A stretch of DNA of 62,962 nt, the filler included, from Platydemus manokwari (Eukaryota): the NCBI GenBank assembly GCA_037951405.1. It is 6 parts of 6 records of this genome, joined end to end, with 100 filler letters (N's around TTAATTAATTAA, not from the genome) between each part and the next. Parts side by side here need not be neighbours in the genome. Positions count along the whole stretch, not along the records: positions 42,948 to 51,714 come from JBBMOY011353204.1; 5 more parts are not named here. One strand, 5' to 3'. Every line of letters starts with the position of its first letter. Position 1 is the first letter of the stretch. The translations under genes and the position numbers were made by a program. The notes beneath the pieces were generated by a model that saw nothing but the letters and a program-made list of their open reading frames with translations, was not told the origin of the DNA and searched no databases. Below are positions 1-62,962 of this stretch, piece by piece.

Positions 1-568
1 ATTTATAAAAATTTTGAATTTTTTATTTAAGTATTTAAGAAGAATTTTAGTTGTTTGAAATCAAATATTAAATACACTAGAGCTTGAAAATCTCCTAAAT
101 TTTAATTGTTTGAAAAAGAGATCAAAGTAGATCAAATTGCAATTTATTGAAAATTAACGAGGAACCCTTTTTGATATTTTTACAATCATTTTATAAAAAT
201 AAGCAATGATATTATTAAACGTGTTTCCAGTTAACTAACTCGATTTATTACCAAAAATCCTAAAATTAAAAAAAAGTGTTGTTATTAGAATCAGAACTTG
301 GTTTTAAAGCTATGTTTTGTCCCTATTAGACATCCTAAAAGTGAGAATTTAACTGAATTATACGAATAAATCAAACATCACAATTATAAACCAAATTATC
401 TCATGCGCTAAAATTCATTATTGTTAAAGTAGGTCAAAAGACCTCTTTTCGTAACTTAAGTCTTTAAATTTATTATTATGGTATTAGTGTGATCATTATA
501 TTTATCGATTGAAAATGTTATCTTTATTGTAAAATATTTTCTTGATTGATTCTCAATAATTATTTTAG

Positions 569-2963
569 ATGATTCAGCACGCAAATTCTAGATTCCATTG
601 TTTGGAAAATATCAACAAAGTTCTCAGTGTCTTGCGTTCTCTTAATGTAAGTTGTAATAAAAGTGCTTATTTATGCTTTCTTTCTCTGCTGTTAAGACAA
701 CCTGTCGCGGTTGCGTTGTGTAATGATTATATAACAGTTCCTTTGTTTATATTGAATTGTCTGGTTTTATAAATTTTATTTTTATTCACCATAGCAGTTT
801 TACCAGGAAATAGAATTTTATAAATAATAATGTTGAAAATAATCACTTTTAAGGTCCACACACTTTTTCCAGCGTTCTGGAAGTTGTTTTACTCTGTTTT
901 CAGAGAATTCCGAGGTTTTGAAAGGAACCACTTTTCCAAATCATCGTTAACCTCTTCAATGGAGTGATACTTTTTCCCACGAAATGACTTTTTCATAGAA
1001 AAAACAGGTAAACATCCGAAGGGGCAAAGTCTGGTGAGCATGGCGGATGCGGTATTACCGTAAAACCGATCTCAGCAAGCTTATTTTGAGTTAAACGTCC
1101 CATATGCGGTCGAGCGTTATCGTGAAGGAAATGAAACTTTTCAAAACTGTTTCCACACAACCGGCGCCTTGTTTTGTTTACATTTCCAATTTACATATTG
1201 TCTTTATTGGTTAAATAAATATTATTTTCTATCGGACAAGACTTTCGTTCCAATCCTATATGAAATAACCTCAAATTGTTGAGCAATTCTGAAGTTGTGT
1301 TCTCCGTCCTTAAAATTAAAAACTGATCAAAAATTTAATTGAAAATCTATTCATAACATGACTTTTCCTACCCCCCGAAAAGATCGAATATTTACAGCAG
1401 CGGCTAATAATGTTTGCATTTTTAAGTCTGTATTTTATATTTGATTCGTATTTCATTTTCTTTTTGATTATGTGATTTGAGGTTATTTATTATAATCCAT
1501 ATCCAGACATAACTTGACGTCTGAGTGTCACAATTAAAAATCTGAAAGCTATTTTGTTTCTTTTGATCTTGATTTTTTAAAAAATTATTTTTCTTCTAAA
1601 GAACATTAATATGACTTAGAATACAGAAAATTGGTTCTTTTTAAAAAAAAAAAGACAGACTGAACTTCGTATTAATATGATTAATTTTGTGTTGCGACCC
1701 ACTCTACGAGTCCAAATTTTTTGCCAACCCCTGGGAACTAAAATAAAAATAATCAAGTAAATTTTTTTAACATCAAAAATTAAAATATATTTAATAATAA
1801 CGATTTTGCTTATTCTGGCATAAAACATCAAATCTTAGCTCTATTTCGGTGATGACTGGTAATAATTCCAGATCTTTAAAATTAGATCGATATTTTCTCT
1901 TAATAAGTCAGTGTCGAAACTAAAATTTTTCGTGCCCCCCTTTTGAAGAACACTAGTCTAACTGATATGTGCGATTGATATTAAATGTGTAACCATTAGC
2001 TCGAATGAATTGAATTGGGAACATTATCAGAAATGTTTTAATTAAAATAAACTCCAAAACACTAAATCATCTATATAATTTATATTTTTAGAGATTGAAA
2101 AATTAAACTAATCACTGTGAAGCATTTCAGTAAAATCATAATAATTAATAAAATTGGCTTCGAATTGCCTGCTCTTCATTAAAGGTTTAGAGAGCTGAAA
2201 AAATGTTATGCATTTTAAATGGGTTTTTAGAGGAAATGTAAAATAAAAAGTAAAATAAATTCAGCAGTATTTCTAACTAATTATTTGGATTGAAATCCAA
2301 AGAAGACATGTCTACATAAAAAGTTTTACTTCACCACACCGATATGCAAGCTCAAATGGGACAATTTAACCAATGATTTATTTTTCCCATTCTGTTTATT
2401 TTAAATCTTGGATTTCTATTTATGAATAATGGTGAGTTTCTGTAGTAGCACTCACCAGTGGACATGTGTGTACTGGTACTACATATACTCCTCTCTGTAA
2501 ATATCAATGAATCCCCATTCAACAATGATGATGCGTTGCAATTTATATTCGATTCGTTTTATCCGATGATAATTTGCATTTGATGAAAAAATTATCGAAA
2601 AACCAATGGACACAAAAATAGATATCCATATTATATTATTAGAACATGATAAAAAATCGATAGATTGAATATAAGTGTTGCTTATAATACCCGAATTAAA
2701 TATAAAATTAAATGATACCATTTTTAAATTATAATATGATTATGAAAAGACCATTAAATTATAATTAAATCGTTCAGACGTGCATGCTTTGTACATACAT
2801 TTATGGAATTATTAGATATTAGCACAATGACTCATCGCTTAGCACTAATTCAATCAATAATCCATTTTAGATTAAACTCGTCAACATTCACGCGGATGAC
2901 TTGGTCGACGGCAATCCGAAATTAACACTTGGACTTGTTTGGACTATAATTTTATTCTTCCAA
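569..2963 (+). CDS. Two internal exons (569-646, 2871-2963) encoding the C-terminal part of a calponin-homology CH1 actin-binding domain of the dystrophin/plectin/spectraplakin/alpha-actinin superfamily; partial gene
   Basis: Exon A ttttag|ATG...AAT|gtaagt encodes [26 protein letters not shown]. Exon B ttttag|ATT...CAA|gtaatt encodes [31 protein letters not shown], matching the CH1 signature (V/I)[26 protein letters not shown]. Both exons are phase 0; their sizes (78 and 93 nt) match, from recall, the conserved exon sizes in dystrophin/plectin genes. Confidence 0.88.
838..1480 (-). mobile_element. Degenerate mariner (Tc1/mariner, D,D34D) transposase remnant in an intron of the CH-domain gene
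   Basis: The minus strand over about 1130-1010 reads [39 protein letters not shown], with exactly 34 residues between the catalytic Asp residues. It continues, with frameshifts, as ...[17 protein letters not shown]...[16 protein letters not shown]. Fragments near 1260-1480 loosely resemble the N-terminal HTH. The element is internally deleted and its ends are approximate. Confidence 0.85.
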
Positions 2964-4860
2964 GTAATTCTATTGTTTTTTGGGTTGTTTCATTGGTTTT
3001 ATTATTTTTAATTTATTTTATTATCCCATATTTACATTTGTTCTGTTTGATGTTGGATTACAATATGTTTTATTATTGCACGTGTGTGTGTGTGTGTGTT
3101 TCATTGGTAAAAATATCATGATCATGAAGAGACAGGAACAAGGAATTGGATTGATGAATCGATTTATAATTTAAGGTTATAATTGAAATGAAGGCATTGT
3201 TGTTTTGGTCTGTGAGTCATATTTTTTATTGTAATTTTATGTATATAATACTTATTATTGTAAGTATTATATGTTTTTTCTCCGTTAGCACATAGGCATG
3301 TATGTGGCACTCACAAGCAAGTCGATTGTATTTTTAATGGTATTATTGTTTGAAACATTACTGGAAAATCGAATGTTGTGTCCATTCTGCAAAACATTTT
3401 CTTACAGATAAAAAATCGAAATTATGGTTTGATTCGAATTCCCAATTTCTGTAATTATGGGTTTTAATTTTAAACAATTCCTCTGCTTTGCTTTGTTGAA
3501 ATGAAATAGTATGTTTTTTAATTTATTTTTCATGTTTCTCGCCAATTATGATATCTCGACAACTACAAATTGCTCTAAAAATCGGACGATTAAACCATTA
3601 TTTTTTTAATGAACCACTTTTTAATGATTATTATTATGGAGATATGGCCAAAACTAGCTGACCAAAAATTCACAATCTCTATTTTTCTTTCATATATGGC
3701 ATTAAAATTTTTCCGTGAAAATATATTTAATTTCTCAATAACATATTCCAATGGAATGTAATATATCGATTTACACTAGGTTCTCTTTTTCCCCACTAGA
3801 TAGTCTGCGAAAGATCCCCACGAAAAAACTTCAATCTCAATGGTAAATTCAACGATTTGTTTCAAATCCTGTAACAAACTGTATTAAAACTAATAAAAAG
3901 CTACAATTTCAAAGGCGAAACGAAAAAAAAATTATTTAAAAAAACATATAAAAATATTTTTTTTTCTTTTTAAGAATATTTTAAGATGTAATATCTGATA
4001 AAAAGGGACGTCTGAATGTTTTCTTTCGAATCATCGGTAACGATTAATGAATTATCATAAAATCTACGTCATTAAGCACTAATTTGGAAAATATTAAAAG
4101 ATTGTTTTCTTCATAAACGATTTGAAAATTAACGATATCATTTCTGAAATCAATTTTTTAACAGATCAAATTCGACTCACATTTTTAGCCAGCAAGCAGG
4201 TTTTATTATCGATTAATCTCTAAATCGATGAGTGGGTGGATATATAAATGATCGGTAATTTTGATAAATATATTAATATCGATGAAGCAACAAATTACAT
4301 TTTAATTTAAAAGCTGTTTAAAATTGATCTCTGATTTGCATCAAAAATATTTTTAAAAAATGAAAAAAACATAAAGTGAAATAATTAATTTTAAAAAAAA
4401 TGAATATTAAAATGAAATGATATTAGCTAGATTAGCGGCAGAAATTTGATCGGTTACAGCGATTTTAATCTTAAAAGCTCTTAATTAATCGATAACTTGT
4501 ACCGTGAAAATATACATTAAAATACCTAGAGTTTCTTATTTCAAGATCGTATAAAAGAAATTTTAGTGCATCTTCATGAATAATTGATTATTATATTGAT
4601 TTATCGATTTATTATGGTTCAGCAATTTATATAAATCAATAATTCGTTAATCCATAATTAACTTTTCAAATCCCTTTTTGTTATCATTAAAATTAACTTG
4701 TAGTAGTAATATTATCAATAAATCAATAAATAACCAATTTATATATCGATGGCAATGGTAATTCATCAGATAACCTTATTGAAAATAAATTTAATGAAAT
4801 ATTTATATATTTTAATTCTCCTTATCACCAATTACAATTTAATCAGTTCAAATACAACTG

Positions 4861-5020
4861 TTAACCCTTTCAATACTGCGGGGATATATAAGTCCCATAG
4901 AAACCATATTTTCTAAAAATCTGAAATTACGTAAATATGTTCCTTTATTTATTTGCAGCACATATAGTTCAGTTTTACAAAAATATTTTCACTGGCCAAA
5001 AGTCGTATTGAAAGGGTTAA
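4861..5020. mobile_element. piggyBac-type MITE (152 bp) with TTAA target-site duplication
   Basis: TTAA(4861-4864)-CCCTTTCAATAC(4865-4876)...GTATTGAAAGGG(5005-5016)-TTAA(5017-5020). These are perfect 12-bp terminal inverted repeats starting with CCC and flanked by TTAA, with no ORF between them. Confidence 0.85.
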
Positions 5021-5649
5021 GATTCATCTCAATCGAATCGATCAATTTACTGTTATTTTATGAATTAGCATTTTGGATTTGTTGTTATACTGTTTTGTTT
5101 CAATGGATACTGTTTGCTGTAAATCAGAGATTGGATTTTTAGGATTTTTGAAATTAAAATTTCATTTGTTGCTTAATCGATATTTTATATATCAAAATTC
5201 CTGAATATCTTTTATATCTACCATCTTTGTCTTTGAGATGATTATTATTATCTCCATTAAAAGGAAATCTCTAAACAAAATCGAAGCCGTGTTGTCAGAC
5301 AAAACAAGCACCTTTCATTCATGATAATTGATACCCATTTATGTGAATATTATTTGTTTTAATCGTAATTTAAACGGATTTTAAAAGGTGTTCATGCATT
5401 TATAGTCATGATAAGTCACGTGATATTATTTCCCTATCGTTCATATTCTTTTAATATGATCGATTAATTGAAAAATTAAAGGCTGTACAATGGTTGAGTT
5501 GATTGACGCTCAGTATCTGACATATGTTCTAATTTTATCCAATTGTAACACGCACAATGAACATCCTGTAAATAGATGTTAGTTGATACGATAATTCTGT
5601 TACTGTGTCGCCTTTCCCAGCATTTGTAATGCTATATATATATATATCG

Positions 5650-6004
5650 ATTATTGGCGTGTGTTGATAATTAATCGAAAATTATTTGCTCGAGAAACAC
5701 ATTCGATCCAAGATTTCTGGTTCTCAATATCCAAAAGTTTCCAAAGCATTGGTTTGCTCCAGTGCCTAAGGGGAAAGTTTTTAATCAATTCTTGATATAA
5801 ATGCATGGGCACTACGGGTTTTCCATTATTATTTATACGTAAAAAATAAATAGCATCATCTTTTAAATATAATTTTTCAACAATATAATTTTTCAATCTT
5901 GTAATTTCCCCCTTTTTATATAACCGTGGTACGGAATTGAAAAAAAAACGTTGAATGAAACAGTAATCTGACGTTGTAGAATTTATTAAAATATATAGGC
6001 CCAT
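5650..6004 (-). pseudogene. Possible decayed LTR-retrotransposon integrase zinc-binding region
   Basis: The ORF reads LYLKDDAIYF...GKPVVPMHLYQELIKNF, followed in another frame by LGTGANQCFGNFWILRT. This loosely fits the 'VVP...L...H...G......FW' integrase Zn-domain pattern. Support is weak. Confidence 0.3.
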
Positions 6005-7054
6005 TTAAATTGTTCACACCAACAGCATCCCAATTAACTATTCCGTAGTCACACCTGTTTATCATATCGAGTATCGATATTCAAATATGGAAGGAATTGT
6101 AGAATTCGTCTGAAACATCTTTTATAAAAGTAGATTTATTCTTTTTGTATTTTTACTCTTATTTTGAAAATAAAAATTATTTTAGTTATTTTTTCGGTGT
6201 TTGTGTCTGCTGAAATATGTAGATAAAGATAATGGATTGATATTTCATTAATTACGGATCGGTAAATACTTTCAATAATATTTTCAATTCTCTTATTCTA
6301 AGCAGTAATTTTGATCAAAAGATAATAAATTAAATGGAACCATTAGAAAAACATTCAAAAAAATTGGTCTAAAATTTCTGTTCTTAGCTACTTAATAATC
6401 TTCCAACTTTGGTTTCATTAAGTATTATTTCTCGTTTTGTTCTCAAAAGAAACATTATCGGATATTATTATTCAAATTGATATTTTTTATTATTCCGAAA
6501 ATCTTTTTTGACATTTAAATAATTATTGATTTTTGAGAGTAAAATATGGAGTTGCTTGTTTCTATTCTCGTTTTTAATAATAATAATAATAATAATATTG
6601 ATTTGATATAATCATTACACGTTCAAATGAAGCACAAAATTCGTCAATGTGATCTAAACTGAAAATAAACAAAACACACACGTCGTTTATGCCAAATATT
6701 TTCGTTTTTGATTGTATTTCCAGTTTCCTATCGGTGTTATTTTTTTCCGATTTTGAAATGATTTTTTGTTTCACAATTGATTCTCAGTCGTTTTTTGAAT
6801 GAGACCATTGTTGTGTTGAGAAAATCTGAGCTGTCCTTTATCATTATTGTTCTATATCCTGCATATTATGTCAATACCCATAGTATTTGTTTCTAATGGG
6901 AAACATTTCCTATTGTAATTTTGAGGTTCACTATATGCTTTTTACTCTTTACAATCAACCGAGATTTCTATTTCCAGAGGCGTAAATACATAAATATTTA
7001 TTGATTTTTACCAAATTATCTTTCTAAGCCTTATAAAAATTTTAATATTTTCTT

Positions 7055-7195
7055 TATTATTATTATTATTATTATTATTATTTATTATAATTATTATTTA
7101 TTATTATCATTTATTATTATAATTATTTAATATTATTATAATAATTATTCATTTTATATTATTATTATTCATCCATTCATTATTATTATTATTTC
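7055..7195. repeat. Imperfect (ATT)n microsatellite
   Basis: Run of ATT/TAT triplets seen directly. Confidence 0.9.
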
Positions 7196-9599
7196 CCATC
7201 ATTGTACTTATTTGTTGATAAAAATATTTTTCCATTAGAAAATAATTCATAAATTAATTCCACTCCACAACTTGCAATGTGTTGTCCTTTTACCAATACC
7301 GTAATTTGCATTAAACAACAAAATTTATCATCCAGATATGCACTATAATAAATAAAGTAACCATGACAACAATTTCACTGAAATACTTTTACAATATCAT
7401 CGCTTATTATATAAAAATATTGGATAATGATATGGCACTACAGGATCGATGTTATGTTTCATTATATATATATTTAAAAATATTATCAAACAAATACCGG
7501 ATATCATTCACTCGATATGAACATCACAAGACACGATGATAAATTATGAACGCAACCATTTTATTGATGTCGTTATTGTTGCTTTACCAAATATAGATCA
7601 ATATTCAAGTTTTATCATCTTGATTGTGTTTTATTAAAAAACAAAATTGATTTTTCTCATCGATAATTATTTAAAAATCTTGCATTTTAGTATCTAAATA
7701 CCATTAAATCAATATATTTTCTCAGCTGGATTCTAGATATTTTAAAATTAATATCTATCTCTATGATAACCAATTAAATCTATCAACCAACCAATAAATA
7801 ATCTAATAAACTACTCATATTATCGTTTATAATATCATACGAACCATCATTATAATCACAAATAACATTATATTCGGAATCATCCAATTAATCGACAATT
7901 CTTCTTCACCTTGCTCACAAAATACATACAATTTACTTTGATAAATCTCTTAATTTAAACAAATAAAAATCGAAAAATTATCAAAACATTTTATAATATA
8001 TTATGAGAGCCATGTTTATAAATAATTCACTTTTTATAATTAATAAAACAACAGAAAAATATGAACCCCTAAGCAATCAATCGGATTCAGATCAATATCA
8101 CCCAATATTTACTAACAATAATAATATATCAATTATTATAGCTCAAGGTGGTATTCATTGCATATAATTGAATTTAATGCTCCGAGAGGTCATATTAATT
8201 ACCTCAAATTTTCGAAATGTATAAAAGTGTATATATCTATAACTCTATGTATGAAAATAATTAATTACTGAATAACGATGGGGAAAAATCAATTATTTCA
8301 AAAATGTTTAGGTTTCAATGTGAACAATATCCTCCTCATAATAGTTTATAGCAAATCTGCAAATGAAGAGTGTCGAATTTCATTGGAATACACACAAAAT
8401 ATCAGATATTATTCAATGGGTATTGTGTAATAGATTTATAAAATCGATAATTAAACATACACGGTTATGCATTTTGGTTTTACTGTCTGTTATAAATCAG
8501 GCTATCATTTTATAATATATCCATGTTATTCCATAAAATATGAATTGAAAAACCAATATACTTTCTATTTAAAATGATCATTTAAATATAAATTGCTTTT
8601 AAATCCTAACATGTAAGCCTAAACTTAATTTGTGTAAAGAGAAACAATAATTGATTTTCAGTTTTGCAATACAAAAAATCAAAATTATCATTCAAATCCT
8701 TATAATATATTGGTTTCATTGATTTTAATATCAGCACTTACAAAATGTCTAAAAATGGATTTGAACTATGACTACGTGTTTCCATGGATACTGATATGTG
8801 TATGTGATTGTGTGTGTAAAGCAAAAAAATACTGTCATATCATAAGAATTATAAAAAAACATTTACAATACACTGATTATCAATATTAATAATAGAATTT
8901 ACAAAAATATTGATTGAATAATGATTTTCTCATTACCAGAATGTTTTGTAAAATTCTAATTTAATTCAGAAATATTCAATCAATAAACCAGCTATAAATA
9001 GAAGAAACAAATCGATTGCAGTAACTTTAATCGATAAGTATTCATATCAGTTCTGTATTAATGTATTCTATAATAAACAAATATAAATTATTTATTTATT
9101 TGTATAAAAATAATTAATATCTATTAATAAACGAAAAATTAATTCAAATTTAATAAGATCATGTGAAATGAAAACCAAGAAATTGATTTTAGTGAGAAAG
9201 TCATTTGTTTCCAATTAAAATATTATATCTAATGAGATCTCTAAATTCAAAATTTTATTATGGAACTTTCATGAGATAGGATATCATTAACAAAACGAAA
9301 ATGGAAAATATTTTTTCATTAATCGAAGAAAATACTTCACAATATTATTTATACTGAAATAGCTTTGACGATATACAGTCGAAAGGCCAATCTTCAAAGC
9401 AACTTAATGATAACTTATTTGAGATTATAGTTTTAAGTAGATTTATCAATCTTTATCAAATATAAATTGCATTTTATCTCGATCAATCAGAATAAATTTT
9501 TTTGGAAAAAGTATTTTTGAAAATTCACACAAACACACACTGCTTACATTGACGTACTTAAATTTGAAATAAATCACAATCAATTATTTATTTCTCACG

Positions 9600-9653
<54 letters not shown>

Positions 9654-9872
9654 TAATAATACAGTAATGATAATAATGATAATAATAAGGATATTAATAA
9701 TANNNNNNNNNNNNNNNNNNNNNNNNNNNNNNNNNNNNNNNNNNNNTTAATTAATTAANNNNNNNNNNNNNNNNNNNNNNNNNNNNNNNNNNNNNNNNNN
9801 NNTAATAATAATGATAATAATAATAGTAATATTAAAGATAATAATAATAGTAATAATAATGATAATAATAAT
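9600..9872. repeat. (AAT)n microsatellite interrupted by an assembly gap
   Basis: Long TAA/AAT runs on both sides of the 9703-9802 gap. Confidence 0.9.
9703..9802. other. Artificial scaffold join N44-TTAATTAATTAA-N44 (also at 23691-23790, 32562-32661, 42848-42947 and 51715-51814)
   Basis: Five identical 100-bp blocks, each with a central 12-mer that gives stops in all six frames. Confidence 0.97.
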
Positions 9873-11699
9873 AAAAAAAAAACCCAGTGATCAAAATTAT
9901 GATTATAATAAAATAATAAGAATAAAATAATAGGAACAAATAATTAAGATTATAATTATAATAAAACAATAAGAATAAAAATAATAATCTTGATATTGAC
10001 GTAAATAATTAATAAGAAAAGTTAGAAAGAATTAAATAATAAACAGAGAAAAATAATAGATAAAGAATTTAAGAAATGCAGACAATATGCAAGTTTTTTG
10101 TCGACGGTAGCAGTGTTACCGAAAATAGTAAGGGAGACTGGCTCAGTGAAGTATAAATACTGAACTGAGAACAGAGCCATACATCTCAAAAACAAAACAC
10201 AACAGTCACAATAACTGCGATCATCGAGATCAATAATAATTAAGAGCATTACGATAATTTGGCAATGGATCGAAGCGGATCATTGGAGCAGCACATTAAG
10301 AATCTATTTAATTCAATTTTTACGAGAAAATTTGTGCGAGGATATTTTTACGAGGATCTATTTGTCGTGTCTATTGAGAGGATTTATTTCTGTCTCAACA
10401 CTTGAGTAAATGGTATTTAATTTTTGTAATTCTCATTTTCTAAGCTCATTTAAATAAACGATAACTAACAATTTTATTAAAGGTAAGACTGATTTGTTAA
10501 ATTTTACAGATTCAGAGAGGGTGTCATCACCAAAGGAATCAGTTAACATCTGACCTTTAGATAACACTAAACATTAACTTTTCCGATAGCGAGGTCTTCA
10601 CACCCGTTATTGAAGCCCCTTAAGACCATTTTAACTAAAATCAAACCAACCACCCAAATTCTAAATAAATTCATTTAATATATTCATTAAGTTTCTGTAT
10701 TCTCGAATAACAATTTTGTCTCAAAATTCTTTCTATATCGCATAAAATTAATTTCACCGACAGCCTAACCTTCGCAACTAAGGTTAAGTGCTTTTTAGAT
10801 ATGATGGCAATCGTTATATTATCGTTTACTTTGACTATTCGCATGCTGAGGTATGCATAAAATCTACATATTCAACAGAATATACCTCATATGGTCAAAA
10901 TCAACGTAGCATCACTGGCTTACTAATAAGTATTCAAATCGTAGTGTTGTTGGAACAATTGATTGTTTGTTATTCTCACTTTTCAAGCTTTTATTTTTTT
11001 GACCACTTCGGTGAAGCAAAACAATTTAAAGGAAAAATTTCAAATCGAAATATTATTCTCAGTTTTGTCGGACTCACCAAATGTTAATATTGTCTCCATT
11101 GAGATTCCATTTTATTGAAATAAAATAGATAGAAAAAATTATATTTATTTAAAATAATACAAAAACAATTTTATTGACAATCATAATAAATTAAGAGTAT
11201 TTTAGTGTGTATGCGTTTTGGCATTTATGATAACACAAAACAAAACATCATTGATAAATGTAGAATTTTTTAATGAAAAATTTTATAATATTTTACAGCT
11301 ATGATAATTTTTATAACATTTTAGAGAATTCCATATTAATGCATCAGTAAAAACTACTACACGATCAGCAATAATATAGAAGACGATTATTAAAAAATAA
11401 GGCTTGATATATTTTTATAGGTGACTGTGGAATATATGGATAACAACAGTAAACAAAATTTCAAAAAGTATTTGTGCCTTGAATGGAAATGAATGATTTT
11501 TATTTTATTTAAGTTGTGTTCAGATATTATTTTAGATTTCTTTCTCTCACGAACGAATTGTTAAGGATAAGAGTTTGAAATTTTGACTACATATTTGAAG
11601 GAAAAAATAATAACAAACTTGATTTGTTTATTTATGGTGAACAAACGCGCTCTTTTCATATTAGTATTTGGTGATTTTAAGTGTAGCTTTTAATTTCGG

Positions 11700-12830
11700 A
11701 GTTCTAAAAATCTCTAATCACTCAAATACATTCTTTGATATTTGTAGTGAAGTGACAATTAAGTGCCAATCATGTTTCTGGTCAATTTTTTTGCATGAGA
11801 ATGATTCTGAATCCAAAAAATTGATGACAATCCAAACCTGCCATCAGTTTTAAGGTCAGTTCCTCAATGACTGTCTACTCCTCCGCCTTTCGATTTAACC
11901 ATTCAAATAATTCAAATTTCAATGAATCTCTTTCATGTTTAGAACCACATTCACAAGATGACCTAAATGAATTTTCCAAGCAGCAAGTAGAATTGTTGGA
12001 TTTGGGGATTAAAAATATGAAATTTGCTACAAAAAGATACTTTTAGAATACTTTACTTTGAAGATGATATTGTTTTTTGTAACGACATTGATAATGTTAG
12101 GAATATCAACCTGAAGAGAGATTTTTATTTATGGATCATTCTAATATCAGTTTAAAAGTAATGCTTTAATGCACTGGTAATGTGTTTTCACCAACAACTT
12201 TGGCTCATGCAACAAGCATCAAAGAAATCTATGGCAATATAAAATTTCTCGATAAAATAAAGTGTCATTTGAAGTGAAATGTGGTAATTTGAGAGTTATT
12301 GCTGCTTCACTTTATTAACAATTAGGTTTTACAAAATTCGGCTGTTTCCTTTGTAAAAGACTTACCAAAAAACTATTTAAATAATGGAAACAAAAAATAT
12401 TCACCCCATACTTGAAGATCCAGAAAAATCATATTTACCATCGCTTAATAATAAATCAAAACTAATGAAAATATCGGTTAAAGAATTTACCAACATGGAA
12501 TAGAAATTTCTTGATAATAACTTAAAGAAAGAACTTTAAACTAGAGAATTAAATAAGAACCAAAATTTCTCTTTAGAAGTGTTTAAAAACGACTTGGAAA
12601 ACCTAAACAAGAAAAATTGTCTGAACTTAATGAATAATTTGTTGGGTGTAATGCATTACTAAAAATCCATTTTTTCATGGACTCATTGACAACCTCTCTG
12701 AAAATAGTGGGCCTATGAGTGACGAGCATAATAAGCTGTTCTACCAATATATTTTAAGAATGATAAAGAGTTACTGGGAGATGTGGAGTCCAAATATGCC
12801 TGGCTGAGAACTGTTACATTATACAAAAGA
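11700..12830 (+). mobile_element. Decayed Chapaev3-like (CMC superfamily) DNA transposase
   Basis: Fragmented frames give, in the expected order: NHSNTFFDICSEVTIK (consensus N.P..FCYICGE), PNLPSVLRSVP, SQDDLN...SKQQVELL, IVFCNDI, LGFTKFGCFLC, GCNALLKIHF and GPMSDEHNKLFYQ...WSPNM (consensus GAVSDEHGERFHQ...WSPSM). There are many stops and frameshifts. The family assignment rests on recalled motifs. Confidence 0.7.
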
Positions 12831-14927
12831 CATTTTAAAGTAAAATTTCTTGCATTTACATATATTTATGTGTACATCAATTACACGAAACTCAACGTGT
12901 TGAAAATTCAACGATAGAAAATGTCTAAAACCGGATCTGAACTCAAAGAAAAAATACAAAGAACAAGATCTATTATTATCGAACTATTGAAGTTATTATA
13001 AAAAATTAAAAATAAAAGTAATTGTTTATTCCAGTTATAAAATAAAGGTTTTATAAAAATATTTTATTAATTTATTATGACCTTTATGATCAATAAAATT
13101 ACATAATTGATTAACCAATACAGTACTTCAAATATTATATTATAACCAATTAACCTATTTGGAAATTTTATTTTTGCGAATTAATTCTCATTATTTTTTA
13201 TCGATACTTCGTAAATACATTATTTCTCATTTTAACTTCGTTAATATAAAATAAATATATCAGTTTATTTTATTTTATTTAAAAATATTCTAAATATAAT
13301 ATTTGCCACATATGAAATGTTCAAATATAACTTAACTGTACCGTAATAATATAAATGGCTTTTCTTTATTATTTTCTTTAATAATATTGCAATATGTTCG
13401 GTTTATTCGGCTTGAATTAAATTGTCCGAAACCGGATAAAATCTCGGTTAAATAATGTAATTTCTCGTAAAATTGAATAAATATAGAAACTTTTATTTGA
13501 GAAGGTTGTCTTTGTTTTAACGATCCAAAACTTAATTATTCTTAAAGATTATTCAATTTCAAATGATTATATCTGCTTTTATTTGTCTTTTCTATAAATA
13601 TGTGGAATTTAATTTACATTTTAATGTGCACATTAAATTTTTTTCAGTGTATTTTCTATTGAGGATCTTATTATTTTCTCTATCAACTATTTCGAATTAT
13701 ATCACTGAAATTTTTAATTACATAATACCATGGAATAAAGACAAAGTTAAGAGTTATCATAATGGGGTTTTTACATCATCAACACATTTGATAAAATGTC
13801 TATTATGACTAAAACCAATCTCTTGTTCCATCAGAATTTTCAACTTAATTTGGATATTTTGTTAATTAATTGGATAAAATAATCTGATAAAAATATTTTT
13901 TTTATAATTTATTAAAATCAATAATTTTTACATTTGACTTTTTCATAATTTTTACTAAAATAAAAATTAATAACTTTCATTGGATTATCGATTCAGTCAA
14001 TTTTTCTTCCTCGAATCAGTTTGTCATAATTTGTAATTAACAAGTTTATTTTATATGATTTTTGTTTCCTGATTTTGTTAGTGACTTTTTAAATATTGAT
14101 ATATCACTGAGCAAAATATAGTAAAGTGTTTTCTAGAATTTTGAAATAATTTTAAACTCCTGCAGTATTCGATTATAAAAACGATATTCAATTTTATTTA
14201 ATTTTACAATTTATTATTATTAACAAACTTTATTATTAATAGCAAAAAAGAAAATCTGAAAGCTTAATCGAGGCAGAAACCCTTTTGACATTGAAAAATC
14301 AATCATTAGAATAAATCGATTGTGATATTTTAATTAAAGAAAAATTTTTAAATTTTAATAAATCAAAATCGTAGAAAATGAAATCATGACATATATCGAG
14401 AAAAAAATTTGCTTGAAAAATTGGTAAAAAGTACAGAAATATTTACTACAGGATGTAAATTAATTGAATAAAATAATAATATTTGTCAATTATCAAACTG
14501 GAATAAATCTAACGATGGAAATATGAATTAATAAATAATGTGATATCGCACATGTGATTGTAAGAGAATTACTCATGATTTATTACGGATTCTGTAATTA
14601 TCCAACAAAATCAATCCCGCGGATAGATCAGCTACATAATTATCATTCAAACTGTCATTGAAAATTATCATTAAGAAAGAAAGACTACGAACTAGGAACT
14701 GATTATTATTTAAATCACAAGGAGTGAATAACGAATAATTTCGTAGCGTAGATAAATATTTAAACTGTACTTAGAAGCAAGGAAATAGATAATTACATTT
14801 CTTTCTGGAAATTTTCACATTCATTCGTTAAGGCATTTAATTCTCTAAATATGAATATTTCTCTCTTAGTACATCTGTCGTTCATTCTAATATAAATTTT
14901 TATTGGAATTATAAAGAAACCTTTAAT

Positions 14928-16583
14928 ATGATATTAATGGAAAATAGAAGTGGGTTCTTCAAGGTATGATACCAATGTAAAAATTAATACTAAATCATGA
15001 AAACATATGAATTTACGTGTAAAAATTGATGATTTCAAATGGATATATGGATATTTGGTTATTTCAGCATGTAATCATCAATATTTTATCCTTTATTATG
15101 AACTATTTATTTTATATTTGAAGAAAAAAAATGTCATTTAATTCCAAAAAAATTTATTATTTCGAAAAACACACGTTATTCAGAATATTTAAACAAATCG
15201 AATATCTAATATTTATCTCAATCCCCCAATATGTATTTGATTTATGAACTGTATAAATATTAAATTCTACTGAAAGTACTTCAACTGTTGCTATGGAAAC
15301 TATCGTTATAAATGATATTTCTTTTATCATACAAAATTATAATTAACAATAATATTTCCTCAATGTAGTCTAAATACGAGGATATTCATTTATCGGAGGA
15401 CAGTAGCATTGATTCTATTCATACACAATCAATAAATAAATGCATTGCCAATAATAATAGTAATAATAATGATGTTGATGATAACGACAAATGGCGTTGC
15501 AATGCGTGTAGCTTTCGAAATTATAATAAAGATCTTAATTGTTTGATATGCTATACGGTTCGTCAACCACAAATGCCCGATACCATTAAAACCAATGTTG
15601 TTGATGATAAATCAATAAATACCAATCAATTTGGAATTAACAGACATTCTGATTTGTCAACAAATAGTGACAACTCGAATAGTGACAGCTCGAATAGTGA
15701 AGATAGTAATGAAACTGGGTCGAATTATTCGAAACAATCATTGAATTCTTTAGAAAAACAAACAACAACTCCATTAGATATTGATAAATCAGAAATCAAT
15801 AATACAGAAATTGTTACTCCAATCGATGTTGATCAATATTGGAAATCTAGTCCTGAAAATCTGACATCACATGATCTTCGATCTCGTTCATCAAATAATA
15901 GAAATTCATCATCTGAAAATGATTCATCGATCGATACGGATGATGAGGGATGGAATTGTAAAGCGTGTACCATGTTCAATTCGAACACTTTTTCAAATTG
16001 TGAAACATGTGGAGCAATAAAATCGGCTGATTTGTGGAAACGTAATCGACAAATTACATCGGAATATCATGATTATAAAAGGCCAATATATGAGCCAAAT
16101 ATTTCACCACCGACCAAGAATATCCGACATTCGTCTCCGATTGGAAAATTCAAACCGCATGTTTTAGCAACAAAACAAAATCAATACAATTCGATTCATG
16201 AATTGGAATACACACAAGATTTTTCTTCAAAATCATTATCGATTGAACAATATCAATCAATCAATAAAGCCGAACAAAAAAATCCTCCAACGCTATCACC
16301 ACAACGACCAAAACCAGCAGTGTCAACACATTCGATAAACATGGAGAAATCGATACCACAAATTTCTCCAAATAAATCCCCCGATAAATATCTCGGATCG
16401 CTAGATAAAGATAGCTGTGGTGATCACTATCGAAAATCACCGGCGACAGCGCCTTCAATCGCTTATAAAAACGGCCACAAAACAAAATCACCGAAACATA
16501 AAGAACAACGCAAGTCTAAACAGGATGATTGCGATGACTCCCCAAAAAAATCTTTTTTATGTTTTCCGTGTTTTGGCAAGTAA
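14928..16583 (+). CDS. Ser/Asn-rich protein with two RanBP2-type (C4) zinc fingers and a basic, Cys-containing C-terminus; main exon 15369-16583, putative first exon 14928-14963
   Basis: The acceptor atgtag|TCT at 15369 extends the 346-aa ORF by 58 codons. This gives WRCNACSFRNYNKDLNCLIC and WNCKACTMFNSNTFSNCETC, both W-x-C-x2-C-x3-N-x6-C-x2-C. The protein ends KKSFLCFPCFGK*. A phase-0 donor AAG|gtatga at 14963 follows MILMENRSGFFK; this first exon is uncertain. Confidence 0.8.
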
Positions 16584-17004
16584 TTTTCAATTTATTTGCA
16601 AAATTGAGAGGCAATATTTAGTTATTGTCGATAATTTATTGATTAATTATAGATTTATTGATTAATATGTTGACAGTATCTATAGTAACTGACATTGTTT
16701 CATTCCTATTTGTATACGATTAATTATCTATCCGGATTGTGTGTGTGTGTGTGCGTGTTGTGTGCGTGCGTGTTGTGTGCTTGAACATGTGATAGATTCA
16801 CAATATGACACACTATAATATTGATTATTTTTGATATCATTTGTTTATATTGATGACGCTTTGATGAGAATTTTACATTTCATTGGATCTTATTGATATC
16901 ATAAATTTATTTATTGGAAACAATTGAACAGGAATGTGGATCGTCGATGAAATACTCGATTATTTCCCAATAAGGTTTCCACTACAATTGGGAAATTTCG
17001 ATTA

Positions 17005-17078
17005 CGATATCTCACATTATTATAATATTCTATCGATGAAATACTCGATATCTCACATTATTATAATATTCTATCGAT
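17005..17078. repeat. Short tandem duplication with a 41-bp period
   Basis: CGATATCTCACATTATTATAATATTCTATCGAT occurs at 17005 and 17046; CGATGAAATACTCGAT occurs at 16945 and 17034. Confidence 0.85.
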
Positions 17079-20000
17079 TATTATTGCTATGCTTTATTAA
17101 AGATTATCTAATGACATCAATAAAACATAATTTTCATTATCGATTTTTATTATTTAATCAGATTAAGAAAATCACTTATTGTCAATATGTTAATTATAGA
17201 TTATATTCTGTCACGATTGATTTTGTTTTAATCATTAGAATTGTGAGTAACATCGAAGAATTGATTAGTGTTTGAAAAATTTGTTCAGTGTTGATTATAT
17301 AAAAAAAATCAATTTTAAAAAGAGCCAACTATTTTGCAATTTTTCTTCGGATTGGTCAATGCTAAATATTAATATTATATTTAAGCTAAACTTAAGTTGT
17401 ACATGAGATCAAAATTAATAATAAGATATTAAATTTATTATTACTTTGGCTTGATGTTGTTACTCAGACAGTCTCCAAACAATGATTTGAATAAAAAAAA
17501 TTGAACACCAATGTTATTAAAATTAATTAACAATAGTTTTATCAAAACATTTGAACATATAGTAATCATGTGGTTCAATGGGAGGAAGTGATTGAAATTA
17601 TATAGTCAATTAAATAAAAATAGTAAAACATAAAACAGGATTTAAATATCTGTTGAGCGAATATCATACATAAATGCAATTCTGACAAAATGGAACCCTT
17701 GTTTTCTCATTTTACATATACTTACGTCCGCACAATCATACATACACGGTACCAAGCCGTACGACGATATCGATTCGAAAAATGTCATAACAACAACCAC
17801 AGAGATTAACCAGTCTTGCTCATATAAGATAGATAAATCCAATTGGTATTTGAGCAATAAGTTATTCCATTAAGATATAACAAAAATACACATAAGCTTT
17901 GCAAGACATGATTGATGTAATAAAATTTACCATTGAAATAAAATTATCCAAGTTGAATCAATTACAAACGCTTGAATTTGATCGATAAATGTAGTGACTA
18001 TTAATGCTAGTCCGTCGATTGGGTAATGAGGTTCTTAAGTTTAATGGGCAAAGAATATCCCGAATATTTATGGAGATAATTGAAAATTTCTATTGGGTGA
18101 AGATTGTTCCAAGTGGAATACTGTTCGTGTAGTGAGCGATGATGAATTTGAATGTCGAATTCAGATATCAAATTTCCATACAGAGTTTTATGCGCTGAGG
18201 TTTGTGCGGAAAATTTATGTTCAGAAACTTTAGTGCATTTTCCCAATTGTGGGCTGGGTTTATACATCCAAATTTTTGTGGTAATGATTACTAATTTTCT
18301 TTAATTTATTTTTCTCCACTAGTGATTTATTAAATTTCCAACGTTATTAATGCTTTCGCCTTAGCAATATATTAATAATCATGCTGACGTGAATTAAAAT
18401 TTTAAATTACCATAGAAATGCGAATTTTGAATTTTCGGTATTAATTTTAAGAATTGATTATTTATACCATTAATGTGGTTTGGAATATGGGTTGAATATA
18501 CCCAACAGCTTATTTGTGTTGGGAAAGTGCCCCAAGTACCTCAAACAACAACAGAAGAATAGAACCAAGCAACTCAAAAAACAACGAGAGGAAAAAGCTG
18601 GACGAAGAGGGAAACTGGGATGGAGAGATTTATGGGGGGATAATCCCGAGAAGGTCGTCTGGGGAGAACCACAAGACCAAATCAAAACAGAGCCGGCAGT
18701 TCCAGATGACGCAAGACTCGAAATATCAAGGTAGTTGGAACTCCACAATTGATTGGCCATTGATGAGGTGTTCGACCACAGATGTTTGTGAATATCTACA
18801 TTTTGTGATTTTAAATTTGTCTATAATCTTTGTCTTGTATTATTGTATTTCTCAAAGATTTCCTTGATTATAAATGCATATCGTATTTGATGTATAATGT
18901 ATTTTGTCAAAAATTACAATTTAAAGTTAATGGAAATTTTAAATAAAATTAAAAATAAAATCGGACAACGAAATAATAAATAGCGCGCCTAAAATAATAA
19001 TAATCACGAAAGCAAAAATTATCTTATAAAATTTGTTTTAGTGTGCTAATAATATATAGAAATTCCAAAATCAATTCATTGGAATATCTGAAAATGTCTA
19101 CAAGTCTAAAAATAATAGAATTAATAAACAAATATATTAAAACAAGTAGGATTAAATTTTTGGAAACAATAAAATAATTTTAATTATAAAGTGGAAAAAT
19201 AAAAATATTTTAAATTTCTAAATTGAATTTTCCGCTTTCAAAACAGAATAAATAAGCACAAAAAATCATAAATTTTCGCTCTTAAAAATTTTGACTAGAA
19301 CACTTAAAATCTTGAAGACAAGTCTACGAAAAACTGCCTACGATATTATTTTCTAAGAGAAGAGTTAATCGTCTAAGGAAACTCCAAAGAAAGAAGTTGA
19401 AATATCTTTGGCAATTTAATAAATAAATTTATTGTTTTGCCTTTTTAATATTAAGAAAACTTTTGTAATTTTTGTAGCTTCAGCCAAGGATTATTGTTAC
19501 CAAAAAGTCTTTGTTTTTTTGACTTATTATTTAATAATTGTTTTGAATAATCATAGTTTACAAAGTAATTAGTTGATAATCACAAGTTTATATAATAAAT
19601 GGTCGTTATTTAAACAAACTGATATTCGAGAGGGTTAGTTTGAATTTAAATCAGATTAACCTTACCGAACTCACTTGTATTAGGAATACCTATAAGACCA
19701 AAACCCAACATTTGAATATAATGCTAATTAGCACATATAAATACAAGTTGCAACATTCGTTTATTTGATACGTTTTGGGGTTACTCTCTTTTTATTCTTT
19801 ATTATTATTCTTTTTTTTGATCAAAATCTAGGTCTTTTCAGTACGTTGAGTCCGTCTTGACCCTATATGTGTTTTGATGTTTATTCTCATTGACGATCGC
19901 GACATATATGAAGATAAGCGGATTGGCATAATAATCGAAATAATTATTTTATCCTTTTCCCTTGCCTCTATTATCGTTTCCTCAGTCTTATTATCAGTTT

Positions 20001-20931
20001 CTTTAATCAATTTATTTAACCAAATTATTCCCAAAATCGGTGGTGAATGACAATGAGCTTTATGTATTATGAATTTGTGATGTCCTATTCCACTTGGCAA
20101 TTCGAAAATCAACTCGATGTTTATGTTACAATGTTTTTTTTTATCAATTACAATTATACATCGAATTATGAATTACTACGTTATACAATTAGGGCTATAA
20201 ATTACTATTTATATGAGACTTATATGCAATTATTATAAATGAATATAAATTACTACAGTATACAATGATTTCATACGACTATTTCTATACATTTAAATGA
20301 TGGAATTAAATTCAATGTGCGATTCCTTGGAAGCAGATTATCGACCAGCAGTTACGCTTCGTGATATTGAGTCAGTGTTCGTTTTTTCAGAGGTTTTATC
20401 GAGCTCGTCTCGATAAATAGGAAGAATGTACAATATATATGGCAATATGTATTTTACACGAATGTATCTTACGTGATCTAAACTATCGGCAATTAGTATA
20501 ATCAAATATTCTTCCTATATCGAATAAACTGAATCGCACTATTCTAGTGGTTTAAGAGAGCTAACGGGTAAGGCATATGATGTCTGATACGATTCAGGGA
20601 CAATAGGGAAGTATTCGGATAGAATAAAATATGCATGTTTGATTCCTAGTTTAATTGTGACGAGTTTTCGCAATACAAAAGGATTATCTTTCCGAAGTGG
20701 TTGCCGTGCGGGTATTGTTGTTGAAGATTATTTTAAAATCCAGGTAAATTTGGCAGAAATATGGGGGTTTTATAATTAATATGTTTGGTCGCTAGGCACA
20801 AAAATTATGAACTCATTTCTATTCTAATTAATTTTTTTATACTAAACTAACTTGAAATTCTATCAAAACTAAACTAAAATATTATCATATATTAAAACCA
20901 TTTAATATTGTAATTATGATAAAAAGATTTT

Positions 20932-21072
20932 NNNNNNNNNNNNNNNNNNNNNNNNNNNNNNNNNNNNNNNNNNNNNNNNNNNNNNNNNNNNNNNNNNNNN
21001 NNNNNNNNNNNNNNNNNNNNNNNNNNNNNNNNNNNNNNNNNNNNNNNNNNNNNNNNNNNNNNNNNNNNNNNN
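20932..21072. other. Assembly gap (141 N, no linker)
   Basis: Run of N. Confidence 0.98.
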
Positions 21073-21559
21073 ATATGCTGTGAGATTATTTTTTTAATTA
21101 GTCAAAGCTCTTCCATCATCCAGCTTTTCCATTAATATCGTGATTTATTTTGAAAAGACTAAGCTGACAGAAATGTTGGGGTTTCGACCAAATTATTAAT
21201 TCAGACTGAAACTTTGTGCAACACTGTATAATAATTTTCATAATAATCATATTTTTATGCATGAATGTTAAGATTTATTGTTCATAAACATAGCAGTCTT
21301 CAGGACGGGGTCACACAAGCCTCACGTCGGCTATTAAATTGAATTTATAAGATTGATATATCTGATATTCTGAATCGAGATTACTTCATTTGAAGTCTTC
21401 TCATTCGCTTTGTAACATTGCCGAGTAGCTCTGTTATACACTTGTTGTTTTGGCTGGCCAGTGCTGGAGAGTTATTACTCGATCTCAACAAACATTTTTT
21501 GGTTTTCTTTGATCTGTACTATCCTCCTAGTCACATAGACATTTCTGATCAATGTCGTT

Positions 21560-22560
21560 ATTAGGAACCCCCAGACAAGCGTGGTTTGCTTTTTATCGAG
21601 TCCAATATTCGATAAGACTCAAGACCCAAGTACACCGATGTAGATGACATCGAGGTGATTTTCGAATATCGTTTTCCTGCAAATTTTTTTGGTAATGATT
21701 TTGTATTGCTCGTGATTGAGAAATCAATGATGGCGGAAGTTTTCGCTCTTATCAAAAGTAATTTTGAAATCGACGATGTAGGCTTGATATTTGTTTCTGT
21801 TTCGGATCACCAAGTCCGACCATGGTTTACTCTCAGATTAAACCCTAGTAATTACAGATAAATTCCTAAATGATCTAGGATTTTTTGAAGGTAGTCCTTG
21901 AATAGCCGAGCAGTGAATAAAAACATGAGCATCAATTTTTTGTTCTATGTTGCAGTGAGAGCAGAGTGTTGATTTGTTTGATTTGATAAAGTAAGGCGTG
22001 AGAAGTTATAACTCGCGTGGCGGGTGAATATTCAACATTCCTGTGATATATGAAAGTTCTTCAATGGCTTATGAAATAGGTGAGATGCTGAACAACAGTA
22101 GATCAGCCGCCCTTGCTTTTTCATTGTGGACCAATGATCGAATAAAGACATGAATACCGAATCGTGTTGAATATCTGAGACTTTGCCACGGCTGTTTTCT
22201 GAAAAAAGTATGTCTTGTTAAGTAAGACAATGACTTTTAAATGGATTTGATCATTATTATGCTTGAATTCACCGTCAATTTGAAGCCTACTGAGTTTTTT
22301 AGCAGTAAATCTGGTCTTGGTCCAGCAAGTTGTAGAAGATGATTTTTTTCAGATGCAATTTTGTCCGATATCCAGAAGAGTGCACTTGATCAATCGATGG
22401 CTTCATTGAGACTGTATTTGATCAGGTTTGTTAGGTGATTTATGACAAATGACCTGAATTAATGGTCTCGACTTGTGGGAAATTTGAAGGTACAAAAAAT
22501 ACTTTGGATGCAATAATCCATGAGTGATGTAATTGGAACGATTACTCTGAGCAAGCGTAG
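21560..22560 (-). mobile_element. 3' remnant of a restriction-like-endonuclease (RLE) clade non-LTR retrotransposon (R2/NeSL/Utopia-like)
   Basis: The minus strand gives, in order: WSTMKKQGRL (about 22135-22105), the CCHC knuckle LCSHCNIEQKIDAHVFIHC (about 21967-21910), KPWSDLVIRNRNKYQAYIVDFKITFD (the PD..D endonuclease motif, about 21830-21750) and IYIGVLGS* (consensus VGALGSW, about 21645-21618). It contains stops and frameshifts. Confidence 0.75.
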
Positions 22561-22937
22561 AGGTGTAAGTAAATAAATAGTTACAGTTGTTGTATTATTT
22601 ACAGAAATGAAACAGAAAAAATTTCGGAAATGCACTTCCGCCTCAAAATACTGGATGAGTATTGTGAAGAATCATAATTTTCACCAATTTTTCGCTTTCG
22701 GATAAACAGATGAATTATAGCATTAGTATCTCCTTTAGTTCACATTTGTTAGTAAAAGCTTTTAAATGATCTCTAATTTTGAGGTAGACCTTAATAATCT
22801 TAAAAAGTTTTATAAAGACTTTTTTACATATTAAATTCGAGGACAGCGAGTAGTACCGAGCGGTGAATCTTAAGATCACAATTAATTGTTTTCGCCTTCA
22901 TTTCCATAATTACAGTATCACTTATCTACATATTACG

Positions 22938-23345
22938 GTGATTATAAAATAGCAACGGCTTACATAGTGACCACGTATTTGAATACGATTTTGAGAAGGT
23001 CAGCGGTATAAAAGTATAGAAAAGGAAGGAGATGTAGAAAAGATTAAAATATATAGAGAAGATATAAAGAAAATAAAGAAGATATGAAGACTATTTTAAA
23101 GAAAAGATAAGAAATATAAATTCTCATTTAGATAAAAATATGGAGAATTAATTACAGAAATAATTAGGAATACATAGAAGAACAAACATTTTAAAAAAGG
23201 GACTATGAGAATTTAAAAAATTTAATTTAAAAATGTCAAAAGATATGAATTTGTTTAAATAATTGTTTTGAAATAGATAATTTGATGTCGTGGTTTTCAG
23301 TTCTTTCTCAATGTGTGATTTATAAAATAGCAACGGCAAACAGAC
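22938..23345 (+). repeat. Dispersed repeat family, copy 1 (related copies at 33240-33376 on the minus strand and at about 54470-54635 on the plus strand)
   Basis: 22941-23090 (TTATAAAATAG...CACGTATTTGAATACGATTTTGAGA...ATATAGAGAAGATATAAAGAAAATA) aligns by eye with the reverse complement of 33240-33376. 23280-23340 (ATTTGATGTCGTG...TTCAGTT...GTGATTTATAAAATAGCAACGGC) aligns with 54561-54634. Confidence 0.75.
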
Positions 23346-26300
23346 TGAATAACAATTCAACTAATAAAAAAATATATAAATGGATCACACAAAAGCTGTG
23401 CCATACAGATGAGTTTTGGGAAAAGTAGTAAAATAATTCTATTAATCTAATTTCTATGTTTGCTCCTTGGGTAAAAAAAACCAGGTCTAATGGCAATCAT
23501 AATAAAATTTTCAAATAACAGCAAATATAATCCCATAAGTTTATTTTCATTGATGCTAACATTATGAAATTCACTGATAAATTGAAAGAATTTCCACAGG
23601 AATTTATTTTAGAATTGTTTAAATTTTCATTGCTATAATAGGCTAATTATTTTAAAAATAATTATTAAAAAGATTTTTCTGTAATAAACANNNNNNNNNN
23701 NNNNNNNNNNNNNNNNNNNNNNNNNNNNNNNNNNTTAATTAATTAANNNNNNNNNNNNNNNNNNNNNNNNNNNNNNNNNNNNNNNNNNNNATTAAAATTC
23801 ATTAGATAAATAACAGTAATTTAAATTCTAAAGTTATTAAAGTAAAAGTTTTGATTATATTAATAATTTACTTTTAAATTTAAAATTCGAGATTTTTATT
23901 ATAAATTACCAGATAAACAGAAGAAAATTAATTAGATTGATTTTATAAAATCAAGTCAGTTCGAGTCTTCCGTTGAAGATTGTACGAGTCGAAATATTCA
24001 AATAGACATTGAACTTCACTATAAAATTTATTTTTAAATGTTGTTGCGAGATAAAAATTTATAAAGTAATATTTGAAATTAATTTTTACAATTTATCATA
24101 ATTAATACCATTCGTAAGATCAACCTGGAAAAGTGTCACAATCGGCCTAAATTTGAAATGTTTTCATTTGTGTTTGATTTTCATTTATTATCCGAGTTTC
24201 AAAATCTGATTAGATTTTGTGATTTTTGAGGTAGTAATTGATCAGTTTGTACTTTTGTCCACTGGGAAAGTATATGGTTCACCAAAATGCATTTTCTGCT
24301 TTATCGGTTTTCTGAATGGTCAATAAGTTGGTTTTTAAATTGGTAAGGAACGTGTGTACATAATTCTCGCTATTTTCTACGAATTTCGTACACTTAAACA
24401 TAAAATAAGCTAAACCGAAATACATGATCGATTCCAACATCGACAATAAATATAATTTTAAATTTAATAATAAATTTAACTCTTTAATAGAATTATTCAA
24501 TTTATAGTTAATTAAATTATCAAACAACTTTCACATATTTTATAAATTAAATTTTTATCAGTAAATAGATCTTATATGATTAGATTTACAAATGATATTT
24601 ATTTAGCTAAAAATCTTTTTACTTATTTTTTCTAAATTCCGCATTAATTATGGTAAGTGCTGCTTAGAATATCATGAAATTTCGAAGTAAATCAGTGCAA
24701 TCCAAGTTCGAGAAGTTTTGTATTGAAAATTACTAACGCTTATCAATAAATTTAAAATGAGATTTAAAATTTAAATTTACAAAATTAATAAATTTTTTTA
24801 TTTTAATAATCGATCTATTTGATATATCATTAAATGTTTTAATGCCTTGAATAGAAAATTCTAATTTGATTTCTATTTTCTTTTTTGTTATTTTATTTTC
24901 TATTTTTTTCGATTTTTGTAAGCAAAGAATTATGAATGGAATTATATAATTCCTGCACGCAATAATCTGTTAATTTTATCAAATAACGTGAATTGTTTCG
25001 TTCTTCCTGTTGACTTTGTATGTTGATAAAGAAAATGTTCCTTTCAATTATTAGAGGATTGTGCACAGAACACGAAAGAGGCTATTTATCCTAACAATGC
25101 TGTACTCCGTTTTTTGATTGAAAAATGTGAATTGTATAATGCTTGACGTCGTTTAGTCTCACAATGAGATCCACATTATCATATTTTGTTTTAATTTTAT
25201 TTTTAAATATCATTTAAGTTAATTGGATTGCACCTTATCGAATATTTTTATAAGATAAATCATACATACCATCTTAAACAATATGAATTTTTATATTTGG
25301 TTTCTATGTCATGTTTTATTTTTAAACGATGTCAATTTTATCATATTTACTATCACTTTCGTCTTAACCAGCCTTAATGAGTTTTTAATAATGCCACGGG
25401 TGTTGTTGATTTTAATCAAAAATTATCGATCACAAGTGATTGCCATTGCTAATCACATGTAAAATTATTAGTATTATTATTATTTACTACTAATCCAAAG
25501 GAAAATTAATATTTAAATACGAAAATATATAATATCATTAAATAATTATAACAAATAGTAAAATTGTATAAAACACTGAAACATTAATGTCTACATCTTT
25601 ACTTCCTAATAACAGATGATTTTAACACAATAGATTCCATAGAAGATTGTGATTTATTTGGAAAAAATCAGATTCAATAATGAATAGAGCTCGATAAATT
25701 ATTATCGATTATAAAATAAGATTTGAGAAAGATTTATAATTACGTGGCTCCGTCTTCCAGCTATGAAAACGTGGCATAAATAGATTTTTTATCAACGGCA
25801 CAGAACAATCTCCTGCGTTCTATAGAATTATAGAAGTGTGGCTCTACGTAATTGTGACTGGTTATCATTGTGTCCTGATGTATTGTGTCCCAATTATTGC
25901 AGTAATTGTGGCATCATAGCTGTTACTGTTGTTCGTCTGTTTTGATATAGGACTTGATGAGTCACCCGTAGAAATTCTCTGCGCTTATTTATTTTATGCA
26001 GCGCATATGTTTTTCACACCGGAATTTATTATACAAGCGAAAAATTCTACATGATTAAATTTATTTTCTACGCCTAAATTGGTCTGAATATTTTGGACTT
26101 GATAGTTTTTAGCATGATTATTATATGACTAACAATTTTGTTAGCATTATTTCTATTATCGCATTTTATTAAGAATTTTTTTGTTTAAATTGGTAAATTA
26201 TTGGAAATTAATTTTTAAATATTTTATATTTTTAATTTGATTTTCTTCTTCTAATCGATAAAATTATTTTATAAAAACTGCAATATTAAAAACCTTACGT

Positions 26301-39326: not shown

Positions 39327-42300
39327 AAATACTCCATCATGTTATAAAAATTTGAAAATCTTTTAAATAATTCATGTATGCATTTTTAATTTTGATACTT
39401 GATATTGATGTTTTTACAATTCTTATGATCTTCGTTCATTCAGAACATGATTTGATATTTACTTGTGATAATTTATCATGATTATGATTATTATTATCAT
39501 TATTATTATTGTTATTATCATTCTTACTATTACTATGTATTATCTGAGTATGATTATATTTTATTTATATTATTTCTACTTATATTAAATATTTATCATT
39601 TATATTCAAATATTAAATGTAACATATTATTCTCGATGGTCAAATTTCTATTGATGGATTTGTATTAAATGTGCATTTTTATTTTTTGTCAAATTGAGTG
39701 TAAATTTTTTTATAAATTTCATTTTATTTGTTAAATGGTCTTAAATGACTACGATTTTTGGTCTTATGTTGATATTGATGTTTAATACCTTGTACAGTTT
39801 ATTTCAATAAAAATTTCTGATTATTTTTTGTCTATTGGTCTTTACGATTTTATATTTACATGGTTTGTTTTATCAATACCAAACAAATCATGTCAGTCAA
39901 ATAATAATTTTTAAATTAATCACTTTTAAAGTTCCATTTTTAAACTACTAGAAAATTATAAATGAATGATCACGTTGATTCTATAATTATTTCAATAATT
40001 TGTTGATTTACAATCCAAAACTTTTATATTCAAATGATAATCACATTTTAAAATAATTAGTTGGAAAGTCTTTAATTCCATCGACAAACCATTAATGATT
40101 CGATAATTTATTTATTCATCATTATTTATTTGCTAATAAACCTTTAAATCATTAAATAATCTAATTTTTCAATACGCACTTTCAATTCTAGTTTTACTCC
40201 CACTTTAATAACCAATATGGGTAACAATGTACTTTTATGTAGTCAGTTCAATTATCAAATCAATTATCGAATAAATTTGTATGAATTCTTTTGGCATTTT
40301 GTTAGATGTCTAAAAGCTTATTATGATTAAGATAATATTTAAGTATTTTCAGATAATTTTAATTTTTATATATATTTGTAAATAGAACCATTAAATGAAA
40401 CAATAATCAATCGAAGTTGGTTAACCAAATTGATTAGTAATTTAAAAATATAAAATTAATAAAATGCAAAACAGCTTGGTGAATATAAATTAATTTTCTC
40501 CAGTGTTATACAAGTGTTTTGAAACTCTGCTGTATAATTAAATTATTTTCAAGAGGATATTCCAAATGTAGTGCTCCAATTTCCCTTCAGCTTTAAGATT
40601 CTAATTAATATAAAATTAATGCAATTTATTCAATTTATCAATTTTATATTGGGTGCAATCAGTCTAGTTTTTAGAAGCTTAAAATCCAGATGATTAAAAC
40701 CAAATCAGTATTTGGCAATATTAAAACGTCTTCGCAAATTTCCTGATGTGTAACGTGATCAAAAATTCATTATCCTAAATTAAAAGACAATTAAAAGATT
40801 ATAATTATTCGGAAATGTGAAGAATTTCCCAATTGTTAGAAACCGCTTCATATTTCTAACAAATTTATTTAATTAATTTAAAAATATTTAACTTTATATA
40901 TAAGTTATTAAAATCAATTAAATATTGGTCAACATTATTTAAAAAAGCATTGCATATAACTTCATAATTATATATATATATATATATATATTTGTTTATT
41001 TGATTGACAAATTTAAACTGGTTTAATTTTTTCATTTTATTATGAATATACCATATCGAATAAGACTTTTATACGAACATTATTGGAGTACATCGAGGCA
41101 ATTACACAATTGCACAAATCTAGAATTTTAAAGAGTTGGAATTTAAAGTGACTTACTATTTTGAGTTTGTGCTTTATTTTTATAAAACTTTTAATTATGT
41201 ATAATTTTGATTATATTTGATGAAAATAAATAAACGGGAGATGTGATACCTTCAAATTATTTTACCGTTAACTAAAGATTACTTTATTTTCTTTTCAATA
41301 AATAAAGATTTCGGTTTTGCTATGAACCATTTTTTTCTGTAATGAAATTAAGTATTTCAAATTACAAAACATTTAAAAACCAATATGGGCGATGCAATAG
41401 TCAATCATGAATATTACAATAACTTAAAGCATATTATTAAAAGTTAATTTTAATGTATTCATTCATTTGAGTGATTTATATGTTTTAACTTGCATTAGCA
41501 TGTAATCTTTTTGATGTTTTCTGTCTAATTTTCAATGATTTTGTAACTATTTTTGTATTAAAAGATTTTCAATTTAAAAAATTTCAGTTTATATTATTTA
41601 TTAAGTTTATTTTCCAAACAATGATTGTTTCAAAATGGCGACCTCAATGTTTAAATCAATCAGGTACGCGAATTGATATATATCTGTTGATTTTTATTTT
41701 ATCATATTTATAATTCTCATTTGATTTAATCATAAAAAATTTAACTTTTAATAAATTTATTTCTATATTTTCGTCAGATTACAATATATAAAAAGTAGAA
41801 TTTTTTGGATGATAAATTGTTAATGAGTTTGTCGTTTCCTTAATCTCTTGATATCGAACCAAAGGAATGGGTTGACTCAATATCAAATCAAAAGCCAAAT
41901 CGTGACTAGATTTATCATCTAGTAATCTTATTGGCGTATTAGTTAATTGTTTACATTTTTACGTAATAACAGAGACCATCTTGATTGAAAATTATTTGAG
42001 ATATCTCCATTGATAAGGAAAAGTGGGAGGAAAAGTTCTCTAAACTGAATATTTTCAATTTAGGTCATTAGTTGCGCAATAATTTTTGAGTCTTGTAATG
42101 GAACCCGTAAATTATCTGTATAACAACTTGAGAAATATTCTCAGTAACGTTTTTATTCTAAGAATCATTTCTTGAATCCGAAACCGTCTTTAGGAACATC
42201 ATTTCATATTGTTGCGTCAGAACGATTCAAAAACAATTTATCTGTATCTCATTTAACACGAATAAAATATTCATGTACAAGTTTTATTTTCGTGAGGTTT

Positions 42301-45300
42301 TTGCTAATCAAAGGAAAAGCCCAAATATTTGTCATGAATCAAACGAGAATTGTAATCTGTTATATTTATTGATGATAATATTAATAAATACCAAACTCTC
42401 ACTGGTAAAAAGTTATGATCGTTGCTGTATTTATAATCAAAGGTCTGTGTGCGTTATTGGGTTAAATTTATAAGTTATTTATATTAAACGAAATATTGTT
42501 GGGTTTGAGTCAGCTGTTAATTTTATATTTTGCTGGACCTAGGGGGCTTCAGCAACTGGTATGATGACCGAGCTGCTGGAAAATAATTTGATTTCAAATT
42601 AATAATTGAGCTATATGTCAGGGGGTTTACCCAACATTTGTATTAGTTTTTCTCCTTCAAATTACAATTTTGATGTGAAGTACTTAACTATACTAAACTC
42701 CAGTTCTAGTGTTGTATGCTGTAATAAGTGTGTAAATAATAATGATTATAAGTTTAATACGGTAAATATATATAATTTTAATAAACATAATTATCTTGTT
42801 TGTATATATATATATACAAACAAGATAATTATGTTTATTAAAATTATNNNNNNNNNNNNNNNNNNNNNNNNNNNNNNNNNNNNNNNNNNNNTTAATTAAT
42901 TAANNNNNNNNNNNNNNNNNNNNNNNNNNNNNNNNNNNNNNNNNNNNCTTTTTTTTCCTATTTTATATATATTTTTAAAAAGAATATAAACGACTATTTG
43001 AAATTTAATATCTGAATATTTTTTAAGAACTCTAAAATTTCATCGAATTCCTCAGATATATGTGAAAGTATATTTTTAGTTCGTTGAGATATTTTGTGAA
43101 TGATATGAGTTTTATAAACATCTTTCAAACCAGGATTGAAGTACTTTTGTTTTTAATGGTTTCTTAATTTCTTTATTGTGCTCAATGTTCTTTAGAACAA
43201 TCATGGGATTTTAAACCTACATTATTTTTAAAAGACTTATAAATCTCACATTTGACCGAACTTTGTTCGGGAATAAGTAGTGCTTGATCCATATGTATTT
43301 TGGATCTTTCGTGAGATTTAAAACCTGATCAATTTATAAATATCCTATTATAAATTTTTCATTTAAATTCGCACATTTTTTATAGTATTTTTTTAAATAT
43401 TTTTTAATATTATATATATTGTTATCAATAGTTTCTTGTAATGGTTTTCCGATTTTTATTTCTAAATCTGATTTAGTATTAATAGTTACATTAACAATAG
43501 ATACATGCTATTATTTATCAATCAGTATATTAAACTCTAACATGTAATTATTTCTAACTAATGAGGTTATAGATTTTAAAATACTCGCTCCCATTTGATT
43601 GGTCAATTTGTACAATCTCTGAACACCTACACAGTTTAAGAAAATAGTTGGTTAGGGTTCAATAGAATGCCAATCTTTCGGAAAAATACTATTTTTTAAT
43701 AATTTGTAACATATCTGTATTATTTTTTATCAACGAATTCTCGTTTCGATTATGGTTTACCTCACTATTTACGTGGGTTATCGAATAAGATTTTTTTAAA
43801 TGAATTTTGATGAAAAATCCATCAGTTCATATATTAATTAAATAAATGTCATTAATAATTAAGTGCAAATAAAATCAATAATAAAAAATCAATAGAAATA
43901 ATTTCCAGTCAATAGCACGATGATATGCATTGATCTGGCAACAACAGTGAATTAAAAGCACTCATTAAACTATTTTCCATCGATTTGGAACTCATCTTAA
44001 ATTATAAATATAAAGAAATAACAAGAGGTTGCTGCCAATCTACTTATATGCTGAAAGTAGTAAATTTACATGAGTGAAAACATATCAAAAGTTCATTGCT
44101 ATGGTCATTATCGTGATTTAGGCTCATTTACTATAATTAGCTATTATTAAAACCAATTCGTTCGACAATTGAATCTTCTATCTTAGTACACTTGAGAATA
44201 AAACAGTGATCAGTATATTCGAAATAATGTGAATGGCAATGAAATATTATTTTATACAATTGTAGCGTTAGGTATTAAGCATCTCATAATAAATTTTTTT
44301 ATTAAATTTAACAATGTTAGTAGAGTGCTGCTGTGTAAATTATGAATATCGATCTTAATCAGCTATAATCGAGCAATAGAAAATTGTCATGAAGCTCTTA
44401 TGTTGCCTGAGAAGAAATAAATTTACGATTTTGATGATTGAGTTGAAGTACAATTGAGGTCACAGCTTAATTTGAATTGAGTATTATATATAAGACATTT
44501 GCGTTACCTTTGTGTAACAATCATTGAAGTAAAACTAGTAAAAATATTCACAAAATTATGCAATAACACGATCTGAACACAGTTCAGTAATTGCTGTTAA
44601 TCAATACCAAGACTGGCAAATGGAGTTATTATATTTCTATATCAGATTCTAATTTTATAAGTAGCATCTATTAAACTCATTCAGTACAATCATCTTGTTT
44701 AAACAACAGTTGTTGATTTGAATCTGTTAAATTTGAATTTGATGCTGTGCCGGATATGTGATATCTATTACAACATCTGACTTGAAGTGTGAAGGATATT
44801 TCATGATAGAGAGAAATTGAAGTCAGAGATAAATAAATAAATAATTGAATCTGCTAGATTTTTAAACCGTTTATAGTGCATTTGCTTATTTGGAATGAAA
44901 ACCCGATTACAGCTGGTGCACATGACCAAGTATTAACTTATAACAAATTAAAATAAAATGATGGTGAATTCAAATCCAGTGATCAGTGTATTGTAAAATG
45001 GTGAATTGTATTATTAATCAATACCAATAGCTACAAACAATATTAGATATTTACTGACTCTAATTATCTAAAATTGTAAACGTTTATCAATATTTGTGCT
45101 CTGTAGACATAATCGTCAACTTTTCACACTCAAAATCACACGCACAAAATCACTGAGTCACAAGGTCAATAATCAGTTCATAACTGAATCACAATTCGAA
45201 AGATAAAACAGCCACAGAAATTACCGACCACTCAATACTAGTTGTCAGAATTATTACATGCTTCCTTGTAACCGACAAAATTCTAGCCTATTTATATGTT

Positions 45301-45981
45301 TACTGATGTCTCCCATGTCATTGGAATATCTAAATATTAGTAACTTGTTTTCAGTGTGTGCAAAAATGAAGATAGAATTGCATTTATTGATTGATATTCT
45401 GGAGGCATCTGAATGGATACTGGTAGATGGGTTCATCATGCCTGTGTTTATCAACCCATTGAGAGTTAGTTCATGGCCTTTATAGGTATTTTGATCAACT
45501 TTGTCACATACATCACAAGATTAACAAATAAATCTAATAGTGACGAAATTCCCAATTCAAACATAATTCACTGAATAAGCTACATTTTTTAAATAAATTG
45601 TGATATGGAAAAAATATTTCAAGATATCTATTAAGGAAAATGATTTTTTAGGAATAATAATGAAGTAAAATGAAGAGATTGCAAAAATATTATGAACATC
45701 ACCACATCTGATATAACAACAAATGTTTTCAAAATTAGGTTTGTTTATGATGAGATGATTTCTTACATAAAAGTTAATAATTAAAATAAATGTGAAAAAG
45801 ATTTACAAAAATACTTTTATTTTCAGATAATTTATTGATTTTTATATTTCAATATATTTGTTAATAATTATTACTGTTATTGATTACAAACCAGATATTG
45901 ATATCATTATATATTTATAATTATTCTATAAAAATCAATCAGAGGAATCAATATTTTTTAAATGAAATTATTGAAGAACAA

Positions 45982-47726
45982 TTAATCCATTTCATTCAGA
46001 GACGTTTGATGAATAAGATTTGTAAATATTTCTTCAGGAAAATCATTTCCAAAATTGTTTTTAAATTTCTCAATCATATCCAATATTTTATTGAAGTTTT
46101 CTTTCGTCGTATTGTGATAAACCTGTGGCAAATTTAATTGATCGTAAATCTCTTTTACTAATTCGGCACTTGCATCATCTGGTTTGCCATAGTTTTCCTT
46201 TAATAATGAGATAAATATATGAATAGATTAAAACAAACATTAAAGTAGAATAAGAAATAAAGTACAGTATTTATTGATTTTACTGATCTTGTAAATGAAT
46301 TACGAAGTGGATGACTTGTTAACATATTTAATATGGATGATGACAAATATAAAGACGAAACATATTATCTACATATTCGGTAAGTCCAGAGCTCCATTAA
46401 AAAAAGCTCGCAGAGTTTTTACAGCATATAGCATATTATTCTTTTAAGGTAATAAATATTCATTCACAATCCCATTTATTTATAACATAAAATAATATAT
46501 TAATATAATACACTATAAGTCACACATATTAATCGATAAAATCAAATATAATCACATTATTTACTTTCAATTGTAATTTCTGTGAATCATTGGAGTATTT
46601 CAGAGCTTGTACAATGAGCCAGCTACATTTACCATTTTTTATATCATTATAATAATCTTCAACAATGTATATATCTCGATAACAATCTAGATAATCATCC
46701 TGAATAAACCATAATATCAATATATTTCATAAAATATCCCATCAGGATACAGAATCCGATAATTTATTTAATTGATCCCGATAAATATTTATTTTTTTGT
46801 TTTAAATGATAACAATAATATTATTTTCTGAAATCTGGGTTTTATCGCTTTTATAAGAATAATTGTAAAAAATATTAAATGAGTTATTTAAATATAATTT
46901 TGTACTCGAATTTGAAAGCATTTGCCCAGCTCGTTACAGATGTTCTCGATTTCTCTGAACATTTTCTCATCAGACTTTCCCGCCTATCGAAAGTCAATTA
47001 ATTCAATATTACACACCATTGATTCAAACCATGATAAAAACACTGAAAATAGGTACACAAAACTCAATAAAAGATACTTTCCATTTCCCGTTCATTTCGA
47101 ATCGACTTTCCGTAAAGCTATCCCAATCGATTCGATCACATGAAGTTAACATGTCTGAACATTGTCCTACGCAAGTTTTATAAATTGCCTCATTAAATAA
47201 CTCGATAAATTCTATATAATAAGATGTTGATTTGAAATATCGTTTCAAGATTCTCGCAATGATTATGCTCAGATATAAACCATCATTGATACCTATTAAA
47301 CCATATCCTTTATCACGACTTAGCAGGTATCAACATGGTTTATTTCGTCTTAGTGTCGAATTATCCATCATATCATCCAATAAGCACATTCCAGCTTTTG
47401 TCTACAACTCAATATTAAATGATAATTTTTACGAAATATAATTCAACGATTTCAATGCAACATCCAATGACATGCAATAATTTCATTTTCTCCTCATTGT
47501 AATCACAATTCATCAATTGTTTGAACGAATTCACAACAGATTTGATGCATTTCCCATCAAGATCACATATCGTGTATTTACACATCTATGAGATGATTGA
47601 AACATGATGATAAATATATTCTCATTTAAAACTCACCTCATCAAGATACTTGAAAGTATTCGACATTTCGATATCTTTATTCTCATGAAGAAAGCTCAAT
47701 ATTTCTTTAAAAGTATTTTCTAACAT
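45982..47726 (-). pseudogene. Divergent FPPS-like (trans-isoprenyl diphosphate synthase fold) gene, 6 exons, 342 codons, with one in-frame TGA; pseudogene, null allele or sequencing error
   Basis: Exons are 47726-47637, 47585-47448, 47401-47030, 46983-46906, 46699-46565 and 46197-45982, all separated by phase-0 GT-AG introns. Motifs: IGCCIEI|TKAGMCLLDDMMDNSTLRRNKPC*Y, GINDG, GQCSD, LGKCFQIR|DDYLD, DIKNGKCSWLIVQAL and ENYGK...VKEIYDQLNL. The TGA at 47332-47330 replaces the Trp of the conserved CWY motif. Confidence 0.88.
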
Positions 47727-49679
47727 AGTAATAGATGTCGAAAGATAATTTATTAATATGATTTATATTGAGATAAAACCAGCTGATTGGTATATATAGA
47801 TCATTTAAGGCATAAAGTCGTCAAGGAAGTTGTGATTATTTTCATTAATACAACATATTTAAGATAAAATTATTAATTTTGTTTTAATGCGTAGAAAATG
47901 ACCCAATTAAAAACCAAGTTAATTTATCTTCTAATCACCCGATAATATTGATCTTATTATAATATATGGACAGAAATAATAAAATATCACTCGGTTTTGT
48001 TTTTCTTAAACTACATGATCATTATTTCGATATACGTCTTTATCAAGATATAAACAAGGAATCGTCTTGAAACGAGAATAAACAGAATAATTCTATGTAA
48101 GTATTAGACATACATTTGTTACCGGTTCAAAAAGCTCTGAAAAAATACCGAATGGTCTGTCAGTTTATTGGAGAAATTTAATTAAATCAATACTTGTTAC
48201 AACCATAAATAAAAATCAATATTGTCAACAATAATTGGTCTTCTAGATCTTATTTGATATCTCTTTACCTCTCAGATCTAGCGACATGTATGAGGATTGC
48301 ATTTATAACAGTATGAACCCATGTCGATGATAAAAAAATAAAACTTTGAAAACTATTTGAAATGTCTCAATGCCAGTCCTCATTGTTCAATATTTAAAGT
48401 CCAATGAGAAATTTGGAGTTCAATCTAATCCCAGTACAAGCGACTAAACAGTAATCAGAAGAGATTTAAAAATTTGAACTTTGTTTCCAGCTGATAACAA
48501 ATCTGGTCATCGTTATCGTTTTGGTATTTATTATAGAACAAAACACGCTCTCTAAAATACACGGCAAAAAGTGCGGACATAAGTGATATAAAATTTTTTT
48601 CAAACTCAGATAACAAATCATATAATAAACATAATGAATATCATGGGTATCGTATGAATTGTTTATAATAATTATAAACATTGATGGCTTCTTAATTGGT
48701 ATGAACATTTATTTTTAACATATGAATATATCTATAGTTGAATGATCTTTATGTAATAATAAAAAGATGTTCTTCAGACCTTTTCGAATTTTTTTTCTAG
48801 AATTCGCAAAACGTTTTATAGGTTTTTGCTTGAAAGATTCAGCAATTCAATTTGTTGAAAGATTTATCGGTGGAAAGATAATTACTCGCAATATTATCAA
48901 TTAGACAAATTGAGAAGAACTATATATTTATGTGTGTGTATCTATGTTCATAACTATTGACCTATATTCTGGACAGGGAATATTAACATGTGCCCATAAA
49001 TTCTTAATTACATTCTGTTCTCAATTACAAATATGTTTTTGTCATAATCTGACTGTCCAATTGCTGCAAAACTCGATTATTCCATTGTGTTCCGGGTGCA
49101 ATTTATTCTTTTTTCTTTCGTATCGATCATTGTTGCAATCTTTGGTTCATTCTTAGTTATCATTGTGTTCGTGTGTTCTCATTCACCACACGGTAAAATT
49201 CATTGAAAAATCACATTCGTTTATCTTATAATATCCGCCGAAACCTTTGGGCAGCCTGTACATATAGCGTTGAAATGAAAAAAAACATTCCATTCAAGTG
49301 GCAATATTATTTTATAATAAATCATACTGTTTCAACTTGATGTGAAATAAATATCAATTACTGCATTAAAATATAGCATTGACCTTAATATAAGACAACT
49401 CCCATTTTCATACTGAAAGTAAATCATTCCATAACGACCTGGTTTAAGAACGACGTTTAAATATGCGATATAAGCAAAAGGCACATTAAGATTGAATGGA
49501 AAAAGTAAAGTTTTATATTCAGGGTATCATAATAAATAATCACGGCTTTTTAAACAAATACATATCGGCGCACTTGGCTATTCTTGTTAAATTTTAGCAT
49601 TGGTCACTTTTTCTACCAAATTATATAATAAAATATATTCATAAAACAACTTCATGTCAAGTATAAGTAAAAAATTTTA

Positions 49680-51380
49680 TTATATACGAAACAAATTCGC
49701 AATACGATCAGAAAGACTTTCTTTATCCATGCTTTGAAATATCAATTGCAATTTTCTACCATCAATGTATCTTGCATACCTCTTTATCGTCATTTTATAT
49801 GTATGCAAAAACTCATGGTCAAGTTCATTGTTGTTTTCCAATATGTTCTTCGAATTTTTAACATAAAATTCAAATCTCTTCAAAATATCTTGGCATGTAC
49901 TGTATTCAAAATCCTTATCAAACTTACTTCGAAAACAAATTTTCTGAATTTGTTCTTCTAGTTTGTTACATGTTCGAACCATTCCCTGAAAATAATCCAT
50001 ATCCCCCACCAGCCGATCTAACAAATCGAAAGAGTTTTCAAATGCCGCATTTGATTGATAGAATAGTGTAATCTTTTTGGTAAAATATTTATAACATTCA
50101 AATCTGATGGATTCATAGGCAGCATGGTATTCGGATTGGAAGTTGGTAATTGCCGACGAATTAAAACTCGCTCTCAATCGATCAATATGCATTTCGAATG
50201 TCAATCGGATAGATCTTAACAACGGGAAATCCCTGCATAAAGGAGTTAACAGACTAAAAAATTCTCTAAATGTTTTAGAAGGTAAAATAATCTTTTTGAT
50301 ATTGTTCATGGTATAATCGATGATTTCGTTTATTAAATTTTTCTCGAGTATGGGAAATCTTTGAATCATGTAATCCATGATTCCAATCTCTACATTTTCT
50401 GAAATCGCTACCAGTTTATGTTCTTCGTTATCATTATCCATATTATCAAGATTTTCGGTTGAACTATTTGATCGATCAATACAAAAGGGACAACATCCGT
50501 GTGTAATGAAAAAGTTTTCCACGCAATTTAAACATAACTTCTGATCACAAAGAGTAAATTTGGCATAATTTGTAAAGTCGACTTGTTGACCACACATCAA
50601 ACAATTATCTGTTTTGTGTTTTTCGACATTCAATAAAACCTTATTGATTAACTTCGCATCGTCAAATTTAATAGTTATCACCATGGCAACTAAAACAGAT
50701 TGAATTTTTTCCAGATAAGCGAGATCAGATAGAAATCGAATGAGAATTTTTTCAATTACCAATCGATTCAAATTGGTCGAATGTGTCAGAGTGGTGAAGT
50801 AATCGCCAAATATTTGAATCAAATAGACGATTTTACTGAAAATATAGTTCCATTTCGGTACTCCTACAAAAAATGGTTTCAAATTGTGTTGAATTTCGGG
50901 AATATGCCGAAATACAACACGAAGCATTTCCGTCATCCGATTTTGTGGGTAGACATTTTCAAAACAATCACGAAACATTTGGATTTGGATTGGTTGTTTT
51001 TGTGATATCAAGTCAAAAACTCTTTTATGGATTTGAATCAAAAATCGTTTATTGTCGTTGAATAATTCCGACAATTCTTTCAATGGTGACATCCAATGTT
51101 GTTTGATGGTTTTTTCTATCGAATTCTGGTCATATATTATGAGGTCACATTGATATTCAGAAATGGTTCTCACATGGTTGGGTAGATTATTTGTTTCAGC
51201 CAAAAACAAATCGGTCACACGGGAAACATCGATATTATCAAGTGGGCATGACATTGGATTCTTGTAATTAATAGCAATAACACAACTCCGACAAAAACAA
51301 TGATTACAATCTCCAAATGTCACAATGATTTCATTGTTCAAAGGATCATAACAAATCGGGCAGTATTCATCGTTATCCAT
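49680..51380 (-). CDS. Intronless 566-aa protein with two RING-HC-like zinc fingers, each followed by a helical region; putative E3 ubiquitin ligase
   Basis: RING1 is CPIC-x14-C-N-H-x2-C-x2-C-x11-CPLD (C3HC3D variant). RING2 is CLMC...CDQKLCLNC...CPFC, with His replaced by Gln. A long uninterrupted ORF is unlikely by chance in DNA this AT-rich. Confidence 0.85.
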   Translation of the reverse strand: MDNDEYCPICYDPLNNEIIVTFGDCNHCFCRSCVIAINYKNPMSCPLDNIDVSRVTDLFLAETNNLPNHVRTISEYQCDLIIYDQNSIEKTIKQHWMSPLKELSELFNDNKRFLIQIHKRVFDLISQKQPIQIQMFRDCFENVYPQNRMTEMLRVVFRHIPEIQHNLKPFFVGVPKWNYIFSKIVYLIQIFGDYFTTLTHSTNLNRLVIEKILIRFLSDLAYLEKIQSVLVAMVITIKFDDAKLINKVLLNVEKHKTDNCLMCGQQVDFTNYAKFTLCDQKLCLNCVENFFITHGCCPFCIDRSNSSTENLDNMDNDNEEHKLVAISENVEIGIMDYMIQRFPILEKNLINEIIDYTMNNIKKIILPSKTFREFFSLLTPLCRDFPLLRSIRLTFEMHIDRLRASFNSSAITNFQSEYHAAYESIRFECYKYFTKKITLFYQSNAAFENSFDLLDRLVGDMDYFQGMVRTCNKLEEQIQKICFRSKFDKDFEYSTCQDILKRFEFYVKNSKNILENNNELDHEFLHTYKMTIKRYARYIDGRKLQLIFQSMDKESLSDRIANLFRI

Positions 51381-51849
51381 TTTTTGAAAATTAATATTTA
51401 AAAGAACGTAATTCTAACAAATTATTTGTTATAAAATTAATTTTTTTTTAAATGTCATAATTTTAAAAGTATATTTTTAATATTTAAGTTATAATTTTAA
51501 ATTTATTTTATTAATAAATTTGCTGGTACAATATATTTTTATTATAAATATTTGAGGTCTATAGAATTTAAATTTTAATAATCTAAATAAAATAAATAAT
51601 TTTAAAATATTTATAATTTTGATTAATTAAATTATTAATTTAAATAAACAAATGATACTTTTACATTAACTTTATTATTTTTAATTTTCAAGTTCTTTAG
51701 AATTTTATAATTCANNNNNNNNNNNNNNNNNNNNNNNNNNNNNNNNNNNNNNNNNNNNTTAATTAATTAANNNNNNNNNNNNNNNNNNNNNNNNNNNNNN
51801 NNNNNNNNNNNNNNAGAAATGCGCGAAGCTGGATCCACCCCACCTCCTT

Positions 51850-53000
51850 TTTATTTCAAAAACAGTAAATACTAAACACATTGTTAAATTCATGCTCTTA
51901 TTATGCTAACAAATGGTTAGGCAATGGTCAATATTAATATGATTTATTCATTTTATTTACTAAAAGATTATTCAAATTAACCATAAGTTTACTGAAACAC
52001 GGAATTGCATAACAAATTATAATTCTCTTATAATTTTTTGAAATTATAAAATGTGTTTTAACACTAACAGTTTGATTCTATCCTTAACAAGTAGGCTGTA
52101 TATGAATTCCAATAATTGATATTAGAGCTATTGAAATATAACTGTTCAAATAATTGCTCTAACATTGAGGTATTTCACGAATATTACTTTAAAATGCACA
52201 TATGATATTTTTATATAAATTTAAGCCAACATCTTGCAGGATTATACCTTTTGTACTTAAGATTCATTCCAAAGGTTCGTTTGTTTAAAATTATTATTTA
52301 CAAATACATATATAAGGTTTTCCTGTCTATGCAAATTTAAATAATCAATTTTATCGTTAACTGTCTTAGAGAGCTTCTAACTTACTTTAAAATTAATAAC
52401 TTCTACATTAACAGATCAACGACTGCATGAGCATTTGTTTTTTCTCCTGGATACATATCTATTCGTAACATAATCCATTTACCAATTAATTGTAGTTAAC
52501 GACTTTACTTTCTTTACTAACTAGTCAGTGATATTCGTGACAATCTTTGTTAGCCACTGCTATTACTTGTATGAGCTGCAAAGTAGCTAAATTTGAATGT
52601 CACCAAAAATTTACATTTTATAATATAATGATAAAATATTTCCTCAAATTAAAAGATTGAATTGAAAGACGACTTTTAAAAGTTCAAAGATGCAATTATT
52701 ATTATTAATCAATTCATCTTCTAAACTGTGCCTGAGATCAATTAACAAAAAGGTAGAAAGTTCAAAATTTATGTTAATCATAATATCTATTTATTTTAAC
52801 AAATTTAAATCAATGTTTCCTCCATCGTTAAGATTCTCTTCACCCAATTATTGAATCTGGGAATCAATTTGAAGTGCATACCTGAATCCATATGCTACAA
52901 ATTATACTTCATCCGTAATGCAAGAATATTTAAAGATATTTGATCATTATTTAGTAATAGACATGCTATTTCATGGAACATAAAGTCTACTGTTATATCT
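51850..53000 (-). mobile_element. Highly decayed Ty3/gypsy-like pol fragment (end of RT, RNase H, start of integrase)
   Basis: The minus strand gives KLIPRF (about 52870), then KWIML...YPGEK.NAHA (about 52480-52425; consensus RW.L.L...Y.PG..N..AD), then a weak PLP-like segment near 51925. It is heavily degraded. Confidence 0.33.
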
Positions 53001-55209
53001 ACATACTAATGTGATAACTCAAATGGTACTCTTAAATGAACATAAATATACATTATGGTATTGACATTAGTTTGAAATCTCAAGAGCTAAAATAATCTTC
53101 CTATTTTAATTCTATCTAATTATATAAACTTGGTTGTAATAATAATTGGATATAGTAATGATTTATTTACTAACTAAACTTGCCATTATGAGCAGCATAA
53201 TTATTTTTCTTGCAATTGACTCCGAAGAACACAAGCAATCAGAACACAGTAAACATAACTCTGATTATAAAGAAATATTGTGCGATATTTGGCACGTGTT
53301 AATCAAGAAGACAACGTACAGGAAAAATCATGAAAAATACAAGTAATTTTATTTTTAATGAAGATGCTAATAAATGCTAATAAATGTCAATAATTAAATA
53401 ACTACTAATATTATTGTCGACAAAATTATCAGTAAAGTGAATTGTTTTTAAAACAAGACCTCTTTTTACTAGAGGCGGTCATGACTTTAAAATCCACACA
53501 TTCGTTTTTACTCTATCACATTTTTAGCTTTGCACTGAATCTAATCACTGGAATTTTCAACCCAACATGTGAGTTCAATTAATAATTACAAAAGGTTATC
53601 TATTTATCTTTTAGGAAAACTCAAATGAAAACTAAAATAATATTTGCGCTACTTTAATTACAAAAATGTTTCAAATATTTATTACAAAAAATGAAAACAG
53701 GACTTACTCCATAGCACTTATTTTCCCAAGCTCCAGATTTAATGGGTATGGAGTTTAAAAAATCAAATTAATTGAAATCTCTTTGATCTTGGCAGTTTCC
53801 TAATTACTCTCATTAAAAATATCCCAAAACAATTTCACGTAGTTTACTTCAATAAATCTCAAAAGAATTCCAGTTGATCACCTGATTGATCCTCAACATC
53901 TTTCAATTTACCAAATGACTTTCAGCTACATTTTTGTATCAACAGACTGAATTGATACTCTATTTATATTTTTGTAGAGTAGCCGTCTCTATTCAGTTGT
54001 TGTTCCAACCTGTACATGTTTCATTAGTCTTTTAAAGAGAACATTTTATTAACACATTGACGGACAGTAGGATCAAATGAAGTTCGAAATTGATGGTTCT
54101 AGACTCAAGTGTCCCTTAATGTGTTAATAATAACTTTTAGATTAACGTTCTCAATTAATCGACTAAAGGCCTTTGTGATTTAACTCATTTTCTCGAACAT
54201 TAAAGTCAAAAATTAAATAATGTTAACAAAAGTTAGCTAATTAACTTGTATGTATTATTTTTGAATATCAATGTTTTGGATAAATAATGCAAATCAATGA
54301 ATATCAATTACCTAATTATATAACTTCTTGTTCAAAGTTGAGAAAGACAAATATCGATTGTTTCTCCATCGATGAATAACTTCATCCGCTGATAACCTCT
54401 AAGATCAAGTGTCCCATAATATTACTGTTTATTTCATATATTTAATTTCTATGTTATTAAAATCTTAAGCAATGTGAAAAGGAGATGTGGGGTTTAATAA
54501 TTTCAATTTGAAATTTTTTTTTAAATCTTAATTTGATTGAATAATTGTAATTAAAATATAATTTGGTGTCGTGACATTTCAGTTGTTTTTCAGTCCGTGA
54601 TAATTCGTGATTTATAAAATAGTTGCGGCTTACAAATATCATCACCATAAATACAATTATTTGATTGCAAAATGTTTTTATCTCGCAAAAATCTCAGGAT
54701 ATTATGGTTTTCACATTAAAATACGCGCACAATACACAACACAGTGAACTTATTCCAAAATATGTGCTTTACAAAATATATCTCGACTCACTTTTGGTTT
54801 TTCCCTTAATTTTTATAATCCAAATATCAAAGACGTAAAAAATTTAGTCGAGTTTCGAAGTTTTTATGAAATTCCGATTCCTGATAGATATCTTTCTGGT
54901 TTTTTTTCTTAGCATTCATCTTTTAAAGATGTTACGGTTATAGATCTGTTCATATAATGGCTAATGATTTTAGCTGATTTCGGTAACTCTTGCTTAATTG
55001 TTACTTTCAGGATACTTTTTATTAATATAATTGTTAAAAACATTATCCTTGGTACCGTTGTAATGTAATGTAATTATATAAACTAATTAAATAAATGATA
55101 TTAAATAAATATAAATGTTAAAAATAAAGATCAATAAAGAGTTGTATCATTAATGGAAGACGGGCCTAATTGTTGAGAAATGCAGTTAGTAATTTATAAT
55201 TATTATGAT

Positions 55210-55210
55210 A

Positions 55211-55265
<55 letters not shown>
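55210..55265. repeat. (ATT)n microsatellite
   Basis: Near-perfect ATT run. Confidence 0.9.
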
Positions 55266-55266
<1 letters not shown>

Positions 55267-56182
55267 ACACTGGTAATCGAGAATACAGATTGAAATGTGA
55301 CCTTGCAAATTGCTTATCATTTTTGTATTTTTCTGTACAATGAAAAGAAAAATCTAGTTAAATCTCATGATCATGTAATTGCTTATTTATTTTATCATAT
55401 AAATTTGTAAAGCTTGTAACAAGTTCCTATCAAAGAAATCTGAAATTAATTAAATCAATTCGAAAAATGTAACCGTTCTACTAATTCAGAACTTGAAATC
55501 TTCGTGGCCAAAGTAAAGCAATTTCAACACTTGTGTTGTTAGGTTTTAATTCAATAATCGACTTTGCAATAAATATATCAAACATGATTTCTTATCGGTC
55601 TACTCAGTACACTGCGTGTTCGGTATTTTATTGGTTACAATGCTTATTTTTATATGCCTTTAGCTACCAAAGGCTTTTATCACTGATTTTGTCTGAAATT
55701 GACTATATAGTGGAACTTGACAACTACTATTTGAACTTTTCTCTTATTCTTCCATTTCACAGAAACTGATTCAACAAGCCTCTATACGAAAATTTCAAAA
55801 TTTGTCAGATTTAAAATTATTATTTTCATTTTCATATCGATATATGATTTTTTTTCTAGTAAAATTCTCCAGAAACCATGTTTTCGCATTATTTTCCACG
55901 AATTCTTTCGTTTTTCAAAGAATTCCTTTTTATGTGAACTATTGTAATCACTTATGAAAATCAAAAAATTCAAGTTCCATTTATAGGTATGAGATTCAAA
56001 ATTGAAAACAATTCTGATTGGTTTTAAGAGTCTCATGATATATATGTGTGTGTATGTGTGTATTTATGTGTGTATATATATCAAACTATGTTTCAGGGCA
56101 ATAAAAATATGAATAATAAATCATAAATAAAAATCTCAACAAATATATTAAAAAATTCTATACAAGCTTAATATAATGAGTC

Positions 56183-58951
56183 TCATTTATTCAAATCATC
56201 AGGTACCTCCATACTGACCTTCCATTCTAAAGGCTTCCTGGACATCAATTTATTAAAGGCCTAAAGCAGAGACATAGATTCATTACAGAATTAAAAATTC
56301 GGGAAAAATTACTTGATAAGCAATCTCGGACTTCTCCATGGTAACGACATACACTACGGTAGATGTTGAACAAGCCACCATTTCAAAATTCTCAATGACA
56401 CATTTAGGCTAAACAGATTAAAAATTCTCACAAAACACAAACCATACCCCTTCAATGAGACCGAAGACCTGATCTGGGTAGAGCACCACACTGGCGGGTA
56501 CACACAAATAAATCTGTCGATTCGATTTGTCGTTTCCATTGGTTACCGTGAGTTGTGACACTATGCTAGTTTGTAATTGGTTGATCTCTCCTTGAACTGA
56601 ATCCCGGTTGGGATTTTGAGCTAATTGAATTGATTCTCTCATTTTCAGTCGCAACTCTTTCAGCTCGACGAATCGGGAATGATTTTCTTTGATATCACGA
56701 ATAAGGATGGCCTTCTTGATCTTATCACTCACTTTAAATTCAGCGATGAGACTTTCCAGCAAGGATTTATAGTGACCAATCGAATCATCGAGACGTTGCA
56801 ATTTGGATTTAGAACTGTTTTTCTGGACATGAAAATTTTTATCACAAAATTCTCTCCAATGGAGCGGAAAGGCTTACTTTATTTTCTTTTCGCAGTCTCA
56901 TCCGACGCTGATCGACAAGAGCTTGCCTTTTGAAATGAGAAATCGAATCTGCCGAATCCTATGAATCCATAATGAGACCTCAGAAATGCAGAGACAAACA
57001 TACCACAGAGTCGACATCACTGTCATTCAGAGCTCGCTCTAATTTCAGATCGAGATCATCGGTTTGGACAGACTGTTGATAGGATGTAGCTATATCGACC
57101 ACTTGTTGCGTTTCTCTCGAATCGTCAGTGGCAACGACAGCAGTTATTGTCTCAGGTTGACCCATGTCCATAAATTGATCGATTGGTTGATCCATAAGTT
57201 GATCTTCAAACACACCACTGGTTCTTTCGACTTTAACAGTTGATGGTGTTTGGTTAATGGTAACAACATCTGGATCATTTGGTAATATTTGCAAAGAACT
57301 CTCTCTGCTTCTCACTTGTGGACTTGCTGATTGTGAAACTGTATTTCTGGAGTTCCTGTAATAACTGTTAAATTGTTCAAATTCATCTCAGCGAAAACCT
57401 TTTCTTTTTTCTTGATCTTTTCCTCGAACTTTTTTTGTTTCTTTCCCGGCTGCCTCGGCGAGATTTTTTTCTGTTACGGCGTTTTTCATTAAATTTCTGT
57501 TTATCTTTATAAATTCTAGTCTTGATAAACCTGGTAAAATAAAACAAGGAATTATTGCCGAAATAATTAAGCGCTCTTCACCCGCCTGACCCCAGAGTAG
57601 CGAAACCTACCTATTGCACAGGATAGCCTCAGGTGATTTGTTAGCGGCATACGCATCTCTGCTCCTTACGTACTGAATGAGAGCACATTTTGGATCTCCA
57701 TTGAATTGGACTTCGACGTTGCGGAGAGTTCCGAATTTCCGAAAGTGCTTATTTAGTACACCTATTCGATTTAATTCCGGAGGAATGTCAGAGACAACAA
57801 GACTGTTTTTAGATTTGGATTTCGAAGAATCACTGTCTGATTTAGAATCAGTTGTTTCAACAAGATAGCCCAACTCCTTGTACCAGAGTGGACTATCGAA
57901 CATTGATGGAGGAGTGTAGGCCGTTGGTATGCTGCTGAATCTAGCGCATTCAGGATCAGAATCAAGAGATGAAACACTAATAACATCAACTTTGTCTCTA
58001 TGTGGTACTAAAATGAATAAATTGTTGTAATGAACAATTATTTGAATAATGAAAACACCACAAGTCAAGAAAGTCTCGATTATTAACTTAATTAAACAAT
58101 ATATATGACTGTTTTGGTCTTTATCAAGACAAAATAACATCTTTTTACTTGAATCATCATGATTTGGTAAAATGAACTCTGAACTATTGATAGTGGTTGC
58201 ATGACCCGTATTATAAAAAGAATTGAGAAGCACCTTACGCGGTTTCACCTGAAGCTCATTAAATATACAAAATCAATTAATCTATCTACCAGCATGGCTT
58301 TTCCGTGAGTAAATTTACAGGAATCTCCATCGATACAAAATCCTTTCTCAAGAAATGTTGAACAAGGTAAATCTATCTTTCTACTATTATTTACTGATTT
58401 TATTGATCTCGCTATATCATTCCACTTTAAACGAGAAATACCACGACTAATTCTGGAATGTTTCAAATTTCTTTTCTTAACTCCGTATAAATTTTTACGA
58501 CAAAAACTTTTTTCACTTTTATTCTCAAAACATGTATTATTTACGTTGTTTTCATGACCATTGCTTTTATTAGAAATATCATTACTTGAACCAAAGTTAT
58601 TAGATACACTTGAATTCTGGGAAAGACCGTACGTTCTTTTAATATTAAAAAAATTACATATTACATCGACGATTTCGTCAGTTTCTAGACTAAAAATAAG
58701 TCATGAAATGTACATACAATATTAAAACTTTTTTCCAATAAAAACTCTAATTCTTCCTTAATAATATTTTCTAAATTATCCCTATTTCGTAAAGCCTTAA
58801 GCAAGTTTATAATATACCTAACGCAACCACTTGGATTTTCAATTTCCCTAAAATTTAAAATTAAAAATAAATAAAATCACAATTAGTCCTACAGTTTCTT
58901 AAGGTTCATATACAATTCATCTTCAAAATCTTTTAAATTACTTAAATTCAT
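56183..58951 (-). CDS. RBM26: RNA-binding protein 26/27 homolog (PWI-like, CCCH zinc finger, RRM, coiled coil, second RRM-like domain); multi-exon
   Basis: ATG at 58951; exons 58951-58893, 58847-58729 and from 58684 give the PWI-like ...ENPSGCVRYIINLLK...EELEFLLEKKTDEIVD. The CCCH finger is CSTFLEKGFCIDGDSCKFTHG. The RRM LVVSDIPPELNRIGVLNKHFRKFGTLRNVEVQFNGDPKCALIQY...SPEAILCNR|FIK closely matches RBM26/27 RRM1. A coiled coil lies at about 56550-56800. The last exon is AFNKLMSRKPLEWKVSMEVPDDLNK*, ending at 56183. Some internal boundaries were not resolved. Confidence 0.9.
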
Positions 58952-59383
58952 ACTATTGTGAAAACTTGAAAAATATTATTTAAACAAATCAAAACTCAAT
59001 CGAAAATTTCTGTATAGCAATTAAGATTTGGCCATTAATAATTTAGCAGATCCTGGTGTTAATTAAAAAATTAAAATTAAAATTAAATAATTTTTTGAAA
59101 ATTTTTTATATTAACATACATTTATTACAAATATTTCAAAATGCAAATATATGCATTGCATAACAAATTTATTAAGGTATTATTAATTATAAGTTTGGCA
59201 CTTTAATATAAATAACTATTTGTAAAATGTGCATCTTCTTTATAAAAGCACAACTTAAATTTGCGACAACCAATCACTTAGTAGTAATAAACGTTACGTG
59301 ACCTATGATGTTATAAATAAAAATATTTAAGATATTTGCTAATATCAAAATAAGCATCTTATTTAATATCTCGGCACAAATTA

Positions 59384-60145
59384 ATGGATAATCAACTAAG
59401 TGAAAAAGTTAAATTAAGAGTTACATCTTCAAACAATCGACCAATTACAAATTGTTTGAATCTTTCAACTTCAATTAACAGAGATAACCCAGATTCACCA
59501 AAACAAAAGATCAGAATGACTAGAAGAGACTTCTGTGAAAATATCAGAGCCTGTCAGTGCAATCAAAGGCCAAGGTCAACATCAGAATATGATAAATCAA
59601 AAAAACACAAGTCCGTGACTTTTGCTGATGTGCTGGGTAACAATGCAGATATTCGAATTTACGATTCAAATCTTCCACCTCAGGTTCCAGATTACGTTTT
59701 CTCTGAATTAAGAATTTGTAGATCCCATTCTCCATCACCAGAAAAGGCCAAAAATTTTACTTTCGTACATAATTTTGTACCGAATGACAATGGTAATGTT
59801 GAGCAACACGTAAGAACCCGAAATGTTTCCCTTCACCGATTACTAATTACTGAAGAAATGGTATATGGCATTGTCGTTGTATCAAATATCGCATTTGACA
59901 AATTAATTTTTATAAGGTCCACTTCAGATAATTGGATTTCGTATAAAGATTATGAAGCAAATTTCAATTCTAGTCTTTCACAATCAGTTGATCAGTTCTC
60001 ATTCAAAATACCAATCCGATCAAATTGTTGCAGCTACGGTTTTAATTTGGAATTCGTTATTTGTTTCAAATGTGGTGGGCACGAGTTTTGGGACAATAAT
60101 AACGGTAAAAACTATAGTGTTAAGCAAACTGCGTCAGAAGACTAA
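59384..60145 (+). CDS. PPP1R3: Protein phosphatase 1 glycogen-targeting regulatory subunit (PPP1R3 family, CBM21), intronless
   Basis: It has the PP1-binding RVxF motif KKHKSVTFAD and the CBM21 motifs GIVVVSNIAFDKLIFIRST.DNW, DQFSFKI and EFVICFKCGGHEFWDNNNGKNY. Confidence 0.93.
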   Translation: MDNQLSEKVKLRVTSSNNRPITNCLNLSTSINRDNPDSPKQKIRMTRRDFCENIRACQCNQRPRSTSEYDKSKKHKSVTFADVLGNNADIRIYDSNLPPQVPDYVFSELRICRSHSPSPEKAKNFTFVHNFVPNDNGNVEQHVRTRNVSLHRLLITEEMVYGIVVVSNIAFDKLIFIRSTSDNWISYKDYEANFNSSLSQSVDQFSFKIPIRSNCCSYGFNLEFVICFKCGGHEFWDNNNGKNYSVKQTASED

Positions 60146-62388
60146 ATATTTTCATTTAATTTTGGTTGCTTCATAAAATATTTTATTATTTATTAACTTT
60201 TGTTTTACTTATTTATAAGTTACATGTGAAGTCCGAATATTAAATCGGAACATTACAGTTGCTATCAAAATCAGATGAAGCTTTTCACAATTATGTAAAC
60301 TTTTACAAGATGGATTTAAGAATTATACAGTGCAAGGGAATGTTTAAAATTCCATAAATCTATCTGAAAAATATGTAAAAATCAATTTTAAGGACATAAT
60401 TGCTCTTCTTACCTGTTTAAATGTCAGCTTATCTGATTGGCATTAAATGTTAATCAATACATAATTTTGGCCAATAAAATTATTTATAAAAATAACCAAT
60501 ACTGCCTTGATATAGAGTGATACTATTTAAGTTCAGTGGGTGATGTGGTGATTATTTCTGTCTCTTAATTTATTTTTCAGTTTTCTTAGGAAATATTAAA
60601 TTTTAAAAAAGAAATTGAATGGATGTGGAATAATATTTTCCAATTGGCAATTATTTTGTATAATTTATTAATTTCATTAAATCATGACAGAAAGTAAATT
60701 CATGGTAATTCGAATTCACAGTTATCGGATAATAATCAATCTGAAAATAGTAAGCATATTATTTGGTAAAAATGCTGTATTGTGACTAAATTTCATTATT
60801 TTGGCAAAATATAAACAATAAATATTAAATTAAAGATGTCAAAAGGTAGCATAGTAATAATTTGGCTATATTTAATTGTGGGAGTAAGTACATTAATCTG
60901 ACATATATTACATCAATCTGTTTTCTTTGACGAAATTATACCTACTAAAAATGTGACTCTTTCTTTTAATTACTTTTATTATTTTCTTTATATGTAATGT
61001 AATACCATAAAATTAGCATTAAATAATACTGAATATTTATTATAAATTGTTAAAATAAATAAATGGTAAAAATAATTTTTAAAACTTAAATTTTATGTCA
61101 CATAGGATGTATTCTTAAATATACTTTTCATAAAATGGATTTAAAACTTGGCATATTCAATGATGTCATAACAAAATAAATTTACTGTCTAATAAATTAA
61201 TACATTAAGAAGTGTAAAATATTTATTTTCATGAATTAGACACGTAATATAGTAATATTTAAATCATGAAACAATTTCGATATAATTATTTAATTTCGGT
61301 TGTTGTATTAAAAATCAAGACAGGAATAAAAGTTAAGCCTCCTCAACACGTAGAAGTGCGGAAAAATTTATTAAAAATATGAAAAGTTTTAATGTAATTC
61401 CAGAAAATAATAATTTAAAGGGAAATTAGGATTTAAAGTCATTGAAATTCCAAATAGCTAATAAGAAAACTATCGTTAACAATAATCTATTACATTACAC
61501 ATGAAAAATTTTGCAGAGATTAGCAAAGTAATTATTAGAACATCAAATTATAGAGGGTGAAAATAGCTAACATTTTTACTTTATTTAAAAATTTGGATTT
61601 AGAATTGTTTTAAAAAAGAAACATTTAATTAATTAACTAACTTTGTTTTTCGATATAAATATAATAATATAATATCCTGTACAATACTAAAATAAAATCA
61701 TTAACTAACCTGTCTATCTAATCATCATCATTTTCCACCAGTTTAAAGTACTGGTATGAGAGCAGTCATACTAATTTTCGAAAATAAAATTACCGCAAAA
61801 TTGAAAGTAGAAAAAAAGCAATACATACGAAAAATTAACAATTTTGCCTTGATTGATTTCGATTACACAACCACTATATATTTGTTATGTAAACCTTATG
61901 TAAACCAATGAAATTTACGTTTTGGTGAATGAGATTGATTTTATTAACGGAGATGGGTCATTGATAATAAATCCTTAATTCAATATGCGCAATAACAAGT
62001 CCATCAATTGTTCACTGCACCTTAATGTTAATTTTATAATTTTATTCAATATTTTATATCTTAATTAACTAATGTCGATTTTTAAGTTTATTTATCACGA
62101 TTTAATCATTATTTATTAATCTCTCATAAATGTTATGTTTCAGATAAATAATGTCTTAAATGAAAAATAAAATTATAAACAAAAATTTTTATAAAAAAGA
62201 AACCCTAAAACAAATATATTTTTAAGAACTAAAATTTAATTTTTTTAAGAAATAAAACAATAATAAATATTTCAAGAAAGATATAGGCAAATGTATGAAT
62301 CAAATCCCGCCAATTATTGAAAAAAGAAATAAACAAAGAATCAAAGACATAATGGGAAACAATATAAGCTGCACATCATACTCAGATC

Positions 62389-62479
62389 TTAGAATCCTGT
62401 GTGAATCGTAGATAAGAATAAACATCATTAGAATCCTGTGTGAATCGTAGATAAGAATAAACATCATTAGAATCCTGTG
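62389..62479. repeat. Perfect 39-bp tandem repeat, about 2.3 copies
   Basis: TTAGAATCCTGTGTGAATCGTAGATAAGAATAAACATCA occurs at 62389 and 62428, with a partial copy at 62467. Confidence 0.92.
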
Positions 62480-62962
62480 CCTTGACTATTGTGAACCGCC
62501 AACATATCATTCAATCCAAATAATCAACAATTTCAATGATCTAGACATTTCAACAATTTGATTAACAATTTTGATTACTAGAAATTTTGATATCGAAAAT
62601 TTTTGATTACTAAACTCTTGATTATCAATCAATATCTTGTGTATAACAAATAACATTATTATGATTTTGATGACTGATTATTTTGATCATTATTGAATCA
62701 ACATCTTTAATTTGATTTATTCGTTTATGTTTATTAATTTTGATTATGATTTAATAGTTTTTTTTAGTTTTAATTGTGATTATGTAAGGAAAGAGATGGA
62801 GGAAAGTGTTGGCAAGGATTAAATTAGATAAATAAAAGATGTTGGGATCCCCACCCATTCATGATACCAATTTAGTTTGAAATAATCATTAACAAAACCG
62901 AAAATAAAACAGAAACCCAAAAAGCCAGAAAATATATAAATATAAATTATACCGTATAAAGT

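What the first reader, a model, noticed from the sequence alone, without database searches (positions are those of the whole stretch)
45982..47726. FPPS paralog remodelled like an IDS-derived terpene synthase
Seen in the sequence: both Mg/allylic-diphosphate motifs (DDMMD...RR and DDYLD) are kept, as are GQxxD and KCSW. The N-terminal GGKxxR IPP-binding motif is replaced by CDLDGKCIKS. The aromatic chain-length residues at -5/-4 of the first DDxxD (FF in canonical FPPS) are G and M. KT becomes KV, FQIQ becomes FQIR, and the GKxGTD loop becomes EDYYND. The basic C-terminal tail (KIYKRRK-type) is replaced by the acidic SLNEMD. Established: insect terpene synthases that evolved from FPPS (flea beetles, stink bugs) lose IPP-binding and chain-length residues while keeping the DDxxD motifs. 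Inference: this may belong to an unrecognised terpene-synthase or altered-chain-length prenyltransferase family in a non-insect invertebrate, possibly for chemical defence or signalling.
Basis: partly seen in the sequence, partly recalled or inferred. Interest (0 to 1): 0.85.

Follow-up and report, generated by a model that had tools for sequence, protein, structure and literature searches.

The report
Broken flatworm-type FPPS copy, IPP site remodelled
This is a real six-exon gene descended from flatworm farnesyl-diphosphate synthase that keeps the metal and allylic-substrate site but has lost most residues that hold the second substrate, as insect terpene synthases have; this copy carries a premature stop, and no activity has been shown.

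Summary
A six-exon, 342-codon gene on the minus strand (45982-47726) belongs to Pfam polyprenyl_synt. It keeps DDMMD, RR, GQCSD, K of KT, FQIRDDYLD and KCSW.

It fails the published IPP-binding motifs IBM-1, 2, 4, 5 and 6. It also has one in-frame TGA at the conserved Trp (codon 100).

New here:
- It groups (98-100%) with two little-sampled relatives that keep canonical motifs.
- That trio is sister (99/95) to tapeworm and fluke FPPS and shares their 3-residue insertion, so the host is probably a flatworm.
- G at -5 is normal for flatworm FPPS. FQIR fits the canonical motif.
- Losses are enriched at IPP-contact and chain-length positions (6/17 kept against 46/71, p=0.03).
- The frame has been kept by selection: 1 stop against about 30 expected.
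- The only public run holding the locus shows several 85-95% similar copies. Listed differences give pN/pS of about 0.2. All three contigs over the TGA read TGG. Another contig has its own stop.

Best reading: a broken or mis-called member of a young multicopy FPPS-derived family that no longer condenses IPP. It is a candidate IDS-type terpene synthase, unproven. Interest is moderate.

The parts
45982..47726 (-). Whole FPPS-derived gene: six exons, 342 codons plus TAA, with one internal TGA
   Evidence: Gene model. Pfam PF00348 on exon pieces. PDB FPPS hits.
47637..47726 (-). Exon 1 (residues 1-30), N-terminal helix. No upstream in-frame ATG.
   Evidence: Aligns to the FPPS N-terminus.
47448..47585 (-). 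Exon 2 (residues 31-76). It holds the remodelled IBM-1 (CDLDGKCIKS, 47538-47567): in 1zw5 numbering, K71 becomes D and R74 becomes C in the ungapped alignment. It ends with IGCCIEI.
   Evidence: This exon alone finds no FPPS in the PDB. The intron position is shared with L001.
47030..47401 (-). Exon 3 (residues 77-200). It holds TKAGMC (Q110K, F112G, F113M, L114C), FARM DDMMD (47363-47377), STLRRN, the flatworm 3-residue insertion, GQCSD (47153-47167) and KVSFIEF (47060-47080: T215V, Y218I, S219E).
47330..47332 (-). In-frame TGA at the conserved Trp of RRxxPCW(Y/H), codon 100
   Evidence: P0001 and P0002 have W here. All three contigs of run X1 over + strand 47330 read C, which is TGG.
46906..46983 (-). 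Exon 4 (residues 201-226), ending in FQIR of the SARM
   Evidence: Same exon boundary as L001.
46565..46699 (-). Exon 5 (residues 227-271): DDYLD, EDYYND (46643-46660; K271 becomes D) and KCSW (46619-46630)
   Evidence: ungapped alignment to FPPS.
45982..46197 (-). Exon 6 (residues 272-342 plus TAA): ENYG... and the acidic tail SLNEMD in place of the basic (I/L)YKRxK
   Evidence: With intron 5 it sits at roughly single-copy depth in run X1 (about 10-26 against about 14 in the flanks), unlike exons 1-5.

Best explanation
What is shown. This is a genuine, spliced, FPPS-derived gene of flatworm affinity. It is one copy of a multicopy family in its genome. The frame was kept open by selection through a very long divergence, with a terminal branch about three to four times that of its nearest relative.

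What the sequence shows. All ligands of the three-Mg2+/allylic-diphosphate site except one are kept: both Asp-rich motifs, R126, K214, GQxxD and KCSW. Most residues that bind IPP are replaced, often by acidic ones. In 1zw5 numbering these are K71D, R74C, Q110K, L114C, T215V, Y218I, S219E, K271D and the basic C-terminal tail. The -4 chain-length residue is M.

What is inferred. Intact members can still ionise an allylic prenyl diphosphate. They cannot hold IPP for condensation. The carbocation would therefore be quenched or cyclised, which is how IDS-type terpene synthases (or prenyl-diphosphate lyases) work.

This particular copy carries TGA at Trp codon 100. As assembled it is a very recent pseudogene, a null allele, or a consensus error.
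For: - Identity: Pfam PF00348; PDB FPPS hits.
- Lineage: it forms a clade with P0001 and P0002 (100/99, 98/94). That clade is sister to Taenia plus Opisthorchis/Clonorchis FPPS (99/95). The 3-residue insertion after CW is found only in these five rows. Intron positions match metagenome contig L001.
- Selection on the frame: 1 stop against 27 and 40 in the other frames and about 30 in shuffles. Neutral simulation to 55% amino-acid divergence gives about 18 stops and never 1 or fewer.
- Site-specific loss: 6 of 17 conserved IPP-contact and chain-length columns kept, against 46 of 71 other conserved columns (Fisher p=0.03). P0001 keeps 14 of 16.
- Published motifs (PMC10108439): FARM, SARM and IBM-3 pass; IBM-1, 2, 4, 5 and 6 fail. 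That paper's heuristic calls such sequences terpene synthases. K71D is noted there in beetle terpene synthases. Non-aromatic -4/-5 and loss of KKxR are noted in MhTPS (PMC6140472).
- Family: in run X1 the depth over exons 1-5 is 36-103 against about 14 in the flanks, with contigs 81-95% alike. One contig has a replaced intron 4 but conserved exons.
- The listed exon differences are 17 synonymous and 16 non-synonymous, giving pN/pS of about 0.2.
- All three contigs at the TGA read TGG.
Against: - The window's copy has a premature stop. None of X1's contigs carries the window's own letters at 47330 or across 47336-47400, so the copy could not be verified there.
- A 220-nt similar contig rebuilds to TKS*MCLHDDIMD, a second interrupted copy.
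- K271 (K257 in mature human numbering) also contacts the allylic diphosphate, so K to D may cripple ionisation as well. This point is from my own knowledge of FPPS structures.
- Donors of introns 2 and 3 are weak (GTTGAA, GTTTGA).
- There is no RNA run, no full paralogue sequence and no 3D model.
- The pN/pS rests on 40 of 132 differences, chosen by the tool and pooled over contigs.
- The IBM rule set was derived from insects. Its authors warn against using it on single sequences.
- I know of no terpenoids reported from flatworms. One three-term search (farnesyl, planarian, terpen) gave one irrelevant paper.
Confidence: 0.45

Rival explanations
1. Decaying duplicates. The family is a set of redundant FPPS duplicates drifting to pseudogenes. 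The IPP-site changes are simply the first functional losses, and there is no new activity.
For: There is a stop in this copy and another stop in a similar contig. 25 of 71 otherwise conserved columns are changed. Two splice donors are weak. Exon 6 and intron 5 are near single-copy depth while exons 1-5 are multicopy, so some copies may be partial. No expression data exist.
Against: There is only one stop and no frameshift in 342 codons, despite a branch of about 1.3 substitutions per site. Neutral simulation never gives 1 stop or fewer. pN/pS is about 0.2 among copies. All Mg2+ ligands, R126, K214, GQxxD and KCSW are kept. The losses are enriched at IPP contacts rather than spread evenly (p=0.03). 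Three contigs have Trp intact.
Confidence: 0.28
2. It is still a prenyltransferase, with altered product length or irregular coupling. It would bind a second diphosphate substrate (IPP or DMAPP) in a reshaped pocket. Models are the FPPS-derived chrysanthemyl/lavandulyl-type enzymes and avian F112/F113 mutants that make longer chains.
For: G and M at -5/-4 enlarge the chain pocket. Changing FF to MS in MhFPPS gave GGPPS activity (PMC6140472). R126 and R127, F253, Q254 and D257 are kept. A GK pair still lies two residues downstream in CDLDGKCIKS and could substitute if the loop shifts. An FPPS-derived irregular monoterpene synthase chimera is among the PDB hits (4kk2).
Against: Four separate basic contacts for the second diphosphate are lost or made acidic: K71D, R74C, K271D and the tail. 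The prenyl-tail contacts T215, Y218 and S219 are all changed. G at -5 is ancestral in flatworm FPPS, so it is not evidence of a new chain length.
Confidence: 0.12
3. It is a catalytically dead partner. The protein would heterodimerise with the canonical FPPS and modulate it, as small subunits of heteromeric GPP synthases do.
For: FPPS is a homodimer, and paralogues can co-assemble (general knowledge). K271D may abolish catalysis. Copy number is above one.
Against: Both DDxxD motifs and the other allylic-site residues are strictly kept. Known non-catalytic small subunits do not keep them (general knowledge). No data on the dimer interface were obtained here.
Confidence: 0.07

Closest known systems
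Flatworm FPPS (Taenia asiatica A0A0R3W5X9 = P0272; Opisthorchis viverrini OON19655.1 / Clonorchis sinensis = P0131) and the unnamed relatives P0001 (UniParc UPI000604184B) and P0002 (ENA metagenome contig L001)
   Same: They are sister lineages in the tree (99/95). They share the 3-residue insertion after CW, a small residue at -5, and RRN in P0001, P0002 and Opisthorchis. Intron positions are identical with L001.
   Different: The relatives keep the IPP motifs they cover. P0001 and Taenia have GK.NR/GKKMRG, Q110 and L114; P0001, P0002 and Taenia have KT..YS; Taenia has GK.GTD and the basic tail. The window gene has lost them. Its terminal branch is 1.25-1.33 against 0.33-0.48 for P0001.
Insect IDS-type terpene synthases derived from FPPS (Murgantia histrionica MhTPS, Phyllotreta striolata PsTPS1; rule set of PMC10108439)
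   Same: They descend from FPPS and retain FARM and SARM. They have non-aromatic residues at -4/-5, a destroyed KKxR/IBM-1 including K71D as in beetle terpene synthases, changes in IBM-2, 4 and 5, and a lost basic tail.
   Different: The origin is independent: the window gene is in the flatworm clade, not the 99-100% supported insect clade. R127 is kept, whereas beetle terpene synthases have R127Y. There is no inserted aromatic residue in IBM-1. Activity is untested, and this copy is interrupted.
Canonical eukaryotic FPPS (avian 1FPS, human 1ZW5)
   Same: These are the best solved-structure matches (E=1e-14). The fold family, the Mg2+ ligands and the length are the same.
   Different: 11 of 17 conserved IPP-contact and chain-length columns are replaced. 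Exon 2, which holds the IBM-1 region, no longer finds any FPPS in the PDB.
Other recruitments of IDS enzymes to terpene synthesis: termite GGPPS-derived terpene synthases (PMC13143122), fungal IDS-like terpene synthases (PMC7484799), plant FPPS-derived irregular monoterpene synthases (PDB 4kk2)
   Same: The evolutionary route is the same: duplication of a trans-IDS followed by loss or alteration of second-substrate handling (abstracts; PDB hit).
   Different: The parent enzyme or the kingdom differs. None is from Platyhelminthes.

Membership tests
trans-isoprenyl diphosphate synthase superfamily (Pfam PF00348 polyprenyl_synt) | Significant match to the family profile | tested here: met
   Exon 3 piece scores 29.2 bits and exon 5 scores 35.6 bits, both above the 27-bit cut-off.
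trans-isoprenyl diphosphate synthase superfamily (Pfam PF00348 polyprenyl_synt) | [quoted passage not shown] | tested here: met
   DDMMD and FQIRDDYLD both fit the published expressions.
Canonical FPPS (chain-elongating, EC 2.5.1.10) | IBM-1 GK.[FINV]R[GPT] (K71, R74 bind the IPP diphosphate) | tested here: not met
   The ungapped alignment gives L-D-G-K-C, so K71 becomes D and R74 becomes C. The shifted GKCIKS also fails the expression.
Canonical FPPS (chain-elongating, EC 2.5.1.10) | IBM-2 E[LMWY][FIL][HQ]?[ANTV][AFMSY][FS]L with Q110 and L114, and aromatic -5/-4 | tested here: not met
   The sequence is EITKAGMC: Q110K, F112G, F113M, L114C. Note that -5 is already small in flatworm FPPS.
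Canonical FPPS (chain-elongating, EC 2.5.1.10) | IBM-3 [ADS].[KLT]RR[GN] | tested here: met
   STLRRN.
Canonical FPPS (chain-elongating, EC 2.5.1.10) | IBM-4 KT[AGI].[FLY]S?[FL] (T215, Y218, S219) | tested here: not met
   KVSFIEF.
Canonical FPPS (chain-elongating, EC 2.5.1.10) | IBM-5 (K271 in GK.GTD) and the basic C-terminal IBM-6 | tested here: not met
   EDYYND aligns ungapped to (V/I)GKIGTD. The tail is SLNEMD.
Canonical FPPS (chain-elongating, EC 2.5.1.10) | Uninterrupted reading frame | tested here: not met
   TGA at codon 100. The public run's similar contigs read TGG there.
IDS-type (FPPS-derived) terpene synthase | Descent from an IDS with FARM and SARM retained | tested here: met
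   Trees and motifs.
IDS-type (FPPS-derived) terpene synthase | Substitutions at IPP-contacting IBM residues (published heuristic; predicted terpene synthases average three or more altered IBMs) | tested here: met
   IBM-1, 2, 4 and 5 are altered. Enrichment against other conserved columns has p=0.03.
IDS-type (FPPS-derived) terpene synthase | Non-aromatic residues at -4/-5 of the FARM | tested here: met
   G and M. The feature is described in PMC6140472. It is weakened because -5 is small in all flatworm FPPS.
IDS-type (FPPS-derived) terpene synthase | Converts GPP, FPP or GGPP to terpene products without IPP | not testable with these tools
   This needs expression of an intact copy and GC-MS.
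IDS-type (FPPS-derived) terpene synthase | A canonical FPPS coexists in the same genome, so this is a paralogue and not the sole orthologue | not testable with these tools
   Only this 8.8-kb piece is available. The protein collections do not hold this organism. The multicopy signal comes from contig depth only.

The most novel reading that the evidence does not exclude
Flatworms independently recruited duplicated FPPS into a small, diversifying family of IDS-type terpene synthases. That would be the first such family outside arthropods and fungi. It would imply endogenous terpene chemistry, for defence or signalling, in Platyhelminthes.
Probability: 0.3. Interest if true: 0.8.

Novelty: new member of a known kind. 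Interest (0 to 1): 0.55.

Why it matters
Turning the housekeeping enzyme FPPS into a terpene synthase is documented for several insect orders and for fungi. I found no report for flatworms or any other non-arthropod animal in the searchable literature.

If intact members of this family are active, three things follow. They would show another independent origin of animal terpene synthesis. They would point to unknown flatworm metabolites. They would also offer a natural test of which IPP-site substitutions are enough for the switch.

If the family is only decaying duplicates, the locus is an ordinary pseudogene story.

Tried and rejected
- The search for homologous proteins found nothing with the neighbouring RING protein or with the 99-aa exon piece. 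The organism is not in that collection.
- The look-up of encoding contigs for P0001 and for the RING protein found nothing on record.
- The search for related loci and a clade-specific degenerate DNA pattern (DKG[YF]GLI[GA][IV]NDG) in JGI metagenomes gave no relatives.
- The search of earlier findings was not open.
- Rfam, tandem-repeat and repeat scans of the piece found nothing relevant.
- Pfam found nothing on the neighbouring ORF fragments.
- The Atlas searches gave only generic FPPS fragments or composition-driven giant-virus RING hits.
- Structure prediction was not run. The spliced protein has no reference and I did not type it.
- I considered reading TGA as a sense codon and rejected it. 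The 566-codon neighbouring ORF and this gene's other 341 codons contain no in-frame TGA. The gene has spliceosomal introns, so the flatworm mitochondrial code does not apply.
- I considered an alternative donor that would add VELYF to exon 2. I rejected it because L001 has its intron at the same place as the model.
- I tried to infer from the read laying tables that paralogues share the key substitutions. I abandoned this because only 40 of 132 differences are listed, by an unknown criterion.

Full report
**What is there**

The piece (42948-51714) is 22-33% G+C. On the minus strand, 45982-47726 holds six exons, all in phase 0 and all with GT-AG introns of 51, 46, 46, 206 and 367 bp. They translate to 342 codons with a single internal TGA.

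The exon pieces match Pfam polyprenyl_synt above its cut-off. The best solved-structure matches are avian and human FPPS at E=1e-14. The loop after the second Asp-rich motif aligns without gaps.

The reading frame is not accidental. Frame 0 has one internal stop. The other two frames have 27 and 40, and shuffles of the same letters average 30.

**Where it comes from**

I searched 1.8 billion representative proteins with the 99-residue stretch after the stop. Only two close relatives appeared:
- P0001, an unnamed UniParc entry, 58% identical over that stretch.
- P0002, 44% identical, from a 905-bp ENA metagenome contig, L001.

L001 has introns at the same places as exons 2/3, 3/4 and after FQIQ.

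In maximum-likelihood trees the window protein, P0001 and P0002 form a clade (100/99, 98/94) inside Metazoa. That clade is sister, with 99/95 support, to Taenia asiatica FPPS plus the Opisthorchis/Clonorchis FPPS.

These five rows alone share a three-residue insertion after the CW of RRxxxCW.

The gene therefore belongs to the flatworm FPPS lineage. The host is most likely a flatworm outside the tapeworm and fluke pair sampled. The low G+C, the 46-51-bp introns and the appearance of a relative in an environmental metagenome fit a free-living flatworm. That last point is my inference. The run's organism name is coded.

**How it differs from its relatives**

P0001 and P0002 keep the canonical IPP-binding residues in the regions they cover.

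I used the published regular expressions for FPPS motifs (PMC10108439). The results for the window protein are:

| Motif | Window sequence | Result |
|---|---|---|
| FARM | DDMMD | passes |
| SARM | FQIRDDYLD | passes |
| IBM-3 | STLRRN | passes |
| IBM-1 | K71D and R74C in the ungapped alignment | fails |
| IBM-2 | EITKAGMC | fails |
| IBM-4 | KVSFIEF | fails |
| IBM-5 | EDYYND, K271D | fails |
| IBM-6 | acidic SLNEMD | fails |

Among the 89 columns that are at least 85% conserved in 31 canonical FPPS, the window protein keeps 6 of the 17 IPP-contact or chain-length columns. It keeps 46 of 71 others (Fisher p=0.03). P0001 keeps 14 of 16.

Its terminal branch is 1.25-1.33 substitutions per site, against 0.33-0.48 for P0001.

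The changes are not what A+T pressure would give. Lys to Asp, Arg to Cys and Phe to Gly all move away from A+T-rich codons (read from the sequence).

- R in FQIR is allowed by the canonical expression.
- A small residue at -5 is shared by all flatworm FPPS in the alignment.

**Is it alive?**

Reaching this much protein divergence by neutral drift should have created about 18 stops. It never produced one or fewer in 300 simulations. So the frame was under selection for nearly all of its history.

The single stop is TGA at the invariant Trp, one G-to-A transition away from TGG.

Only one public run holds the locus, with 75% of sampled words. Its contigs match the flanks exactly. Over exons 1-5 they pile up to a depth of 36-103, against about 14 in the flanks. 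The contigs there are 81-95% alike. One has intron 4 largely replaced while its exons are conserved. This indicates several paralogous copies of different ages.

Of the 33 listed differences that fall in exons, 17 are synonymous and 16 are not. With 186 synonymous and 840 non-synonymous sites, that gives pN/pS of about 0.2. This figure is crude. Only 40 of 132 differences are shown, and they are pooled over contigs.

At the stop, all three contigs read TGG. None of them is the window's own allele, because each differs at a neighbouring synonymous site. The window's TGA is therefore neither confirmed nor excluded: contigs drop minor variants.

There is evidence the other way too:
- A 220-nt contig (depth 9), rebuilt from its listed edits, reads TKS*MCLHDDIMD, so another copy seems interrupted.
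- Exon 6 and intron 5 are near single-copy depth.
- The donors of introns 2 and 3 (GTTGAA, GTTTGA) are weak.
- No RNA run is available.

**Mechanism**

Kept are the ligands for the three-metal cluster and most contacts of the allylic diphosphate: both DDxxD motifs, R126, the K of KT, GQxxD and KCSW. Lost are the basic clamp for the IPP diphosphate (K71, R74, K271 and the C-terminal R/K) and the contacts of the IPP tail (Q110, L114, T215, Y218, S219). Several are replaced by acidic residues.

The literature ties loss of IPP binding with a retained ionisation site to the switch from IDS to terpene synthase in insects (PMC10108439). It also ties non-aromatic -4/-5 residues and loss of KKxR to terpene synthase activity in the harlequin bug (PMC6140472).

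So the most likely activity of intact family members is ionisation of GPP, FPP or GGPP without condensation. That is a terpene synthase or a related lyase.

One caveat from my own knowledge: K271 (K257 in mature human numbering) also contacts the allylic diphosphate, so K to D could reduce any catalysis.

The rivals are plain decay of duplicates, an altered prenyltransferase, and a non-catalytic partner.

**Verdict**

The gene is a flatworm-lineage FPPS derivative whose IPP site is remodelled in the way known from insect IDS-type terpene synthases, and it belongs to a multicopy family with signs of constraint. However, this copy is interrupted, at least one other copy may be too, and no function is shown.

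I found no report of such enzymes in flatworms. Structure prediction, a genome-wide catalogue and expression evidence could not be obtained here.

Noticed in passing
window 49680-51380 (-): An intronless 566-codon ORF has an N-terminal RING finger (Pfam zf-RING_2, E=1e-8, two matched stretches). It has no homologue at all among 5.8 billion clustered proteins. The nearest language-model neighbours are giant-virus RING proteins at low scores, probably an effect of composition.
   Followed up: partly
Alignment (P0272 Taenia, P0131 Opisthorchis, P0001, P0002, window 47296-47329): Flatworm FPPS share a three-residue insertion after the CW of RRxxxCW and a small residue (A, G or S) at -5 of the first DDxxD. 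This is a lineage signature. It may mean that flatworm 'FPPS' already makes longer chains.
   Followed up: partly
P0083 (JGI metagenome, 303 aa): This is another strongly divergent FPPS-like protein of unknown origin. IBM-1 is replaced (SNDYPG), RR has become RF, KT has become KV, the SARM has degenerated to NDYAD, and the basic tail is lost. It sits on a long branch in the unresolved metazoan polytomy.
   Followed up: partly
window 47336-47400 (run X1): The segment coding TKAGMCLLDDMMDNSTLRRNKP is covered only by one divergent 220-nt contig (depth 9). A depth-24 contig jumps from 47335 to 47401. The stretch upstream of and including the first Asp-rich motif seems to be the most variable part among the copies, or it is missing from the run's contigs.
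   Followed up: partly
window 45936-46637 versus 46638-47690 (run X1 depth): Exon 6 and intron 5 lie at roughly single-copy depth (10-26). Exons 1-5 reach 36-103. The repeated unit appears to end in intron 5, which could reflect partial duplicates or gene conversion limited to exons 1-5.
   Followed up: no
window 47442-47447 and 47024-47029 (-): The donors of introns 2 and 3 are GTTGAA and GTTTGA, with T at +3. The relative L001 has GTAATA and GTAAGC at the same positions.
   Followed up: no
window 45117-45233 and 45819-45935: There are short peaks of contig depth (57 and 49, against about 15) in the flank downstream of the gene. They suggest small dispersed repeats. No repeat family was found within the piece.
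   Followed up: no
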